NCBI RefSeq assembly: GCF_022846255.1
Contig: NZ_AP025682.1
Length of the DNA stretch: 64,000 bases
Source of the DNA: Escherichia coli
Lineage (GTDB): Bacteria; Pseudomonadota; Gammaproteobacteria; Enterobacterales; Enterobacteriaceae
Reading direction: 5' to 3' (one strand)
In this document: piece by piece, positions 1-64,000 of the stretch
Layout: each line of letters begins with the position of its first letter
How positions within the stretch are numbered: position 1 is the first letter of the stretch
The notes under the pieces: generated by a model
What the model saw: the letters and a program-made list of their open reading frames with translations, nothing else
Told to the model about the DNA's origin: nothing
The model's database searches: none
Position numbers and translations under genes: made by a program

Positions 1-562
1 GTTCTTAATTTTGTTCTGTGAAACCGGTCTGGTGGTAACGCCGTTTTTACCGGGTGATTCATTGCTGTTTGTTGCCGGAGCGTTGGCATCACTGGAGACC
101 AACGATCTCAACGTCCATATGATGGTGGTGCTGATGCTGATCGCCGCGATTGTGGGTGACGCGGTCAATTACACTATCGGGCGGTTGTTCGGTGAAAAGT
201 TATTCAGTAATCCCAATTCGAAAATTTTCCGTCGCAGTTATCTCGACAAAACCCATCAGTTTTATGAGAAACATGGCGGCAAAACGATTATTCTCGCCCG
301 TTTTGTGCCGATCGTCAGAACGTTCGCCCCGTTTGTTGCGGGAATGGGCCACATGTCGTACCGTCATTTCGCCGCTTATAACGTGATTGGCGCACTGTTG
401 TGGGTACTGCTTTTTACCTACGCAGGCTATTTCTTCGGCACGCTCCCCTTCATTCAGAGCAACCTTAAACTGATGATTGTTGGCATTATTTTTGTTTCAA
501 TATTGCCAGGTGTTTTCGAATTTATTCGCCACAAACGCGCAGCGGCACGCGCCGCAAAATAA
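1..562 (+). CDS. dedA: DedA-family inner membrane protein, 5' end outside window
   Basis: ORF-track frame open to window start; translation recognised as E. coli DedA C-terminal part; followed by accD as in E. coli. Confidence 0.9.
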
Positions 563-717
563 AAAGTAACTCTGCGGTTCGACCACTTTTTTATCCAAAG
601 TTTCGGGCTGTTATGTTTTAATGTGCAACATTCATGGTCTGTTGGGGGCAAAAATGGCATTATGCGTCCCCAAAGATAAAACTGGCATCGAACCAGGTTC
701 AGACAGAAAGGTCCCTA

Positions 718-1632
718 ATGAGCTGGATTGAACGAATTAAAAGCAACATTACTCCCACCCGCAAGGCGAGCATTCCTGAAGGGGTGTGGACTAAGTGTGA
801 TAGCTGCGGTCAGGTTTTATACCGCGCTGAGCTGGAACGTAATCTTGAGGTCTGTCCGAAGTGTGACCATCACATGCGTATGACAGCGCGTAATCGCCTG
901 CATAGCCTGTTAGATGAAGGAAGCCTTGTGGAGCTGGGTAGCGAGCTTGAGCCGAAAGATGTGCTGAAGTTTCGTGACTCCAAGAAGTATAAAGACCGTC
1001 TGGCATCTGCGCAGAAAGAAACCGGCGAAAAAGATGCGCTGGTGGTGATGAAAGGCACTCTGTATGGAATGCCGGTTGTCGCTGCGGCATTCGAGTTCGC
1101 CTTTATGGGCGGTTCCATGGGGTCTGTTGTGGGTGCGCGTTTCGTGCGTGCCGTTGAGCAGGCGCTGGAAGATAACTGCCCACTGATCTGCTTCTCCGCC
1201 TCTGGTGGCGCACGTATGCAGGAAGCACTGATGTCGCTGATGCAGATGGCGAAAACCTCTGCGGCACTGGCAAAAATGCAGGAGCGCGGCTTGCCGTACA
1301 TCTCCGTGCTGACCGACCCGACCATGGGCGGTGTTTCTGCAAGTTTCGCCATGCTGGGCGATCTCAACATCGCTGAACCGAAAGCGTTAATTGGCTTTGC
1401 CGGTCCGCGTGTTATCGAACAGACCGTTCGCGAAAAACTGCCGCCAGGATTCCAGCGCAGTGAATTCCTGATCGAGAAAGGCGCGATCGACATGATCGTC
1501 CGTCGTCCGGAAATGCGCCTGAAACTGGCGAGCATTCTGGCGAAGTTGATGAATCTGCCAGCGCCGAATCCTGAAGCGCCGCGTGAAGGCATAGTGGTGC
1601 CACCGGTACCGGATCAGGAACCTGAGGCCTGA
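718..1632 (+). CDS. accD: Acetyl-CoA carboxylase carboxyltransferase beta subunit
   Basis: ORF 634..1632; start placed at internal ATG giving MSWIERIK..., 304 aa; Zn-finger CxxC...CxxC motif near N-terminus. Confidence 0.97.
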
Positions 1633-1641
1633 TAACTGATA

Positions 1642-1670
1642 AGGGCAGGGCCACTGGCTCTGCCCTTTTG
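1642..1670 (+). terminator. Rho-independent terminator-like hairpin after accD
   Basis: AGGGCAG...CTGCCCT stem followed by TTTT. Confidence 0.5.
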
Positions 1671-1701
1671 CTATTCTCACCGTAACGAATCAGCGGATAC
1701 C

Positions 1702-2970
1702 ATGATTATCAAACGCACTCCTCAAGCCGCGTCGCCTCTGGCTTCGTGGCTTTCTTATCTGGAAAACCTGCACAGTAAAACTATCGATCTCGGCCTTGAG
1801 CGCGTGAGCCAGGTCGCGGCGCGTCTTGGCGTTCTGAAACCAGCGCCATTTGTGTTTACCGTTGCGGGTACTAATGGCAAAGGCACCACCTGCCGTACGC
1901 TGGAGTCGATTCTGATGGCGGCAGGGTACAAAGTGGGCGTCTACAGTTCGCCGCATCTGGTGCGTTATACCGAGCGCGTACGTGTGCAGGGTCAGGAATT
2001 GCCGGAATCGGCCCACACCGCTTCTTTTGCGGAGATTGAATCGGCACGCGGTGATATTTCCCTGACCTATTTCGAGTACGGTACGCTCTCGGCGTTGTGG
2101 CTGTTCAAGCAGGCACAACTTGACGTAGTGATTCTGGAAGTAGGGCTGGGCGGTCGTCTGGACGCAACCAATATTGTCGATGCCGATGTCGCGGTAGTAA
2201 CCAGTATTGCGCTGGATCATACCGACTGGCTGGGGCCAGATCGTGAAAGTATTGGTCGCGAGAAAGCAGGTATCTTTCGCAGCGAAAAACCGGCAATTGT
2301 CGGTGAGCCGGAGATGCCTTCTACCATTGCTGATGTGGCGCAGGAAAAAGGTGCACTGCTACAACGTCGGGGCGTTGAGTGGAACTATTCCGTCACCGAT
2401 CATGACTGGACGTTTAGCGATGCTCACGGCACGCTGGAAAATCTGCCGTTGCCGCTTGTCCCGCAACCGAATGCCGCAACGGCGCTGGCGGCACTGCGTG
2501 CCAGCGGGCTGGAGGTCAGTGAAAATGCCATTCGCGACGGGATTGCCAGCGCAATTTTGCCGGGACGTTTCCAGATTGTGAGCGAGTCGCCACGCGTTAT
2601 TTTTGATGTCGCGCATAATCCACATGCGGCGGAATATCTCACCGGGCGTATGAAAGCGCTACCGAAAAACGGGCGCGTGCTGGCGGTTATCGGTATGCTA
2701 CATGATAAAGATATTGCCGGAACTCTGGCCTGGTTGAAAAGCGTGGTTGATGACTGGTATTGTGCGCCACTGGAAGGGCCGCGCGGTGCCACGGCAGAAC
2801 AACTGCTTGAGCATTTGGGTAACGGCAAATCATTTGATAGCGTGGCGCAGGCATGGGATGCCGCAATGGCGGACGCTAAAGCGGAAGATACCGTGCTGGT
2901 GTGTGGTTCGTTCCACACGGTCGCACATGTCATGGAAGTGATTGACGCGAGGAGAAGCGGTGGCAAGTAA
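1702..2970 (+). CDS. folC: Bifunctional folylpolyglutamate synthase / dihydrofolate synthase
   Basis: 422-aa ORF recognised as FolC; downstream of accD as in E. coli. Confidence 0.97.
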   Translation: MIIKRTPQAASPLASWLSYLENLHSKTIDLGLERVSQVAARLGVLKPAPFVFTVAGTNGKGTTCRTLESILMAAGYKVGVYSSPHLVRYTERVRVQGQELPESAHTASFAEIESARGDISLTYFEYGTLSALWLFKQAQLDVVILEVGLGGRLDATNIVDADVAVVTSIALDHTDWLGPDRESIGREKAGIFRSEKPAIVGEPEMPSTIADVAQEKGALLQRRGVEWNYSVTDHDWTFSDAHGTLENLPLPLVPQPNAATALAALRASGLEVSENAIRDGIASAILPGRFQIVSESPRVIFDVAHNPHAAEYLTGRMKALPKNGRVLAVIGMLHDKDIAGTLAWLKSVVDDWYCAPLEGPRGATAEQLLEHLGNGKSFDSVAQAWDAAMADAKAEDTVLVCGSFHTVAHVMEVIDARRSGGK

Positions 2971-3616
2971 GTTTCAGAATCGGTTAGTGGGCACGATCGT
3001 GCTGGTGGCGCTGGGGGTGATTGTACTTCCAGGGCTGCTGGACGGGCAGAAAAAACATTATCAGGATGAGTTCGCGGCTATCCCGCTGGTGCCGAAAGCG
3101 GGCGATCGCGATGAGCCTGATATGATGCCAGCCGCCACCCAGGCGTTGCCGACGCAGCCGCCGGAAGGCGCAGCGGAAGAGGTGCGGGCAGGTGATGCCG
3201 CAGCACCGTCGCTCGATCCGGCCACTATTGCAGCCAATAACACCGAGTTTGAACCGGAACCTGCACCGGTCGTCCCACCGAAGCCGGTGGAGCCGCTTAA
3301 GCCAAAGGTTGAAGCACCACCTGCGCCGAAGCCAGAACCGAAGCCGGTCGTGGAAGAAAAAGCAGCGCCAACGGGTAAAGCCTATGTTGTACAACTGGGG
3401 GCGCTGAAAAATGCCGATAAAGTGAATGAGATTGTCGGTAAGCTGCGCGGTGCCGGTTATCGGGTTTATACGTCGCCATCCACGCCAGTGCAGGGTAAAA
3501 TTACCCGTATTCTGGTTGGGCCAGATGCCTCGAAAGATAAGCTGAAAGGTTCGCTGGGTGAGCTCAAGCAACTTTCTGGCTTAAGTGGTGTGGTAATGGG
3601 CTATACACCGAATTAA
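2960..3616 (+). CDS. dedD: Cell division protein DedD (SPOR domain)
   Basis: ORF 2942..3616; GTG at 2960 gives ..ASKFQNRLVG..; TM segment, Pro-rich linker, C-terminal SPOR-like region; overlaps folC 3' end; exact start uncertain. Confidence 0.88.
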   Translation: MASKFQNRLVGTIVLVALGVIVLPGLLDGQKKHYQDEFAAIPLVPKAGDRDEPDMMPAATQALPTQPPEGAAEEVRAGDAAAPSLDPATIAANNTEFEPEPAPVVPPKPVEPLKPKVEAPPAPKPEPKPVVEEKAAPTGKAYVVQLGALKNADKVNEIVGKLRGAGYRVYTSPSTPVQGKITRILVGPDASKDKLKGSLGELKQLSGLSGVVMGYTPN

Positions 3617-3625
3617 TACGGTCTT

Positions 3626-3798
3626 GCCTGATGCGACGCTGGCGCATCTTATCAGGCCTGGGCTGGAGTAGCCCCGTAGGTCGGATAAGGCGTTTACGCC
3701 GCATCCGACAGTCGTTGCCTGATGCGACACTGGCGTGTCTTATCAGGCCTACGCTGGAGCAGCCCCGCGCCGCATCCGACACGCATTGCACGATGCCG
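3626..3798. repeat. BIME cluster of about 4 REP (repetitive extragenic palindrome) units
   Basis: Alternating copies of GCCTGATGCGACGCTGGCGCATCTTATCAGGCC and GTAGGTCGGATAAGGCGTTTACGCCGCATCCGACA between dedD and cvpA. Confidence 0.9.
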
Positions 3799-3873
3799 CA
3801 AAGGCATAAAAAGTCGATGGCGTTGAATATTTTTTCAGCGCCATTTTTATTGATGCGCGGGAAGGAAATCCCT

Positions 3874-3889
3874 ACGCAAACGTTTTCTT
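3874..3889 (+). promoter_or_regulatory. PurR operator (PUR box) in cvpA-purF promoter region
   Basis: ACGCAAACGTTTTCTT matches PUR-box consensus; about 60 bp upstream of cvpA start. Confidence 0.7.
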
Positions 3890-3945
3890 TTTCTGTTAGA
3901 ATGCGCCCCGAACAGGATGACAGGGCGTAAAATCGTGGGACACAT

Positions 3946-4434
3946 ATGGTCTGGATTGATTACGCCATAATCGCGGTGATTGCTTTTTCCTCTCTGGTTA
4001 GCCTGATCCGCGGCTTTGTTCGTGAAGCGTTATCGCTGGTGACATGGGGTTGTGCTTTCTTTGTTGCCAGTCATTACTACACTTACCTGTCAGTCTGGTT
4101 TACGGGCTTTGAAGACGAACTGGTTCGAAATGGGATTGCCATCGCGGTACTGTTTATCGCTACCCTGATCGTTGGTGCTATCGTGAACTTCGTGATAGGC
4201 CAGTTGGTGGAGAAAACGGGGTTGTCAGGCACCGATCGGGTGTTGGGCGTCTGTTTCGGTGCGTTGCGCGGTGTGTTGATTGTTGCTGCCATTCTCTTCT
4301 TTCTCGACTCCTTTACCGGGGTGTCGAAAAGCGAAGACTGGAGCAAATCACAGCTGATCCCGCAGTTCAGTTTTATCATCAGATGGTTTTTTGATTATCT
4401 GCAAAGCTCGTCAAGTTTCTTGCCCAGAGCGTAA
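3946..4434 (+). CDS. cvpA: Colicin V production membrane protein CvpA
   Basis: 162-aa hydrophobic ORF MVWIDYAIIAV...; first gene of cvpA-purF-ubiX cluster. Confidence 0.95.
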   Translation: MVWIDYAIIAVIAFSSLVSLIRGFVREALSLVTWGCAFFVASHYYTYLSVWFTGFEDELVRNGIAIAVLFIATLIVGAIVNFVIGQLVEKTGLSGTDRVLGVCFGALRGVLIVAAILFFLDSFTGVSKSEDWSKSQLIPQFSFIIRWFFDYLQSSSSFLPRA

Positions 4435-4470
4435 GTGCTCTGAGATGTGGCTTAACGAGGAAAAAGACGT

Positions 4471-5988
4471 ATGTGCGGTATTGTCGGTATCGCCGGTGTT
4501 ATGCCGGTTAACCAGTCGATTTATGATGCCTTAACGGTGCTTCAGCATCGCGGTCAGGATGCCGCCGGCATCATCACCATAGATGCCAATAACTGCTTCC
4601 GTTTGCGTAAAGCGAACGGGCTGGTGAGCGATGTATTTGAAGCTCGCCATATGCAGCGTTTGCAGGGCAATATGGGCATTGGTCATGTGCGTTACCCTAC
4701 GGCTGGCAGCTCCAGCGCCTCTGAAGCGCAGCCGTTTTACGTTAACTCTCCGTATGGCATTACGCTTGCCCACAACGGCAATCTGACCAACGCTCACGAG
4801 TTGCGTAAAAAACTGTTTGAAGAAAAACGCCGCCACATCAACACCACTTCCGACTCGGAAATTCTGCTTAATATCTTTGCCAGCGAACTGGACAACTTCC
4901 GCCACTACCCGCTGGAAGCCGACAACATTTTCGCCGCCATCGCTGCTACAAACCGCTTAATCCGCGGCGCGTATGCCTGTGTGGCGATGATTATCGGCCA
5001 CGGTATGGTTGCTTTCCGCGATCCAAACGGGATTCGTCCGCTGGTACTGGGGAAACGTGATATTGACGAGAACCGTACAGAATATATGGTCGCTTCCGAA
5101 AGCGTTGCGCTCGATACGCTGGGCTTTGATTTCCTGCGTGACGTCGCGCCGGGCGAAGCGATTTACATCACTGAAGAAGGGCAGTTGTTTACCCGTCAAT
5201 GTGCTGACAATCCGGTCAGCAATCCGTGCCTGTTTGAGTATGTATACTTTGCCCGCCCGGACTCGTTCATCGACAAAATTTCCGTTTACAGCGCGCGCGT
5301 GAATATGGGCACCAAACTGGGCGAAAAAATTGCCCGCGAATGGGAAGATCTGGATATCGACGTGGTGATCCCTATTCCGGAAACCTCGTGCGATATCGCG
5401 CTGGAAATTGCGCGTATTCTGGGCAAACCGTACCGCCAGGGCTTCGTTAAAAACCGCTATGTTGGCCGCACCTTCATCATGCCGGGTCAGCAGCTGCGTC
5501 GTAAGTCCGTGCGCCGTAAACTGAACGCCAACCGCGCCGAGTTCCGCGATAAAAACGTCCTGCTGGTCGACGACTCTATCGTCCGTGGCACCACGTCTGA
5601 GCAGATTATCGAGATGGCACGCGAAGCCGGAGCGAAGAAAGTGTACCTCGCTTCTGCGGCACCGGAAATTCGCTTCCCGAACGTTTACGGTATCGATATG
5701 CCGAGCGCCACGGAACTGATCGCTCACGGTCGCGAAGTAGATGAAATTCGCCAGATCATCGGTGCTGACGGGTTGATTTTCCAGGATCTGAACGATCTGA
5801 TCGAAGCCGTTCGCGCTGAAAACCCGGATATCCAGCAGTTTGAATGCTCGGTGTTCAACGGCGTCTACGTCACCAAAGACGTTGATCAGAGCTATCTCGA
5901 TTTTCTTGATACTTTACGTAATGACGATGCCAAAGCCGTGCAACGTCAGAACGAAGTGGAAAATCTCGAAATGCATAACGAAGGATAA
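4471..5988 (+). CDS. purF: Amidophosphoribosyltransferase
   Basis: 505 aa, N-terminal MCGIVGI (Ntn-hydrolase Cys1), PRTase motif. Confidence 0.98.
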
Positions 5989-6082
5989 CACCTTCGCTCA
6001 GGGTGCCGGTCTGGCACCCTGACTTGCAACTCCCGTCGAAATCCTGCAAAGTCTGCCTGCAAGTCTGACAGGGCAACTATTT

Positions 6083-6652
6083 ATGAAACGACTCATTGTA
6101 GGCATCAGCGGTGCCAGCGGCGCGATTTATGGCGTGCGCTTATTACAGGTTCTGCGCGATGTCGCAGATGTTGAAACGCATCTGGTGATGAGCCAGGCCG
6201 CGCGCCAGACCTTATCTCTTGAAACGGATTTTTCCCTGCGCGAAGTGCAGGCGTTAGCTGATGTGACGCACGATGCGCGCGATATTGCTGCCAGCATCTC
6301 TTCTGGTTCTTTCCAGACGCTGGGGATGGTGATTTTACCCTGTTCAATCAAAACCCTGTCCGGCATTGTCCATAGCTATACTGATGGCTTACTGACCCGT
6401 GCGGCAGATGTGGTGCTGAAAGAGCGTCGCCCGCTGGTGCTCTGCGTGCGTGAAACACCATTGCACTTAGGCCATCTGCGTTTAATGACCCAGGCGGCAG
6501 AAATTGGTGCGGTGATTATGCCTCCCGTTCCGGCGTTTTATCATCGCCCGCAATCCCTTGATGATGTGATAAATCAGACGGTTAATCGTGTTCTTGACCA
6601 GTTTGCGATAACCCTTCCTGAAGATCTCTTTGCCCGCTGGCAGGGCGCATAA
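6083..6652 (+). CDS. ubiX: Flavin prenyltransferase UbiX
   Basis: 189-aa ORF MKRLIVGISGASGAIYG..., flavoprotein fold signature. Confidence 0.96.
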   Translation: MKRLIVGISGASGAIYGVRLLQVLRDVADVETHLVMSQAARQTLSLETDFSLREVQALADVTHDARDIAASISSGSFQTLGMVILPCSIKTLSGIVHSYTDGLLTRAADVVLKERRPLVLCVRETPLHLGHLRLMTQAAEIGAVIMPPVPAFYHRPQSLDDVINQTVNRVLDQFAITLPEDLFARWQGA

Positions 6653-6833
6653 CTCCGCTGTTGCCCTGTTTCAGGGCAATTTTGCAACCGCGATCAAATC
6701 CTCGACATTTTGTTCCTTTCGATGAATCGAAACGCTGCGATTCAACCGCCATACCTGCTATCTTCAACTCTAGGACAATAATGCAACGTCTTATTAACAT
6801 ATTTAACGTTGAATGTTACTGTTGTCGTAAAGA

Positions 6834-6850
6834 TGGCATAAGACCTGCAT
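6834..6850 (+). promoter_or_regulatory. Candidate sigma54 promoter upstream of argT
   Basis: TGGCAT-N5-CTGCAT; GG and GC at canonical -24/-12 spacing, about 68 bp upstream of argT ATG. Confidence 0.5.
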
Positions 6851-6917
6851 GAAAGAGCCTGCAAACACACAACACAATACACAACATAAAAAAGCCATTT
6901 TCACTTGAGGGTTATGT

Positions 6918-7700
6918 ATGAAGAAGTCGATTCTCGCTCTGTCTTTGTTAGTCGGTCTCTCCGCAGCGGCTTCCAGCTATGCGGCGCTACCGGAGACGGT
7001 ACGTATCGGAACCGATACCACCTATGCGCCGTTCTCATCGAAAGATGCCAAAGGTGACTTTGTTGGCTTTGATATCGATCTCGGTAACGAGATGTGCAAA
7101 CGGATGCAGGTGAAATGTACCTGGGTTGCCAGTGACTTTGACGCGCTGATCCCCTCACTAAAAGCGAAAAAAATCGACGCCATTATTTCGTCGCTCTCCA
7201 TTACCGATAAACGTCAGCAGGAGATTGCTTTCTCCGACAAGTTGTACGCCGCAGATTCTCGTTTGATTGCCGCCAAAGGTTCACCGATTCAGCCAACGCT
7301 GGATTCACTGAAAGGTAAACATGTGGGTGTGCTGCAGGGATCAACCCAGGAAGCATACGCTAACGAGACCTGGCGTAGCAAAGGCGTGGATGTGGTGGCC
7401 TATGCCAACCAGGATTTGGTTTATTCCGATCTGGCTGCAGGACGTCTGGATGCTGCGTTACAAGATGAAGTTGCTGCCAGTGAAGGATTCCTCAAGCAAC
7501 CTGCTGGTAAAGATTTCGCCTTTGCTGGCTCATCAGTGAAAGACAAAAAATACTTCGGTGACGGTACCGGTGTAGGGCTACGTAAAGATGATGCTGAACT
7601 GACGGCGGCGTTTAATAAGGCGCTTGGCGAGCTGCGTCAGGACGGTACCTACGACAAGATGGCGAAAAAGTATTTCGACTTTAATGTCTACGGTGACTGA
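6918..7700 (+). CDS. argT: Lysine/arginine/ornithine periplasmic binding protein
   Basis: 260 aa with signal peptide; paralogous to hisJ immediately downstream. Confidence 0.96.
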
Positions 7701-7758
7701 TACGTCGCAGGGAAACTGTACCTGATGGAATGATCATCATGGTGCACGCCAGGTTTGT

Positions 7759-7775
7759 TGCACTATCGTGGTGCA
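7759..7775 (+). promoter_or_regulatory. Candidate NtrC binding site upstream of hisJ
   Basis: TGCACT-ATCGT-GGTGCA (11/12 to TGCACC-N5-GGTGCA); extra GGTGCA half-site at 7741. Confidence 0.4.
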
Positions 7776-7856
7776 TTGAAATGCATACTTAAGCATTTTT
7801 AATGAAAAATAATACGTCTAACGGGGCGGGATATTTTGCCTTGATGGTCAATTTTA

Positions 7857-7872
7857 TGGCACGATAAGTGTA
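7857..7872 (+). promoter_or_regulatory. Sigma54-like -24 element upstream of hisJ, imperfect -12
   Basis: TGGCACGATAAGTGTA: perfect TGGCAC, -12 reads GT instead of GC; about 100 bp downstream of the NtrC-like site. Confidence 0.3.
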
Positions 7873-7920
7873 ACAAACCTGTAAATATTCCCTATAAAAA
7901 GACTGTCAGTTGAGGACATT

Positions 7921-8703
7921 ATGAAAAAACTGGTGCTATCGCTCTCTCTGGTTCTGGCCTTCTCCAGCGCAACTGCGGCGTTTGCTGCGATTCCGCAAAA
8001 CATCCGCATCGGTACCGATCCGACCTATGCGCCATTTGAATCAAAAAATTCACAAGGCGAACTGGTTGGCTTCGATATCGATCTGGCGAAGGAGTTGTGC
8101 AAACGCATCAATACGCAATGTACGTTTGTCGAAAACCCACTGGATGCGTTAATCCCGTCCTTAAAAGCGAAGAAGATTGACGCCATCATGTCATCGCTTT
8201 CCATTACGGAAAAACGTCAGCAAGAAATTGCCTTCACCGACAAACTGTACGCTGCCGATTCTCGTCTGGTGGTGGCGAAAAATTCCGACATTCAGCCGAC
8301 AGTCGAGTCGCTGAAAGGCAAACGGGTAGGCGTATTGCAGGGCACCACCCAGGAGACGTTCGGTAACGAACATTGGGCACCAAAAGGCATTGAAATCGTT
8401 TCTTATCAGGGGCAGGACAACATTTATTCTGACCTGACTGCCGGACGTATTGATGCCGCGTTCCAGGATGAGGTCGCTGCCAGCGAAGGTTTCCTCAAAC
8501 AACCCGTCGGTAAAGATTACAAATTCGGTGGTCCGTCTGTTAAAGATGAAAAACTGTTTGGCGTAGGGACCGGCATGGGCCTGCGTAAAGAAGATAACGA
8601 ACTGCGCGAGGCACTGAACAAAGCCTTTGCCGAAATGCGCGCTGACGGTACTTACGAGAAATTAGCGAAAAAGTACTTCGATTTTGATGTTTATGGTGGT
8701 TAA
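7921..8703 (+). CDS. hisJ: Histidine periplasmic binding protein
   Basis: 260 aa with signal peptide; followed by hisQMP. Confidence 0.96.
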
Positions 8704-8727
8704 TCGCCATCGGTGAAAGAAAGTCCG

Positions 8728-8751
8728 CTCCCTTCGGGTAACCGGAGGGAG
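8728..8751 (+). promoter_or_regulatory. hisJ-hisQ intercistronic stem-loop
   Basis: CTCCCTTCGGGTAACCGGAGGGAG inverted repeat just after hisJ stop. Confidence 0.5.
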
Positions 8752-8792
8752 ACAAGAGGCGGTAATTCACCACACACGACAGGACAGGCAGC

Positions 8793-9479
8793 ATGTTGTA
8801 TGGGTTTTCAGGTGTTATTTTACAGGGTGCGCTCGTCACGCTGGAGCTGGCTATCAGCTCTGTAGTGCTCGCTGTAATCATCGGTTTAATTGGCGCTGGC
8901 GGTAAGCTCTCGCAAAATCGGCTTTCGGGCCTTATTTTCGAAGGGTACACCACGCTGATTCGAGGCGTGCCGGACTTGGTGTTGATGCTGCTAATTTTCT
9001 ACGGTTTGCAGATTGCACTAAACACGGTGACGGAGGCGATGGGCGTCGGGCAGATTGATATTGATCCGATGGTCGCAGGTATTATCACTCTCGGTTTTAT
9101 CTACGGTGCTTACTTTACCGAAACGTTCCGTGGCGCGTTTATGGCTGTGCCGAAAGGGCATATAGAGGCGGCGACGGCGTTCGGTTTTACTCGTGGGCAA
9201 GTGTTTCGGCGGATTATGTTTCCGGCGATGATGCGTTACGCTCTGCCAGGCATTGGCAACAACTGGCAGGTGATTCTCAAATCTACCGCTTTGGTTTCGT
9301 TACTCGGCCTGGAAGATGTGGTCAAAGCCACGCAGCTGGCAGGCAAAAGTACCTGGGAACCGTTCTATTTCGCTATCGTCTGCGGCGTGATTTACCTGGT
9401 TTTCACCACCGTTTCCAATGGTGTGCTGCTGTTCCTTGAGCGCCGCTACTCCGTGGGTGTGAAGAGGGCTGACTTGTGA
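8793..9479 (+). CDS. hisQ: Histidine ABC transporter permease
   Basis: 228-aa polytopic membrane ORF. Confidence 0.96.
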   Translation: MLYGFSGVILQGALVTLELAISSVVLAVIIGLIGAGGKLSQNRLSGLIFEGYTTLIRGVPDLVLMLLIFYGLQIALNTVTEAMGVGQIDIDPMVAGIITLGFIYGAYFTETFRGAFMAVPKGHIEAATAFGFTRGQVFRRIMFPAMMRYALPGIGNNWQVILKSTALVSLLGLEDVVKATQLAGKSTWEPFYFAIVCGVIYLVFTTVSNGVLLFLERRYSVGVKRADL

Positions 9480-10192
9480 TCGAAATCTTACATGAATACT
9501 GGAAACCACTGCTGTGGACTGACGGTTATCGCTTTACTGGCGTGGCGATCACCCTGTGGCTGCTGATTTTGTCGGTAGTGATAGGCGGAGTTCTGGCGCT
9601 GTTTCTGGCGATTGGTCGCGTCTCAAGTAATAAATACATCCAGTTTCCAATCTGGTTATTTACCTATATTTTTCGCGGTACGCCGCTGTATGTTCAGTTG
9701 CTGGTGTTCTATTCCGGCATGTACACGCTGGAGATTGTTAAGGGAACCGAGTTCCTTAACGCCTTTTTTCGCAGTGGTCTGAACTGTACCGTGCTGGCGC
9801 TGACGCTTAACACCTGCGCTTACACTACCGAGATTTTTGCCGGGGCAATCCGTTCAGTGCCGCATGGGGAAATTGAAGCCGCCAGAGCCTATGGCTTCTC
9901 GACCTTTAAAATGTATCGCTGCATTATTTTGCCTTCTGCGCTGCGTATTGCGTTACCGGCATACAGCAACGAAGTGATCCTGATGCTGCACTCTACTGCG
10001 CTGGCATTTACTGCCACGGTGCCGGATCTGCTGAAAATTGCCCGCGATATTAACGCCGCCACGTATCAACCTTTTACCGCCTTCGGCATTGCCGCGGTGC
10101 TCTATTTAATCATCTCTTATGTCCTGATCAGCCTCTTTCGCAGAGCGGAAAAACGCTGGTTGCAGCATGTGAAACCTTCTTCAACGCACTGA
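9476..10192 (+). CDS. hisM: Histidine ABC transporter permease
   Basis: 238-aa membrane ORF; 4-nt overlap with hisQ stop (translational coupling). Confidence 0.96.
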
Positions 10193-10199
10193 GAATACG

Positions 10200-10973
10200 A
10201 TGTCCGAGAATAAATTAAACGTTATCGATTTGCACAAACGCTACGGCGAACACGAAGTGCTGAAAGGGGTTTCACTGCAAGCGAATGCCGGAGATGTAAT
10301 TAGCATCATCGGATCGTCGGGATCGGGGAAAAGTACCTTTCTGCGCTGCATTAACTTCCTCGAAAAACCGAGCGAAGGATCGATCGTGGTCAATGGCCAG
10401 ACGATCAATCTGGTGCGCGACAAAGATGGTCAACTCAAAGTCGCCGATAAAAATCAGCTGCGCTTACTGCGCACACGCCTGACGATGGTATTCCAGCACT
10501 TCAATCTCTGGAGCCATATGACGGTGCTGGAAAACGTCATGGAAGCGCCGATTCAGGTGTTGGGCCTGAGCAAGCAGGAAGCGCGCGAGCGGGCGGTGAA
10601 GTATCTGGCGAAAGTCGGGATAGACGAACGTGCGCAGGGGAAATATCCGGTGCATCTTTCCGGCGGTCAGCAACAGCGTGTTTCCATCGCAAGGGCGCTG
10701 GCAATGGAACCGGAAGTTTTACTGTTTGATGAACCTACCTCGGCGCTCGATCCTGAACTGGTAGGCGAAGTGTTGCGTATTATGCAGCAACTGGCAGAAG
10801 AGGGGAAAACCATGGTGGTGGTGACTCACGAAATGGGCTTTGCTCGCCATGTTTCTACTCACGTCATTTTTCTCCATCGGGGGAAAATAGAGGAAGAAGG
10901 CGCGCCGGAGCAGTTATTTGGCAACCCGCAAAGCCCTCGTCTGCAACAGTTCCTTAAGGGATCGCTGAAATAA
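10200..10973 (+). CDS. hisP: Histidine ABC transporter ATP-binding protein
   Basis: 257 aa; Walker [13 protein letters not shown] signature LSGGQQQR, Walker [12 protein letters not shown]. Confidence 0.97.
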
Positions 10974-10978
10974 TTCCC

Positions 10979-11010
10979 CCTCCGGTAGCTAACGCTGCCG
11001 GAGTATTTTC
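10979..11010 (+). terminator. Weak terminator-like hairpin after hisP
   Basis: CTCCGG...CCGGAG stem with 12-nt loop followed by TATTTT. Confidence 0.35.
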
Positions 11011-11169
11011 AAGGGAAATTTGCGAGTCCGCTTCCGCTGAAATGTAAAAGTTGCAGCACGCTAAAAATACTTCTGAATTCGCTGTCCAAAGATAAAAACT
11101 GCCTGCTGCATTGGGTGTTAATCGTGGTTATTGTCGCGTCATCTTAAATTTGAGGGGTGACGGAACGCC

Positions 11170-12060
11170 ATGACAATATCGACAACTTCCACGCCGCATG
11201 ATGCGGTATTTAAATCTTTTTTACGCCATCCAGACACCGCCCGGGATTTTATTGATATTCATCTCCCCGCGCCGCTGCGCAAACTGTGTGATTTAACGAC
11301 GCTTAAACTGGAACCAAACAGTTTTATTGATGAAGACCTGCGGCAATATTATTCCGACCTCTTGTGGTCTGTGAAAACGCAGGAGGGAGTGGGTTATATT
11401 TATGTGGTGATAGAGCACCAAAGTAAGCCGGAAGAATTAATGGCTTTTCGCATGATGCGCTATTCCATTGCGGCGATGCAAAACCATCTTGATGCAGGCT
11501 ATAAAGAGCTTCCATTGGTGATCCCGATGCTGTTTTATCATGGTTGCAGAAGTCCTTATCCTTATTCACTCTGCTGGCTTGATGAATTTGCCGAGCCTGC
11601 TATAGCCCGCAAAATATATTCATCGGCTTTTCCGCTGGTGGATATTACCGTGGTGCCAGATGACGAGATTATGCAACATCGCAAAATGGCGCTGTTGGAG
11701 TTAATTCAGAAACATATTCGTCAGCGCGATCTGTTGGGATTAGTCGACCAAATTGTTTCGCTGCTAGTTACAGGGAACACTAATGACAGACAGCTAAAAG
11801 CCCTGTTTAATTATGTATTACAAACGGGGGATGCCCAGCGTTTCCGTGCATTTATTGGTGAGATAGCGGAACGCGCACCACAAGAAAAGGAGAAACTGAT
11901 GACCATTGCTGACAGATTACGTGAAGAAGGCGCAATGCAGGGCAAACACGAAGAAGCCCTGCGCATTGCTCAGGAGATGATGGAAAAAGGATTTGACCAC
12001 GAAGTCATCCTGACGCTGACCCGACTTTCACCAGACGATCTTATCGCGCAAAGCCACTAA
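11170..12060 (+). CDS. rpnB: Rpn-family recombination-promoting nuclease (YhgA-like, PD-(D/E)XK)
   Basis: 296-aa ORF recognised as E. coli YfcI/RpnB; SD GAGGGGTGA upstream. Confidence 0.88.
11899..12060 (+). CDS. Candidate internally initiated C-terminal small protein of rpnB (53 aa, in frame)
   Basis: AAGGAG at 11887..11892, 6-nt spacer, in-frame ATG at 11899; product [11 protein letters not shown]...AQSH. Confidence 0.35.
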
Positions 12061-12107
12061 CCCTGTAACACCGGGAGTTAACTGGCGGATGTTTGCAGTA
12101 AACCACA

Positions 12108-13001
12108 TCAGCGAACGACATCCGCCAGCGCCTCTTCTAAATCGTACCAGCGAAACGCAAAACCCGCTTCTTCCAGCTTTTTTGGCAGCGTGCGTTGACC
12201 GCCTAATACCAGAACTGAAGATTCGCCCATTAACAACCGAATGGCGGTCGCAGGGACGCGCAAAATGGCCGGGCGATGCAGCGCATGACCCAGTGCATGG
12301 GCAAATTGTTCATTGCGCACCGGGTAGGGCGAAACCATATTAAATGGCCCGCGCAGCTCTTTATCCAGCAGCCAGAGAATACCGTTGACCATATCATCAA
12401 TATGAATCCAGGCCAGATACTGCCGACCAGAGCCAATCGGCCCGCCCAGGCCAAAACGAAATGGCGGCAGCATTTTACCGAGAATACCGCCATCCGGTGC
12501 CAGCACTACGCCGGTACGCAGCAGGCACACTCGCGTTTTGTCACTTTGTGCCCGGCAGGCAATTTCTTCCCAGCGGGCGCAGAGTTTATGGGTAAATTCG
12601 TTATGCGGCGGTTCCTCTTCGGTAACCACCACTTCACCTAAGTCGCCATAATAGCCCGTTGCCGAGCCGGAAATGAGTACCGACGGCGGCGTGTCGCTGG
12701 CATTAATCAAATCGACCAGTTTTTGCGTGATATTCCAGCGGCTTTGGCAGAGACGCTCTTTTTGCTCGTGAGTCCAGCGTTTATCAGCAATCGGCTCTCC
12801 GGCCAGGTTGATTACCGCATCAACGCCGTTGAGGTTACTTTGATCGGCAAGCCCTTGCCATAGTGTCACCCGAGGGCCGAGAACAGAACTGGCTTTCTGC
12901 GGGTTACGCGTCATTACCGTGATTTGATGGCCCAGCTCCAGCAAACGTGGAATCAAATGGCGACCAATTAATCCCGTCCCTCCGGTGATCACTATGTTCA
13001 T
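12108..13001 (-). CDS. yfcH: NAD-dependent epimerase/dehydratase family protein
   Basis: 297 aa; N-terminal Rossmann motif GGTGLIG. Confidence 0.93.
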
Positions 13002-13021
13002 GCAGCCTCCCGATATGGCGG

Positions 13022-13384
13022 TTAACGCTGCCAGCTTAAGGTCATGGATACCGAATCGGCGTAGCGCAGCGCGTGCAGTTTATCGATCTCCACTTCAGCA
13101 TACGTCACCCAGTGATGTTCACGTGCGATATCGAGCACATCCTGAGTTAATTTTTCCAGCAAAGAGAAACGGTTATTCTCTACATGCTGAATAATGTTTT
13201 TCGTTACGGTGCGATAATTCAGCGCATCGTTGATATCTTCGCTAGTGCGCGCTTTATCGGCGGGGTAGTGGATCGTCACATTGATAACAATATCCTGACG
13301 GTTGTTAATTTCTTCTTCCTTAATTCCGATAAACGTACGTAAACGAAGGTTCTTTATACGAATAATAGCGGCAGGTTGTGCCAT
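13022..13384 (-). CDS. folX: Dihydroneopterin triphosphate 2'-epimerase
   Basis: 120-aa ORF recognised as FolX. Confidence 0.94.
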
Positions 13385-13440
13385 TGCAGGTTCTCCGTTG
13401 TTTTACTTAGAATGAAATAATACACGAGAACCTGTTTCTG

Positions 13441-14917
<1,477 letters not shown>

Positions 14918-14920
14918 TGA

Positions 14921-15475
14921 GTGATGAAACTGATGTTTGCATCGGACATTCATGGGTCGTTACCGGCGACGGAACGTGTTCTGGAGTTGTTTGCCCAAAG
15001 CGGTGCCCAGTGGCTGGTGATCCTTGGCGACGTGTTGAATCATGGCCCGCGTAATGCTTTACCGGAGGGTTACGCGCCAGCCAAAGTCGCTGAACGGCTT
15101 AATGAAGTGGCACATAAGGTTATCGCTGTGCGCGGCAACTGCGACAGCGAAGTGGATCAAATGCTGCTGCATTTCCCGATAACCGCGCCGTGGCAACAGG
15201 TATTACTGGAAAAACAACGTCTGTTTTTGACGCATGGTCATCTTTTTGGCCCGGAAAATCTACCTGCTTTAAACCAGAACGATGTGCTGGTGTACGGTCA
15301 TACCCATCTGCCAGTGGCAGAACAGCGGGGGGAGATTTTCCACTTCAACCCCGGCTCGGTGAGTATTCCGAAAGGCGGTAATCCGGCGAGTTATGGCATG
15401 CTGGATAATGACGTACTTAGTGTAATCGCACTCAATGATCAAAGTATCATTGCGCAGGTCGCGATTAATCCGTAA
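14921..15475 (+). CDS. yfcE: Metallophosphoesterase (phosphodiesterase)
   Basis: 184 aa; calcineurin-like motifs DIHG, GDVLNHG, GNCD, GHTH. Confidence 0.93.
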   Translation: MMKLMFASDIHGSLPATERVLELFAQSGAQWLVILGDVLNHGPRNALPEGYAPAKVAERLNEVAHKVIAVRGNCDSEVDQMLLHFPITAPWQQVLLEKQRLFLTHGHLFGPENLPALNQNDVLVYGHTHLPVAEQRGEIFHFNPGSVSIPKGGNPASYGMLDNDVLSVIALNDQSIIAQVAINP

Positions 15476-15532
15476 TTTACCCACAACTCAAAATGCGCCG
15501 TAAGAGCGCCAGAAAAAGAAGGTTTCCTGATA

Positions 15533-16075
15533 ATGGAACAGCGTCGTTTGGCAAGTACTGAATGGGTGGATATTGTCAATGAAGAGAACGAAGTCATTGC
15601 ACAAGCCAGCCGGGAACAAATGCGGGCACAGTGTCTGCGTCATCGTGCAACTTATATCGTCGTGCATGATGGCATGGGCAAAATTCTGGTCCAGCGTCGT
15701 ACCGAGACAAAAGACTTTTTACCCGGCATGTTAGATGCGACCGCAGGCGGTGTAGTCCAGGCCGATGAGCAACTGCTGGAATCCGCGCGTCGCGAAGCGG
15801 AAGAAGAGTTGGGCATTGCCGGTGTCCCCTTTGCCGAGCACGGGCAGTTCTATTTCGAAGATAAAAATTGCCGTGTCTGGGGCGCGTTGTTCAGCTGCGT
15901 CTCTCACGGTCCCTTCGCTCTACAGGAAGATGAAGTCAGTGAAGTTTGCTGGCTGACGCCGGAAGAAATCACCGCACGCTGCGATGAGTTCACTCCAGAC
16001 TCGCTGAAAGCGCTGGCGTTGTGGATGAAGCGCAATGCCAAAAATGAAACCGTAGAGACTGAAACGGCAGAATGA
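15533..16075 (+). CDS. yfcD: Nudix hydrolase
   Basis: 180 aa; Nudix box ...[13 protein letters not shown]... Confidence 0.92.
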
Positions 16076-16109
16076 AAAAAGAGCCGCAATTGCGGCTCTT
16101 AACATTTTT
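16075..16109. terminator. Bidirectional terminator between convergent yfcD and yfcC
   Basis: A6-AGAGCCGCAATTGCGGCTCT-TAACATTTTT. Confidence 0.7.
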
Positions 16110-17628
16110 AGTGGTAGCCCATCAACTGAGCGCCGATCACCACGACGCTGGACATAATAAACAGCAGTCCAAGCAGTGTCGCGCCCACCTTCAGCCAGTT
16201 ACGGAAGTCCACCCGGCAAACACCGAGCGTTGCCATTAACGAAGCTGAGGTCGGGTAAATGATGTGGCTGAAGCCATCACCAAACTGGAACGCCAGAACG
16301 GTAACCTGACGGTTTACACCGACCAGATCGCCAAGCGGTGCCAGTAACGGCATGGTTAACGCCGCCTGACCAGAACCAGACGTCACGAAGAAATTAAATA
16401 CCGCCTGGAAGAGCAACATAAACCAGGCCGCGACCGCGTTATCCAGACCGCTAATGGCATTGGCAATGCTGTTGAGGATGGTATTTAACACGCTGGCATC
16501 ACCCGCTTCACCATTACCGACCAGCAGCAAAATCCCTTTGGCGAAACCCACCAGCAGGGCAGGGGCGATCATCATTCGCGCTCCTTCGGTAAAGGATGAA
16601 GCCATGGTATTAACCGTCATGCCGTTAAGGCGGAAAACAACGCCGATGATGCCAATCACCAGACCCATGGTGAAGAACTGGCTGGCAATTTCAGGAATAA
16701 ACCAGGCATTAACGATCACGCCCCAAATCACCCAGACCATTACGGCGGTCAGGACAATTAATACCAGCCAGTCACCAAAGGTAAACGGACGTTGTTCAAC
16801 ATCCGCCTGCTTTTCACGAAAGAAGCGGTCGGACTCATGCACGCGTGACAGAAGAGGATTCTTTTTCACTCGTGAGGCGTACACCATGGTAAAGATCAGG
16901 CCAATCAGAGTGGCGATAACCCACACCACGATGCGCAACCCGGAGCCAGAAAGCACCGGAACGCCGGCAATCCCCTGAGCAACAACCACACAAAACGGGT
17001 TCATCCACGAACTGGCAAAACCGATTTGCGTGGCGATATAGGTCACCAGGACGGTGGTAATACTGTCATAGCCCAGCCGGACCATTAGCGGTGCGATGAT
17101 AATGGCAAAGGCGACGGCCTCTTCTCCCATACCAAATACCGCGCCGCCAAGTGAAAACAGAATAAAGAGCGCAGGAATAAAGAGAATTTCATTTCCGCGG
17201 GTATGGCGAATAAGCGCCAGGATACCGTTATCAATGGTTCCTGTACGCATCACAATGCCAAACGCGCCGCCAATCACCAGCATAAACATGATGATGCCAA
17301 CGGCTGTCCCGTATTTCGATCCTGAGGTTAACCCTTCAAACGGGAAGTTCATCAGGCCCGGGCGTTCATCGCCCGTCGTGAACAGCTGTACGCGGTGATA
17401 CTCAGGTTCGCCTGCTTCGTTAGTCAGAATGCGAAATGAGTGTGGATCTACGACTTTGCGTGTTTTTGTTTGACCATCAACCTGATACTGCACTTCCTGA
17501 CTGTCAAACATGCCCACCGGAACTACCCAGGTGGCAAGGCTGGTTAAAATGGCAACAAAAAAGATAATCACCAACGTATCGGGCATTGCCCATCTTCTTG
17601 TTGGTTTAGATTCAGTGATTGCGGACAT
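16108..17628 (-). CDS. yfcC: Putative transporter, YfcC family (C4-dicarboxylate anaerobic carrier-like)
   Basis: ORF 16108..17649; start set at internal ATG giving MSAITESKPTRRW..., 506 aa, polytopic. Confidence 0.9.
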   Translation of the reverse strand: MSAITESKPTRRWAMPDTLVIIFFVAILTSLATWVVPVGMFDSQEVQYQVDGQTKTRKVVDPHSFRILTNEAGEPEYHRVQLFTTGDERPGLMNFPFEGLTSGSKYGTAVGIIMFMLVIGGAFGIVMRTGTIDNGILALIRHTRGNEILFIPALFILFSLGGAVFGMGEEAVAFAIIIAPLMVRLGYDSITTVLVTYIATQIGFASSWMNPFCVVVAQGIAGVPVLSGSGLRIVVWVIATLIGLIFTMVYASRVKKNPLLSRVHESDRFFREKQADVEQRPFTFGDWLVLIVLTAVMVWVIWGVIVNAWFIPEIASQFFTMGLVIGIIGVVFRLNGMTVNTMASSFTEGARMMIAPALLVGFAKGILLLVGNGEAGDASVLNTILNSIANAISGLDNAVAAWFMLLFQAVFNFFVTSGSGQAALTMPLLAPLGDLVGVNRQVTVLAFQFGDGFSHIIYPTSASLMATLGVCRVDFRNWLKVGATLLGLLFIMSSVVVIGAQLMGYH

Positions 17629-17744
17629 AGCGCAAATATTCCCTTGCACAAAACAAAGTGGTAAGTATGCAAATTGAGATGGCGCAATTCATTGATGCAG
17701 CGCAGTTAAGCAAGATAATCAGAAAGGATTAATGCAAATTAAGA

Positions 17745-17776
17745 GAATAAAAAACCGGAAATAGTGACTATTTCCG
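17745..17776 (-). terminator. Rho-independent terminator after pta
   Basis: Minus strand CCGGAAATAGTCACTATTTCCGG followed by TTTTT. Confidence 0.75.
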
Positions 17777-17817
17777 GTTCAGATATCCGCAGCGTAAAGC
17801 TGCGGATGATGACGAGA

Positions 17818-19962
17818 TTACTGCTGCTGTGCAGACTGAATCGCAGTCAGCGCGATGGTGTAGACGATATCGTCAACCAGTGCGCCACGGGACAGGTCGT
17901 TAACCGGCTTGCGCATACCCTGCAGCATCGGTCCGATAGAGATCAGGTCAGCAGAACGCTGTACCGCTTTGTAGGTGGTGTTACCGGTGTTCAGATCCGG
18001 GAAGATGAACACGGTAGCGCGACCTGCAACCGGAGAGTTCGGTGCTTTGGATTTCGCAACGTCAGCCATTACCGCAGCGTCGTACTGCAGCGGACCGTCG
18101 ATCATCAGGTCAGGACGTTTTTCCTGCGCCAGACGAGTTGCTTCGCGAACTTTTTCTACGTCGCTACCAGCACCAGAAGTCCCGGTGGAGTAGGAGAGCA
18201 TAGCAACGCGCGGTTCGATACCGAAGGCCGCAGCGGAATCTGCGGACTGAATCGCGATTTCTGCCAGCTGTTCTGCGGTCGGATCCGGGTTGATCGCACA
18301 GTCACCGTAAACGTAAACCTGTTCCGGCAGCAGCATGAAGAACACGGAAGATACCAGGGAGCTGCCCGGTGCAGTTTTGATCAGCTGCAGCGGCGGACGG
18401 ATGGTGTTTGCGGTAGTGTGAACAGCACCGGAAACCAGACCATCAACTTCATCCTGTTCCAGCATCAGCGTACCGAGAACCACGTTGTCTTCCAGCTGTT
18501 CGCGGGCAACGGTTTCGGTCATGCCTTTGTTCTTACGCAGTTCGACCAGACGACCAACATAGCTTTCGCGAACCACTTCTGGATCAACGATTTCAATGCC
18601 TGCACCCAGTTCTACACCCTGAGACGCTGCAACACGGTTGATCTCTGCCGGATTACCCAGCAGTACGCAAGTTGCGATACCACGTTCAGCACAGATAGCG
18701 GCTGCCTTAACGGTACGCGGTTCGTCACCTTCCGGCAGAACGATACGTTTGCCCGCTTTGCGCGCAAGTTCAGTCAGCTGATAACGGAACGCCGGCGGAG
18801 ACAGACGACGGCTGCGCTCAGAAGTGGCCGTCAGAGAATCGATCCAGTCAGCGTTGATGTAGTTAGCAACGTATTCCTGAACTTTCTCGATACGCTCGTG
18901 ATCGTCAACCGGAACTTCCAGGTTGAAGCTCTGCAGGCTCAGAGAAGTCTGCCAGGTGTTGGTGTTCACCATAAATACCGGCAGGCCTGTAGCGAAAGCA
19001 CGTTCGCACAGTTTAGAAATGCGCGCGTCCATTTCGTAGCCGCCAGTCAGCAGCAGGGCACCGATTTCTACGCCGTTCATGGCAGCCAGGCACGCGGCAA
19101 CCAGCACGTCAGGACGGTCTGCGGAAGTCACCAGCAGAGAACCGGCACGGAAGTGCTCCAGCATGTGTGGAATGCTGCGTGCGCAGAAAGTGACGGATTT
19201 AACGCGGCGAGTATTGATGTCGCCTTCGTTGATGATGGTCGCATTCAGGTGGCGAGCCATATCGATCGCACGAGTCGCGATCAGGTCAAAGCTCCACGGC
19301 ACCGCGCCGAGAACCGGCAGCGGGCTGGATTCTTGCAGCTTCGCCGGATCAACATTGTTTACTTTAGCTTTGGAAGAGTCGTCGAAAATCTCGGACAGAT
19401 CCGGGCGAGTACGACCCTGTTCATCAACCGGTGCGTTCAGTTTGTTAACGATAACGCCGGTGATGTTGGTGTTTTTGGCACCGCCGAAGCTGTTGCGGGT
19501 CAGTTCGATACGCTCTTTCAGCTGTTCCGGGGTGTCAGTGCCCTGAGACATAACGAAGACGATTTCCGCATTCAGCGTTTTAGCGATTTCGTAGTTCAGA
19601 GACTGGGCAAACTGGTGTTTACGTGTCGGGACCAGACCTTCAACCAGAACGACTTCAGCGTCTTTGGTGTTAGCGTGGTAGTTCGCGATGATCTCTTCCA
19701 TCAGCACATCTTTCTGATTGCTGGAAAGCAGACCTTCAACGTAGCTCATTTTCAGCGGTTCAGCGGCCGTCGTGGTGGAAGAGTTCGCACGCACGATAGT
19801 CGTAGTCTGATCGGGCGCATCGCCACCGGTACGCGGCTGAGCGATAGGTTTGAAAACGCTCAGACGAACGCCTTTGCGTTCCATTGCACGGATCACGCCA
19901 AGGCTGACGCTGGTCAGACCGACGCTGGTTCCGGTAGGGATCAGCATAATAATACGGGACAC
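17818..19962 (-). CDS. pta: Phosphate acetyltransferase
   Basis: 714-aa ORF recognised as Pta; downstream of ackA on same strand. Confidence 0.98.
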
Positions 19963-20036
19963 GGTTTATCCTCTTTCGTTACCGCCGATTTGGCGGGTTA
20001 CAAAACAGCACCGCCAGCTGAGCTGGCGGTGTGAAA

Positions 20037-21239
20037 TCAGGCAGTCAGGCGGCTCGCGTCTTGCGCGATAACCAGTTCTTCGTTGGTTGGGATAACCACC
20101 GCAGGACGGGTACCTTCTTTGTTGATGAAACCAGATTTGCCGAAACGTGCAGCCAGGTTGCGTTCATGATCAACTTCAAAGCCCAGCACGCCCAGTTTGC
20201 CCAGAGACAGTTCACGAACCATCGCGGCATTTTCACCGATACCACCGGTGAATACAACAGCGTCCAGACGACCATCCATCAGCGCAGTGTAGGCACCGAT
20301 GTATTTGGCCAGGCGGTGGCAGTAAACGTCCATTGCGCGCTTCGCGTCTTCTTTCGTCGCGTAGTTGTCTTCAACATAGCGGCAGTCGCTGGTCACTTCG
20401 GTCAGACCCAGCAGGCCAGACTCTTTGGTCAGCAGTTTGTTGATTGCGTCAACGCTCATGCCCAGGGTGTCGTGCAGGTGGAAGATGATCGCCGGATCGA
20501 TATCACCAGAACGGGTACCCATGACCAGACCTTCCAGCGGGGTCAGGCCCATAGAGGTGTCAACGCATTTACCGTTGCGGATAGCAGAAACGGAACCACC
20601 GTTGCCCAGGTGGCAGGTGATGATGTTCAGTTCTTCTACCGGTTTGTTCAGCATTTTTGCCGCTTCCTGGGTTACATAGAAGTGGCTGGTGCCGTGCGCG
20701 CCGTAACGACGGATGCCGTGCTCTTTGTACAGGTTGTACGGCAGGGCGTAGAGGTAAGACTCTTCCGGCATAGTCTGGTGGAACGCGGTGTCAAATACAG
20801 CAACGTTTTTGTCTTTCAGCTGTGGGAAAGATTTCAGAGCTTCTTCGATACCGATCAGGTGAGCCGGGTTGTGCAGCGGTGCAAAAGAAGCTGCATCTTT
20901 GATACCCTGAATAACAGACTCATCGATCACTACGGAGCTGGTATACTTTTCGCCGCCGTGTACGATACGGTGACCGATAGCGGTCAGCTGCGCAGACAGT
21001 TCTGGTTTTTGTGCCAGAATAGTATTAACGATAAAGTTGAGCGCTTCGCTGTGAGCGGCGCCTGCACCTAAAGCCGCTTCCTGTTTATTGCCGTCCATTT
21101 TCCATTTGATACGTGCTTCGGGCAGGTGGAAACATTCGGCTAAACCAGAAAGGTACTCTTCACCATTTACTGCATCGATGATTGCAAATTTCAGTGAAGA
21201 ACTACCGCAGTTCAGAACCAGTACTAACTTACTCGACAT
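20037..21239 (-). CDS. ackA: Acetate kinase
   Basis: 400-aa [23 protein letters not shown]... Confidence 0.98.
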
Positions 21240-21576
21240 GGAAGTACCTATAATTGATACGTGGCTAAAAAAACGTCAGGGAGCCATAGAGCGTAGCGCA
21301 TGATGACACTGACATTTATGATTAACATCATGCACTGCAAATTTTTTTTGCATGATGGAAGAAATATCTTGAGTCTATGCCATTTTGCGTAATTTTCAGC
21401 CAATGGCATAATGTATATGAATTTGACGACTCAATGAATATGTACTACTTAGGCCTTCAGGCTGCTAAAGGATACCTGATAGTGGGTATGGAAGACAAAA
21501 TGTTTTGAACGTTGTCCCGCTGAGTTGTGAATTTGCACAAATTTTTGAATCTTTATATGTGAAGTTGAGGTGAAGC

Positions 21577-22032
21577 ATGTCAACGCCGGATAATCGTTCT
21601 GTTAATTTTTTTAGCTTGTTTCGCCGGGGACAGCATTACTCAAAGACGTGGCCGCTGGAAAAACGCCTTGCCCCGGTCTTTGTCGAAAATCGCGTTATCA
21701 AGATGACGCGTTATGCGATCCGTTTTATGCCGCCGATCGCCGTATTTACTCTCTGCTGGCAGATTGCCCTGGGCGGTCAGCTTGGGCCGGCAGTTGCCAC
21801 TGCGCTGTTCGCTTTAAGTTTACCCATGCAGGGATTGTGGTGGCTGGGCAAACGTTCTGTAACGCCATTACCCCCTGCAATCCTTAACTGGTTTTATGAA
21901 GTTCGCGGTAAATTGCAGGAGTCTGGACAGGTGTTGGCACCCGTTGAAGGCAAGCCTGATTACCAGGCATTAGCTGACACGCTTAAGCGCGCCTTCAAAC
22001 AACTGGATAAAACTTTCCTTGATGATTTGTAA
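21577..22032 (+). CDS. yfbV: UPF0208 inner membrane protein
   Basis: 151 aa; SD GAGGTGAAG upstream; divergent from ackA. Confidence 0.93.
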
Positions 22033-22036
22033 TTGA

Positions 22037-22609
<573 letters not shown>

Positions 22610-22619
22610 GGAGGCCCGC

Positions 22620-23270
22620 GTGCGGTGCAAAGGTTTTCTGTTTGATCTTGATGGAACGCTGGTGGATTCCCTGCCTGCGGTAGAACGGGCGTGGAGCAAC
22701 TGGGCCAGACGTCATGGGTTATCGCCGGAAGAGGTGCTGGCTTTCATTCACGGTAAACAGGCGATCACCTCTCTGCGCCATTTTATGGCGGGCAAATCCG
22801 AGGCAGACATTGCCGCCGAGTTTACGCGTCTGGAGCACATCGAGGCCACGGAAACCGAAGGTATTACTGCGCTTCCGGGGGCAATCGCCTTACTCAATCA
22901 TTTGAATAAAGCAGGTATTCCGTGGGCTATTGTGACTTCTGGCTCCATGCCGGTAGCGCGAGCGCGTCATAAAATAGCGGGGCTTCCCGCGCCAGAGGTG
23001 TTTGTAACCGCTGAGCGGGTGAAGCGCGGAAAACCAGAACCTGATGCGTATCTGTTAGGCGCGCAGCTGCTGGGGCTTGCGCCGCAGGAGTGTGTTGTGG
23101 TGGAAGATGCTCCCGCTGGCGTGCTTTCAGGTCTGGCGGCGGGTTGCCATGTTATTGCGGTTAATGCCCCGGCAGATACCCCGCGCCTGAATGAAGTCGA
23201 TTTAGTCCTCCACAGTCTGGAGCAAATTACTGTGACCAAACAGCCAAATGGCGATGTTATTATTCAGTGA
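22620..23270 (+). CDS. hxpA: HAD-family sugar/hexitol phosphatase
   Basis: 216 aa, GTG start, HAD motif I FDLDGTL; recognised as YfbT/HxpA. Confidence 0.93.
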   Translation: MRCKGFLFDLDGTLVDSLPAVERAWSNWARRHGLSPEEVLAFIHGKQAITSLRHFMAGKSEADIAAEFTRLEHIEATETEGITALPGAIALLNHLNKAGIPWAIVTSGSMPVARARHKIAGLPAPEVFVTAERVKRGKPEPDAYLLGAQLLGLAPQECVVVEDAPAGVLSGLAAGCHVIAVNAPADTPRLNEVDLVLHSLEQITVTKQPNGDVIIQ

Positions 23271-23288
23271 AACACCTGATCATGATTT

Positions 23289-23314
23289 AGCCCCGTCTCG
23301 TCGGGGCTTTTTTA
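23289..23314 (+). terminator. Rho-independent terminator after hxpA(yfbT)
   Basis: AGCCCCG-TCTCG-TCGGGGCT followed by TTTTT. Confidence 0.8.
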
Positions 23315-23356
23315 TGGCAGAATCAAGTTATCCCCCTCAATTAACAAGGATAAGTT

Positions 23357-25189
23357 GTGAACGGTGAATTGATTTGGGTTCTTTCATTACTGGCCGTTGC
23401 CATCGTCTTGTTTGCGACGGGCAGAGTGCGTATGGATGCGGTCGCTTTGTTTGTTATTGTCGCGTTTGCATTAAGCGGAACGCTGACGGTCCCCGAAGTA
23501 TTTTCCGGCTTTTCCGATCCTAACGTTGTCCTGATTGCCGCCTTGTTCATTATTGGCGATGGTTTGGTCCGTACCGGTGTTGCCACTGTAATGGGGACAT
23601 GGCTGGTCAAAGTGGCGGGCAACAGTGAAATCAAAATGTTGGTTTTGTTGATGCTGACCGTCGCGGGGCTTGGCGCGTTTATGAGTTCAACCGGCGTTGT
23701 CGCTATCTTTATTCCCGTGGTGTTAAGCGTTGCCATGCGTATGCAAACGTCGCCGTCGCGTCTGATGATGCCGTTAAGTTTTGCCGGGCTGATAAGCGGC
23801 ATGATGACGCTGGTGGCGACGCCGCCGAACCTGGTAGTCAACAGTGAATTGCTGCGTGAAGGCTATCACGGCTTCAGTTTCTTTAGCGTAACACCTATTG
23901 GCCTGGTCGTGCTGGTGCTGGGTATTTTGTATATGTTAGTGATGCGTTTCATGCTGAAAGGGGATACCCAGACCCCACAACGCGAAGGCTGGACGCGCCG
24001 AACCTTTCGCGATCTTATCCGTGAATATCGACTGACCGGGCGTGCGCGACGTCTGGCTATTCGCCCCGGATCGCCAATGATTGGTCAACGGCTGGACGAT
24101 CTCAAATTACGTGAACGTTATGGTGCTAACGTCATCGGTGTTGAACGCTGGCGGCGTTTTCGTCGCGTTATCGTGAACGTTAATGGGGTTTCTGAATTTC
24201 GCGCGCGTGACGTTTTGCTTATTGATATGTCTGCGGCTGATGTCGATCTCCGGCAATTTTGTAGTGAGCAATTGCTGGAGCCGATGGTACTGCGCGGCGA
24301 GTATTTTTCTGACCAGGCCCTTGATGTGGGCATGGCAGAGATTTCATTAATTCCTGAGTCAGAACTTATTGGTAAATCGGTGCGCGAAATTGGTTTTCGT
24401 ACCCGCTACGGATTGAATGTGGTGGGGCTAAAGCGCAATGGTGTGGCGCTGGAAGGTTCGCTGGCGGATGAGCCTCTGCTGCTGGGCGATATCATTCTGG
24501 TTGTTGGTAACTGGAAACTGATCGGTATGCTGGCCAAACAGGGCCGCGACTTCGTAGCGCTGAACTTACCGGAAGAGGTGAGTGAAGCATCGCCCGCGCA
24601 CAGCCAGGCACCCCATGCCATTTTCTGTCTGGTGCTAATGGTGGCGTTAATGCTGACCGATGAAATTCCTAATCCTGTTGCCGCTATTATCGCCTGCCTG
24701 CTGATGGGGAAATTCCGCTGTATAGATGCTGAAAGCGCCTATAAATCCATTCACTGGCCGAGCATTATTTTGATCGTTGGGATGATGCCATTTGCTGTGG
24801 CATTACAGAAAACGGGAGGTGTCGCGCTGGCGGTGAAAGGGCTGATGGACATTGGCGGCGGTTATGGGCCACATATGATGCTGGGTTGTTTGTTTGTCTT
24901 GTCGGCGGTTATTGGGCTATTTATTTCTAATACCGCGACGGCGGTGTTGATGGCTCCGATTGCGCTGGCTGCTGCCAAAACGATGGGGGTGTCGCCTTAT
25001 CCATTTGCGATGGTCGTGGCGATGGCAGCATCCGCCGCCTTTATGACACCGATATCTTCACCTGTTAACACACTGGTTTTAGGTCCGGGGAATTACAGCT
25101 TCAGTGACTTTGTTAAGTTGGGGGTACCGTTCACCATTATCGTGATGGCGGTTTGTGTGGTGATGATCCCGATGCTGTTTCCGTTTTGA
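23357..25189 (+). CDS. yfbS: SLC13/DASS-family transporter with central TrkA-C (RCK_C) domains
   Basis: 610 aa, GTG start; hydrophobic N- and C-terminal halves around a soluble region. Confidence 0.92.
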
Positions 25190-25194
25190 CAAGA

Positions 25195-25244
25195 GCCTGA
25201 TGTCGCATCCGGTGCTTATTGCCTGATGCGACGCAGACTCCGGC
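25195..25244. repeat. REP-like palindromic element
   Basis: GCCTGATGTCGCATCCGG...GCCTGATGCGACGC between yfbS and yfbR. Confidence 0.6.
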
Positions 25245-25247
25245 TGC

Positions 25248-25847
25248 TTACAGCGGTGAATCCTGGCTAATCTCATCGAGCGAAAGATGGAAGCTGGGAA
25301 CAAATACTTCCATGAAGTAGTCCATCTCCTGGCTGCGGCGCGCTTCAAGCGTCGCTTCCAGTCGCGTTTTTGCCAGCAAGAATTCATTATTTCCGGCCGC
25401 AAGTTCTTCCAGGCATTTCAGATATGCACACAGTGCATCTGCCTGTTTCACCAGCGATTTTTCTTCATCGCTATATGCATGCTCGTCAATTAACGGCGCA
25501 AAGATATCCTGCAGCTCTTCCGGAACCATATCGACCAGTTTTTGCTGAGCGATTTTTTCAATAGCCTTGTATTCCTGAGCGATTTGCGAATTGAAGTATT
25601 TCACCGGAGTAGGGAGATCGCCGGTGAGCACTTCTGAAGCATCGTGGTACATCGCCAGTAAAGCGATACGTTCGGCGTTGACATTACCGCCAAATTTACG
25701 ATTTTTGATAGCTGCCAGCGCATGGGCGACCATCGCTACCTGCAAACTGTGTTCGGACACATTTTCCGTCCGCACGTTGCGCATTAGCGGCCAGCGGTTA
25801 ATGAGTTTCAGGCGGGAGAGATGGGCAAAAAAATGGCTCTGTTTCAT
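25248..25847 (-). CDS. yfbR: HD-domain 5'-deoxynucleotidase
   Basis: 199 aa; HD motif ...[12 protein letters not shown].. and ..[10 protein letters not shown].. Confidence 0.95.
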
Positions 25848-25930
25848 AGTGACCTTACGTATGATGACATCATCAGGTCATTGTGGCGGGATAACACTGC
25901 CGGATGCAATCTCCGGCAGTGAAATTAAGA

Positions 25931-27148
25931 TTACAGCTGATGATAACCAGAAAGGAAACGCGCGAACTTGCTCAAAGACAGCTCGATATCATCGACACGC
26001 GGTAGCGTGACAATGCGGAAGTGATCCGGCCACGGCCAGTTGAATGCCGTCCCTTGCACCAACAGGACTTTTTCCTGCAACAGGAAATCCAGCACCATTT
26101 TCTGATCGTCGTGAATGTTAAAGCGTTTGGCGTCGATTTTCGGGAACATATACAGCGCACCACGAGGTTTCACGCAGGAAACGCCCGGAATATCGTTGAT
26201 CAATTCCCACGCGCGGTTACGCTGCTCATAAAGACGACCGCCAGGGGTAATAAATTCACTGATGCTCTGATAACCACCCAGCGCGGTCTGAATGGCGTGT
26301 TGCGCAGGAACGTTAGCACACAGGCGCATTGAAGCCAGCATTTCCAGACCTTCGATGTAACCTTTGGCGTGTTTTTTCGGCCCGTTCAATACCATCCACC
26401 CCTGACGGAAGCCTGCAACGCGGTACGTTTTCGACAGTCCGTTAAAGGTAATGGTCAGCAGGTCAGGTGCCAGCGGCGCAATGGAGTGATGCTCAGCGTC
26501 GTCGTAGAGAATTTTGTCATAAATTTCATCGGCGAAGATAATGAGATTATGCTGACGTGCAATCTCCACAATCTCCATTAAAAGCTCTTTGGAATATACC
26601 GCGCCGGTTGGGTTATTTGGGTTGATAATAACGATCCCACGCGTACGAGGCGTAATTTTAGCGCGAATATCATCGAGGTCCGGGAACCAGTCAGAGGATT
26701 CATCGCAAAGATAATGCACCGCTTTACCGCTGGAGAGCGAAACCGCTGCGGTCCATAGTGGGTAATCAGGTGCAGGAACCAACATTTCGTCCCCGCTGTT
26801 CAGCAATGCCTGCATTGCCTGAACGATAAGCTCCGATACACCATTGCCGATGTAAATATCTTCCACGGTAACATCACGCATGCCACGAGCCTGGTAGTGC
26901 TGCATGATGGCTTTACGCGCGGAGTAAAGACCTTTGGAATCGCAATACCCTTGAGCGGTAGGCAGGTTGCGTATCACGTCAACGAGAATTTCATCTGGCG
27001 CGTCAAAACCGAACGGGGCAGGGTTGCCGATGTTCAGTTTCAGTACCTTGTTACCTTCTTCTTCCAGGCGTTTTGCTTCTTTCAGCACCGGACCACGGAT
27101 GTCATAACAGACATTCTCTAATTTGCTGGATTTTTCAATGGGGGACAT
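25931..27148 (-). CDS. alaA: Glutamate-pyruvate aminotransferase
   Basis: 405-aa class I/II aminotransferase; PLP-lysine context ..FNGLSKTY.. Confidence 0.97.
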   Translation of the reverse strand: MSPIEKSSKLENVCYDIRGPVLKEAKRLEEEGNKVLKLNIGNPAPFGFDAPDEILVDVIRNLPTAQGYCDSKGLYSARKAIMQHYQARGMRDVTVEDIYIGNGVSELIVQAMQALLNSGDEMLVPAPDYPLWTAAVSLSSGKAVHYLCDESSDWFPDLDDIRAKITPRTRGIVIINPNNPTGAVYSKELLMEIVEIARQHNLIIFADEIYDKILYDDAEHHSIAPLAPDLLTITFNGLSKTYRVAGFRQGWMVLNGPKKHAKGYIEGLEMLASMRLCANVPAQHAIQTALGGYQSISEFITPGGRLYEQRNRAWELINDIPGVSCVKPRGALYMFPKIDAKRFNIHDDQKMVLDFLLQEKVLLVQGTAFNWPWPDHFRIVTLPRVDDIELSLSKFARFLSGYHQL

Positions 27149-28064
27149 GAATCTTGACCTTTTTTGCTGTTATCGCCACTCCCTGCCGTGGAAGTCAGCT
27201 TAGAACAATGTACTCCCCCAGGACGGTGTTTTGAAGGTCTGCAGAATAAGATTTTGCCAGAGGGGAAGGCTCGATTGTGCTGTTAATAACTTAATAATGG
27301 CAAAATAATGAGGTGCATATGCTTAATAAGTAATGTTATGTAGTGAATTGTTCTGATTATTAATTGTAAGTGTGGTTTTTTTATCTGTAAGATAATTGTG
27401 TGAAAATGCCTCGTTTAAGAATTCACTACTGAATCGCGATGATGATATTTCCGCATTACGGAGAGTTTAACAGCGTGATGATTTCCGAGGTGTCACAATG
27501 GGGGCAAGGCGTGAAACTATTGTTAAGCGGAATTAATGAATGGGGATGATGCTAATTAATTATTATTTAATATTCAAAAAGGTTTTGTTGTGCTTATTAA
27601 TAATAGAAGATTACTTTGCCTAACATAACATAACTTTGCATCAGATAATTCGCAATGACCCTTATAAATAAAAGGTTTTTGGGGTAAAATGCTTGCATAA
27701 ATGACGGATCCCTGCTCTTGATGCCGCCTCACCATTGCTGTTTGTACGTGTTCGCGTATGACCAGCGATGCTGTACGAGAGTGGAACAAGGACTCACATT
27801 TACATTTATACAAACACGCGCATGTCATAAATAGAAAAGAGTGAGTAACTTAATAGATATGCGATCCCTGAAGATATATTCTGTGATCTACTTCAGGCAT
27901 TATAACGGAACAATGTGAGTCACTTTTTTAGTGCAACTCATATGCATTTTTACTTTCGTCCGGGTTCCGGATGAAACTGCCAGGGAGGCACATTACAAAT
28001 GGAATTGCTTGTTTGTGTGTGCACAGCATTAACCAGCTCAGTATGAGCCGCCAGTAAGTGATAA

Positions 28065-29006
<942 letters not shown>

Positions 29007-29050
29007 TCGACGGACCATAGATAATTTCTGAGACAATAGTGTAAAAACGA

Positions 29051-29088
29051 GCCGCTGGGGGTGTTTTAAACCCCAGCGGCTTTTTTTT
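29051..29088 (+). terminator. Rho-independent terminator after lrhA
   Basis: GCCGCTGGGG-GTGTTTTAAA-CCCCAGCGGC followed by T8. Confidence 0.85.
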
Positions 29089-29634
29089 AGTAAAAAGCCT
29101 TCCTCGTATCGTGCAGAACGCACAAAACTGTTCATTTTTCAATCACCAGAGATTCACGTCCCGAACGCACAAATAATCGCCTGAAAAAAATCACCTGCTA
29201 CAATGATGTTAAAAATACGTAAATTTGTTGCTGCGTTTTTGTTATGGAATGACAAAAGCGTGTCACAGATCAAGAAAATACTCTCTTTTGGGGGGAGGAA
29301 TCGACACAAATTCCTGTCAAAATAGACCCGTATTTTTTCCATTGCTTCACAACGGACACGATTCAACAACATCTAATTATCCTGGAGTCGTCAAGGATCT
29401 GGGGTGAAAGGGCATTAAATGCTAATGGTGTTGATATTATGTAAACTAATGTGAAGAAACTTTTGTTAAAGTTGACAAAAGGTTATAGAAAGGAGTAAAA
29501 GACCACATCAATTAGCTGTATAAAAGAATTTCTACAGTGATTGTAAGGTTTTTTTTATTCCTCCCCATGAATCGATGTGGCGTCCATCTGCCGTGAAGAG
29601 CAGTGAATCTGGCGCTACTTTTGATGAGTAAGCA

Positions 29635-30078
29635 ATGAGTATGTCAACATCCACTGAAGTCATCGCTCATCACTGGGCATTCGCTATCTTTCTTATCGTT
29701 GCCATTGGCCTGTGTTGCCTGATGCTGGTAGGCGGTTGGTTTTTAGGCGGTCGCGCACGCGCGAGGTCGAAAAACGTGCCGTTTGAATCCGGTATCGACT
29801 CGGTCGGCTCCGCCCGCTTACGCCTGTCCGCCAAGTTTTATCTGGTGGCCATGTTCTTCGTTATCTTCGACGTTGAAGCGCTGTATCTGTTCGCATGGTC
29901 AACCTCTATCCGCGAAAGCGGCTGGGTAGGCTTTGTGGAAGCTGCAATTTTTATTTTTGTGTTACTGGCAGGTCTGGTTTATCTGGTGCGTATTGGCGCG
30001 CTGGACTGGACGCCCGCGCGTTCACGCCGCGAGCGTATGAACCCGGAAACGAACAGTATCGCTAATCGTCAACGCTAA
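29635..30078 (+). CDS. nuoA: NADH-quinone oxidoreductase subunit A
   Basis: 147 aa; first gene of contiguous nuo cluster. Confidence 0.97.
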
Positions 30079-30093
30079 CCGCGAGGCATTAAG

Positions 30094-30756
30094 ATGGATT
30101 ATACGCTCACCCGCATAGATCCCAACGGTGAGAACGACCGTTACCCCCTGCAAAAGCAGGAGATCGTAACCGACCCTCTGGAGCAAGAAGTTAACAAAAA
30201 CGTGTTTATGGGCAAGCTCAATGACATGGTTAACTGGGGTCGTAAAAACTCAATTTGGCCGTATAACTTCGGTCTTTCCTGCTGTTACGTTGAGATGGTG
30301 ACTTCGTTTACCGCGGTGCATGACGTGGCGCGTTTTGGCGCAGAAGTATTGCGAGCTTCGCCGCGTCAGGCTGACCTGATGGTGGTGGCAGGAACCTGCT
30401 TTACCAAAATGGCACCGGTTATTCAGCGTCTGTATGACCAGATGCTGGAGCCAAAATGGGTTATCTCAATGGGTGCCTGTGCCAACTCTGGCGGTATGTA
30501 CGATATTTATTCCGTTGTGCAGGGCGTCGATAAATTCATCCCGGTTGATGTGTATATCCCGGGCTGCCCGCCGCGTCCTGAAGCGTACATGCAGGCACTG
30601 ATGCTGTTGCAGGAATCTATCGGTAAAGAACGTCGTCCGCTCTCCTGGGTGGTTGGCGATCAGGGCGTTTATCGCGCCAATATGCAATCAGAGCGCGAAC
30701 GCAAGCGCGGTGAACGCATTGCCGTAACCAACCTGCGTACACCTGACGAGATTTAA
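30094..30756 (+). CDS. nuoB: NADH-quinone oxidoreductase subunit B
   Basis: 220 aa; N2 cluster cysteines (CCY...GxC...C..PGCPP). Confidence 0.97.
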
Positions 30757-30849
30757 TTTGCGCCTGTCGGCAAAGGGATTTTTCTTCGCTTATTCCTAAA
30801 TCTATTTCGCGAAGCTTACTGCGCCGACAGTCACCACGGACCATTTGCA

Positions 30850-32652
30850 ATGGTGAACAATATGACCGACTTAACCGCGCAAGAACCCGCCTGGCAGACC
30901 TGCGATCATCTTGATGATCCGGTGATTGGCGAACTGCGCAACCGTTTTGGGCCGGATGCCTTTACTGTTCAGGCGACTCGCACCGGGGTTCCCGTTGTGT
31001 GGATCAAGCGTGAACAATTACTGGAAGTTGGCGATTTCTTAAAGAAACTGCCGAAACCTTACGTCATGCTGTTTGACTTACACGGCATGGACGAACGTCT
31101 GCGCACACACCGCGAAGGGTTACCTGCCGCGGATTTTTCCGTTTTCTACCATCTGATTTCTATCGATCGTAACCGCGACATCATGCTGAAGGTGGCGCTG
31201 GCAGAAAACGACCTGCACGTACCGACCTTCACCAAACTGTTCCCGAACGCTAACTGGTATGAGCGTGAGACCTGGGATCTGTTTGGCATTACTTTCGACG
31301 GTCACCCGAACCTGCGCCGCATCATGATGCCGCAAACCTGGAAAGGTCACCCGCTGCGTAAAGATTACCCGGCGCGCGCTACCGAATTCTCGCCGTTTGA
31401 GCTGACCAAAGCCAAACAGGATCTGGAGATGGAGGCCCTGACCTTCAAACCGGAAGAGTGGGGGATGAAGCGCGGCACCGAAAACGAGGACTTCATGTTC
31501 CTCAACCTCGGTCCGAACCACCCGTCTGCGCACGGTGCTTTCCGTATCGTTTTGCAGCTTGATGGCGAAGAGATTGTCGACTGCGTACCAGACATCGGTT
31601 ACCACCACCGTGGCGCAGAGAAAATGGGCGAACGCCAGTCCTGGCACAGCTACATTCCGTATACCGACCGTATCGAATACCTCGGCGGCTGCGTTAACGA
31701 AATGCCTTATGTGCTGGCGGTAGAGAAACTGGCTGGGATCACCGTGCCGGATCGCGTTAACGTCATTCGCGTAATGCTCTCCGAACTGTTCCGCATCAAC
31801 AGTCACCTGCTGTATATCTCCACCTTTATTCAGGACGTCGGCGCGATGACGCCAGTGTTCTTCGCCTTTACCGATCGTCAGAAAATTTACGATCTGGTGG
31901 AAGCAATCACTGGTTTTCGTATGCACCCGGCGTGGTTCCGTATTGGCGGCGTAGCGCACGACCTGCCGCGCGGCTGGGATCGCCTGCTGCGTGAGTTCCT
32001 CGACTGGATGCCGAAACGTCTGGCGTCTTACGAGAAAGCGGCGCTGCAAAATACCATTCTGAAAGGTCGTTCCCAGGGCGTTGCCGCCTATGGCGCGAAA
32101 GAGGCACTGGAGTGGGGCACCACTGGCGCGGGCCTGCGTGCTACCGGGATCGACTTCGACGTGCGTAAGGCGCGTCCGTATTCTGGCTATGAAAACTTCG
32201 ACTTTGAAATCCCGGTGGGTGGTGGTGTTTCTGACTGCTACACCCGCGTAATGCTGAAAGTGGAAGAGCTGCGCCAGAGTCTGCGCATTCTTGAGCAGTG
32301 CCTCAACAACATGCCGGAAGGCCCGTTCAAAGCGGATCATCCGCTGACTACGCCGCCGCCGAAAGAGCGCACGTTGCAACATATCGAAACCCTGATCACC
32401 CACTTCCTGCAAGTGTCGTGGGGGCCGGTGATGCCAGCCAATGAATCTTTCCAGATGATTGAGGCGACCAAGGGGATCAACAGTTACTACCTGACCAGCG
32501 ACGGTAGCACCATGAGTTATCGCACCCGTATCCGTACGCCGAGTTATGCGCATTTGCAGCAAATTCCGGCGGCGATCCGCGGCAGCCTGGTGTCTGACCT
32601 GATTGTTTATCTGGGCAGTATCGATTTTGTTATGTCAGATGTGGACCGCTAA
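30850..32652 (+). CDS. nuoC: NADH-quinone oxidoreductase subunit C/D (fused)
   Basis: 600-aa ORF; alternative ATG at 30862 would give 596 aa. Confidence 0.96.
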
Positions 32653-32654
32653 TT

Positions 32655-33155
32655 ATGCACGAGAATCAACAACCACAAACCGAGGCTTTTGAGCTGAGTG
32701 CGGCAGAGCGTGAAGCGATTGAGCACGAGATGCACCACTACGAAGACCCGCGTGCGGCGTCCATTGAAGCGCTGAAAATCGTTCAGAAGCAGCGTGGCTG
32801 GGTGCCGGATGGCGCGATCCACGCGATCGCCGATGTGCTGGGTATTCCGGCGAGCGACGTCGAAGGCGTGGCAACGTTCTACAGCCAGATCTTCCGCCAG
32901 CCGGTTGGCCGCCATGTGATCCGTTATTGCGACAGCGTGGTCTGTCATATCAACGGTTATCAGGGTATTCAGGCGGCGCTCGAGAAAAAGCTGAACATCA
33001 AACCAGGGCAAACGACATTTGATGGCCGCTTTACGCTGCTGCCAACTTGCTGCCTGGGGAACTGTGATAAAGGGCCAAACATGATGATCGATGAGGACAC
33101 TCACGCGCATCTGACCCCGGAAGCGATCCCTGAACTGCTGGAGCGGTATAAATGA
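32655..33155 (+). CDS. nuoE: NADH-quinone oxidoreductase subunit E
   Basis: 166 aa; 2Fe-2S cysteines. Confidence 0.97.
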
Positions 33156-34489
33156 AAAACATTATCCGTACTCCCGAAACGCATCCGCTGACCTGGCGTC
33201 TGCGCGATGACAAACAGCCAGTGTGGCTGGACGAATACCGCAGCAAAAACGGTTACGAAGGGGCGCGTAAGGCGCTGACCGGGTTGTCTCCGGACGAAAT
33301 CGTTAATCAGGTAAAAGACTCTGGTCTGAAAGGGCGCGGTGGCGCAGGCTTCTCGACTGGTCTGAAGTGGAGCCTGATGCCGAAAGACGAATCCATGAAT
33401 ATCCGTTACCTACTGTGTAACGCCGATGAAATGGAGCCGGGCACCTATAAAGACCGTCTGCTGATGGAGCAACTGCCGCACCTGCTGGTGGAAGGCATGC
33501 TCATCTCCGCGTTTGCGCTGAAAGCTTACCGTGGCTATATCTTCCTGCGCGGCGAATATATCGAAGCGGCAGTGAATCTGCGTCGTGCCATTGCCGAAGC
33601 CACCGAAGCGGGTCTGCTTGGCAAAAACATTATGGGAACAGGTTTTGATTTCGAACTGTTCGTCCATACCGGGGCAGGGCGCTACATCTGCGGTGAAGAA
33701 ACGGCGTTAATTAACTCCCTGGAAGGGCGCCGCGCTAACCCGCGCTCGAAGCCGCCATTCCCGGCAACCTCCGGTGCATGGGGTAAACCAACCTGCGTTA
33801 ACAACGTCGAAACCCTGTGTAACGTTCCGGCGATCCTCGCTAACGGCGTGGAGTGGTATCAGAACATCTCGAAAAGTAAAGATGCTGGCACCAAGCTGAT
33901 GGGCTTCTCTGGTCGGGTGAAAAATCCGGGTCTGTGGGAACTGCCGTTCGGCACCACCGCACGCGAGATCCTCGAAGACTACGCCGGTGGTATGCGTGAC
34001 GGTCTGAAATTCAAAGCCTGGCAGCCAGGCGGCGCGGGGACTGACTTCCTGACCGAAGCGCACCTTGACCTGCCGATGGAATTCGAAAGTATCGGTAAAG
34101 CGGGAAGCCGTCTGGGTACGGCGCTGGCGATGGCGGTTGACCATGAGATCAACATGGTGTCGCTGGTGCGTAACCTGGAAGAGTTTTTCGCCCGTGAGTC
34201 CTGCGGCTGGTGTACGCCATGCCGCGACGGTCTGCCGTGGAGCGTGAAAATTCTGCGTGCGCTGGAGCGTGGCGAAGGCCAGCCGGGCGATATCGAAACA
34301 CTTGAGCAACTGTGTCGATTCTTAGGCCCGGGTAAAACTTTCTGTGCCCACGCACCTGGTGCAGTGGAGCCGTTACAGAGCGCCATCAAATATTTCCGCG
34401 AAGAATTTGAGGCGGGAATCAAACAGCCGTTCAGCAATACCCATTTGATTAATGGGATTCAGCCGAACCTGCTGAAAGAGCGCTGGTAA
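33152..34489 (+). CDS. nuoF: NADH-quinone oxidoreductase subunit F
   Basis: 445 aa; 4-nt overlap with nuoE. Confidence 0.97.
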
Positions 34490-34541
34490 CCGAATTTCGA
34501 TTAACGCTCAGTCTCTGACTGAGAAAACTGGAAGCATGCTA

Positions 34542-37268
34542 ATGGCTACAATTCATGTAGACGGCAAAGAATACGAGGTCAACGGAGCGGACAACCTGCT
34601 GGAAGCTTGTCTGTCTCTGGGCCTTGATATTCCTTACTTTTGCTGGCATCCGGCGCTGGGAAGCGTCGGTGCTTGCCGCCAGTGTGCGGTGAAGCAATAC
34701 CAAAACGCGGAAGACACGCGTGGTCGCCTGGTGATGTCCTGTATGACACCGGCTTCCGATGGCACCTTTATTTCCATTGACGACGAAGAAGCGAAACAGT
34801 TCCGTGAAAGCGTGGTCGAGTGGTTAATGACCAACCACCCGCACGACTGTCCGGTATGTGAAGAGGGCGGTAACTGCCATCTTCAGGATATGACGGTGAT
34901 GACCGGACACAGCTTCCGTCGCTACCGTTTCACCAAACGTACCCACCGTAATCAGGATTTGGGGCCATTCATCTCTCACGAAATGAACCGCTGCATCGCC
35001 TGCTACCGCTGCGTGCGTTACTACAAAGATTACGCTGACGGCACGGATCTGGGCGTTTACGGTGCGCACGACAACGTCTACTTCGGTCGCCCGGAAGACG
35101 GTACGCTGGAAAGCGAATTTTCCGGTAACCTGGTCGAAATTTGCCCGACCGGCGTATTCACCGACAAAACGCACTCCGAGCGTTACAACCGTAAATGGGA
35201 TATGCAGTTTGCGCCGAGCATCTGCCAGCAATGTTCCATCGGCTGTAACATCAGCCCCGGCGAGCGTTATGGCGAACTGCGTCGAATCGAAAACCGTTAC
35301 AACGGTACAGTAAACCACTACTTCCTCTGCGACCGTGGTCGTTTCGGTTACGGTTACGTCAACCTGAAAGATCGTCCGCGTCAGCCAGTACAGCGTCGTG
35401 GCGATGATTTCATTACCCTCAATGCCGAACAGGCAATGCAGGGCGCAGCAGATATTCTGCGTCAGTCGAAGAAAGTGATCGGTATTGGTTCTCCGCGTGC
35501 CAGCGTGGAAAGCAACTTTGCGCTGCGTGAGCTGGTGGGCGAAGAAAACTTCTACACCGGTATCGCTCACGGTGAGCAGGAACGTCTGCAACTGGCGCTG
35601 AAAGTGCTGCGTGAAGGCGGCATTTATACGCCGGCACTGCGCGAAATCGAATCTTACGATGCGGTACTGGTGCTGGGCGAAGACGTTACCCAGACCGGTG
35701 CGCGCGTCGCGCTGGCAGTGCGTCAGGCGGTGAAAGGTAAAGCGCGCGAAATGGCGGCAGCACAGAAAGTGGCTGACTGGCAGATTGCGGCAATCCTCAA
35801 CATCGGTCAACGTGCGAAGCATCCGCTGTTTGTTACCAACGTTGATGACACCCGTCTGGATGATATCGCGGCGTGGACTTACCGCGCACCGGTTGAAGAT
35901 CAGGCGCGTTTAGGTTTTGCCATCGCCCATGCGCTGGATAACTCCGCGCCAGCGGTTGACGGGATCGAACCTGAGCTGCAAAGCAAAATCGACGTCATCG
36001 TGCAGGCACTGGCTGGTGCGAAGAAACCGTTGATTATCTCCGGGACGAACGCTGGTAGCGCTGAAGTGATTCAGGCTGCGGCTAACGTGGCGAAAGCCCT
36101 GAAAGGTCGCGGCGCTGACGTCGGTATCACCATGATTGCCCGTTCCGTCAACAGCATGGGGCTGGGCATTATGGGCGGTGGATCGCTTGAAGAAGCGTTA
36201 ACCGAACTGGAAACCGGACGCGCCGACGCGGTGGTGGTGCTGGAAAACGATCTGCATCGTCACGCTTCCGCTACCCGCGTGAATGCTGCGCTGGCTAAAG
36301 CGCCGCTGGTGATGGTGGTTGACCATCAACGCACAGCGATTATGGAAAACGCTCATCTGGTACTTTCCGCCGCCAGCTTTGCTGAAAGCGACGGTACGGT
36401 GATCAACAACGAAGGCCGCGCCCAACGTTTCTTCCAGGTTTACGATCCGGCTTATTACGACAGCCAAACTGTCATGCTGGAAAGCTGGCGCTGGCTGCAC
36501 TCGCTGCATAGCACCCTGCTGAGCCGTGAAGTGGACTGGACGCAGCTCGACCACGTGATTGACGCTGTTGTGGCGAAAATCCCGGAACTGGCAGGTATCA
36601 AAGATGCTGCGCCGGATGCGACATTCCGTATTCGTGGGCAGAAACTGGCCCGTGAACCGCATCGCTATAGTGGTCGTACCGCCATGCGCGCCAATATCAG
36701 CGTTCATGAGCCGCGTCAGCCGCAGGATATTGACACCATGTTCACCTTCTCGATGGAAGGTAACAACCAGCCGACCGCGCACCGTTCGCAAGTGCCGTTT
36801 GCCTGGGCACCAGGCTGGAACTCCCCGCAGGCGTGGAACAAATTCCAGGACGAAGTGGGCGGCAAACTGCGTTTTGGCGATCCGGGCGTGCGTCTGTTTG
36901 AAACCAGCGAAAACGGTCTGGATTACTTCACCAGCGTACCGGCACGCTTCCAGCCGCAGGACGGGAAATGGCGTATCGCGCCGTACTACCACCTGTTTGG
37001 CAGCGATGAATTGTCACAGCGTGCTCCGGTCTTCCAGAGCCGTATGCCGCAGCCGTACATCAAACTCAACCCAGCGGATGCCGCGAAGTTGGGTGTGAAC
37101 GCAGGTACACGCGTCTCCTTTAGTTACGATGGCAACACGGTCACGCTGCCGGTTGAAATCGCCGAAGGGCTGACAGCAGGGCAGGTGGGCTTGCCGATGG
37201 GTATGTCCGGCATTGCTCCGGTGCTGGCTGGCGCGCATCTTGAGGATCTCAAGGAGGCACAACAATGA
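34542..37268 (+). CDS. nuoG: NADH-quinone oxidoreductase subunit G
   Basis: ORF 34536..37268 (910 aa); start set at ATG giving [12 protein letters not shown]... (908 aa); either start possible. Confidence 0.95.
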
Positions 37269-38242
37269 GTTGGATATCACCGGAACTGATTGAGATCCTG
37301 CTGACCGTCCTTAAAGCGGTGGTGATCCTGCTGGTGGTAGTCACCTGTGGGGCATTCATGAGCTTTGGCGAACGTCGCCTGCTGGGTCTGTTCCAGAACC
37401 GTTATGGACCTAACCGTGTTGGCTGGGGCGGTTCGCTCCAGCTGGTTGCGGACATGATCAAAATGTTCTTTAAAGAAGACTGGATCCCGAAATTCTCGGA
37501 TCGCGTCATCTTTACCCTGGCACCGATGATTGCCTTTACCTCGCTGCTGCTGGCCTTTGCAATTGTGCCAGTCAGTCCGGGTTGGGTGGTTGCCGACCTG
37601 AACATCGGGATTTTGTTCTTCCTGATGATGGCAGGTCTGGCGGTTTACGCGGTGCTGTTTGCGGGCTGGTCAAGTAACAACAAATACTCGCTGCTGGGTG
37701 CGATGCGTGCTTCTGCGCAGACCCTGAGCTACGAAGTGTTCCTCGGGCTTTCCCTGATGGGCGTGGTGGCGCAGGCCGGTTCATTCAACATGACCGACAT
37801 CGTCAACAGCCAGGCGCATGTGTGGAACGTCATCCCGCAATTCTTTGGTTTTATTACCTTTGCCATCGCGGGCGTGGCGGTGTGTCACCGTCACCCGTTT
37901 GACCAGCCGGAAGCCGAGCAGGAACTGGCGGATGGTTACCACATTGAATATTCCGGTATGAAGTTCGGTCTGTTCTTCGTGGGCGAATACATCGGGATTG
38001 TGACCATCTCTGCACTGATGGTGACGCTGTTCTTCGGTGGCTGGCAAGGCCCGTTGTTACCGCCATTCATCTGGTTCGCGCTGAAAACCGCGTTCTTTAT
38101 GATGATGTTCATTTTGATTCGTGCGTCGTTACCGCGTCCGCGTTATGACCAGGTAATGTCCTTCGGCTGGAAAATCTGCCTGCCGCTGACGCTGATCAAC
38201 TTGCTGGTAACGGCGGCTGTCATTCTCTGGCAGGCGCAATAA
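37265..38242 (+). CDS. nuoH: NADH-quinone oxidoreductase subunit H
   Basis: 325 aa membrane subunit; 4-nt overlap with nuoG. Confidence 0.97.
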
Positions 38243-38256
38243 GGGGCAATAAGACC

Positions 38257-38799
38257 ATGACCTTAAAAGAATTGTTAGTAGGTTTCGGCACCCAGGTTCG
38301 TAGTATCTGGATGATCGGCCTGCACGCGTTCGCCAAACGCGAAACGCGAATGTACCCGGAAGAGCCGGTCTATCTGCCGCCCCGTTATCGTGGTCGTATC
38401 GTTCTGACCCGCGATCCGGACGGCGAAGAGCGTTGCGTAGCCTGTAACCTCTGCGCGGTAGCCTGCCCGGTCGGCTGTATCTCGCTGCAAAAAGCAGAAA
38501 CCAAAGACGGTCGCTGGTATCCGGAATTTTTCCGCATCAACTTCTCACGCTGCATTTTCTGTGGTCTGTGCGAAGAAGCCTGTCCGACCACGGCGATTCA
38601 GTTAACCCCGGATTTCGAAATGGGGGAATACAAGCGCCAGGATCTGGTTTACGAGAAAGAGGATCTGCTGATCTCCGGTCCGGGCAAATACCCGGAATAT
38701 AACTTCTACCGGATGGCAGGTATGGCAATCGACGGCAAAGATAAGGGCGAAGCAGAGAACGAAGCCAAGCCTATCGACGTCAAGAGCCTGTTACCGTAA
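38257..38799 (+). CDS. nuoI: NADH-quinone oxidoreductase subunit I
   Basis: 180 aa; two 4Fe-4S ferredoxin motifs CxxCxxCxxxCP. Confidence 0.97.
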
Positions 38800-38810
38800 G
38801 GAGAGGGGCA

Positions 38811-39365
38811 ATGGAGTTCGCTTTTTATATCTGTGGCCTGATAGCCATACTTGCGACCTTGCGAGTGATCACCCATACCAATCCGGTACACGCGCTGCTG
38901 TACCTGATTATTTCGCTGCTGGCGATCTCTGGGGTGTTCTTCTCACTGGGCGCTTACTTCGCCGGTGCGCTGGAAATTATCGTCTATGCGGGTGCCATTA
39001 TGGTGCTGTTCGTGTTCGTGGTGATGATGCTCAACCTGGGCGGTTCAGAAATCGAACAGGAACGCCAGTGGCTGAAACCGCAGGTGTGGATTGGTCCGGC
39101 AATTTTGTCAGCCATCATGCTGGTGGTGATTGTTTACGCCATTCTCGGTGTTAACGATCAAGGTATCGACGGTACGCCAATCAGTGCTAAAGCAGTGGGT
39201 ATTACGCTGTTCGGGCCTTACGTACTGGCGGTGGAACTGGCTTCTATGCTGCTGCTCGCGGGTCTGGTTGTGGCCTTCCACGTCGGTCGTGAAGAGCGTG
39301 CGGGTGAAGTGCTGAGCAATCGTAAAGACGACAGCGCGAAAAGAAAAACGGAGGAGCACGCATGA
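38811..39365 (+). CDS. nuoJ: NADH-quinone oxidoreductase subunit J
   Basis: 184 aa membrane subunit. Confidence 0.96.
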
Positions 39366-39664
39366 TCCCCTTACAACATGGACTGATCCTCGCGGCAATC
39401 TTATTCGTTCTTGGCTTAACCGGTCTGGTTATCCGTCGCAATCTGCTGTTTATGCTGATTGGTCTGGAAATCATGATTAACGCCTCCGCGCTGGCCTTTG
39501 TGGTCGCCGGAAGCTACTGGGGCCAGACCGACGGTCAGGTGATGTACATTCTCGCCATCAGCCTCGCGGCGGCGGAAGCGAGTATCGGCCTTGCGCTGCT
39601 GCTGCAACTTCACCGTCGTCGCCAGAACCTGAACATCGATTCAGTAAGTGAGATGCGCGGATGA
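39362..39664 (+). CDS. nuoK: NADH-quinone oxidoreductase subunit K
   Basis: 100 aa membrane subunit; overlaps nuoJ and nuoL by 4 nt. Confidence 0.96.
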
Positions 39665-49915: not shown

Positions 49916-51586
49916 ATGTCAGTAAGCGCATTTAACCGACGCTGGGCGGCGGTCATTCTGGAAGCATTAACGCGTCACGGCGTAAGACACATCTGTATCG
50001 CCCCTGGCTCGCGTTCTACACCGTTAACGTTAGCGGCGGCGGAGAATTCCGCATTCATTCACCACACCCATTTCGATGAGCGCGGACTGGGGCACCTGGC
50101 GCTGGGGCTGGCGAAAGTCAGCAAGCAGCCGGTGGCGGTGATTGTGACCTCCGGCACGGCGGTAGCAAATCTCTATCCGGCACTGATAGAGGCCGGGTTA
50201 ACCGGAGAAAAACTGATCCTGTTAACCGCCGATCGCCCGCCGGAGCTAATTGACTGCGGCGCGAATCAGGCGATTCGTCAGCCGGGAATGTTCGCCTCTC
50301 ACCCCACGCACAGTATTTCACTGCCGCGCCCGACCCAGGATATCCCCGCACGTTGGCTGGTTTCTACCATCGACCACGCTCTCGGTACGCTTCATGCGGG
50401 CGGAGTCCATATCAACTGTCCGTTTGCCGAACCGCTGTATGGCGAAATGGACGACACCGGGCTTATGTGGCAACAGCGGCTGGGCGACTGGTGGCAGGAC
50501 GACAAACCGTGGCTGCGTGAAGCGCCTCGTCTGGAAAGTGAAAAACAGCGCGACTGGTTCTTCTGGCGACAAAAGCGCGGCGTGGTGGTTGCCGGGCGCA
50601 TGAGTGCGGAAGAGGGCAAAAAAGTCGCACTGTGGGCGCAAACTCTTGGCTGGCCGCTGATTGGCGATGTGCTGTCGCAAACCGGACAGCCGCTGCCGTG
50701 TGCCGATCTCTGGTTAGGCAATGCCAAAGCGACCAGCGAACTGCAACAGGCACAAATTGTGGTGCAACTGGGAAGCAGCCTGACGGGCAAACGGCTCCTC
50801 CAATGGCAGGCAAGCTGTGAACCCGAAGAGTACTGGATTGTTGATGACATTGAAGGGCGACTTGATCCGGCACACCATCGCGGACGTCGCTTAATTGCCA
50901 ATATTGCCGACTGGCTGGAGCAGCATCCGGCAGAAAAACGCCAGCCCTGGTGCGTTGAAATTCCGCGCCTGGCGGAACAGGCAATGCAGGCGGTTATTGC
51001 CCGTCGCGATGCGTTTGGCGAAGCGCAACTGGCGCATCGCATCAGCGACTATCTGCCTGAACAGGGTCAATTGTTTGTTGGTAACAGCCTGGTGGTACGT
51101 CTGATTGATGCGCTTTCGCAACTTCCGGCAGGTTACCCGGTGTACAGCAACCGTGGTGCCAGCGGTATCGACGGGCTGCTCTCGACCGCCGCTGGCGTAC
51201 AGCGGGCAAGCGGCAAACCGACGCTGGCGATAGTGGGCGATCTCTCCGCACTTTACGATCTCAACGCGCTGGCGTTATTACGTCAGGTTTCCGCGCCGCT
51301 AGTATTAATTGTGGTGAACAACAACGGCGGGCAAATTTTCTCGCTGTTGCCAACGCCGAAAAACGAGCGCGAGCGTTTCTATCTGATGCCGCAAAACGTC
51401 CATTTTGAGCACGCCGCCGCGATGTTCGAGCTGAAATATCATCTTCCGCAAAACTGGCAGGAACTTGAAACGGCACTTGCCGACGCCTGGCGCACGCCAA
51501 CCACCACGGTGATTGAAATGGTGGTTAACGACACCGATGGTGCGCAAACGCTCCAGCAACTTCTGGCGCAGGTAAGCCATTTATGA
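49916..51586 (+). CDS. menD: SEPHCHC synthase (ThDP-dependent)
   Basis: ORF 49565..51586 has 117-codon upstream read-through; start set at ATG giving [13 protein letters not shown]..., 556 aa. Confidence 0.95.
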
Positions 51587-52341
51587 TCCTGCACGCGCAG
51601 GCAAAACACGGTAAACCAGGTTTACCCTGGCTGGTGTTTTTGCACGGTTTTTCCGGCGATTGCCATGAATGGCAAGAAGTGGGTGAGGCGTTTGCCGACT
51701 ACTCACGGTTGTATGTTGATCTCCCAGGTCACGGTGGTTCGGCGGCGATTAGCGTCGATGGATTTGATGATGTCACCGACTTACTGCGTAAAACCTTAGT
51801 TAGTTACAACATCCTTAACTTCTGGCTGGTGGGGTACTCGCTTGGCGGACGGGTGGCGATGATGGCCGCTTGCCAGGGGCTGGCGGGGCTTTGTGGGGGT
51901 GTTGTCGAAGGCGGGCATCCGGGGCTGCAAAATGCTGAACAACGTGCGGAACGTCAGCGTTCCGATCGCCAATGGGCGCAGCGTTTTCGCTCAGAACCGT
52001 TAACAGCGGTGTTTACCGACTGGTATCAACAGCCTGTTTTTGCCTCGCTCAATGACGATCAACGCCGGGAGCTGGTGGCGCTGCGCAGCAACAATAATGG
52101 CGCAACCCTTGCCGCCATGCTGGAGGCGACTTCTCTCGCCGTCCAGCCCGATTTACGTGCTAACCTTAGCGCCCGCACATTTGCGTTTTATTATTTATGT
52201 GGTGAACGTGACAGCAAATTCCGCGCCCTGGCGGCGGAACTGGCTGCCGACTGCCATGTCATTCCTCGCGCCGGACATAACGCGCATCGGGAAAATCCCG
52301 CTGGCGTAATCGCAAGTCTGGCGCAGATCTTGCGTTTCTGA
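51583..52341 (+). CDS. menH: SHCHC synthase (alpha/beta hydrolase)
   Basis: 252 aa; GYSLGG nucleophile elbow; 4-nt overlap with menD. Confidence 0.95.
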
Positions 52342-52355
52342 CTAAAGGACACAAT

Positions 52356-53213
52356 ATGATTTATCCTGATGAAGCAATGCTTTACGCACCGGTTGAATGG
52401 CACGACTGTTCCGAAGGTTTCGAGGACATTCGTTATGAAAAATCCACCGACGGTATCGCAAAAATCACCATTAATCGTCCGCAGGTGCGCAATGCCTTCC
52501 GTCCTCTGACGGTAAAAGAGATGATCCAGGCGCTGGCAGATGCGCGTTATGACGACAACATCGGCGTGATCATTCTGACTGGTGCAGGCGATAAAGCGTT
52601 CTGCTCCGGTGGTGACCAGAAAGTACGTGGTGATTACGGCGGCTATAAAGATGATTCCGGCGTACATCACCTGAACGTGCTGGACTTCCAGCGTCAGATC
52701 CGTACCTGTCCGAAACCGGTTGTCGCGATGGTGGCTGGCTACTCCATCGGCGGCGGTCACGTTCTGCACATGATGTGCGACCTGACTATCGCGGCAGATA
52801 ATGCCATCTTCGGTCAGACTGGCCCGAAAGTCGGTTCCTTCGACGGCGGCTGGGGCGCTTCCTACATGGCTCGCATCGTCGGACAGAAAAAAGCGCGTGA
52901 AATCTGGTTCCTGTGCCGTCAGTACGACGCGAAACAGGCGCTGGATATGGGCCTTGTAAACACTGTGGTGCCGCTGGCGGATCTGGAAAAAGAAACCGTG
53001 CGCTGGTGCCGCGAAATGCTGCAAAACAGCCCGATGGCGCTGCGCTGCCTGAAAGCTGCGCTGAACGCCGACTGTGACGGGCAGGCGGGGCTGCAGGAGC
53101 TGGCGGGCAACGCCACCATGCTGTTCTACATGACGGAAGAAGGTCAGGAAGGTCGCAACGCTTTCAACCAGAAACGTCAGCCTGATTTCAGCAAATTTAA
53201 ACGGAATCCGTAA
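52356..53213 (+). CDS. menB: 1,4-dihydroxy-2-naphthoyl-CoA synthase
   Basis: 285-aa crotonase-fold ORF. Confidence 0.97.
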
Positions 53214-54175
53214 TGCGTAGCGCGCAGGTATACCGCTGGCAGATCCCCATGGACGCGGGGGTGGTTCTGCGCGACAGGCGGTTAAAAACCCGCGACGGGC
53301 TGTATGTTTGCCTGCGTGAAGGCGAGCGCGAAGGGTGGGGGGAGATCTCCCCACTGCCGGGCTTCAGTCAGGAAACCTGGGAAGAGGCGCAAAGTGTGCT
53401 GCTTGCCTGGGTAAATAACTGGCTGGCAGGCGATTGCGAATTACCGCAGCTGCCTTCCGTCGCCTTTGGCGTAAGCTGTGCATTGGCGGAGCTGGCAGAT
53501 ACGCTCCCGCAGGCGGCCAATTACCGTGCGGCACCACTATGTAACGGCGATCCTGACGATCTGATCCTCAAACTTGCTGATATGCCAGGCGAGAAAGTAG
53601 CGAAGGTCAAAGTGGGATTGTACGAAGCCGTGCGCGACGGCATGGTGGTTAATCTGTTGCTGGAGGTAATTCCGGATCTGCATTTGCGTCTTGACGCGAA
53701 TCGCGCCTGGACACCGCTGAAAGGCCAGCAGTTTGCCAAATATGTTAACCCGGATTATCGCCACCGCATCGCGTTTCTCGAAGAGCCGTGCAAAACCCGC
53801 GATGATTCGCGAGCGTTTGCCCGTGAAACCGGCATTGCCATTGCCTGGGATGAAAGCCTGCGCGAGCCGGATTTTGCCTTTGTGGCTGAAGATGGCGTGC
53901 GCGCGGTAGTTATCAAACCCACGCTCACGGGCAGTCTGGAAAAAGTACGCGAGCAGGTACAGGCGGCGCACGCGCTGGGGCTGACGGCGGTGATCAGTTC
54001 TTCCATTGAATCGAGCTTAGGCTTAACGCAACTGGCGCGGATTGCCGCCTGGTTAACGCCGGACACCATTCCAGGGCTGGACACGCTGGATCTGATGCAG
54101 GCGCAGCAGGTACGTCGCTGGCCGGGTAGCACGCTGCCTGTCGTGGAAGTTGATGCACTGGAGCGGTTGTTATGA
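53213..54175 (+). CDS. menC: o-succinylbenzoate synthase
   Basis: 320-aa enolase-superfamily ORF; 1-nt overlap with menB. Confidence 0.96.
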
Positions 54176-55527
54176 TCTTCTCTGACTGGCCGTGGCGTCA
54201 CTGGCGGCAAGTGCGGGGAGAAGCTATCGCCTTACGTCTTAATGACGAGCAACTCAACTGGCGCGAGCTTTGTGCTCGCGTCGATGAATTAGCCTCCGGA
54301 TTTGCGGTGCAGGGCGTAGTTGAGGGCAGCGGCGTGATGTTGCGGGCGTGGAATACGCCGCAAACGCTGCTCGCCTGGCTGGCGTTACTGCAATGCGGGG
54401 CGCGGGTGTTGCCCGTGAACCCTCAGCTGCCGCAACCGTTGCTTGAAGAATTGCTGCCCAATCTGACGCTGCAATTTGCGCTGGTGCCGGATGGGGAAAA
54501 CACGTTTCCGGCATTAACGTCGCTGCACATTCAGCGGGTTGAAGGCGCACATGCCGCTACGTGGCAGCCGACGCGTCTGTGCTCAATGACGTTGACCTCG
54601 GGTTCTACCGGGCTGCCGAAAGCCGCTGTCCATACTTATCAGGCCCATCTTGCCAGTGCCGAAGGGGTGTTATCGTTGATTCCGTTTGGCGATCACGATG
54701 ACTGGTTGCTCTCTTTACCGCTGTTTCACGTCTCCGGTCAGGGAATTATGTGGCGCTGGTTATACGCTGGTGCGCGGATGACGGTGCGTGATAAACAGCC
54801 ATTGGAGCAAATGCTGGCAGGCTGTACTCACGCTTCACTGGTGCCAACACAACTCTGGCGTTTGCTGGTTAACCGCAGTTCCGTTTCCCTGAAAGCGGTG
54901 TTACTTGGCGGCGCGGCTATCCCGGTCGAGTTGACGGAACAGGCGCGCGAGCAGGGGATTCGTTGCTTTTGCGGCTATGGTCTGACCGAGTTTGCCTCCA
55001 CGGTGTGTGCGAAAGAAGCCGACGGTCTGGCAGACGTTGGTTCGCCGCTGCCGGGTCGGGAAGTGAAAATCGTTAATGATGAAGTGTGGCTGCGGGCTGC
55101 CAGTATGGCAGAAGGTTACTGGCGTAACGGGCAACTGGTTTCACTGGTTAATGACGAAGGCTGGTACGCTACGCGCGATCGCGGTGAGATGCATAATGGC
55201 AAGCTGACCATTGTCGGACGTTTAGACAATCTATTCTTCAGTGGCGGAGAGGGTATTCAGCCGGAAGAAGTCGAGCGCGTAATTGCTGCACATCCTGCGG
55301 TTTTGCAGGTGTTTATCGTCCCCGTTGCCGACAAGGAGTTTGGTCATCGACCGGTGGCGGTGGTGGAGTATGACCAGCAAACCGTTGATCTTGACGAATG
55401 GGTGAAAGACAAGCTGGCTCGTTTTCAACAACCGGTGCGCTGGCTGAATCTGCCGCCGGAGCTGAAAAACGGCGGTATTAAAATTTCACGTCAGGCGCTA
55501 AAAGAGTGGGTGCAACGCCAGCAATAA
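54172..55527 (+). CDS. menE: o-succinylbenzoate-CoA ligase
   Basis: 451-aa adenylate-forming enzyme (..TSGSTGLPK..). Confidence 0.96.
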
Positions 55528-55636
55528 TTAACCCTCCGTTTCACTTCTCATTTCTGCCATTCCATTGCCGTTGATAAAGAGTTTATCTGTTAATCTGTAA
55601 ATTGATGTGAAAACTCTTAGCAAACAGGATAATGCA

Positions 55637-55903
55637 ATGGAATGGCTGGTCAAAAAATCGTGCTGCAATAAACAAGATAACAGACATGTAATTATGCTCT
55701 GCGATGCTGGCGGCGCGATAAAAATGATCGCCGAAGTGAAGAGTGACTTCGCCGTGAAAGTGGGGGATTTACTCTCGCCTTTGCAGAATGCGCTTTACTG
55801 TATTAATCGTGAAAAGCTGCACACGGTGAAAGTCCTTTCTGCAAGCTGTTATAGCCCCGATGAGTGGGAACGGCAGTGTAAAGCGGCAGGGAAAACTCAG
55901 TAA
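55637..55903 (+). CDS. pmrD: Signal transduction protein PmrD
   Basis: ORF 55607..55903; start set at ATG giving [13 protein letters not shown]..., 88 aa. Confidence 0.92.
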
Positions 55904-56283
55904 CGTTGTTTTGTTGTGGGCAGGAAAATCAGCATCAACCCGCTCATAATACAGGCTACTCCCAGTAGTGCTTTCAGCGAAAAAGTCCCTTCCCAGCCGG
56001 GAAGTACCATTGAAGCAATCCATACCAGCACATAACTCATACTGAGCAAGGCATAGGCTTTGCTTAGTGCAAGTTTATGTAGTGTTTTATACCAACAAAA
56101 AACGGAAAGCAGATAACCCAGCAGCCCGAGTAACAGTATCCGGGCATCCAGGCCAAAAGCTAACAACGCCGCGATAAAATCCCATAAGTGCGTCATCGGC
56201 GGCAGATGACTCGCCGCAAAACCCAGGCTTAATTGCGCAGCGGAGGCGATAATGACGCTGAATAATCCCCACATCAGGCCCAT
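55897..56283 (-). CDS. arnF: Undecaprenyl-phosphate-L-Ara4N flippase subunit ArnF
   Basis: ORF 55897..56565; start set at ATG giving [10 protein letters not shown]..., 128 aa. Confidence 0.93.
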
Positions 56284-56618
56284 TACACGGTACTCCCGAG
56301 GATCACAATGCCACCAATAATGAACGCCACCCCACACCAGTGACGCGGCGATACCGGTTCGTGCCACAGTTTTACTGCAGCCAGCGTCACCCAGACAAAA
56401 TTCAGACTTAACATCGGGTAGGCAATGCCTACCGGTACGTTCTGCAAGACCAGCAGCCAGAGCACCATGGCAAGACCAAGACAAGCCAGCGCCAGTCCCA
56501 GCCACAGCACGATATGTTTGCGCCGTTTGTTTATCGCCACAAAGCAGGTTGCCTGTTTCTGACACAACTGCCCGGCAACGCTAAGCAAGCTGGCAAAGAC
56601 TAATGTTAGCCAGATCAT
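56283..56618 (-). CDS. arnE: Undecaprenyl-phosphate-L-Ara4N flippase subunit ArnE
   Basis: 111-aa membrane ORF; overlaps arnF and arnT. Confidence 0.93.
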
Positions 56619-58267
56619 TTGGGACGATACTGAATCAGCACCAGACGCTCCTGACGATCGATGGCATCTGCGGGCGGAATGGCGAGACTGTTGATATCTT
56701 CATTGCGGTCAACCGAAAGCACGAGTGTAATAATCCCCTCCTGACGATGTTGATTAAGCCAGTTTGCGAACTCATCACCGCTGACAAATCTCCCTTTCGC
56801 ATCCGGATAATTAAGGCCGTATTTCAACTCACCTGTCTGGCGATACATGATGATGTCATCGCGTTGCAGGCTCCATGCCAGACCTGCGGCAACACCGACG
56901 CTATCAGTAAGAATATAGCGGCTTGGCTGAAGTGATTCTTGTGTCATCTCGACAAAAAATTGCGGATGTTTTCCTTCCATGACTCTGTCAGGAATTGAAA
57001 ATCCTACCAGCAACGCCAGCCCCAGCGGGCAAAGCGCGGCAAAAGACCAGGTCTTTTCGACGTTTGTTAAGGTGTACCAGCCGAAAAATGCCCATAGCGA
57101 AAAAATCGACCAGGCACAAAAGACTTTATAGCTCTCGAAGGTTTGCCACACCGGCGTGTTCATTGCTCCCCAGGGGGAGACCACAAATGTGGCAATAATG
57201 CCAGTGACGCCAAAAGCGATGTTAATCCAGCCATTAATCCGCAACGCCAGAGGATTATTTTTTGCTGCCAGCAAAGCGTAATGCGCCATCAGCATTGCCA
57301 GAGGAGCAAAGCAAGAAAGAATATAGGTGGGCAATTTGCCTTTGGCGACGGAGAAAAACAACAGCGGCATTATCGTCCAGCTCAACAAATAGACGGTTGC
57401 GGAATGCTTGCGGTTTTTCCAGCCTGCGTACAGTGCTCCGGGGAGTAATCCCAGCCACGGCAGGCTACCGGCAATGATGACCGGCAAGTAGTACCAGAAC
57501 GGAGCTCTATGCTGAGCATCATCCATTGCAAAGCGTTGAATATGCTCAACCCAGAAAAAATAGTGCCAGAAGTCAGGCTCCCGCTGCGCTATCGCCAGTC
57601 CCCAGGGGAGAACCGTCAGTACGCAACTGATGACCGCCAGCCAGCCGTAAATAAAGAGATCTTTCCAGCGTTTTTGCGTTGTAACCCATGGAAGCACGCT
57701 TAATACCGGCACGGCAAGGGCGAGAAAACCTTTGGTCATCACCCCCATGCCGCAGGTGATTCCCAGCAGTAAAAATCCTGCGCTTTTGCCTTTCCACGTC
57801 TGTGCCTGCATTGCCAGCCAGAAGCTGCACATTCCCGCCACCAGCCAGAAGGCAATAAACGGATCGAGCACGGCATAAGTGCCGATGGCATAGACAATGA
57901 ACAATGAGAGGTAAATCACTGCGGCGAGTAATGCCAGACGTTTATCGCGCCATAAGCGCAGAGTAAACCAGGTCACCAGCGCGGCAGTTAACAGGGTCGC
58001 AAAGATAACGCCTGCCCGCACACCAAAGTTATTCGCGCCAAATAGCCATTGCCCAATGCTGTTAATCCAGTATCCGGCAATGGGTTTTTCGAAATAACGT
58101 AGTCCTAACAGATGGGGAACAATCCAGTCGCCGGATGCCAGCATTTCCCGACTGATTTCCGCATAACGCGTTTCATCGGGTTGCCAGAGCAGACGCGTGC
58201 TGATCGGTAACAGGTAATAGCAGGCAATAAATGCGAAGAGGCCGATAAGGTAACGTACCGATTTCAT
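56615..58267 (-). CDS. arnT: Undecaprenyl-phosphate-L-Ara4N:lipid A transferase
   Basis: 550-aa polytopic glycosyltransferase. Confidence 0.96.
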
Positions 58268-59157
58268 CAGTGACTACCCGCAATTTGTTGGCAACCCAGC
58301 CAGCCTTCACGTCCGGCAATATTTCCGCGAACAACTTGTCCGAGCGGCAACGTCCCTGATAACAGTTCGCTTAAAGGGCAAAATGTCACGCCTTCCTGAG
58401 CTGCGCGTTTCAGGAGATCCACAAAATTATGCTGATAAGCGCAGCCTTCAACTTCGGCATGAATGGTATAAACCGGCGTGCCTTTATCTCGCTGGATGCG
58501 GTTGAGTAACCAACCGTTAAAATCTTCTGCTTTCACATCCCGACCAATCACTTCATCCCAGGTGGGTAAGGTCACCGGAATTTGCGCAGTGCCAGGGGTT
58601 CCTGATTCGAGCAATGGACGAAACGGCATCGCCCCACGACAATCGCTGTTGTAGCGCAAATGGAACGCTTCTTTTGCTTCGATCACCTGTTGGTCAGCAC
58701 GCCAGCCAGCAGCGGCAGAACAGGTTACCGGTTGACCGATAATCTCTTCCAGGGTGCGAAGGCCGCGTGCAATATCGTCGATCATTGTTTGCCGATCCCA
58801 ATTACCGCTATGGGCTTGCCAGGCATGGTGATCCCAGGCGTGCAGGCCGACTTCGTGATGTTTAGCCGCTTCACGAATGATATCGGCATTGGCATGACCA
58901 ATCTCTTTACCTGGCCAGGCCGTACCTGCCAGTAAAATATCCCAGCCATAAAGCGATGCCGCGTTTGAGCGCAGCATCTTCCACAAAAACTGTGGCTTCA
59001 CCAGTCGCCAGAGATGGCGGCCCATATTGTCCGGGCCGACGCTGAAAAAAATGCTGGCCTGAATATTATGCTTACTCAAGATTTCCAGCAGACGCGGCAC
59101 GCCTTCACGGGTGCCACGAAAGGTATCGACATCAATGCGTAAGCCGACTTTGGTCAT
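58267..59157 (-). CDS. arnD: 4-deoxy-4-formamido-L-arabinose-phosphoundecaprenol deformylase
   Basis: 296-aa ORF recognised as ArnD. Confidence 0.96.
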
Positions 59158-61135
59158 GATGGTTTATCCGTAAGATCAACGGTGCGCAGGAAGAAATCCA
59201 GCGTTTCGTCGATGGTTTCCTGCATATCAATTTTCGGTTCCCAGTCCAGGCAGCGGCGGGCATTGCGGATGCTCGGTTTACGATGCTCTACGTCCTGATA
59301 TCCTTTGCCGTAGTAGCTGCTACTTTCGACAACACGAAAGCCCGCAAACGGTGGGAAGTAATGGCGCAGCGGATGTTTTTCGAAGCTCGCCAGCAGCATC
59401 TCCCCCAGTTCTTCAATGCTCGCTTCGTTCTCAGGATTGCCAATGTTGATAATTTCGCCATCGCAGCGATTTCCCGCATTTTCGATAATGCGGTACAACG
59501 CCTCGATACCATCCCGGATATCAGTAAAGCAGCGTTTTTGTTTTCCGCCATCAATCAGCTTAATCGGTGAACCTTCTACCAGATTGAGAATGAGTTGCGT
59601 AATAGCGCGGGAGCTGCCAATTCGCGCTGCATTAAGGTTATCCAGTCGTGGCCCCATCCAGTTAAACGGGCGGAAGAGGGTGAACTGTAAACCTTCTTTT
59701 TCGCCATAGGCCCAGATCACCCGATCAAGTAATTGTTTAGACACCGAATAAATCCAGCGTGGTTTATTCACCGGGCCGACGATTAAATTAGAATGATCCT
59801 CATCGAAGTATTTATCGCTACACATCCCATAAACTTCTGAAGTCGACGGGAAGATGATTCGCTTACGGTACTTCACGCAGTAGCGGATAATGCGCAGATT
59901 CTCTTCGAAATCGAGTTCAAATACGCGCAGCGGGTTGCGGGTATATTCAATCGGCGTGGCTATCGCCACCAGCGGCAACACGACATCACATTTTTTGACG
60001 TGATACTCAATCCATTCGGAATGAATACTGATATCGCCTTCGACAAAGTGAAAATGCGGATGATTCAGAAAACGGCTTATCGCATCGCTGCCGATATCCA
60101 GACCGTAAACTTCATAATGATCTTCGCGCAGCAGGCGTTCTGTCAGATGGTTGCCAATAAAGCCATTCACCCCGAGGATGAGTACCCGCGTACGGCGTCG
60201 GGCGGTGCAGGCAGGCTGGCTATTCAAGCGTGAACCTTGCACCAGGCCCAGCGTCTGCGCCAATTGCGAGCCCTGCATAGTAATGCCGTCGCCCGCCTGT
60301 CCGGTGACGATTTCCAGCGCGCCATCGCCACAGGCAATCAGCAGCGGCGCAACAGAAATCACGCTCCCCGGCTGTGCTTTGCTGGCATGAGGATGAACAC
60401 GCGACGACCAGACGGTAAATTTCTGATTACCAACATAGCTGAAGGCACCCGGCCACGGATCGGCAACGGCACGCACCATGTTGTGCAGCATAGATGCCGG
60501 TTTATGCCATTCGAGGAAACTGTCATCCGGCGTTCTGCGACCAAAACAGGTGGCTTCGTTTTCGCGCTGGGCGATTTCCAGAATATTACCGTGTTTAATG
60601 GCGGGTAATGTCTGTTCCAGTAGCTGGCGCGCGGCATGACATAACTTATGATGCAGCGTAATGGCGATATCGTCTGGCGCAATGGCAATGCGCAGTTGCG
60701 CCACAATGGCCCCGGCATCGGCACGTTTCACCATTCGGTGCAATGTAACGCCAGTTTCCGTTTCACCGTTCACCAGCACCCAGTTCAGCGGCGCGCGACC
60801 ACGATATTTGGGTAACAGCGAACCATGCAGATTAAATGCACCTGCGGGAGCGAGCTGCAAAATTTCGTCGCAAATAAGATGGCGATAATAAAAAGAAAAA
60901 ATCACATCAGGTGATAGTTGGGCAATGCGTTCCACCCACAGCGGATGATTAACGTTATCTGGCGCATAAACCGGAATGCCTCTTTCCGCCGCCAGACGAG
61001 CTACCGAACCATAAAAGGCTTTTTCACCGGGATTATCAGTATGAGTAAAAATAGCGCTAATTTCGTAACCGGCATCCAGCAGGGCTTCAATACCGAGGCA
61101 TCCCATATCGTGGTAGGCAAAAACGACGGTTTTCA

Positions 61136-61136
<1 letters not shown>
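59154..61136 (-). CDS. arnA: Bifunctional UDP-GlcA decarboxylase / UDP-Ara4N formyltransferase
   Basis: 660 aa; N-terminal formyltransferase, C-terminal SDR decarboxylase. Confidence 0.97.
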
Positions 61137-62107
<971 letters not shown>

Positions 62108-63247
62108 TTATTGTCCTGCGAGTTGCTGAAGGGCTGTGATGACGCGGTCGGCATCGGCGGTAGTCATATCCGGGAACAGCGGCAACGAACAGATGCGTTC
62201 GCTATTCCATTCGGTATTCGGTAACGACAGCGTGGGAAAACGCTCGCGATAATATTTTTGTGTGTGAGCGGCGCGGAAATGTAACCCGGTACCAATACCT
62301 CTTTCTTTTAACGCTTCCATCAACGCATCGCGACTGATACCACAACGTTGTTCATCGACACGAATAATAAACAGATGCCAGGCGTGAACGTGCGGCCAGG
62401 CGGGAAGGCTTAATGGCTGAAAAGGGAGAGCTGCCAGTGCTTGTTGATATTGCAGAGCAATTTCGCGCCGACGGGTGTTGAGGTGCTCTAATTTGGCTAA
62501 CTGGGTCAGGGCAATCGCGGCGTTAATATCGGTCAGATTATACTTATAGCCCGGCGTTAAGACTTCAGCTTGCGGTGCACGGCCCCAGGTTTGTCTGTCA
62601 TAGGCATCGACACCCAGACCGTGAAATTTTAGCATCCGTAGCTGGCGGGCAAGGTTTTCATTATCTGTAACAATCAGGCCACCTTCCGCACAGGTAATAT
62701 TTTTGATGGCGTGAAACGAAAAAATAGCGGTACCTTTTGCACCAATATGTCGCCCTTTGTAATACGTACCGACGGCATGGGCAGCATCTTCGATAACTGC
62801 GATGCCGTAACGTTCGCCAATGGCGCGAATGGCGTCAATATCTGCTGGCGCACCGGCATAATGCACCGGAATGATGGCTTTAGTGCGTGGCGTAATGGCT
62901 GCTTCGATCGTTTCAGGAGTGACCATCAGCGTATCGCGGTCGACATCCACCATTACCGGCGTTGCACCCAACAAGGAGATCATATTGAGGGTTGAAACCC
63001 AGGTCAGGGAAGGCGTAATCACTTCATCGCCCTTGCCAATTTCCAACGCCATTAGCGTGATATGCATTCCGGCGGTGGCTGAACTGACCGCGATGGCATG
63101 CTGATTTCCCGTCAACTGGCAAAAGGCTTGTTCAAGCGCGTGATTCTTCGGACCGGTTGTGATCCAACCGGATTCGAGAACCTCTTTAACTGCAGCGAGT
63201 TCCTCCACGCCCATTGCTGGTCGCGAAAAAGGCAAAAATTCTGACAT
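62108..63247 (-). CDS. arnB: UDP-4-amino-4-deoxy-L-arabinose-oxoglutarate aminotransferase
   Basis: ORF 62108..63280; start set at ATG giving [10 protein letters not shown]... (379 aa) with SD GGAAGGA upstream; 63280 possible. Confidence 0.95.
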
Positions 63248-63346
63248 TGCTTTTCCTTCCGCCATTGAATACCTGTCCACTTATATTTGCTATAAAGAGT
63301 GTTGTGTATATTTTGCCATTTGGAGCAAAATTTTAAGGATAGAATA

Positions 63347-63363
63347 TTAACTTAACCTTAAGA
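63347..63363 (-). promoter_or_regulatory. Candidate PmrA(BasR) box in arnB promoter
   Basis: Minus strand CTTAAG-GTTAA-GTTAAT (two YTTAAK half-sites, 5-bp spacer) about 100 bp upstream of arnB ATG. Confidence 0.55.
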
Positions 63364-63554
63364 AACTAATATTAGACGTAAATATTGAAATTTTTATATT
63401 TTTTCTTATTTAGGCTTTGCATTTGGCAAAATTTTGAGGCATTTTGCCGGCATCGCAGGATTTTTAATATTACACCAACTGCTAATTATCGCCAGAAATG
63501 TCGCTCAATTTCACGGTAATTGTCTGGTTGCGCTTGTCTATAGGTGGAGTTTAC

Positions 63555-64000: not shown

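Follow-up and report, generated by a model that had tools for sequence, protein, structure and literature searches.

The PUR box upstream of cvpA in an Escherichia coli window is very probably the PurR operator of the cvpA-purF-ubiX unit

The window, by which we mean the whole 64-kb stretch of Escherichia coli DNA that was analysed, carries the genes cvpA, purF and ubiX on its plus strand, downstream of a candidate PurR operator (PUR box). A search with the 1.2 kb around this box, counting matches that covered 80% or more of it, recovered 5413 of 5426 complete E. coli genomes, the window being 95–99% or more identical to these 5413 genomes. RefSeq annotation of the matching genomes placed dedD, cvpA and purF under the match itself and gave the gene order with flanks as truA-dedA-accD-folC-dedD-cvpA-purF-ubiX-argT-hisJ. 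The CvpA, PurF and UbiX open reading frames all scored above curated NCBIfam cut-offs, as did the open reading frame at 2942–3616 for DedD. The first gene of the unit, cvpA (3946–4434, 162 aa), matched the equivalog family NF008100 with 338 bits (cut-off 264). It is followed after 36 nt by purF (4471–5988, 505 aa; TIGR01134, 542 bits), which encodes amidophosphoribosyltransferase, the enzyme of the first committed step of de novo purine synthesis, and after a further gap of 94 nt by the last gene, ubiX (6083–6652, 189 aa; NF004685, 310 bits), encoding a flavin prenyltransferase.

An in vitro run-off study grouped cvpA, purF and ubiX into a single operon that prefers sigma-70, with similar ratios (PMC3141248), and Cho et al. 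handled cvpA-purF-ubiX as a single transcription unit (PMC3159470), while one iModulon summary names cvpA-purF only. A simple terminator scanner called no terminator in the purF-ubiX gap or after ubiX, and reported nothing in either gap of the unit. The purF-ubiX gap contains a 9-bp hairpin (5999–6022, CAGGGTGCC/GGCACCCTG) without a T-run, which could modulate read-through into ubiX, and 3' of ubiX an 8-bp hairpin (TTGCCCTG/CAGGGCAA) is followed by TTTTG (6661–6684). Control of ubiX by read-through is plausible, and within the proposal that PurR controls the unit it has the thinnest direct documentation.

The spacer between dedD and cvpA (3620–3800) was observed to be a REP/BIME array, within which an extra 71-nt REP unit (3697–3767) is present in the window and in strain GF131 and absent from K-12 MG1655. 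Two Rfam families were also observed: naRNA4, a REP-derived nucleoid-associated non-coding RNA, at 3679–3749 on the plus strand (80 bits, gathering score 59.5), and the nuoG RNA cis-regulatory motif at 34492–34534 on the plus strand (50.3 bits, gathering score 33), the latter fitting the nuo operon in the window. A run-off microarray listed the intergenic region upstream of cvpA (3617–3945) as 'transcribed in opposite direction', with a sigma-70/sigma-S value of 1.71 (PMC3141248). Closer to cvpA, the terminator scan returned a terminator-like hairpin of 12 pairs with a T-run on the plus strand (3816–3852), which bounds the cvpA control region on the left and is presumably the terminator of the folC-dedD transcript. 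The PUR box lies beyond it at 3874–3889 on the plus strand, and is followed by a putative extended -10 element, TGTTAGAAT (TGn plus TAGAAT; 3894–3902, plus strand), which was read from the sequence and is also conserved.

The box, ACGCAAACGTTTTCTT, is an imperfect 16-bp palindrome with a CpG at its centre. Its left half equals the consensus, while its right half is off-consensus at positions 13 and 15, where T13 and T15 give GTTTTCTT versus the palindromic GTTTGCGT; ACGCAAAC is a half-site within the box. Measured against the perfect PurR palindrome ACGCAAACGTTTGCGT the box has two mismatches, and it was the only site in the 64-kb window within two mismatches of that palindrome (0.05 sites expected from dinucleotide shuffles, with any match in 5 of 100 shuffles). 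A looser cut of three mismatches gave at least one match in 43 of 100 shuffles, and a resemblance at that level is unremarkable. The published degenerate consensus ACGNAAACGTTTGCNT was matched with one mismatch in either orientation, for which the chance expectation is 0.02. A preliminary description of this DNA had placed a close match to the PurR operator consensus upstream of cvpA, and we found both statements to be accurate: the sequence at 3874–3889 is exact and the box begins 72 nt 5' of the ATG of an open reading frame that NCBIfam identifies as CvpA.

To score the box we used a position weight matrix (PWM) made from the 27 other ChIP-supported PurR motifs of Cho et al. 2011 (Table 1, PMC3159470), with the cvpA site left out. 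Under this leave-one-out matrix the box scored 22.03 bits and ranked sixth among 28 experimentally supported PurR sites, which themselves ranged from 7.4 to 25.2 bits; the score thus lies well inside the range of known PUR boxes rather than beneath it. The exact score distribution gave P = 1.9e-8 per position at 22.03 bits, or 0.0025 expected hits per window, and the same score was reached in 4 of 1000 windows simulated with a first-order Markov model. The runner-up position in the window was 9 bits lower. Both second-best sites, at 30936–30951 on the minus strand (13.0 bits) and at 19864–19879 on the plus strand (12.9 bits), were rejected as chance-level matches, with 1.1 hits of 13 bits or more expected per window by chance. 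No further credible PUR box was found in the PWM scan of the 64-kb window.

The comparison with curated operators gave an identity. The reverse complement of the box, AAGAAAACGTTTGCGT, is the very motif that Cho et al. assigned to the PurR ChIP-chip peak of cvpA-purF-ubiX in K-12 (2011, Table 1; PMC3159470), and has a single occurrence at the K-12 locus (NC_000913.3, 2,430,820–2,430,835). Their experiment, which used tagged PurR, gave a log2 enrichment of 1.77 at cvpA-purF-ubiX with adenine and no peak without it (PMC3159470). Purified PurR was studied by EMSA on a cvpA-purF fragment spanning -171 to +56 (PMC5829826), and cvpA-purF is included in the PurR-controlled Pur-1 iModulon. Between 3769 and the cvpA start codon only one base, 3791, distinguishes the window from K-12 MG1655, and this base lies outside the box. 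The 16-bp sequence, the flanking DNA between the dedD terminator hairpin and the cvpA start codon, the 72-nt distance and the downstream genes are shared by the window and K-12, with no difference in the control region; the differences, namely the substitution at 3791 and the extra REP unit, lie farther upstream. The purR gene, which K-12 carries at 1,737,844–1,738,869, lies outside the 64-kb window.

Many structures of PurR have been solved, 1pnr and 1wet among them, and we take these to include complexes with purF-operator DNA. In PurR-DNA complexes the minor groove is opened at the central CpG by the hinge helices. The original mapping of the purF operator is said to be that of Makaroff and Zalkin in 1985 and of Rolfes and Zalkin in 1988, and in the latter work (J Biol Chem 263) point mutations in the operator reportedly abolished purine repression while promoter strength was kept. 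We assign the box as the PurR operator of cvpA-purF-ubiX with a probability of about 0.96, an assignment made for the window by its sequence and contradicted by none of our observations; PurR binding in vivo and in vitro, and its dependence on adenine, are known from published work on K-12 or EHEC DNA of identical sequence. The PurR control of the cvpA-purF-ubiX unit proposed in the preliminary description is likewise supported by the identical ChIP-mapped motif and by the three genes found downstream, with ubiX the member for which documentation is thinnest.

To examine conservation we searched for CvpA relatives in a set with one genome for each species. This returned 80 loci, all from Enterobacteriaceae or unclassified MAGs and all with CvpA at least 90% identical. 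The identical 16-mer was observed in 78 of the 79 species representatives whose loci had enough upstream DNA. The single species variant, ACGCAATCGTTTTCTT, carries A7T, a compatible change in that T7 is also present in the PurR-bound tsx and glyA sites. The distance from the box to the cvpA start ranged from 70 to 75 nt across species. A footprint, calculated as identity to the window base over 80 distinct aligned Enterobacteriaceae upstream regions, gave 0.999 for the PUR box, 1.000 for the 4 nt directly 3' of it and 0.997 for TGTTAGAAT. The leader and the hairpin flanks had values of 0.87–0.91 (the hairpin at 3816–3852 itself, 0.91), and the REP-containing DNA farther upstream had a value of 0.31. 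The whole of 3866–3902 is invariant, beyond the 16 bp of the box.

Within E. coli, the 39 nt from 3860 to 3898 were identical in 5349 of 5425 complete genomes, leaving 76 that differ. One sampled strain of these 76, E. coli FCI56, carries T13C inside the box (ACGCAAACGTTTCCTT, window position 3886). Three sampled variants of a 60-nt query had all of their changes outside the box. Their changes were C3858T, a common polymorphism outside both the box and the -10, and, in one variant (HCP4S3_I4), G3899A, which turns the -10 hexamer from TAGAAT into TAAAAT.

The arrangement of box and promoter can be read from the same segment. Four nucleotides separate the box from the extended -10, whose hexamer TAGAAT matches TATAAT at five of six positions. 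Canonical 17-nt spacing puts the -35 on ACGCAA, the hexamer that opens the box and makes a poor -35. A generic sigma-70 -35/-10 scan of 3500–4100 called no promoter. This scanner demands at least four of six matches in the -35 hexamer and is blind to the cvpA promoter because its -35 is weak, and we rejected the null result as an argument against a promoter of the TGn extended -10 type. On this anatomy the cvpA transcription start would fall at about 3908–3911, with the centre of the box near -28, and the box would occupy the -35/spacer position, an overlap that rests on the start predicted from the TGnTAGAAT motif. Our literature search for a measured cvpA transcription start found none. A 6-bp hairpin (GCGCCC...GGGCGU) is possible where the cvpA mRNA is predicted to begin (3903–3928). 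Folding of the 5' leader (3903–3960) gave z = -0.13, no better than shuffled sequences, and a leader structure is unsupported.

These observations suggest the following model for repression. When hypoxanthine or guanine is present, a corepressor-loaded PurR dimer would bind the pseudo-palindrome, with one helix-turn-helix placed on each half-site and the hinge helices inserted into the minor groove at the CpG in the middle. A sigma-70 promoter with a weak -35 and an extended -10 would have its -35 and the greater part of its spacer within the box. Because it covers this position, bound PurR would exclude RNA polymerase, and transcription of cvpA, purF and, through read-through, ubiX would fall. 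Steric occlusion as the mode of repression is what we infer from this layout. It is consistent with the general observation that PurR sites lie between the -35 and -10 and act on initiation (Cho et al., PMC3159470), and with another published statement, that PurR sites mostly overlap the promoter, the exceptions being the purB roadblock and the upstream site of carAB. The dependence on corepressor is supported by the ChIP signal, which was obtained with adenine only (PMC3159470).

Three other explanations of the site were weighed. The idea that the box resembles the PurR consensus by accident and regulates nothing could draw on the ease with which sites three mismatches from the palindrome arise in shuffled DNA, yet the real site is two mismatches away and scores 22 bits, a level at which both expectations lie far below one per window. 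It is also identical to a ChIP-mapped site and is invariant in nearly all species examined, against 31% conservation farther upstream, and we give chance next to no weight. Another repressor of the LacI/GalR family, for example RbsR, could be the chief binder of a similar AAACGTTT core with PurR as a bystander; a central CG and an A/T-rich core are common to operators of the LacI family, and cross-talk of RbsR with pur genes has reportedly been seen. The flanking bases of the ACGC/GCGT type are, however, those of a PurR site, and the published binding was observed with tagged PurR in an adenine-dependent manner and with purified PurR in EMSA, which leaves this explanation with a negligible likelihood.

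The remaining explanation holds that the conservation is that of core promoter DNA, with PurR binding secondary or weak and purine control coming mostly from elsewhere. It would account for the invariance of all of 3866–3902, including the two non-consensus bases of the right half, which a site optimised purely for PurR would not need. Against it stand a PWM score among the best of known PurR sites, adenine-dependent ChIP occupancy, binding in EMSA and the place of cvpA-purF in the Pur-1 iModulon. Moreover, the promoter and operator roles are compatible, their overlap being what makes repression work. We regard this explanation as very unlikely, while noting that the invariance of the box could in part reflect promoter function besides PurR binding. 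With the box taken as a PurR operator, T13 and T15 still call for comment, as these non-consensus positions are as invariant as the consensus bases across about 80 species of Enterobacteriaceae. Selection may act on this deviation from an optimal PurR site itself, and the box would then be an element under two constraints and not a palindrome in decay, a tentative suggestion that we think somewhat less probable than its converse. Their invariance could come from a second role of T13 and T15 as part of the extended -10 promoter's spacer. Alternatively, an affinity for PurR below the maximum could define the purine threshold at which the first committed step is controlled.

As a regulatory site the box is already known. 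It is the long-known purF operator and belongs to textbook biology, with nothing new in its identification, and it is useful here only as a positional anchor that marks the window as the dedD-cvpA-purF-ubiX region of E. coli. The archetype of PurR sites is the purF operator, which served for the early genetic work, for footprinting and for the crystal structures of PurR bound to DNA. The cross-species footprint, in which the box and the extended -10 are invariant in about 80 species, likewise confirms the site and is not a discovery.

The cvpA box shares with the other PUR boxes of E. coli (purT, purHD, purL, purC, purMN, purEK, codBA and glyA among others) the 16-bp pseudo-palindrome ACGNAAACGTTTGCNT with its central CpG, as well as a placement that as a rule overlaps the -35 and -10 or falls between them. 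It differs from them in its half-site GTTTTCTT, which departs twice from the palindrome. The purB and purR sites are of a different kind, being downstream roadblock sites, and carAB has a far-upstream site. The wider family of LacI/GalR operators, including lacO, galO and the Cra and CytR sites, shows the same binding of a dimeric helix-turn-helix protein to an inverted repeat, and insertion of the hinge helix at the central base step is common to the family. DNA binding by PurR requires its corepressor, hypoxanthine or guanine, whereas LacI behaves in the opposite manner and is released by its inducer.

Follow-up and report, generated by a model that had tools for sequence, protein, structure and literature searches.

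The sigma-54 promoter of Escherichia coli argT and the possible binding sites of its activator NtrC

How does NtrC reach the argT promoter (argTp) of Escherichia coli? The promoter is activated in E. coli, Salmonella and Citrobacter although all three lack the upstream NtrC palindromes of their relatives, and a perfect NtrC site lies behind the gene. The question is modest and testable, and its answer would show how freely bacterial enhancers get lost, moved or shared in evolution. The stretch of DNA analysed here (the window, 64,000 nucleotides) is E. coli chromosome with the gene order …purF-ubiX-argT-hisJQMP, and a 701-bp query around the promoter motif finds matches in 5,425 of 5,426 complete E. 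coli genomes, annotated ubiX / argT. The window runs opposite to K-12, where the order for the minus strand reads hisP-hisM-hisQ-hisJ-argT-ubiX-purF-cvpA-dedD. K-12 coordinates (U00096.3) were obtained as 2,427,791 + (6918 − window coordinate), with a further 1,978 subtracted for U00096.2. About nine positions between the ubiX stop and the argT ATG distinguish K-12 from the window, none of them within the core motif, the palindrome at -190, the conserved blocks or the argT leader, so that published K-12 data transfer directly. An Rfam search of 6000-8200 at E ≤ 1 returned no match.

The features of the promoter and its gene are as follows.

6834 to 6850, plus strand: argTp core sigma-54 (-24/-12) promoter, TGGCAT-AAGAC-CTGCAT, from sequence, pattern enrichment, position weight matrix (PWM), published sites and conservation.
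6859 to 6863 (about 6860), plus strand: predicted sigma-54 transcription start, from motif geometry, 12 nt past the C of GC and 58 nt before the ATG.
6860 to 6917, plus strand: argT 5' leader with a C/A-rich tract at about 6862-6889 and the Shine-Dalgarno sequence GAGG at 6907-6910, from sequence.
6918 to 7700, plus strand: argT coding sequence, lysine/arginine/ornithine-binding periplasmic protein of 260 amino acids, from the open reading frame list, translation and RefSeq annotation.

The earlier note, made from the sequence alone, had proposed TGGCAT-N5-CTGCAT, with GG and GC at the correct spacing and about 68 bp upstream of the start codon, as a candidate sigma-54 promoter for argT. The motif is present exactly as described, with TGGCAT at 6834-6839, AAGAC at 6840-6844 and CTGCAT at 6845-6850, and 68 bp lie between 6850 and the ATG at 6918. 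The GG at 6835-36 (-25/-24) and the GC at 6847-48 (-13/-12) are 10 bp apart, or 12 from G to G, which is the sigma-54 spacing. The motif points towards argT on the plus strand, and transcription is predicted to start near 6860; the published rule that places the start 19 bp downstream of the motif centre (window 6841) likewise gives 6860 and a distance of 58 to the ATG (PMC4591121).

The 17 nucleotides at 6834-6850 are almost certainly the -24/-12 core of argTp, a known promoter that depends on sigma-54 (RpoN), is activated by NtrC and serves argT and, by read-through, hisJQMP. The proposal of the note is borne out by the literature, in which the same 17-mer is the argT sigma-54 site of E. coli ChIP-seq, of gSELEX and of Salmonella. 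Bonocora et al. report it as the sigma-54 ChIP-seq site OS22 (motif ATGGCATAAGACCTGCA, K-12 minus strand), assigned to argT with a distance of 58 (PMC4591121), and Shimada et al. recovered the argT site with the same 17-mer ATGGCATAAGACCTGCA by gSELEX with purified RpoN holoenzyme, with and without NtrC (PMC8743547). In Salmonella, Samuels et al. identified TGGCATAAGACCTGCATG as the sigma-54 site of argT by ChIP-chip, found argT 3.5-fold higher in the wild type than in an rpoN deletion when the promiscuous activator DctD250 was present, and, with reference to Ames and Nikaido 1985, counted argT among four operons whose sigma-54 dependence has been proven by experiment (PMC3844500). In nitrogen-starved cells, Brown et al. 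observed NtrC ChIP-seq peak 13, a weak one (5.4-fold) that they added by eye, at 2,425,861-2,425,941, corresponding to window 6790-6870 (PMC4066584). Of the 12 sigma-54 promoters tested by Ma et al., their cloned "argTp", window 6662-6859 according to the primer sequences, was the strongest (PMC7045595), although this clone also includes a sigma-70 promoter (see below), so that its output is not purely sigma-54 dependent. argTp is already known, both from EcoCyc and from genome-wide sigma-54 and NtrC data sets, and finding it here is correct but ordinary. The EcoCyc status of the E. coli promoter in 2015 was "predicted" and not "confirmed" (PMC4591121), and our literature search did not find a mapped, rpoN-dependent 5' end of E. 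coli argT.

If argTp behaves like other members of its sigma-54 class, RNA polymerase with sigma-54 would sit on the core as a closed complex unable to open alone. Under nitrogen limitation, phosphorylated NtrC oligomers would loop the DNA, spend ATP and open the promoter, and transcription would then begin near 6860. The resulting leader would carry the C/A-rich tract caaacacacaacacaatacacaacataa (6862-6889), and a ACACAACAC-type tract is kept across genera. argT is an R1-seed target of the small RNA GcvB, verified in Salmonella and conserved in E. coli (PMC9299463), which probably accounts for the conservation of the tract as the likely GcvB target site.

To compare the locus among relatives, species-representative genomes were scanned with the ArgT protein, resulting in 80 Enterobacteriaceae loci. 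All 80 carry TGGCAY-N6-TGCW about 80 nt before the ATG with unchanged GG, GC and spacing, while position -14 can be C, A or G and leaders are 40 to 79 nt long. In an alignment of 20 genera with a mean column identity of 63%, the TGGCA and TGC columns are invariant. This invariance is evidence for the function of argTp independent of the published data. The same alignment revealed further conserved blocks between ubiX and the promoter.

6691 to 6710 (-169 to -150), unstranded: invariant block CGATCAAATCCT…ATTT, from the 20-genus alignment.
6756 to 6764, 6783 to 6787 and 6794 to 6798, unstranded: further conserved blocks TGcTATCTT, GCAAC and TTAAC, respectively, from the same alignment.

These blocks (CGATCAAATCCT…ATTT, TGcTATCTT and GCAAC…TTAAC) are as strongly conserved over the 20 genera as the -24/-12 motif itself, and none of the IHF, Nac and NtrC consensus sequences tried on them accounts for them. 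In the region from enhancer to promoter, the IHF scan gave only 2-mismatch matches, of which the window holds 500 and which are common by chance, and the scan for the Nac pattern ATA-N9-TAT gave no site. The intergenic DNA also contains a 16-nt direct repeat, AGGGCAATTTTGCAAC and AGGACAATAATGCAAC, 99 bp apart (6673 and 6772).

We searched for NtrC sites with TGCACY-N5-RGTGCA and up to 3 mismatches. Over the whole 64-kb window, the consensus is not enriched overall. Upstream of argTp, there is one 2-mismatch match, at 6662-6678, centred at -190 just past the ubiX stop. It is the nearest match with at most 3 mismatches, and none lies between it and the promoter, in agreement with the observation in the note that no obvious NtrC palindrome is visible within 180 bp upstream. 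NtrC-dependent promoters have at least one upstream TGCACC-N5-GGTGCA site, typically a pair about three helical turns apart; E. coli has no candidate for it other than the 2-mismatch match at -190, whereas relatives carry such sites at -221 and -190. Among the 80 loci (454 kb), all 98 NtrC matches with 0-1 mismatch fall into two places, 40 at -250 to -151 and 58 at +850 to +999 in the argT-hisJ spacer. Confined in this way, both places represent real clusters of NtrC sites.

The upstream cluster is dominated by a palindrome at -221, which is found in most genera, perfect in an Enterobacter cloacae genome (TGCACCTGCAGGGTGCA) and one mismatch away from the consensus in K. pneumoniae. In part of the genera, it is joined by another upstream site, either at -190 (Klebsiella, Raoultella) or at -208; the sites at -221 and -190 are 30 bp apart, as in the classical layout with three helical turns. 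In Escherichia (E. coli, E. albertii, Escherichia sp.), about 30 bp are missing directly past the ubiX stop (6650-6662), exactly where relatives carry the -221 palindrome, and Salmonella and Citrobacter retain only decayed remnants there. The suggestion of an enhancer further away or inside ubiX was only partly right: in relatives, it is located just past 180 bp, but between the ubiX stop and the promoter (-221/-190) and not in ubiX, and in E. coli this site is missing and the only strong NtrC site lies downstream of argT.

7759 to 7775, unstranded: perfect NtrC palindrome TGCACTATCGTGGTGCA between argT and hisJ, the only match without mismatch in the window and a candidate remote enhancer.

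This palindrome is centred at +907 from the argTp start and at -116 from the predicted start of a sigma-54-like motif ahead of hisJ. It falls within NtrC ChIP-seq peak 12, which is enriched 23.7-fold (PMC4066584), and NtrC-like sites recur at the argT-hisJ position across the 80 loci. A literature search for the two NtrC-like 17-mers of E. coli, 6662-6678 and 7759-7775, found neither of them printed in the papers covered.

The front of hisJ has the layout of a classical NtrC/sigma-54 promoter. Its motif TGGCACGATAAGTGTA (7857-7872) ranks first in the window by PWM (see below), and an AT-rich, ARG-box-like sequence lies between the palindrome and TGGCACGATAAGTGTA. TGGCAC is invariant in 77 loci, with GC at -12 in 42 of them; the Citrobacter form is the canonical TGGCACGATAACTGCA, and in Escherichia GT stands in place of GC. 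No sigma-54 ChIP peak is listed at hisJ for E. coli. Two readings fit the motif, a promoter in decay or a non-canonical promoter of the kind found at Salmonella hydN (TGGCACGATTCGTGTA).

One tentative explanation for E. coli, less likely than not, is that the palindrome at 7759-7775 acts as the argTp enhancer from 907 bp downstream, looping across argT; it would be shared with or inherited from a sigma-54 promoter of hisJ. It is the sole perfect NtrC site in 64 kb and lies under the strong ChIP peak (23.7-fold versus 5.4-fold at argTp). The distribution of sites among the 80 loci points in the same direction. Escherichia, Salmonella and most Citrobacter lack an upstream site bearing an intact TGCAC/GTGCA half, and nearly all of them keep a downstream site with 0-1 mismatch (one Citrobacter has 2), whereas the three loci that have lost the downstream site (at least 3 mismatches) keep upstream sites. 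NtrC reportedly works over kilobase distances and from downstream, as Reitzer and Magasanik are said to have found in 1986. However, this complementarity between upstream and downstream sites is confounded by phylogeny. Upon deletion of glnK, argTp-lacZ placed at the lac locus still responded, with an increase of 2.4-fold versus 3.2-fold for argT mRNA at the native locus (PMC4958250), which is mild evidence that the downstream site is not strictly required, the extent of the lacZ fragment not being given in the source. The title of Schmitz et al. (1988), as far as a title tells, also implies essential sites in the argT promoter region.

Taken a step further, the Escherichia lineage might have lost the proximal argTp enhancer by deletion (about 30 bp at -221) and the -12 GC of an ancestral sigma-54 promoter of hisJ by mutation, with argTp now driven by the hisJ-proximal NtrC site 907 bp downstream. 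We consider this full scenario doubtful, though if true, it would provide an example from nature of a bacterial enhancer taken over by a promoter across a gene.

The second place from which NtrC might act is the palindrome at -190, which coincides with a hairpin.

6660 to 6684, plus strand: palindrome TTGCCCTG-TTT-CAGGGCAA followed by TTTT, right after the ubiX stop (TAA, 6650-52); likely terminator hairpin of cvpA-purF-ubiX.

That the NtrC-like 17-mer TGCCCTGTTTCAGGGCA (6662-6678) is the E. coli argTp enhancer, possibly in addition to terminating ubiX, seems to us rather unlikely, and slightly less credible than the downstream site. It has 2 mismatches to TGCACY-N5-RGTGCA, both symmetric, shares its position with the 1-mismatch NtrC-like sites of Klebsiella and Raoultella, and lies 30 bp from the -221 sites of relatives. 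Ma et al. speak of NtrC sites on argTp (PMC7045595), and their clone begins at the first base of this palindrome, which suggests that some database may list 6662-6678 as an NtrC site. On the other hand, the two deviating bases are the A of GCA and the T of TGC, described as highly conserved in NtrC boxes (PMC8743547). At the 2-mismatch level, the window yields about one match in every 9 kb, and NtrC gives a weak ChIP signal at argT. The hairpin itself has a 9-bp stem of -17.7 kcal/mol, followed by TTTT, and a hairpin with T-tract but differing, compensating stems (e.g., CGCCCC/GGGGCG and CGCCCG/CGGGCG) is kept in 64 of 73 distinct orthologous sequences, several of the stems being without any NtrC resemblance. 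Judging from these compensating changes across genera, the palindrome at 6660-6684 is most likely primarily the terminator of cvpA-purF-ubiX, and we downgraded it as an NtrC site accordingly.

In a broader form of this second reading, equally doubtful, the -190 palindrome or other weak sites would suffice for the activation of argTp. In a third reading, activation by NtrC would need no dedicated site. The position of the NtrC peak at argTp (6790-6870) might seem to locate the enhancer. At the astC, nac and yeaG promoters, NtrC is known to bind further upstream. However, the astC, nac and yeaG peaks of the same table (PMC4066584) also coincide with the sigma-54 motifs listed in PMC4591121, so that the peak position at argTp does not discriminate, and we rejected it as an enhancer locator.

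argTp also overlaps with a second promoter.

6794 to 6829, plus strand: overlapping sigma-70 promoter with the putative hexamers TTAACA (6794-99) and, at a spacing of 17 bp, TGtTACTGT (6814-22), and a start at about 6828.

According to Table S3 of Schaefer et al., the argT sigma-54 motif lies at +6 to +22 of a sigma-70 transcript (PMC4551910), which places the sigma-70 start near 6828, about 32 nt upstream of the sigma-54 start. A sigma-70 promoter scan of 6000-8000 made no call on the plus strand, and the promoter thus rests on PMC4551910 together with our reading of TTAACA / TGtTACTGT as its probable hexamers. Expression of argT with rpoN was 23% of the level without rpoN, and sigma-54 lowered sigma-70 initiation on argT DNA in an in vitro competition (PMC4551910). 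The published data thereby show that parked, unactivated sigma-54 polymerase at argTp lowers transcription from the overlapping sigma-70 promoter. In the read table of the same study, the first of its three columns also shows hisJ, hisQ, hisM and hisP reduced about 3.5- to 6-fold, like argT; we took this column as the sigma-54 sample by its fit to the 23% for argT. This common shift would be possible by read-through or by an indirect effect. The sigma-54 "repression" at argT-hisJQMP (6918 to about 10970) may accordingly cover the whole operon or be indirect.

It could be argued that E. coli argTp, with its proximal enhancer gone, is mainly a parking place of sigma-54 that represses the sigma-70 promoter of argT, activated sigma-54 transcription being minor. 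The reduction to 23% and the in vitro competition are in line with this proposal, as are the lack of the -221 site in Escherichia and the weak NtrC peak. Nevertheless, we find it improbable, since argT belongs to the NtrC-induced set, its expression climbs when NtrC-phosphate climbs, and the core motif never varies, whether or not a lineage has a strong enhancer. The similar shift of hisJQMP in the same RNA-seq table also means that the effect may be partly indirect.

How good is the motif by itself? A scan of the whole window with the loose consensus TGGCACG-N4-TTGCW at up to 2 mismatches showed no enrichment (16 found, 16.1 expected), and the argT site, with 3 deviations from the extended consensus (T for C, A for G and C for T), is outside this list and is, on its own, a weak-consensus match. 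With the argT site lying outside 2 mismatches, we replaced the loose scan with a GG/GC-anchored pattern and a PWM built from the 28 sites printed in two papers (PMC4591121, PMC3844500). The 64-kb window contains the anchored pattern TGGCAY-N5-YTGCW 4 times versus 0.50 expected, a count reached by none of 100 shuffles, and two of the four are published sigma-54 ChIP-seq sites (argT and an intragenic one in arnT). By PWM, the argT site ranks second among about 128,000 window positions with a score of 14.7, near the bottom of the training range (14.4-20.8). The PSSM scores published for it, 9.46 and 16.2, likewise place it close to the bottom of their respective tables (PMC4591121 and PMC3844500). 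The motif is a weak but real sigma-54 match. We dismiss the reading of a chance GG-N10-GC match without function, which the missing enrichment of the loose consensus and the 3 deviations might favour, as ruled out by the published sigma-54 occupancy in vivo and in vitro and at odds with the invariance of the motif in 80 species against a mean column identity of 63% in the spacer alignment.

As for the other sigma-54-like sites in the window, TGGCATGGAGCCTGCA in arnT (56865-56880, minus strand) is the intragenic ChIP-seq site IS28 of Bonocora et al. (PMC4591121). The remaining exact matches to TGGCAY-N5-YTGCW are located at 26457-26472 (minus strand), in sense orientation within alaA, and at 51146-51161 (minus strand), antisense within an open reading frame of 673 amino acids; both sequences are absent from the main text of Bonocora et al., where the peak tables are found (PMC4591121). 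Shimada et al. reported an RpoN-holoenzyme gSELEX peak (31-32%) for cvpA-purF-ubiX at K-12 2,429,072, which corresponds to about 3659 of the window at the dedD-cvpA junction (PMC8743547). We saw no good -24/-12 motif near 3659, the nearest 2-mismatch matches being at 2961 and 3262.

The promoter call itself adds nothing, as argTp is already a biotechnological part. It serves as a positive control, in that a sequence-only reader found a genuine weak-consensus sigma-54 promoter.

The closest known system is argTr of Salmonella enterica Typhimurium, a classical NtrC/sigma-54-regulated promoter with the same 18-mer TGGCATAAGACCTGCATG, gene, orientation and distance to the ATG as in E. coli. Salmonella also has the same hairpin at -190 and likewise misses a good site at -221, but the stretch that is missing from Escherichia is still present there, as about 30 bp with a decayed half-site (…GCGTGCA). 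Whereas the Salmonella promoter is experimentally proven, the E. coli one was "predicted" in EcoCyc in 2015.

The paradigm of NtrC-activated sigma-54 promoters, glnAp2, resembles argTp in its -24/-12 core, in NtrC-phosphate as activator and in its induction by nitrogen limitation. Strong NtrC sites lie within about 150 bp upstream of glnAp2. Unlike glnAp2, E. coli argTp has no upstream NtrC match with fewer than 2 mismatches. Ma et al., in whose set glnAp2 and argTp are the two strongest promoters, mention NtrC sites within -1 to -99 (PMC7045595).

The competition of sigma-54 and sigma-70 holoenzymes over overlapping DNA is shared with glmY/glmZ (PMC3844500). Their promoters overlap fully, however, whereas the sigma-54 motif of argT lies downstream of the sigma-70 start, with two 5' ends about 32 nt apart. 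Finally, Enterobacter, Klebsiella, Raoultella, Pluralibacter and others have the orthologous argTp core at the same spacing to the conserved upstream blocks and between the same flanking genes, together with NtrC palindromes of 0-1 mismatch, which Escherichia lacks; these lie at -221, and some lineages have them at -190 or -208 as well.

Follow-up and report, generated by a model that had tools for sequence, protein, structure and literature searches.

The hisJQMP control region of Escherichia coli: NtrC sites, an ArgR operator and a sigma-70 promoter, with a sigma-54-like element that is probably a relic

Introduction

Does the hisJQMP operon of Escherichia coli possess a nitrogen-regulated, sigma-54-dependent promoter of its own? 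The question is raised by the spacer between argT and hisJ. A first-pass annotation had described there a near-consensus NtrC site, an additional GGTGCA half-site and, about 100 bp downstream, a TGGCAC -24 element with an unusual -12, and had tentatively suggested that hisJ itself uses sigma-54 at this position. The counterpart of this region in Salmonella, dhuA, has been under study since 1985, and the hisJ NtrC site, the sigma-54-like sequence and the sigma-70/ArgR promoter are all already in the literature. The hisJQMP control region is a composite, already characterised one, and corresponds to dhuA of Salmonella.

The window, i.e. the whole stretch of 64,000 nucleotides analysed here, is E. 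coli chromosome, with the gene order ubiX-argT-hisJQMP. It is colinear with MG1655 across positions 6609–8809, with zero indels, and is identical to it in sequence from 7716 to 7921, so that published MG1655 coordinates transfer exactly. The hisJ ORF spans residues 7921–8703, its ATG at 2426788 corresponding to position 7921 of the window. On direct reading, the start codon (7921–7923, plus strand) is preceded by a conserved Shine-Dalgarno sequence, GAGGA (7912–7916). A search of positions 6500–9000 against Rfam returned no match, and a terminator scan returned just a weak 5-bp hairpin (7815–7828), which I rejected as a terminator since such hairpins occur at chance frequency.

Results

I confirmed the NtrC sites by reading the sequence and by pattern search, and both the near-consensus site and the additional half-site were found where they had been described. 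The main dyad, TGCACTATCGTGGTGCA (7759–7775), has one mismatch to TGCACC-N5-GGTGCA. The pattern TGCACY-N5-GGTGCA has one exact match in the 64 kb, for 0.04 expected, and only 3 of 100 shuffled sequences gave any; the dyad exceeds chance, and is a real, conserved site. The half-site (7730–7746) has its right half, GGTGCA, at 7741–7746, and its centre lies 29 bp from that of the main dyad. A further, degenerate NtrC-like site, TGTACC-N5-GAATGA (7717–7733), retains the left half alone, and its Citrobacter and Salmonella orthologues, at the equivalent position, read TGCACC-N5-GGGTAA. The multiple sites looked for as a basis for NtrC oligomerisation are therefore present, as a dyad, a half-site 29 bp away and a degenerate site.

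This arrangement is conserved across 80 Enterobacteriaceae spacers, the main dyad showing 0–3 mismatches among genera, and the GGTGCA of the half-site is almost invariant in 45 representative spacers. The ∼29-bp spacing recurs across other genera, whose orthologous regions have two to three sites with 29- and 22-bp spacings. In nitrogen-starved E. coli, published NtrC ChIP-seq places a peak at 2424941–2425021 (U00096.2), assigned to hisJQMP, with 23.7-fold enrichment, compared to 5.4-fold at argT. This interval maps to positions 7710–7790 of the window and covers all the sites described above, the degenerate one included, although peak calls in this data set may sit ∼150 bp from known sites, as for glnA. 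NtrC is thus bound at 7759–7775 in nitrogen-starved cells, as the first-pass annotation had expected. In the gSELEX screen with NtrC alone, which picked up just 7 known targets, the spacer is apparently unlisted, as judged from the positions of text matches to hisJ. The spacer NtrC sites are present in every genus, including those with a destroyed -12, and their occupancy and conservation argue for a present-day function, which a sigma-70 model leaves unspecified.

The sigma-54-like element was also as described, with TGGCAC at 7857 and GT instead of GC at the -12. It reads TGGCACGATAAGTGTA (7857–7872), i.e. GG-N10-GT, the GG being at 7858–7859 and the GT, in place of the GC of GG-N10-GC, at 7870–7871. 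The proposed geometry is likewise correct, since the dyad centre (7767) is 90 bp 5' of TGGCAC, and at about -116 from a putative sigma-54 start near 7883. To score the element, a weight matrix was built from 135 ChIP-seq sigma-54 sites. With this matrix ATGGCACGATAAGTGTA (7856–7872, plus strand) obtains 11.1 bits, which ranks 20th among 127,968 window positions and corresponds to the 11th percentile of the real sites; 19 other positions in the 64 kb equal or exceed this score. The bare -24/-12-like pattern is at chance level, with 51 matches (at most two mismatches) against 45.5 expected. A T at that -12 position is found in 4 of the 135 real sites. GT occurs at the -12 of the genuine sites pspA, pspG, ygeW and dcuD, and hydN has GTGAA. 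By sequence alone, the hisJ element falls within the range of genuine sigma-54 sites.

Occupancy data give a different picture. Binding of sigma-54 holoenzyme as a closed complex does not depend on the activator. The hisJ site is absent from the 135 high-stringency and 149 low-stringency sigma-54 ChIP-seq sites of non-starved E. coli cells, and from the in vitro RpoN gSELEX tables, whether NtrC was added or not; in the ChIP-seq at both stringencies and in the gSELEX, the argT site is the only one from this locus. All sigma-54 occupancy and start-site data used here are from nitrogen-replete or non-starved cells. Neither Zhao 2010 nor the main text of Cho 2014 mentions hisJ. Searching both strands near the NtrC peak for another sigma-54 motif gave a best score of 8.4 bits (7736–7752, minus strand), which is not credible. 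The NtrC peak itself sits on the NtrC sites, at -133 from the would-be sigma-54 start, compared to offsets of -40 to +29 (mean -0.7, sd 23.8) at 13 validated NtrC/sigma-54 promoters.

SMRT-Cappable-seq places the transcription start of hisJQMP at 2426837 (NC_000913.3), which corresponds to position 7872 of the window (plus strand) and to a 49-nt 5' UTR. In these non-starved data, the start coincides with the final base of the putative -12, and does not lie ∼12 nt downstream of it, as expected (∼7883) for sigma-54. TGGCACGAT (7857–7865, plus strand), overlapping TGGCAC, is therefore the extended -10 of a sigma-70 promoter, hisJp, with TG at 7857–7858, a G, and CACGAT at 7860–7865. The corresponding -35, TTGCCT (7836–7841, plus strand), is found in 53 of the 61 orthologues that share the sigma-70 frame. 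The promoter has an A at -11, a T at -7 and TG at -15/-14, and its 18-bp spacer is within the permitted 16–19 bp. The ArgR operator (7780–7818) consists of two 18-bp ARG boxes, at 7780–7797 and 7801–7818, separated by 3 bp, the second ending 17 bp before the -35. This pair is the best in the spacer, with a score of 24/32 that just two positions in the 64 kb reach, and the ARG-box block is conserved across genera. The placement of boxes and -35 agrees with the published description by the Charlier laboratory of PhisJ, a mapped sigma-70, ArgR-regulated promoter with its operator 17 bp upstream of the -35. In addition, gSELEX with the RpoD holoenzyme gives a peak within the argT/hisJ spacer. The Cappable-seq supplements hold no entry for the hisJ locus. 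A generic sigma-70 scan of positions 6600–8900 called no promoter, because CACGAT matches only 3 of the 6 consensus bases; I did not count this against a sigma-70 promoter, hisJp being explained by the mapped start together with the TG of the extended -10.

The conservation of TGGCAC can be attributed to this promoter, because the motif provides the TG and the opening bases of the -10 of hisJp. Among the 61 sigma-70-frame orthologues, the TG is found in all 61, as are the A and T at positions 2 and 6 of the -10. GC at the -12 is found in 44 of them (72%) and TGC in 29. In a set of 75 orthologues, GG is present in 75 of 75, GC in 57 and TGC in 40, so the -24 and -12 are not conserved jointly. 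It may be noted that GC at the -12 in 72% of the sigma-70-frame orthologues is more than drift alone might leave.

Expression data also point away from sigma-54. In published RNA-seq, from cells that were not nitrogen-starved, hisJ is highly expressed when rpoN is absent, with RPKM values of 651–703, compared to 109 with rpoN (∼6-fold up). This rise parallels that of the ArgR regulon (artJ 8–10-fold, argA 4–5-fold, argD 6.7-fold), and hisJ co-varies with artJ, argA, argD and argI, which is ArgR-type behaviour. Occlusion of hisJp by sigma-54 was considered as the cause of this increase and rejected, since the whole ArgR regulon goes up similarly.

The use of sigma-54 by hisJ is therefore not supported in E. 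coli, given the start at 7872, the lack of sigma-54 occupancy and the unconserved -12 GC. Of the first-pass reading, the NtrC part is supported, and the architecture probably descends from an NtrC/sigma-54 module, but an active sigma-54 promoter of hisJ is not supported in E. coli. The sigma-54-like element is probably a relic or a cryptic promoter.

The upstream gene differs in this respect. The argT sigma-54 promoter, ATGGCATAAGACCTGCA (6833–6849, plus strand), is a validated NtrC/sigma-54 promoter, listed as ChIP-seq site OS22; it scores 13.7 bits, and its GG/GC is intact in 80 of 80 orthologous loci. Upstream of it are two degenerate NtrC remnants, at 6633–6649 and 6662–6678, 29 bp apart. 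In Escherichia these have 5 (counted by eye) and 4 mismatches respectively, compared to 0–2 in other genera. The spacer NtrC cluster is ∼0.9 kb from the argT promoter, and full-length argT-hisJQMP transcripts are known to exist.

Discussion

The reading that I favour, and hold to be the probable one, is that NtrC sites (7717–7775), the ArgR operator and the sigma-70 promoter hisJp stand in series upstream of hisJ, the sigma-54-like element being a leftover. Basal, arginine-repressible expression of hisJQMP would come from hisJp, while nitrogen control would most likely reach hisJQMP mainly by read-through from the NtrC/sigma-54-dependent argT promoter. The NtrC sites of the spacer would have ceased to drive a sigma-54 promoter locally. 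As it stands this finding matters little, the sigma-54 reading having already been questioned for Salmonella.

Three other readings would give the NtrC sites a function, the least unlikely being that hisJp overlaps a weak sigma-54 promoter, TGGCAC-N5-GTGTA, that is fired only in nitrogen starvation, by phosphorylated NtrC oligomerising on the sites at about -116 and -145, in which case hisJQMP would have an Ntr promoter of its own. The geometry is canonical and resembles that of glnAp2, NtrC is strongly bound in nitrogen-starved cells, and hisJQMP is reported to be up-regulated under that condition. Real sites accept GT at the -12 or G at the -15 (pspA, pspG, hydN), and the 11 bits of the element exceed the scores of some bound sites, namely potF (10.2) and chaC (8.6). 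Overlapping sigma-70 and sigma-54 promoters are known from glmY and glmZ, and the homologous elements of Citrobacter, Kluyvera, Franconibacter and Buttiauxella come close to consensus, with 16–18 bits. Nevertheless, I consider this promoter unlikely. The element gives no ChIP-seq signal at either stringency, and none in the RpoN gSELEX even when NtrC is added. The mapped start is incompatible with it, the NtrC peak is not shifted onto it as it is at the 13 real targets, and hisJ expression goes up without rpoN. The NtrC sites survive in lineages where the -12 is destroyed. Finally, the better-matching Salmonella orthologue is annotated as inactive and is missing from the main-text ChIP-chip table discussed below.

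It is somewhat less likely again that the spacer cluster, lacking a sigma-54 partner of its own in Escherichia, is a downstream enhancer that loops over ∼0.9 kb to the argT promoter, and that it would partly stand in for decayed argT-upstream sites in Escherichia, Salmonella and Citrobacter. Within the gene cluster, only the spacer is a strong NtrC locus, the 5.4-fold argT peak being manually added and centred on the argT promoter, which is itself intact in all 80 loci. The argT-upstream remnants have 3–5 mismatches in Escherichia, Salmonella and most Citrobacter, and Enterobacter, Klebsiella, Cedecea and Buttiauxella retain these sites with 0–2. NtrC reportedly acts over kilobase distances, also from downstream, in work attributed to Reitzer and Magasanik in 1986. 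Yet an argTp-lacZ fusion at the lac locus (fusion boundaries not given) still answered glnK deletion, by 2.4-fold compared to 3.2-fold for the native mRNA, and the degenerate argT-upstream sites, at their canonical 29-bp spacing, could suffice at high levels of phosphorylated NtrC. The spacer sites are retained as well in genera whose argT-upstream sites are good, which does not fit a simple replacement. More doubtful still is a direct effect of NtrC on the sigma-70 promoter from beside the ArgR operator, for example by hindering the ArgR hexamer so that arginine cannot shut off hisJQMP when nitrogen is scarce. The main dyad and ARG box 1 are 4 bp apart, and in other genera a third NtrC site occupies the gap up to the ARG box. 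ArgR represses PhisJ weakly, from an unusual upstream position and via DNA conformation, and such an interplay would account for the conservation of the NtrC sites independently of the -12. Against this, the NtrC sites adjoin the ARG boxes without overlapping them, and direct evidence for the interplay was not found. NtrC is not known to act otherwise than by activating sigma-54 promoters or by repressing through promoter overlap. That the motifs co-occur by chance, with no biological meaning, can be practically discounted: the -24/-12-like pattern alone is at chance frequency, but for the NtrC site chance is refuted by the expectation of 0.04, the conservation in ∼80 species and the occupancy in vivo.

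Under the preferred serial arrangement, a conserved and strongly occupied NtrC cluster without a demonstrable local sigma-54 promoter is a candidate 'orphan' enhancer. The question of its role then lies between activation of the distant argT promoter, interplay with ArgR, and conditional firing of a cryptic promoter.

The closest comparison is with Salmonella dhuA (hisJ). The NtrC site of Ferro-Luzzi Ames and Nikaido 1985, as relayed by secondary citation, lies at the orthologous position between argT and hisJ. The NtrC dyad, the ARG-box block, TTTGCC and TGGCACGATA follow in the same order as in E. coli, and the matching TGGCACGATAG.. element was formerly predicted to be an ntr-type promoter, according to the same indirect source. 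Unlike E. coli, which has GTGTA, Salmonella keeps GC at the -12 (TCGCA or CCGCA), and its dyad is ∼16–17 bases further from the ARG boxes; the Escherichia spacer is without ∼31 bp found in most other genera. A footnote of Samuels 2013 nevertheless describes the Salmonella orthologue, TGGCACGATAGTCGCA, as 'not an active promoter', the 1985 evidence for this being cited there at second hand, and neither the ChIP-chip nor the microarray table in the main text of that study, which covers non-starved cells, lists the Salmonella hisJ orthologue.

Other systems share individual features with the hisJ region. Like hisJ, glnAp2 has two NtrC sites ∼30 bp apart and ∼110–145 bp 5' of TGGCAC (-140 and -108 at glnAp2), but it is sigma-54-bound (fold-above-threshold 21) with the NtrC summit on the promoter, whereas the hisJ summit is on the NtrC sites. 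Both sigma-70 elements and a -24/-12 motif occupy one stretch of DNA at glmY and glmZ, and both sets are intact in Citrobacter-type hisJ spacers; glmY, however, shows very strong sigma-54 binding (fold-above-threshold 200), whereas E. coli hisJ supports the sigma-70 half only. The pspA promoter, TTGGCACGCAAATTGTA, has GT replacing GC at the -12 as in hisJ, and so does pspG. In contrast to hisJ, these two have T at -15, are ChIP-seq-bound (fold-above-threshold 21 and 15, respectively) and score ∼15–16 bits, compared to 11.

The orthologous hisJ elements score between -9 and 18 bits with the sigma-54 matrix, and several genera have a consensus sigma-54 promoter at the position homologous to the hisJ element. 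An ancestral NtrC/sigma-54 module, which Buttiauxella, Shimwellia and Citrobacter still have intact, has probably left the E. coli element as a relic. I infer that the hisJ module most likely came into being together with the argT/hisJ tandem duplication, as an NtrC enhancer with a sigma-54 promoter, a state that would persist in Buttiauxella, Shimwellia, Mangrovibacter and Dryocola. A sigma-70 promoter and an ArgR operator are superimposed on the module in most other genera, with the -12 intact or not, and in Escherichia the -12 GC would have become GT, with sigma-54 holoenzyme binding no longer detectable. The locus looks like a clear comparative case of a sigma-54 promoter overwritten by a sigma-70 one, the -24 TGGCAC being reused as an extended -10.

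The argT promoter region is of the same make-up as that of its paralogue, with two NtrC-type sites 29–30 bp apart followed by TGGCA(T/C)-N..-GC. The two differ in that the sigma-54-bound argT promoter keeps GG/GC throughout, whereas the hisJ element varies widely in score and lies under a sigma-70 promoter and an ArgR operator. In Dryocola, the hisJ element, TGGCATAAAACCTGCA, almost equals that of argT, TGGCATAAGACCTGCA.

Sequence elements of the argT-hisJ spacer

The chromosomal gene order in the window is purF-ubiX-argT-hisJQMP on the + strand, with argT at 6918-7700 and hisJ at 7921-8703. MG1655 is colinear with the window over 6609-8809 and identical over 7716-7921, and published coordinates can therefore be mapped exactly. 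Direct reading of the sequence confirms all the motifs named in the first-pass annotation, namely an NtrC half-site (GGTGCA, 7741-7746), an NtrC dyad (TGCACTATCGTGGTGCA, 7759-7775) and a -24/-12-like element (TGGCACGATAAGTGTA, 7857-7872). In 64 kb, only the dyad matches TGCACY-N5-GGTGCA exactly (0.04 expected), and the bare -24/-12-like pattern is found at chance frequency (51 matches with up to two mismatches, 45.5 expected).

The mapped hisJ promoter

Work from the Charlier laboratory assigns hisJQMP transcription to a sigma-70 promoter (hisJp) under weak ArgR repression, with two ARG boxes 17 bp upstream of the -35 element. The operon start identified by SMRT-Cappable-seq (2426837, NC_000913.3) corresponds to window position 7872. 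Counting back from this start on the + strand yields a -10 element, CACGAT, at 7860-7865, and an extended -10 TG (-15/-14) at 7857-7858; an 18-bp spacer separates the -10 from a -35 element, TTGCCT, at 7836-7841. The best pair of ARG boxes in the region (7780-7797 and 7801-7818) stops exactly 17 bp before TTGCCT, and the spacer also has a peak for RpoD holoenzyme in gSELEX. On this geometry, the TGGCAC read as a "perfect -24" supplies the TG and the opening bases of the extended -10. The mapped start coincides with the final base of the putative -12 element, whereas a sigma-54 start would be near 7883; it is not compatible with the sigma-54 hisJ promoter proposed in the first-pass annotation.

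Sigma-54 scoring, occupancy and dependence

I scored the window with a sigma-54 weight matrix trained on 135 motif-bearing ChIP-seq sites (Bonocora et al., 2015). The hisJ element obtains 11.1 bits (rank 20 of 127,968 window positions), at the 11th percentile of the leave-one-out scores of real sites, and the validated argT promoter (6833-6849) obtains 13.7 bits. The GT at -12 is not disqualifying, since the pspA, pspG, ygeW and dcuD sigma-54 sites also carry it (Bonocora et al., 2015). A score matched by ∼20 positions per 64 kb is no evidence by itself. Other high scores in the window are at 52318-52334 (15.4 bits), 480-496 (14.2 bits) and, on the minus strand, 56865-56881 (CTGGCATGGAGCCTGCA, 14.4 bits), identical in sequence to the published intragenic site IS28 in arnT.

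No hisJ site is present among the 135 high-stringency E. coli sigma-54 ChIP-seq sites, where argT is listed (OS22), or in the supplementary tables holding 149 low-stringency sites, and the gSELEX tables for RpoN holoenzyme, with and without NtrC, contain only the argT-upstream peak for this cluster. In Salmonella, TGGCACGATAGTCGCATC (STM2354, hisJ) was part of a training set (Samuels et al., 2013), where a footnote marks it as inactive, and the main-text microarray and ChIP-chip tables of that study hold no STM2354 entry. In published RNA-seq tables (Schaefer et al., 2015), hisJ without rpoN is ∼6-fold above its level with rpoN, and genes of the ArgR regulon rise alongside it (artJ 8-10x, argA 4-5x, argD 6.7x, argI 3.3x). 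Transcription of hisJ therefore has no need of sigma-54 and follows the pattern of an ArgR target. In E. coli, hisJ probably has no working sigma-54 promoter; the sigma-54 occupancy and start-site data come from non-starved cells, and a cryptic promoter may therefore fire in starvation only.

NtrC binding and peak position

In nitrogen-starved E. coli, an NtrC ChIP-seq peak assigned to hisJQMP (2424941-2425021, U00096.2; 23.7-fold) maps to 7710-7790, right on top of the NtrC sites, and a 5.4-fold argT peak, added by eye, covers the argT promoter (Brown et al., 2014). The NtrC half of the original reading is therefore correct, and was already known. Ferro-Luzzi Ames and Nikaido reportedly described an NtrC-binding site in 1985 and defined a consensus; I take this site to be that of dhuA, the Salmonella hisJ regulatory region.

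I compared NtrC peak centres with predicted sigma-54 starts at the 13 loci common to Table 1 of Brown et al. (2014) and Table 1 of Bonocora et al. (2015). The centres lie between -40 and +29 bp (mean -0.7, sd 23.8); at glnA, strong NtrC sites are confirmed at -108 and -140, yet the called peak is at +29. At hisJ, the centre falls at -133 relative to the start that a hypothetical sigma-54 promoter would have, which is 5.6 sd off this distribution; it lies over the NtrC sites, not TGGCAC. By this empirical positional effect, hisJ is unlike an engaged NtrC/sigma-54 promoter.

The glnA peak is ∼140-170 bp off its NtrC sites, and across the 13 loci peaks centre on the sigma-54 start, not the enhancers, possibly because looped NtrC is crosslinked to polymerase at the promoter.

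Comparison across Enterobacteriaceae

I aligned the spacers of 80 Enterobacteriaceae loci in which argT-hisJ synteny is conserved. Blocks of conservation cover the GGTGCA half-sites and the ARG boxes, as well as TTTGCCTTG and ATGGCACGATA. Of the distinct spacers, 61 have TTG at the -35 position (sigma-70 frame); in these, the TG of the extended -10 and the A/T of the -10 are invariant (61/61), TTGCCT is found in 53, the -12 GC in 44 and TGC in 29. The 14 spacers lacking this TTG mostly contain consensus sigma-54 promoters (GC in 13/14), and the argT sigma-54 promoter has GG/GC in 80/80 loci. The hisJ-homologous element scores 17.5-18.3 bits in Buttiauxella, 17.1 in Shimwellia and Mangrovibacter, mostly 15.9-16.9 in Citrobacter (12.6 in C. 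sedlakii), 11-14 in Salmonella, 11.0 in Escherichia, where GTGTA is common to all members examined, below 7 in most Enterobacter and Leclercia, and 5.1 in K. pneumoniae. The simplest reading of these alignments is that an ancestral NtrC-enhancer/sigma-54 module was duplicated along with argT/hisJ, that in most lineages a sigma-70 promoter and ArgR operator were laid over it, and that the -12 half would then have decayed repeatedly.

Set against the spacers of comparison loci L006-L081, Escherichia spacers are missing ∼31 bp (about three helical turns) at 7776-7779. In many other genera this stretch, which separates ARG box 1 from the main dyad, contains a third NtrC-type site (e.g., TGCACCATATTGG..). 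In loci L054, L065, L075, L079, L081 and others, NtrC sites 2 and 3 are spaced 22 bp, at ∼-172 from the hisJ ATG. Read as a sigma-54 -24/-12 motif, their GGTGCA-N5-TGCACC junction reaches 10-17 bits (e.g., TTGGTGCAAAAATTGCA, 17.2 bits) in lineages whose TGGCAC element lost its -12; this match may be a mere by-product of NtrC half-site similarity. The spacers of Cedecea and relatives (L051, L052, L055, L059; 163-193 bp) are devoid of the ARG-box, -35 and TGGCAC blocks, and retain an NtrC dyad ∼82-109 bp before the hisJ ATG.

Possible roles of the NtrC sites

The hisJ control region as a whole is already known; it raises the modest question of what a conserved enhancer does once its local promoter is lost. 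No lineage has lost the NtrC sites, even where the -12 is destroyed, and the sites are strongly occupied, which suggests a present-day function. Full-length argT-hisJQMP transcripts exist (SMRT-Cappable-seq), so read-through from argTp, the argT sigma-54 promoter, can supply nitrogen control of hisJQMP. Escherichia, Salmonella and Citrobacter have degenerate NtrC sites upstream of argT, whereas these sites are good elsewhere; the spacer sites, 0.9 kb downstream of argTp, might therefore act on that promoter. However, an argTp-lacZ fusion moved to lac is still Ntr-responsive, and the spacer sites are also retained in genera whose argT sites are good. Interplay with ArgR at hisJ is another possible role, as the dyad ends 4 bp from ARG box 1.

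Other features of the locus

A terminator-like hairpin (TTGCCCTGTTTCAGGGCAATTTT, 6660-6682) lies just past the ubiX stop codon and coincides with the 4-mismatch remnant of an argT upstream NtrC site; Escherichia, Salmonella and Citrobacter all conserve it. The published argT starts from non-starved cells (2427937 and 2427879) map to 6772 and 6830, both ahead of the sigma-54 element (6833-6849) and the second only just so, in agreement with a report of bound sigma-54 repressing argT sigma-70 transcription. SMRT-Cappable-seq gives argT-only transcripts a 3' end labelled "novel" (2426826, NC_000913.3), which maps to 7883, 11 nt beyond the hisJ start and exactly at the predicted sigma-54 start position, with no hairpin and U-tract upstream of it. 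For argT-hisJ transcripts, the 3' end in the literature (2425955) corresponds to 8754. The hisJ-hisQ gap contains a GC-rich inverted repeat (8713-8775), which is probably the REP or intercistronic stabiliser element already known.

Follow-up and report, generated by a model that had tools for sequence, protein, structure and literature searches.

Genetic organization of the rpnB locus

The window, which is the whole stretch of 64,000 nucleotides of Escherichia coli DNA analysed here (contig NZ_AP025682.1 of assembly GCF_022846255.1), carries the rpnB (yfcI) gene between hisP (10200..10973, + strand) and yfcH (12108..13001, - strand). This gene order is that of the b2305 neighbourhood in E. coli K-12, which identifies the gene as an orthologue of rpnB specifically, and RefSeq gives the name rpnB to the matching gene in 4742 complete E. 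coli genomes. Compared with the K-12 chromosome, the window is collinear in reverse orientation from position 2434643 down to below 2366000, at 97-98% identity. The best match among complete E. coli genomes reaches 98.7% identity over hisQMP and 98.3% over rpnB, and none is identical to the window. The gene is absent from approximately 12% of E. coli genomes, and this presence/absence polymorphism indicates that any role it fulfils is dispensable.

The full-length product, hereafter called RpnB-L, is by its sequence a PD-(D/E)XK nuclease of the Transposase_31 group and the presumed toxin of the pair described below. Residues 8-209 match Transposase_31 (Pfam PF04754) with an E-value of 5.8e-91, and the protein scores 187.8 bits against the Rpn family signature TIGR01784 (NCBIfam), whose cutoff is 52.1. 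In the paralogous RpnA protein, catalytic or functional residues were defined by mutation as D11, D63, E82, Q84, R94 and D165 (Kingston et al. 2017). All six residues, the last of them in the PDDEI motif, are invariant in an alignment of the RpnB protein of the window with RpnA, RpnB, RpnC and RpnE of K-12. The same authors found that overexpressed RpnB was among the most lethal of the paralogs and that it induced the SOS response (Kingston et al. 2017).

The coordinates of the features of the locus are collected in Table 1. The position homologous to the main transcription start site (gTSS) of rpnB was obtained by mapping onto the window a site determined by Cappable-seq in strain EDL933 (PMC10469882), the flanks of which are nearly identical in the two sequences. 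At the other end of the gene, a perfect inverted repeat overlaps the 47-nt gap between the convergent rpnB and yfcH genes and may represent a 3'-end structure that they share. Transcript overlap between yfcH and rpnB has been listed elsewhere (PMC12288877). The left arm of the repeat coincides with the downstream edge of the segment that is present or absent among E. coli genomes. The gap harbours no extra, stand-alone copy of the small protein described below. In all the genomes inspected, K-12 among them, RefSeq has a single rpnB CDS.

Table 1. Features of the rpnB locus (window coordinates)
Feature	Position	Strand	Remarks
Position homologous to the main rpnB TSS (gTSS)	11094	+	76 nt upstream of ATG 11170; by homology
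rpnB (yfcI) full-length CDS, RpnB-L	11170..12060	+	296 aa; from the list of open reading frames
ATGACA, candidate -35 element	11783..11788	+	5/6 match to TTGACA; found in 68/78 homologues
TTTAAT, candidate -10 element	11806..11811	+	5/6 match to TATAAT; found in 67/78 homologues
Position homologous to the rpnB-S internal TSS (iTSS)	11820	+	an A; 79-nt leader; by homology
Shine-Dalgarno sequence AAGGAG	11887..11892	+	codons Lys240 (AAG) and Glu241 (GAG)
rpnB-S CDS, Met244 to the shared stop codon	11899..12060	+	53 aa; probable antitoxin
Four-amino-acid repeat zone, helix 1	11929..11952	+	S residues 11-18; GAMQ-GKHE, short form
Allele-variable patch	11980..12018	+	codons 271-283; covers S residues 28-40, from the end of helix 1 into helix 2
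Perfect 11-nt inverted repeat, CTGGCGGATGT / ACATCCGCCAG	12082..12128		25-nt loop; lies where rpnB and yfcH converge

A candidate internal start codon in rpnB

An earlier note on this DNA, made without database searches, had proposed that an AAGGAG sequence located 6 nt ahead of an in-frame ATG at 11899 provides an unusually good start context within rpnB, from which a 53-residue C-terminal protein would be made. Each of these elements was borne out. The Shine-Dalgarno (SD) sequence is followed by the spacer AAACTG (11893-11898) and by the ATG (11899-11901), which is in the frame of the full-length gene ((11899-11170)/3 = 243) and codes for Met244; translation from 11899 gives exactly the peptide proposed. 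As for the context, we collected the 449 in-frame ATGs internal to the 56 open reading frames of at least 120 residues in the window, and we paired the 14 nt upstream of each of them to the 3' end of 16S RNA. The site at 11899 has the strongest anti-SD pairing of the entire set (-8.7 kcal/mol, rank 1 of 449) and is the sole one at or below -8.5 kcal/mol.

The AAGGAG-N6-ATG motif is found three times in the 64 kb, both strands considered, for 0.41 expected occurrences, and none of 100 shuffled sequences reached three. Translation against K-12 confirmed that elaA (47632) and elaD (46459, minus strand) start at the other two copies, so that in the window this motif marks only real or published initiation sites. 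The signal in rpnB is beyond chance. Both the minimum-energy and the centroid structure predicted for the short leader leave the SD sequence and the ATG unpaired; compared with shuffled controls, the short-leader region displays no excess structure (z = 0.73).

Other methionines in the C-terminal part of the frame were considered as potential starts. Neither Met256 (11935) nor Met270/271 (11977/11980) figures in the list of the strongest-pairing contexts of the window, and in the latter case an AGGAG sequence lies too close, 0-3 nt ahead of the codons. In addition, the small K-12 protein has been studied by placing a stop codon at its residue D29, and in the K-12 sequence D29 falls at the expected position only if the small protein starts at Met244, which makes the published numbering incompatible with Met256 or Met270/271 starts.

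Conservation of the initiation signal

The loss of the SD sequence in Rpn paralogs or orthologs had been set beforehand as the observation that would speak against an internal start, and we found it retained in the five K-12 paralogs and in nearly all the homologues analysed. In K-12, all five rpn genes as well as the stand-alone ypaA gene harbour [A/G][A/G]GGAG-N6-ATG at the homologous position. The residues encoded under the SD sequence are Lys-Glu in rpnA, rpnB and rpnE, Gly-Glu in rpnC and Arg-Glu in rpnD, with GGG and the rare Arg codon AGG as the first codon in rpnC and rpnD, respectively.

For a larger sample, one scan of species-representative genomes provided 80 related loci, at 56-97% protein identity, in the enterobacterial genera Escherichia, Citrobacter, Salmonella, Klebsiella, Raoultella, Enterobacter, Kluyvera, Superficieibacter, Phytobacter and Pantoea. 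Three loci with premature stop codons were left out, and the remaining 77 together with the gene of the window make up a set of 78 intact homologues. The codon aligned with Met244 is ATG in all 78 of them. The hexamer 12 to 7 nt upstream, and hence at a spacing of 6 nt, is AAGGAG in 58 cases, AAGGAA in 8, AGGGAG in 6 and GAGGAG in 3.

We then compared codon usage under the SD sequence with that of the rest of the same genes. Wherever residue 240 is a Lys its codon is AAG (67/67), whereas AAG represents 30% of the Lys codons elsewhere in these genes and is found in 8/77, 8/63 and 35/78 cases at three other conserved Lys columns. Similarly, the Glu241 codon is GAG in 68 of 77 sequences, compared with 41% elsewhere. 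The homologues are related and these counts are therefore not independent, and it is the contrast with other columns of the same alignment that serves as the control. Where Lys240 is replaced, the codons used are AGG, GAG or GGA, and the purine run is kept. This codon bias indicates that the constraint acts on the RNA itself. Testing synonymous codons at an SD sequence against the rest of the gene is a cheap way to tell real internal starts from chance purine runs.

Within the species, of 5426 complete E. coli genomes, 4755 have a match to a 55-nt segment covering the initiation region, 3913 of them at 99% identity or more and 842 at 95-99%. Five E. coli alleles that differ in the small protein have identical SD, spacer and ATG sequences.

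A putative internal promoter and short transcript

Third codon positions of the 78 homologues are unusually conserved in two patches upstream of the internal start, at codons 204-208 and 212-214. In codons 204-206, the synonymous third positions are 94-99% conserved, including that of a rare Ala codon, GCT. These patches, together with a published TSS, were used to locate the internal promoter. They harbour the ATGACA and TTTAAT hexamers listed in Table 1, whose spacing is 17 nt in all 78 homologues. ATGACA is a putative element of the internal promoter. The exact register of the -10 element is ambiguous inside the AT-rich block TTTAATTATGTATT. A consensus promoter scan of positions 10900-12200 revealed no plus-strand promoter near the internal start; that scan demands an A at the second position of the -10 element, and TTTAAT was missed because it lacks an A at that position.

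In the rpnB gene of E. coli O157:H7 EDL933, an internal TSS (iTSS) was mapped by Cappable-seq at genome position 3236065, +650 from the start codon. RT-qPCR validated this site, which was stronger than the gTSS during exponential growth in LB (PMC10469882). We fetched that locus and mapped it onto the window. The two sequences agree at each of the 45 nt preceding the iTSS, and TTTAAT sits 8 nt upstream of the mapped site. Transcription start sites within all rpn genes are also cited from dRNA-seq data by Zhong et al. 2023 (PMC10400941). Judging by sequence identity only, the window would therefore possess an internal promoter and TSS for a short mRNA.

Predicted structure of RpnB-S

The 53-residue peptide, hereafter called RpnB-S, aligns over its whole length, first residue to first residue, with the 49-residue chain of crystallised RpnA-S (7th0_A). 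An AlphaFold2 model generated with 25 S sequences (pLDDT 81.3) consists of helices spanning residues 3-29, 34-41 and 45-52, and RpnB-S is thus predicted to fold into a compact bundle of three helices, the first of them long. A Foldseek search of the PDB with this model yielded 7TH0 as the top match, with a probability of 1.00, TM scores of 0.69/0.78, an rmsd of 2.4 A and 43% identity. It is the sole confident match; the weak ones that follow are helix-turn-helix (HTH) repressors, ArsR-like or Trp repressor-like, all with E-values >1.

A Pfam search of the RpnB tail did not identify DUF4351. A sequence search of the PDB with the 53-residue peptide was headed by designer proteins made of pentatricopeptide repeats, with E-values down to 1e-33, which we rejected as homologues. 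Their total scores are the sums of 8-11 weak repeats with individual E-values of 2-19, and these matches reflect generic helical-hairpin composition.

Allelic variation in RpnB-S

Two types of variation affect the small protein. Other E. coli alleles have one extra unit in the repeat zone of helix 1 (GRND-GLIL-GKRE), making an S protein of 57 residues. Among the homologues S ranges from 52 to 81 residues, with 63 of the 78 lengths fitting 53+4n. The differences in length consist of runs such as GRQE, GKLE and GLQE that start near S residue 11, and the four-residue repeat variation thus begins within the interval of 8-20 residues past the initiating Met. Variation of S by four-residue repeats was described by Zhong et al. 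2023 (PMC10400941), and the pattern seen with the window agrees with it.

The second type of variation is a patch of 13 residues, which are LDRGLDRELVMMV in K-12 and different in the window, where they match the allele of the O157:H7 (EDL933) / UTI89 type. There are 30 nt differences in total between the rpnB genes of the window and of K-12. The first 729 nt account for 14 of them, with one amino-acid change in the 243 N-terminal residues, and the 39 nt of codons 271-283 for 15, with 11 amino-acid changes. All 11 of the 53 residues that distinguish the two RpnB-S proteins are therefore found within S residues 28-40. Over the 184 nt from the SD sequence to the stop codon, matches in complete E. 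coli genomes are at 99% identity or more in 354 genomes, 95-99% in 536, 90-95% in 2581 and 80-90% in 1210.

Such clustering suggests that the patch arose by allelic exchange and not by gradual drift. It agrees with reports that the tail is hypervariable, although it is a type of change distinct from variation in repeat number. One may speculate that the patch is a second specificity determinant, exchanged by recombination, that defines RpnB-L/S compatibility groups among Escherichia lineages, although we hold this to be rather unlikely. If it were true, K-12 RpnB-S would fail to neutralise the RpnB-L protein of the window, and a phage-encoded factor would possibly select for surface diversity.

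Published experiments on Rpn small proteins

The earlier note mentioned that Rpn nucleases had been reported to encode intragenic C-terminal antagonists, and this is documented by two studies. Retapamulin profiling (Ribo-RET) revealed peaks at in-frame internal starts from rpnA to rpnE, which are apparently the major initiation sites of the rpn genes; that study also reported that the internal product of rpnE is nearly identical to YpaA and that synonymous sites are conserved in yfaD and yadD (Meydan et al., bioRxiv 10.1101/520783). Using immunoblots of SPA-tagged proteins, Zhong et al. (PNAS 2023, PMC10400941) detected five small Rpn proteins, including RpnB-S. In the same work, K-12 RpnB-L with mutated ribosome-binding site and internal start inhibited growth more than the wild-type gene did, and RpnB-dependent SOS induction was lowered by RpnB-S, not by RpnA-S, an effect abolished by the stop codon at D29 of RpnB-S. 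The K240R+E241D+M244L mutant of rpnA no longer produced RpnA-S, RpnA-S blocked DNA cleavage in vitro, and protection against phages was shown only for plasmid-encoded RpnP2 (PMC10400941).

The nested antitoxin RpnB-S is thus already published for the K-12 orthologue, and our analysis is a rediscovery of a known system. The K-12 experiments also support the proposal that rpnB is a self-contained toxin/antitoxin-like module, and they apply to a gene whose sequence is identical to that of the window from 11845 to 11963, including the SD sequence, the spacer and the ATG.

Proposed mechanism and alternative explanations

It is very probable that rpnB of the window constitutes a gene-within-gene toxin-antitoxin pair, with RpnB-S nested in the gene for RpnB-L. 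RpnB-L, a putative PD-(D/E)XK DNA endonuclease of 296 residues, would damage DNA and be toxic if overproduced. Codons 205-214 would contain the promoter of a second, shorter mRNA that begins near 11820, and ribosomes would initiate at AAGGAG-N6-ATG (11887-11901) on both the short and the full-length mRNA. The resulting RpnB-S, made of the last 53 residues of the frame and identical in sequence to the C-terminal domain of RpnB-L, would bind RpnB-L through this shared domain and block its nuclease activity. The length of helix 1, which varies by four-residue repeats, may tune the pairing between S and L. As they are read from the same DNA, L and S co-vary automatically.

In this scheme our own observations are the anatomy of the locus, its nucleotide-level conservation, its identity to experimentally mapped sites and the fold predicted for the small protein. 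That S is translated, that there is an internal TSS, that L is toxic and that S inhibits it comes from the literature on the K-12 and O157 alleles. The allele of the window probably behaves like these, given its sequence, and its S protein is assumed to pair with its own L because both share the sequence. The RpnB system may serve in phage defence. That rpnB is present in some E. coli genomes and absent from others would fit such a role and is no proof of it. PADLOC 2.0, which has no model for RpnB-L or RpnB-S, found nothing.

Three alternatives were weighed against this reading. The Lys-Glu-x-Leu-Met sequence might be conserved for the sake of the full-length nuclease, the SD-like purines being a by-product and a separate product immaterial. 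At the protein level E241 and M244 are indeed invariant and K240 is common, and a conserved peptide alone would preserve some purine-rich codons. It would not produce the exclusive use of AAG at Lys240 in genes that use it for a minority of their other lysines, or at the three other Lys columns, nor replacement codons, including the rare AGG, that all retain the purine run. For K-12, this explanation is contradicted by the Ribo-RET peaks, the tagged small proteins and the loss of the product upon mutation of the ribosome-binding site and start codon, and we consider it highly improbable. Even less credible is the idea that the internal SD sequence is a translational pause that helps the N-terminal nuclease domain to fold, and not a start site. 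The site does coincide exactly with the junction of the conserved domain and the variable tail, but a pause leaves unexplained the invariant ATG at a fixed spacing of 6 nt, the internal promoter and TSS and the detected small proteins. Moreover, SD-induced pausing in E. coli has largely been ascribed to an artefact of profiling.

A third possibility accepts that RpnB-S is made but gives it another main role, either as a subunit that lends structure or specificity to an L-S holoenzyme, comparable to Cas11d made from within cas10d, or as an HTH DNA-binding autoregulator. RpnA-L and RpnA-S form a stable complex, S is more abundant than L from the native promoters, as expected of a constitutive partner, and S is related to HTH motifs by HHpred as well as through the weak Foldseek matches to HTH repressors mentioned above. 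Those structural matches are not significant, however, and for RpnB itself the removal of S raises toxicity and S supplied in trans lowers SOS induction, while in vitro RpnA-S blocks DNA cleavage. A mainly non-antitoxin role is therefore quite unlikely, and we favour the nested toxin-antitoxin pair.

Comparison with known systems

The closest known system is the RpnB-L/RpnB-S pair of K-12 (yfcI, b2305; PMC10400941), with the same locus, the same lengths of 296 and 53 residues and the same Met244 start; the two differ by the substitutions described above. RpnA-L/RpnA-S (yhgA, 7TH0) has a common architecture, with AAGGAG-N6-ATG at Met244 and a three-helix S protein, and the residues changed in its published triple mutant bear the same numbers as in the RpnB protein of the window. 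Over their full length the two proteins are 66% identical, and RpnA-S is 49 residues long, compared with 53 for RpnB-S. There is no cross-protection, in that RpnB is not blocked by RpnA-S. RpnP2-L/S, encoded on a plasmid of ECOR13, belongs to the same family and follows the same intragenic antitoxin logic. It differs by its plasmid location and its greater toxicity, and it is the sole member shown to protect against phages (T-even and BASEL #40).

The stand-alone genes coding for ypaA / RpnE-Ss proteins of the DUF4351 family (PF14261) specify the same small protein with the same AAGGAG-N6-ATG signal (PMC10400941). In ypaA, a stop codon is present ahead of the SD sequence and the gene is free-standing downstream of rpnE, unlike the nested rpnB-S.

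Beyond the family, Cas11d in cas10d and McrB-S in mcrB, the latter annotated in K-12, are other cases of two products read from one frame by means of an internal SD sequence and start codon, the short product modulating the long one. Both are unrelated to Rpn proteins, and Cas11d is a required positive subunit rather than an inhibitor. In type II toxin-antitoxin operons, a protein antitoxin likewise binds and neutralises a protein toxin and is present in excess. Those operons make use of a separate, adjacent antitoxin gene, whereas RpnB-S is the C-terminal domain of the toxin itself, encoded by the same codons, and as it is read from the toxin's own codons, L and S cannot diverge independently. 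As regards proteolysis of a labile antitoxin, Zhong et al. favour the release of S over its degradation (PMC10400941).

Implications

Our analysis establishes nothing new about how the system works. It indicates that nested antitoxin genes of this class can be recognised from raw sequence alone, and that current annotation, be it the RefSeq CDS or PADLOC 2.0, overlooks the nested rpnB-S. The allele-variable patch and the presence/absence polymorphism of rpnB offer modest leads on how the specificity of these antitoxins may diversify.

Conservation and annotation of rpnB and RpnB-S

In RefSeq, the full-length rpnB coding sequence alone is annotated, both in K-12 (2422649-2423539) and in the other records inspected, and RpnB-S, its 53-residue C-terminal antitoxin, has no feature of its own, whereas mcrB-S does have one in the same K-12 record. 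The gene ypaA, which codes for the stand-alone small protein RpnE-Ss, continues to carry a pseudogene flag. The fit of RpnB to the NCBIfam entry NF007418, named 'ISNCY family transposase', is nearly as good as its fit to the RpnA model. This name is at odds with published work, which concluded that Rpn proteins are not transposases.

PDB sequence searches with the 53-residue peptide (11899-12057) returned inflated matches to designer pentatricopeptide-repeat proteins, in which a stretch of the peptide aligns with GKLDEALKLFEEMVEKGIKPDVV. The individual E-values range from 2 to 19 per repeat, each insignificant alone; we rejected homology to these proteins and read the matches as a helical-hairpin resemblance. 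An rpnD-like gene, with an S peptide and Shine-Dalgarno context close to those of Escherichia rpnD, is present on contig JAIJJM010000397.1 (2997 nt), which is assigned to a metagenome-assembled genome of Collinsella (Actinobacteria). The contig is probably of enterobacterial origin and was mis-binned with the Collinsella genome.

Besides the rpnB site, only one internal AAGGAG in the window precedes in-frame ATG codons; it lies within a yfcC-like transporter gene (see the table). Initiation at this putative start would yield a C-terminal product of approximately 155 residues. The main text of the retapamulin ribosome-profiling study of Meydan et al. (bioRxiv 10.1101/520783) makes no mention of this site.

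Features of the window beyond the rpnB internal start
Feature	Position	Strand	Context
Internal AAGGAG then in-frame ATG codons, CCGAAGGAGCGCGAATGATG	16572-16590	minus	inside yfcC-like transporter ORF (16108..17649, minus)
Perfect 11-nt inverted repeat, 25-nt loop	12082-12128		between convergent rpnB and yfcH
elaD remnant (start codon and first ~110 nt)	near 46350-46463	minus	

Genomic variation around rpnB

Positions 1-64000 of the window are collinear with the E. coli K-12 genome in reverse orientation, starting at 2434643 and running to below 2366000, at 95-98% identity. Two K-12 segments lack counterparts, at window 44707-44725 and 46241-46350, namely yfbN-yfbO-yfbP (K-12 2387438-2390000) and most of elaD together with yfbK (K-12 2382826-2385914). 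Among complete E. coli RefSeq genomes, the best identities are 98.7% for hisQMP and 98.3% for rpnB, none being higher. The DNA probably comes from an Escherichia lineage with few sequenced members or from a Shigella-like genome.

The right arm of the inverted repeat that follows rpnB lies within the 3' end of yfcH, and the K-12 yfcH-rpnB pair is listed among overlapping-transcript pairs (excludons) in PMC12288877. In approximately 680 of 5426 complete E. coli genomes, the match covers only the initial 80 nt of the spacer between hisP and rpnB. In strain S9 the empty site is clean, with 158 nt separating hisP and yfcH. On its downstream side, the absent segment ends at the inverted-repeat arm CTGGCGGATGT. 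The presence of rpnB is polymorphic in E. coli, involving a segment at ~11079-12082 of the window.

Fifteen of the 30 nucleotide differences from K-12 rpnB fall in a 39-nt patch (11980-12018, codons 271-283), causing 11 amino-acid changes in RpnB-S, in a region spanning the end of helix 1 and helix 2. This patch looks like a mosaic, recombined allele, which the window shares with O157:H7 and UTI89-type strains.

Follow-up and report, generated by a model that had tools for sequence, protein, structure and literature searches.

Convergent bacterial genes that overlap tail to tail have interleaved stop codons and a short overlap, and their stop codons move within nonconserved C-terminal tails. 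In Escherichia coli, 75 such convergent overlapping pairs occur among 4,131 adjacent pairs (Huvet & Stumpf 2014). Where two transcription units converge, a nascent-RNA stem-loop is needed to position RNA polymerase collisions, and head-on collisions can contribute to termination (Wang, Watters, Ju & Liu 2022, bioRxiv 10.1101/2022.10.23.513370). Rho-dependent mRNAs of E. coli end directly 3′ of stable stem-loops that lack a U-tract and protect against exonucleases, with a rut site just downstream (Dar & Sorek, NAR 2018, PMC6061677). Stronger antisense transcription, in turn, can bring proportionally stronger repression in E. coli (Brophy & Voigt 2016). Here, we describe the convergent pair pmrD/arnF, a typical member of the tail-to-tail class that is notable solely because both genes serve the lipid A modification pathway.

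The transcripts of this pair have been reported to overlap. Using ExcludonFinder, Sanmartin et al. (NAR 2025, PMC12288877) listed arnF-pmrD among 165 convergent excludons of E. coli MG1655, the criterion being an overlap of the transcripts defined by RNA-seq in 50% or more of the 58 samples, and named it as a same-pathway pair; validation of double-stranded RNA with p19 was not feasible for convergent pairs in that study. The defining features of excludons are opposite expression and RNase III processing, whereas arnF-pmrD was placed among them by RNA-seq coverage overlap alone, which an expressed pair will show almost automatically because the two coding sequences themselves overlap. Given this listing, the overlap is not new. 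Both the overlap and the possibility that it matters are already in print; the new leads are a stem-loop embedded in arnF and an inverted repeat at the pmrD promoter.

Transcription of pmrD is activated by PhoP, and its product is a connector protein that protects phospho-PmrA (PmrA-P). PmrD sustains PmrA-P, which activates the arn operon, and co-induction of pmrD and arn is therefore predicted. In Salmonella, PmrA-P also binds the pmrD promoter, resulting in negative feedback; the passage of Chen et al. 2011 (PMC3140997) that cites this loop describes it as absent in E. coli. Read-through from arn into pmrD would share the logic of the Salmonella loop, in which the output of the regulon feeds back on the connector gene, but the known feedback operates by promoter binding, not by antisense transcription.

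RESULTS

The 3′ ends of pmrD and arnF share 7 nt

The DNA analyzed here (the window) is a 64-kb stretch of the E. coli chromosome, with positions counted from its first nucleotide. Three features define the junction:

55637..55903, plus strand: pmrD, 88 amino acids, stop codon TAA at 55901..55903 (sequence reading, ORF list, NCBIfam, RefSeq)
55897..56283, minus strand: arnF, 128 amino acids, stop codon TGA as the reverse complement of 55897..55899 (ORF list, NCBIfam, RefSeq)
55897..55903, both strands: 7-nt overlap TCAGTAA, spanning both stop codons and the final codon of pmrD (CAG)

On direct reading, the plus strand ends pmrD with ...AAA ACT CAG TAA and carries TCA at 55897..55899. The ORF list agrees, with the plus-strand ORF ending at 55903 and the minus-strand ORF ending at 55897, leaving 7 nt common to both. 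The stop codons are interleaved (TCAGTAA), and there is therefore zero intergenic DNA. Both products scored above the cutoffs of their NCBIfam equivalog models (96 for PmrD, which reached 176.6 bits, and 99 for ArnF, which reached 139.6 bits), and an identical 88-residue PmrD ending in ...AGKTQ is present in PDB entries 2JSO and 4HN7. The locus is thus a convergent overlapping gene pair in both respects, consisting of genuine opposite-strand coding sequences whose 3′ ends have nucleotides in common. A first-pass annotation of this DNA was correct in its coordinates, its gene identities, and its overlap of 7 nt, as judged by sequence reading, ORF list, NCBIfam, and RefSeq.

The PmrD family model spans residues 1 to 85 of 88 and the ArnF model residues 4 to 122 of 128. 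Because these models end before both C termini, the overlap sits in nonconserved C-terminal tails; loss of the stop codons would lengthen PmrD by 44 codons and ArnF by 16. An annotation artifact was considered and rejected, since the family models back both frames to within 3 to 6 codons of the stops and RefSeq carries both genes in divergent strains. The flanking genes encode ArnE, ArnT, and MenE. The arnBCADTEF operon, which PmrA activates, ends with arnF; coordinate mapping places the start of its leading gene, arnB, near 63247 on the minus strand.

The arrangement is conserved with a drift of a few bases between genera

An 801-bp locus covering the junction matched 5419 of 5426 complete genomes and was 100% identical to that of strain 2012C-4502. 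Taking the window to be 2012C-4502 throughout proved wrong, as the 100% identity is local and identity over the whole window is 98.4%; for this reason, the other convergent junctions were remeasured in the window itself. The same 7-nt overlap was found in the RefSeq annotation of every strain checked (local identities of 100%, 97.8%, 95.1%, and 94.2%). Of 5426 complete E. coli genomes, 5415 contained the junction fragment; the rare exceptions within the species included a pmrD with a frameshift and a truncated pmrD that is separated from arnF by an IS3 insertion.

We then collected 80 loci of other species via ArnT and located ArnF, PmrD, and MenE in each. The junctions were arranged as follows:

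Escherichia sp. E1V33, E. whittamii, and E. albertii: 7-nt overlap of the arnF and pmrD stops
Salmonella enterica: 6-nt overlap, TCATGA
Citrobacter with pmrD: arnF-pmrD gap of 0 to 9 nt, mostly 2
Citrobacter lacking pmrD, where arnF faces menE: three gaps (4, 11, and 11 nt) and a single overlap of 53 nt

In the three other Escherichia species, the 7 nt were kept despite PmrD identities of 57 to 78% and pmrD stop codons of TGA, TGA, and TAG, and the overlap motif across Escherichia species was TCAGTRR. Alignment of the Citrobacter loci without pmrD indicated that a deletion of ∼345 bp took out the gene and left its last ∼25 nt. An independent origin of the tight menE/arnF junctions in these strains was accordingly rejected: they are remnants of the deletion. 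In Klebsiella, pmrD is located elsewhere, between a divergent hydrolase gene and amn. In many other genera, some convergent ORF abuts or overlaps the end of arnF, as detected by an ORF heuristic. We conclude that the pmrD/arnF arrangement is conserved and not accidental, with a drift of a few bases between genera (−7, −6, and 0 to +9).

The junction has no canonical terminator

A consensus scan of 55000..57000 returned five terminator-like sites compared to 2.2 ± 1.6 expected, and none of these was located 3′ of either the pmrD or the arnF stop. Folds of 80 nt centered on the junction were unremarkable on both strands (z of −0.5 to +0.7), and no curated RNA family matched at E ≤ 1 in 54000..58500 (Rfam 15). 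Like the system in which a stem-loop positions collisions (10.1101/2022.10.23.513370), pmrD/arnF is convergent and its polymerases must meet. In contrast to that system, the junction has no palindromic GC-rich hairpin flanked by A- and U-tracts, and a bidirectional intrinsic terminator between the genes is hence lacking at pmrD/arnF.

We compared this junction to its counterparts in the window. Of five convergent junctions, pmrD/arnF was the sole overlap, the other gaps measuring 32, 47, 58, and 66 nt. The yfcC/yfcD junction (16079..16100) has a textbook bidirectional terminator, the only one among the other four. Two of these four were without any terminator-like site in the same scan, and at one further junction the sole match was inside coding sequence, not in the spacer. 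Since most of the other junctions are without a spacer terminator, the absence of a canonical terminator is common at convergent junctions in this window. The pmrD/arnF junction is an old, compact tail-to-tail arrangement that leaves no space for a terminator, and it is not a special device.

With no intergenic DNA and no canonical terminator near the junction, each transcription unit must end inside the opposite gene. The first-pass annotation had proposed that the transcripts run into each other, which these two observations and the arnF-pmrD transcript overlap in published RNA-seq (PMC12288877) bear out. It had also stated that no terminator intervenes. That statement holds for a canonical or bidirectional terminator at the junction, as judged by the scan and the folds, but it needs to be qualified by a conserved stem-loop that lies 138 nt past the pmrD stop and is described below. 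The Term-seq and SMRT-Cappable-seq supplementary data that we searched contained no 3′-end entries for pmrD or arnF. A paper on the small RNA PhaS that mentions both pmrD and antisense proved to be unrelated, as PhaS targets phoP in Klebsiella.

A stem-loop antisense to arnF is conserved beyond what the ArnF peptide requires

On the pmrD strand, two features follow the pmrD stop:

55904..56040, plus strand: putative pmrD 3′ untranslated stretch, which would be antisense to the last ∼47 arnF codons if transcribed as pmrD RNA
56041..56068, plus strand (pmrD-sense): hp_i, a 12-bp stem-loop, ACUGAGCAAGGC-AUAG-GCUUUGCUUAGU, −16.5 kcal/mol

The putative untranslated stretch is C-rich and G-poor on the plus strand (C/G of 1.5 to 1.8 in 78-nt windows, the 91st to 96th percentile of the window). 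Next to it, hp_i is antisense to arnF codons 72 to 82. It has no U-tract, its 3′ tail being GCAAGUUUAUG, and so has the form expected of a Rho-type structure, namely, a stable stem-loop 3′ of a stop codon with no U-rich tract after it.

The stability of hp_i was evaluated against a null in which the peptide was fixed and synonymous codons were resampled by each locus's own arnT codon usage. The species that carry hp_i form one monophyletic clade and so do not count as independent samples. The values were as follows:

hp_i in Escherichia and in Citrobacter with pmrD (n = 16): −18.7 kcal/mol versus −7.1 kcal/mol for the null; mean z of −3.35; P ≤ 0.05 in 15 of 16
hp_i in Citrobacter without pmrD (n = 4): −19.8 kcal/mol versus −6.9 kcal/mol for the null; mean z of −3.70
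the hp_i site in other genera (n = 62): −8.7 kcal/mol versus −6.2 kcal/mol for the null; mean z of −0.87

We also scanned pmrD and arnF in 14 species with a window of 11 codons placed at every position on either strand (196 windows). Here, hp_i was the only site in either gene with a mean z below −2 (−17.7 kcal/mol; z of −3.5 in the pmrD sense and −2.4 in the arnF sense), and it was the best antisense window in 11 of the 14 species. The hairpin was weaker in Salmonella (−11.5 kcal/mol; z of −1.9) and was lost in one C. amalonaticus strain. A second hairpin at 55989..56004 (CTTCCCAGCCGGGAAG), which had also been flagged on the arnF-sense strand, was rejected, since its stability equaled the synonymous null (z about 0) and 76% of cells paired.

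Pairing was examined over 22 distinct sequences, in which 94.3% of hp_i cells paired compared to 25 to 43% in slid controls, and three pairs were altered on both sides (e.g., GC:9, CG:7, GU:4). Pairing was higher on the plus strand than on the minus strand (94.3% versus 85.6%), with 32 versus 9 G·U cells. Similarly, E. coli hp_i reached −18.1 kcal/mol on the antisense strand (P = 0.01) but −8.6 kcal/mol on the sense strand (P = 0.14). The excess of G·U on the pmrD-sense strand therefore favors an RNA on that strand and argues against a DNA palindrome.

In Phytobacter and Kosakonia, which encode the same peptide and also have a convergent ORF that abuts arnF, the hairpin is weak (−10.1 kcal/mol; z of −0.7), indicating that neither the peptide nor convergence alone explains hp_i. 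We likewise rejected the idea that hp_i accompanies any tight convergent neighbor of arnF, given that Raoultella, Klebsiella, Phytobacter, Kosakonia, and others are without a stabilized hairpin even though a convergent ORF abuts their arnF.

Like the stem-loops of Dar & Sorek (PMC6061677), hp_i is stable, has no U-tract, and lies 3′ of a stop codon. In the 100 nt 3′ of hp_i, the RNA is moderately C-rich (C/G of 1.1 to 1.56, at about the 60th to 90th percentile of the window), which would be compatible with a rut region without marking it as one. The hairpin differs from those stem-loops in being a candidate predicted from sequence and, unusually, in being encoded antisense within the coding sequence of a neighbor and kept by synonymous-site constraint. 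By this resemblance to Rho-type 3′-end structures, hp_i may mark the end of the pmrD message, and we regard it as a candidate for defining or protecting the 3′ end of pmrD or men-pmrD transcripts.

No conserved counterpart is found for the arn transcript inside pmrD

Two features were considered for the arn transcript beyond the arnF stop:

55807..55896, minus strand: the ∼90 nt that directly follow the arnF stop in the direction of arn transcription, untranslated, antisense to the pmrD 3′ end, weakly structured (z of −0.2)
55711..55754, minus strand: hairpin cluster seen only in E. coli, at pmrD codons ∼30 to 40, followed by GCGAUCAUUUUUAUCGC; −13.7 kcal/mol

The synonymous-null scan detected no conserved stem-loop for the arn transcript anywhere inside pmrD, and termination of this transcript is therefore probably diffuse. 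The first ∼90 nt past the stop have a C/G of about 1.5 on the minus strand (89th to 92nd percentile of the window), making this stretch a plausible candidate Rho loading region. The C/G ratio exceeds 1 past both stops and past hp_i; ratios at only the 75th to 96th percentile are suggestive, in that they fit Rho loading but are not diagnostic of it. The hairpin at 55711..55754 gave z values of −3.5 and −4.7 in two E. coli sequences and was not seen in other species; it is a weak, nonconserved candidate for an arn 3′ end.

An inverted repeat brackets the pmrD promoter region

On its upstream side, pmrD is preceded by the following:

54172..55527, plus strand: menE, which closes the men operon and reads in the same direction as pmrD, ending 109 nt before it (ORF list, RefSeq)
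55556..55568, plus strand: 5′ arm of a perfect 13-nt inverted repeat, GCCATTCCATTGC
55634..55646, plus strand: 3′ arm of the same repeat, GCAATGGAATGGC

The consensus scan found no canonical terminator between menE and pmrD. The two arms of the repeat bracket the pmrD promoter region, and the start codon of pmrD (ATG at 55637) falls within the 3′ arm. In Escherichia, Salmonella, and Citrobacter taken together, 95.8% of the repeat's cells paired; G-C covaried to A-U, the substitution on the 3′ side exchanging one Leu codon for a synonymous one. An RNAalifold consensus of 19 sequences contained no helix other than the repeat. As a whole, the region 55556..55646 folded at −31.8 kcal/mol (z of −4.1) on the plus strand and −29.8 kcal/mol (z of −3.9) on the minus strand. 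The repeat was absent in Klebsiella, where pmrD has other neighbors.

Fold-back inhibition is known from IS10. Because no canonical terminator follows menE, the repeat could, by analogy, hide the pmrD start codon in RNA reading through from men. Alternatively, it could cap the men or the arn transcript. The repeat is possibly part of the insulation of pmrD from its neighbors.

DISCUSSION

On balance, we consider it somewhat probable that the locus combines compaction with an embedded Rho-type 3′ stem-loop of modest effect, the transcript ends and the role of Rho being those that we infer from the DNA. In this model, pmrD RNA would cross its own stop codon, run for ∼165 nt antisense through the last 57 arnF codons, and then fold the conserved 12-bp stem-loop at 56041..56068. 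Rho would terminate the RNA on the C-rich sequence just beyond hp_i, and trimming would proceed back to hp_i. The arn operon RNA, for its part, would continue past the arnF stop into sequence antisense to pmrD and would probably be ended diffusely by Rho on untranslated, C-rich RNA. An overlap of at least ∼170 nt between the two RNAs would result, and RNA-seq surveys would be registering it as the arnF-pmrD excludon. Any regulatory effect, whether by RNA polymerase collisions or by cleavage of double-stranded RNA, is probably a modest mutual damping on top of the known PhoP/PmrA control; a strong effect is disfavored by the distance of 7.3 kb to the arn promoter and by the predicted co-induction of the two units.

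The proposed stem-loop has to be weighed against compaction alone, under which deletion bias produced both the overlap and the lack of a terminator and both are tolerated, hp_i reflects shared ancestry and the quasi-palindromic sequence coding for LSKAYALLS, and both transcripts fade by diffuse Rho termination and decay. Much of the junction itself agrees with this account: its position drifts between genera, tight or overlapping convergent ORFs with unrelated partners occur at the arnF end in many genera, and of the four other junctions in the window two are without a terminator-like site and a third has a match only within coding sequence. The absence of a U-tract in hp_i and its weakness or absence in Salmonella and one Citrobacter point the same way. 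Nevertheless, we judge compaction alone to be rather unlikely. At an ArnF protein divergence of ∼35%, hp_i exceeds synonymous recodings in stability by 11 kcal/mol, its pairs change in a compensatory manner, and among the 196 windows scanned on two strands there is no second site of this kind; the same peptide in Phytobacter and Kosakonia yields no such hairpin. Another reading is that hp_i is unrelated to pmrD and instead serves the arn mRNA (for example, in arnF translation or folding, as an RNase site, or in protein binding) or acts as a DNA palindrome. The arnF-sense strand does pair at 85.6%, four species pair better there, the sense-strand z is −2.4, and the hairpin persists in Citrobacter lacking pmrD. 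However, the G·U cells (32 in the pmrD sense, 9 on the other strand) and the E. coli folding energies (−18.1 against −8.6 kcal/mol; P of 0.01 and 0.14) favor the pmrD-sense strand, and the G·T positions speak against a palindrome. In the Citrobacter strains without pmrD, menE replaces it as the convergent unit, so the persistence of hp_i there also fits a role in a convergent transcript. We therefore consider a function apart from pmrD to be very unlikely.

A more active role for the overlap would be that of a working excludon, or cis-antisense feedback, in which PmrA-activated arn read-through, crossing all or most of pmrD on the opposite strand, lowers pmrD via collisions, promoter occlusion, or RNase III and so closes a negative loop between the output operon and the connector gene, while PhoP-driven transcription of pmrD trims arnF. 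We regard this as quite improbable. The arn promoter is far off, at 7.3 kb, and untranslated, C-rich RNA past the arnF stop should recruit Rho early. Moreover, pmrD and arn are co-induced and not mutually exclusive, as shown in Klebsiella, where the genes are unlinked; Klebsiella PmrD functions without any such neighbor; and a 3′-FLAG-tagged pmrD at the native Salmonella locus disturbs the overlap yet behaves normally. These points stand against the reported transcript overlap of a pair named as same-pathway (PMC12288877), the scaling of antisense repression with its strength in E. coli (Brophy & Voigt 2016), the lack of a conserved stop structure for arn RNA inside pmrD, and published, indirect evidence that colistin resistance arises from native fragments with the arnF side and not from the pmrD ORF alone. 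An alternative feedback route in E. coli would also make sense, because the PmrA-on-pmrD promoter feedback of Salmonella is said, where Chen et al. cite it, to be absent there.

An extended form of the model joins the two sides of pmrD. With no terminators on either side, the gene would be insulated by RNA structures written into its neighbors: the arnF stem-loop would give it a conserved ∼165-nt 3′ untranslated region antisense to arnF, the fold-back repeat would hide its start codon in menE read-through RNA, and arn read-through would act as cis-antisense feedback tuning polymyxin resistance. As a whole, this extension is distinctly doubtful.

The overlap itself is of little consequence, as it is annotated across the E. 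coli strains checked and is already catalogued as a transcriptional overlap. If hp_i defines the pmrD 3′ end, as in the combined reading of compaction and an embedded stem-loop, it would be a clear case of a 3′-end structure kept by synonymous-site selection inside a convergent gene. Recoding or deletion of arnF would then alter the pmrD mRNA, which would be relevant to engineering of the locus and to the reading of colistin-resistance mutations. If arn read-through damps pmrD, it would add an extra feedback loop to a much-studied two-component circuit.

An inverted repeat brackets the pmrD promoter region

The interval between the menE stop codon (55525..55527) and pmrD was examined in a terminator scan, and no canonical terminator was found at 55528-55636. 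Transcription of the men operon may therefore read into pmrD. Canonical terminators are in fact missing on both flanks of the gene. The same upstream region carries the following element:

55556-55568 (GCCATTCCATTGC) and 55634-55646 (GCAATGGAATGGC): perfect 13-nt inverted repeat bracketing the pmrD promoter region

The pmrD start codon lies inside the 3' arm (55634-55646), and the repeat region has a folding z score of about -4 on both strands. Across Escherichia, Salmonella, and Citrobacter, the repeat has been kept and shows covariation; Klebsiella lacks it. The repeat may fold back to inhibit translation of pmrD from men read-through RNA, or it may cap the 3' end of a neighboring transcript.

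Immediately 5' of the repeat arm, Salmonella (locus L084, 2896-2912) carries ATTAAT-GTTAG-GTTAAT, which resembles the PmrA box consensus. The E. coli counterpart (window ~55529-55545) reads ATTAAC-CCTCC-GTTTCA, the second half being degenerate. This degenerate half-site would fit the absence of PmrA feedback on pmrD that has been described for E. coli (Chen et al. 2011, PMC3140997).

In published functional cloning in BL21, colistin resistance was not increased by the pmrD open reading frame alone, although a strong promoter drove its expression, whereas colistin-resistant clones, which were chimeric, included the native fragments arnF-pmrD-menE-menC and arnT-arnE-arnF-pmrD (PMC8004244). With the chimeric nature of the clones kept in mind, this result is compatible with pmrD requiring flanking sequence, for example the 3' region inside arnF.

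Loss and variation of pmrD

Four Citrobacter species (loci L015, L019, L020, and L021; around 6330-6480) are missing pmrD because of a ~345-bp deletion that starts where menE ends and leaves only the final ~25 nt of the pmrD gene. The end of menE now lies 4 to 11 nt from arnF in these species or, in C. gillenii, overlaps arnF by 53 nt. The stem-loop within arnF (hp_i) is still there. Within E. coli, pmrD is polymorphic (variant loci L085, 458-719, and L087, 975-2446): one strain has a frameshifted pmrD pseudogene, and in another an IS3 insertion separates a truncated pmrD from arnF. Several PmrD clusters of altered length were also found in this species (P0028, P0047, P0053, and P0056), either shortened (49 to 69 amino acids [aa]) or N-terminally extended (103 aa).

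Elsewhere in the collinear E. coli strain NZ_CP027440.1, purF is annotated as frameshifted and the elaD deubiquitinase gene is reduced to a short fragment. Their window positions, transferred from the coordinates of that strain, are approximate (~4447-5965 and ~46352-46462, respectively).

Convergent junctions at arnF and elsewhere

In contrast to the arnF/pmrD junction, another convergent pair in the window is separated by a textbook terminator:

16079-16100: bidirectional terminator of textbook type, AAGAGCCGCAATTGCGGCTCTT between A- and T-runs, in the 32-nt gap of convergent yfcC and yfcD

In many other Enterobacterales (loci L022-L083, about 6290-6600), an ORF heuristic places a convergent ORF, at least 90 codons long, directly next to the arnF stop or overlapping with it. 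By this heuristic, the gap from the arnF stop is, for example, 1 nt in Raoultella and Klebsiella and 0 in Phytobacter and Kosakonia, and at other loci the convergent ORF overlaps the arnF end by 4 to 50 nt. From these ORF positions, tight tail-to-tail packing of arnF, the last arn gene, looks widespread, with partner genes, taken as the heuristic ORFs, that appear unrelated.

Follow-up and report, generated by a model that had tools for sequence, protein, structure and literature searches.

One PmrA/BasR box as the probable shared operator of the divergent arnB and ais promoters of Escherichia coli

Gene content of the arn-ais locus

The window analyzed here, a 64,000-nucleotide stretch of Escherichia coli DNA, ends in the arn-ais region, a long-known PmrA/BasR-controlled system. 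In Enterobacteriaceae, chromosomal polymyxin and colistin resistance arises mainly through the arn operon, whose control by BasR/PmrA is textbook material. Gene names were transferred from a 100% identical E. coli record (strain 7/2, offset 53699), whose annotation gives the order menC, menE, pmrD (+), arnF/E/T/D/A/C/B (-), ais (+) (Table 1). All seven arn genes (B, C, A, D, T, E and F) lie in a single operon between pmrD and ais, as in an arn/pmrHFIJKLM lipid A Ara4N locus. The original prediction described pmrD, arnFETDACB and ais as a BasRS/PmrAB-controlled Ara4N cluster, which agrees with the annotation of the identical record, the open reading frames and published genetics. To call the cluster full was an overstatement: pmrD, arn and ais are present, but ugd lies ~266 kb away in K-12 and eptA-basRS is located elsewhere. 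The arnB-ais intergenic region spans exactly 63248..63554 and is 67% A+T, versus 48% for the whole window. A match to the surrounding 401 nt (63200..63600) was found in 5417 of 5426 complete E. coli genomes.

The 3' ends of pmrD and arnF are convergent and overlap by 7 bp (55897-55903). The arnB ATG has been annotated in two ways, at 63247 (379 aa, strain 7/2) and at 63265 (385 aa, K-12 NP_416756.6). Alignment of ArnB orthologues from 80 species begins at residue 1 of the 379-aa form (residues 1-379), and the arnB transcription start at 63321 fits either codon. Rfam matches above the gathering threshold were naRNA4 at 3679-3749 (+, 80.3 bits) and the nuoG cis-regulatory RNA at 34492-34534 (+, 50.3 bits). 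Rfam returned nothing in 63000..64000 at E <= 1, and the 64-kb window contains no tRNA genes.

Table 1. Genes and control elements of the pmrD-arn-ais region, in window coordinates.
Feature	Position	Strand	Details
pmrD	55637..55903	+	88 aa connector protein; annotation and sequence
arnBCADTEF operon	55897..63247	-	annotation and ORFs
arnF	55897-56283	-	
arnE	56283-56618	-	
arnT	56615-58267	-	
arnD	58267-59157	-	
arnA	59154-61136	-	
arnC	61136-62104	-	
arnB	62108-63247	-	
arnB transcription start	63321	-	K-12 2365854, Cappable-seq
arnB -10 hexamer	63330..63335	-	TAAAAT; -14..-9; 10 nt downstream of box
PmrA/BasR box (supported)	63346..63362	-	CTTAAGGTTAAGTTAAT; reads CTTAAG-GTTAA-GTTAAT; -41..-25 of arnB promoter; -106..-90 of ais promoter, centre -98
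Box half-site 1	63362..63357	-	CTTAAG
Box half-site 2	63351..63346	-	GTTAAT
Box-to-ais -35 spacer	63363..63416	+	54 nt, 83% A+T
T-tract inside spacer			ATATTTTTTCT; -56..-46 of ais promoter
ais core promoter	63417..63445	+	-35 TTGCAT 63417-63422; 17-nt spacer; -10 CATTTT 63440-63445
ais transcription start	63452	+	K-12 2365723, Cappable-seq; 103-nt 5' UTR
ais ribosome-binding site	63543-63549	+	GGTGGAG
ais start codon	63555	+	GTG
ais	63555..64000	+	pmrG homologue, heptose(II)-phosphate phosphatase; gene cut by window end

The PmrA/BasR box and the two promoters

Verified Salmonella PmrA boxes consist of CTTAAG and NTTAAT with five base pairs between them (PMC3973317). The CTTAAG-N5-GTTAAT repeat originally predicted upstream of arnB is real and has the arnB orientation, but it lies at 63346..63362 and not at 63347..63363, one base from where it had been placed. 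The form CTTAAG-N5-NTTAAT has one exact match in the 64-kb window versus 0.02 expected; when one mismatch is allowed, the loose form YTTAAK-N5-YTTAAK shows no enrichment there (5 matches versus 3.0 expected). Together with 10 nt on each side, the box forms a 37-mer that 5374 of 5426 E. coli genomes carry unchanged and 24 others carry with one mismatch; the lack of conservation in other E. coli that had been named as telling against the motif is therefore not observed. The box was also kept in 20/20 related loci examined, all Escherichia, Salmonella and Citrobacter loci among them, and it is conserved, always 10 nt from a -10 hexamer, across Escherichia, Salmonella, Citrobacter, Intestinirhabdus and Phytobacter. 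Judged by sequence, the direct repeat, promoter position and conservation among orthologues would all place the site in the PmrA/BasR operator class, and assignment of 63346..63362 as a bona fide, arnB-oriented PmrA/BasR box is supported. Both the TTAA core and the CTTAAG half-site are palindromes, which leaves box orientation weakly defined in the sequence.

Transcription starts were taken from the primary sites of re-analyzed Cappable-seq data for K-12 MG1655 (Table 1 of PMC12987492), a single dataset with antibiotic rather than Fe3+ induction and a basR+ background only. They were placed on the window by alignment with the corresponding region of NC_000913.3, which showed no gaps and 14 substitutions, none of them in promoter elements. 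The starts of ugd (2099734, -), arnB (2365854, +) and ais (2365723, -) appear in all three antibiotic treatments and are absent from the control (PMC12987492). This comparison with mapped promoters, which had been suggested as a check, positions the arnB start at 63321 (-) and the ais start at 63452 (+), 131 bp apart. The arnB start lies 9 nt downstream of TAAAAT, which supports the earlier designation of this sequence as a -10-like hexamer below the box. TAnnnT exactly 10 nt past the box in the arnB direction was present in all 12 loci counted (background frequency 0.037), and arn-only loci also carry the box-N10-TAnnnT module. In the arnB promoter, the box stands in for the -35 element, a layout of the PhoB/pho-box type. 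Expression of arnB-lacZ is up 31- to 72-fold in a basS A20D mutant, and basR G53V activates similarly (PMC8151780).

A scan of both the arnB-ais and menE-pmrD intergenic regions for PmrA and PhoP boxes, also suggested at the outset, yielded a single PmrA box and no convincing PhoP box. The arnB promoter has no PhoP box of the form (T/G)GTTTA-N5-(T/G)GTTTA; the sole match, with 3 mismatches, is at 63537..63553 over the ais ribosome-binding site, and at 3 mismatches the 64-kb window holds 160 matches versus 117 expected. The promoter is not of the PhoP-direct (Yersinia/Klebsiella) type. E. coli, Shigella and Salmonella are reported to be without an arn PhoP box, the direct PhoP branch having been lost (PMC2565834). 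Between menE and pmrD, no PmrA box occurs at up to 3 mismatches, and the only PhoP-like matches are weak ones, each with 3 mismatches, at 55569..55585 and 55610..55626. The best of these upstream of pmrD, CGTTGATAAAGAGTTTA (55569-55585), is not significant alone.

Sequences upstream of ais were aligned for eight species and then for a widened set of fourteen loci. Besides the box, one conserved island was evident, TTGCnT...TTTnAGGCATTTT at 63417..63445; outside the box, no other part of the intergenic alignment has invariant columns in runs as long. This block occurs in 13 of the 14 loci (one variant) and is missing from arnB-bearing Citrobacter loci that lack ais, a distribution that fits an ais-specific promoter. 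An ais start at ~63452 was predicted from the conserved block alone, and the Cappable-seq start maps exactly there. The ais discriminator is G+C-rich (GCCGGC, GCGCAC) in most species aligned. Literature phrase searches, from which the primary Salmonella and E. coli promoter papers were out of reach, returned no match for the pmrG or ais promoter.

Several other candidate elements in the region were rejected. An ais promoter right beside the box, with a -10-like hexamer 18-21 nt past CTTAAG, disagrees with the mapped start at 63452; a TAnnnT at this offset is absent from E. coli and seen in only 6 of 12 loci. Sigma-54 and sigma-32 readings of the conserved ais block were rejected by eye, as the GG/GC dinucleotides vary and the sigma-32 CCCC is missing. 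A perfect 8-bp inverted repeat, GGCAAAAT/ATTTTGCC (63425-32/63441-48), flanks the ais -10 hexamer. As an ais-leader RNA hairpin it was discarded, being upstream of the start and kept only in Escherichia and C. amalonaticus, and it is probably a chance occurrence in A+T-rich DNA. The same probably applies to a 14-nt direct repeat, GCAAAATTTTAAGG / GCAAAATTTTGAGG (63325-63338 / 63426-63439), which overlaps the arnB -10 and the ais promoter spacer and whose first copy shows no conservation across other Escherichia species. Small upstream ORFs (27 codons in Salmonella, 7 codons in E. coli) are not conserved.

One box and two divergent genes

The original prediction reported no convincing second PmrA box for ais, and this holds: no other site with two or fewer mismatches occurs in 63248..63554, where the sole 17-mer within that limit is the same site on the plus strand, ATTAACTTAACCTTAAG. 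Nor is there a PmrA box at 63413..63429, the position that would match arnB geometry for ais. The accompanying expectation, that co-regulation of ais requires a box of its own in the ais orientation, is not supported. Genes reported as PmrA-activated in E. coli are pbgP, pmrC and pmrG, the last corresponding to ais (PMC3140997). Moreover, the same box stays upstream of ais in genomes without an adjacent arn operon. A full box is found in this setting in Intestinirhabdus alba (CTTAAGGATAATTTAAT; pmrD then ais), in C. rodentium (CTTAAGGTTATATTAAT; menE then ais) and in a C. freundii-like genome (CTTAAGATTAAATTAAG; menE then ais).

The distance from box to ais -35 falls into discrete classes. Among 12 loci the spacer measures 54 nt (7 loci), 44 nt (4 loci) or 33 nt (1 locus), in steps of 10 and 11 nt, and the box centre is at -98 from the ais start in E. 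coli, -88 in Salmonella and -77 in Escherichia sp. E1V33. In sequence, the spacer is as divergent as the leader (mean pairwise identity 0.59 versus 0.55), whose length as 5' UTR ranges from 67 to 108 nt. C. tructae departs from the spacing series by 3 nt. The spacer lengths, an argument from two or three independent indel events (roughly p = 0.04), suggest that the box may be coupled to the ais promoter on one face of the helix. Because the box is kept in arn-less genomes, the spacer is phased and the starts are co-induced, a single box appears to serve both the arn operon and ais, with a second site unneeded.

Three natural configurations of the locus exist: arn with ais, arn only, and ais only. 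In five loci of the Citrobacter freundii complex, the stretch from arnB to nudI lacks both ais and the ais core promoter, and box-N10-TAAYCT of arnB is intact. Citrobacter amalonaticus has a ~200-bp insertion between the arnB promoter and the arnB ATG (2285-2490 of locus L005) that places the box at -327 instead of about -115 from the ATG and leaves box-to-ais spacing unchanged. The insert is an intergenic repeat that is dispersed through E. coli genomes (27,316 places; median 5 per genome) and resembles ERIC/IRU. In C. tructae, ais is divergent from a PMT-family gene (ArnT-like, PF02366) and not from arnB; the box is kept, and the ais -10 region reads GGCGCATTTT.

Collectively, we consider it likely that BasR (PmrA) controls the divergent arnB-ais region through one operator, 63346..63362, which feeds both promoters. 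In the published structure, activated PmrA binds two hexamers as a head-to-tail dimer (PMC4660055), and phosphorylated BasR would occupy both hexamers of the box in this manner. At arnB, the dimer would sit in place of a -35 element, 10 nt above TAAAAT, and promote initiation at 63321 by PhoB/pho-box type activation. Contact with sigma region 4 may be involved, as modeled in a PhoB-based docking of RNA polymerase on PmrA-DNA whose authors call the sigma-4 contact unproven (PMC4660055). At ais, the same bound dimer may be the input, positioned one or more whole helical turns from the promoter. It would most likely act through an upstream contact dependent on the face of the helix, perhaps via the alpha C-terminal domain over the A+T-rich spacer. 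With its centre at -98, the box would act on ais from an unusually long distance for one dimer of the OmpR family.

A remote contact of this kind would not predict that arn-less genomes keep the leftward module. In I. alba, C. rodentium and the C. freundii-like genome, all three among the 12 loci counted, near-consensus hexamers (TAGAAT, TAATAT and TATATT) lie 10 nt past the box, facing away from ais, and the 10-nt spacers between box and hexamer are entirely different in sequence. The chance of all three genomes retaining TAnnnT is ~5e-5. The predicted leftward transcripts of these three genomes share no conserved ORF. Within about 70-100 nt, towards the menE/pmrD 3' end, the leftward path meets hairpin-forming sequence that, read by eye, may terminate the convergent gene, menE or pmrD. 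In these genomes the leftward promoter may serve a purpose of its own, for instance by yielding a short PmrA-dependent RNA, or the induction of ais may require it, for instance through supercoiling from divergent transcription. We raise, tentatively, a broader scheme in which one BasR dimer site works in two modes, as -35 replacement at arnB and from a remote, phase-locked position (-77/-88/-98) at ais, and in which the leftward promoter is additionally under selection in arn-less genomes. If this were true, ais induction would mechanically need divergent transcription, or an unannotated leftward PmrA-dependent short RNA would exist.

The same leftward promoters favor an unlikely but live alternative, in which BasR acts directly on the leftward promoter only and the negative supercoiling of divergent transcription induces ais secondarily. 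An ais promoter whose -10 hexamer (CATTTT) is poor and whose discriminator (GCCGGC) is G+C-rich would suit this scheme, as would the recurrence of G+C-rich discriminators in most ais orthologues, the short distance between the two starts, and the retention of box-N10-TAnnnT in three genomes with nothing obvious leftward to transcribe. Spacer lengths in whole helical turns are not predicted by supercoiling, however, and the leftward transcripts of arn-less genomes could serve some function of their own. Decidedly improbable is that the box is irrelevant to ais and that the gene is run by an element of its own in TTTnAGGCATTTT/TTGCnT (63416..63445), whether a non-canonical BasR half-site or the target of another regulator. 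The invariance of the block exceeds what a weak -35/-10 pair would demand, and in most species the block includes TTTAAG, which fits a YTTAAK half-site; lower-affinity PmrA half-boxes have also been reported in the K. pneumoniae pbgP promoter (PMC2565834). In E. coli, however, the half-site reads TTTGAG and a partner half-site is missing. Furthermore, the block is exactly -35..-7 of the mapped start, so a core-promoter role explains much of its conservation, and an independent element would not account for the complete box that accompanies ais, at fixed and phased spacing, in arn-less genomes.

A motif that arose by chance in A+T-rich DNA and has no regulatory role merits hardly any credence. 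The composition of the intergenic region and the lack of enrichment of the loose consensus would allow it, but the exact published form occurs once where a small fraction of a match is expected, is near-invariant in E. coli and is kept across genera at a fixed offset from a -10 hexamer, with a mapped start where one is expected. Conservation and start geometry effectively refute a chance origin.

With one BasR site feeding both promoters as the favored reading, the gains are a start-anchored map of the two promoters and an account of ais that has no need of a box of its own. Phased spacing and the arn-less genomes hint at how one response-regulator site drives two divergent promoters of different architecture. 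Only mildly new, and perhaps partly described already, are the ais promoter architecture anchored to starts, the phasing of the spacer and the persistence of the leftward module in arn-less genomes.

Comparison with known systems

The pbgP(pmrH)-pmrG box of Salmonella enterica has an orthologous position and orientation and reads CTTAATGTTAATTTAAT, N10, TAGGGT. Both pbgP and pmrG are members of the Salmonella PmrA regulon (PMC1525208), and the pmrG promoter carries the same core block, TTGCTT...TTTAAGGCATTTT, as ais. The two species differ by three box bases, in spacer length (44 versus 54 nt) and in box centre (-88 versus -98). Among 80 loci found through ArnB, ais is beside arnB only in Escherichia and some Citrobacter; separately fetched Salmonella loci also show this arrangement. 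Box1 of Klebsiella pneumoniae pbgP (CTTAAT-N5-CCTAAG; 4S04/4S05) likewise consists of tandem hexamers 5 bp apart (PMC3973317) and, like the E. coli box, lies over the -35 region of a PmrA-dependent promoter and is bound head-to-tail (PMC4660055). Klebsiella pbgP differs in having a PhoP box and a second, PhoP-dependent promoter (PMC2565834).

The pho box of PhoB is similarly built, with tandem direct repeats that replace the -35 element ~10 bp above the -10 and bind a head-to-tail dimer of the OmpR/PhoB family. It differs in half-site sequence, PmrA sites having a TTAA core, and sigma-4 contact is unproven for PmrA (PMC4660055). The ugd promoter of E. coli K-12 has the same module as arnB, CTTAATATTAACTTAAT-N10-TATTCT, with a Cappable-seq start 7 nt past the hexamer under the same conditions. 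In contrast to the arnB-ais region, ugd is one gene transcribed in one direction, and its two half-sites are perfect YTTAAK matches. As ugd shares this geometry, box-N10-TAnnnT is common to two BasR targets.

In class I activation, CRP works from -61.5, -72.5, -82.5 or -92.5 in a manner dependent on the helical face. By analogy, ais box centres at -77, -88 and -98, which step by one helical turn, may reflect a comparable constraint, although the activator belongs to a different family.
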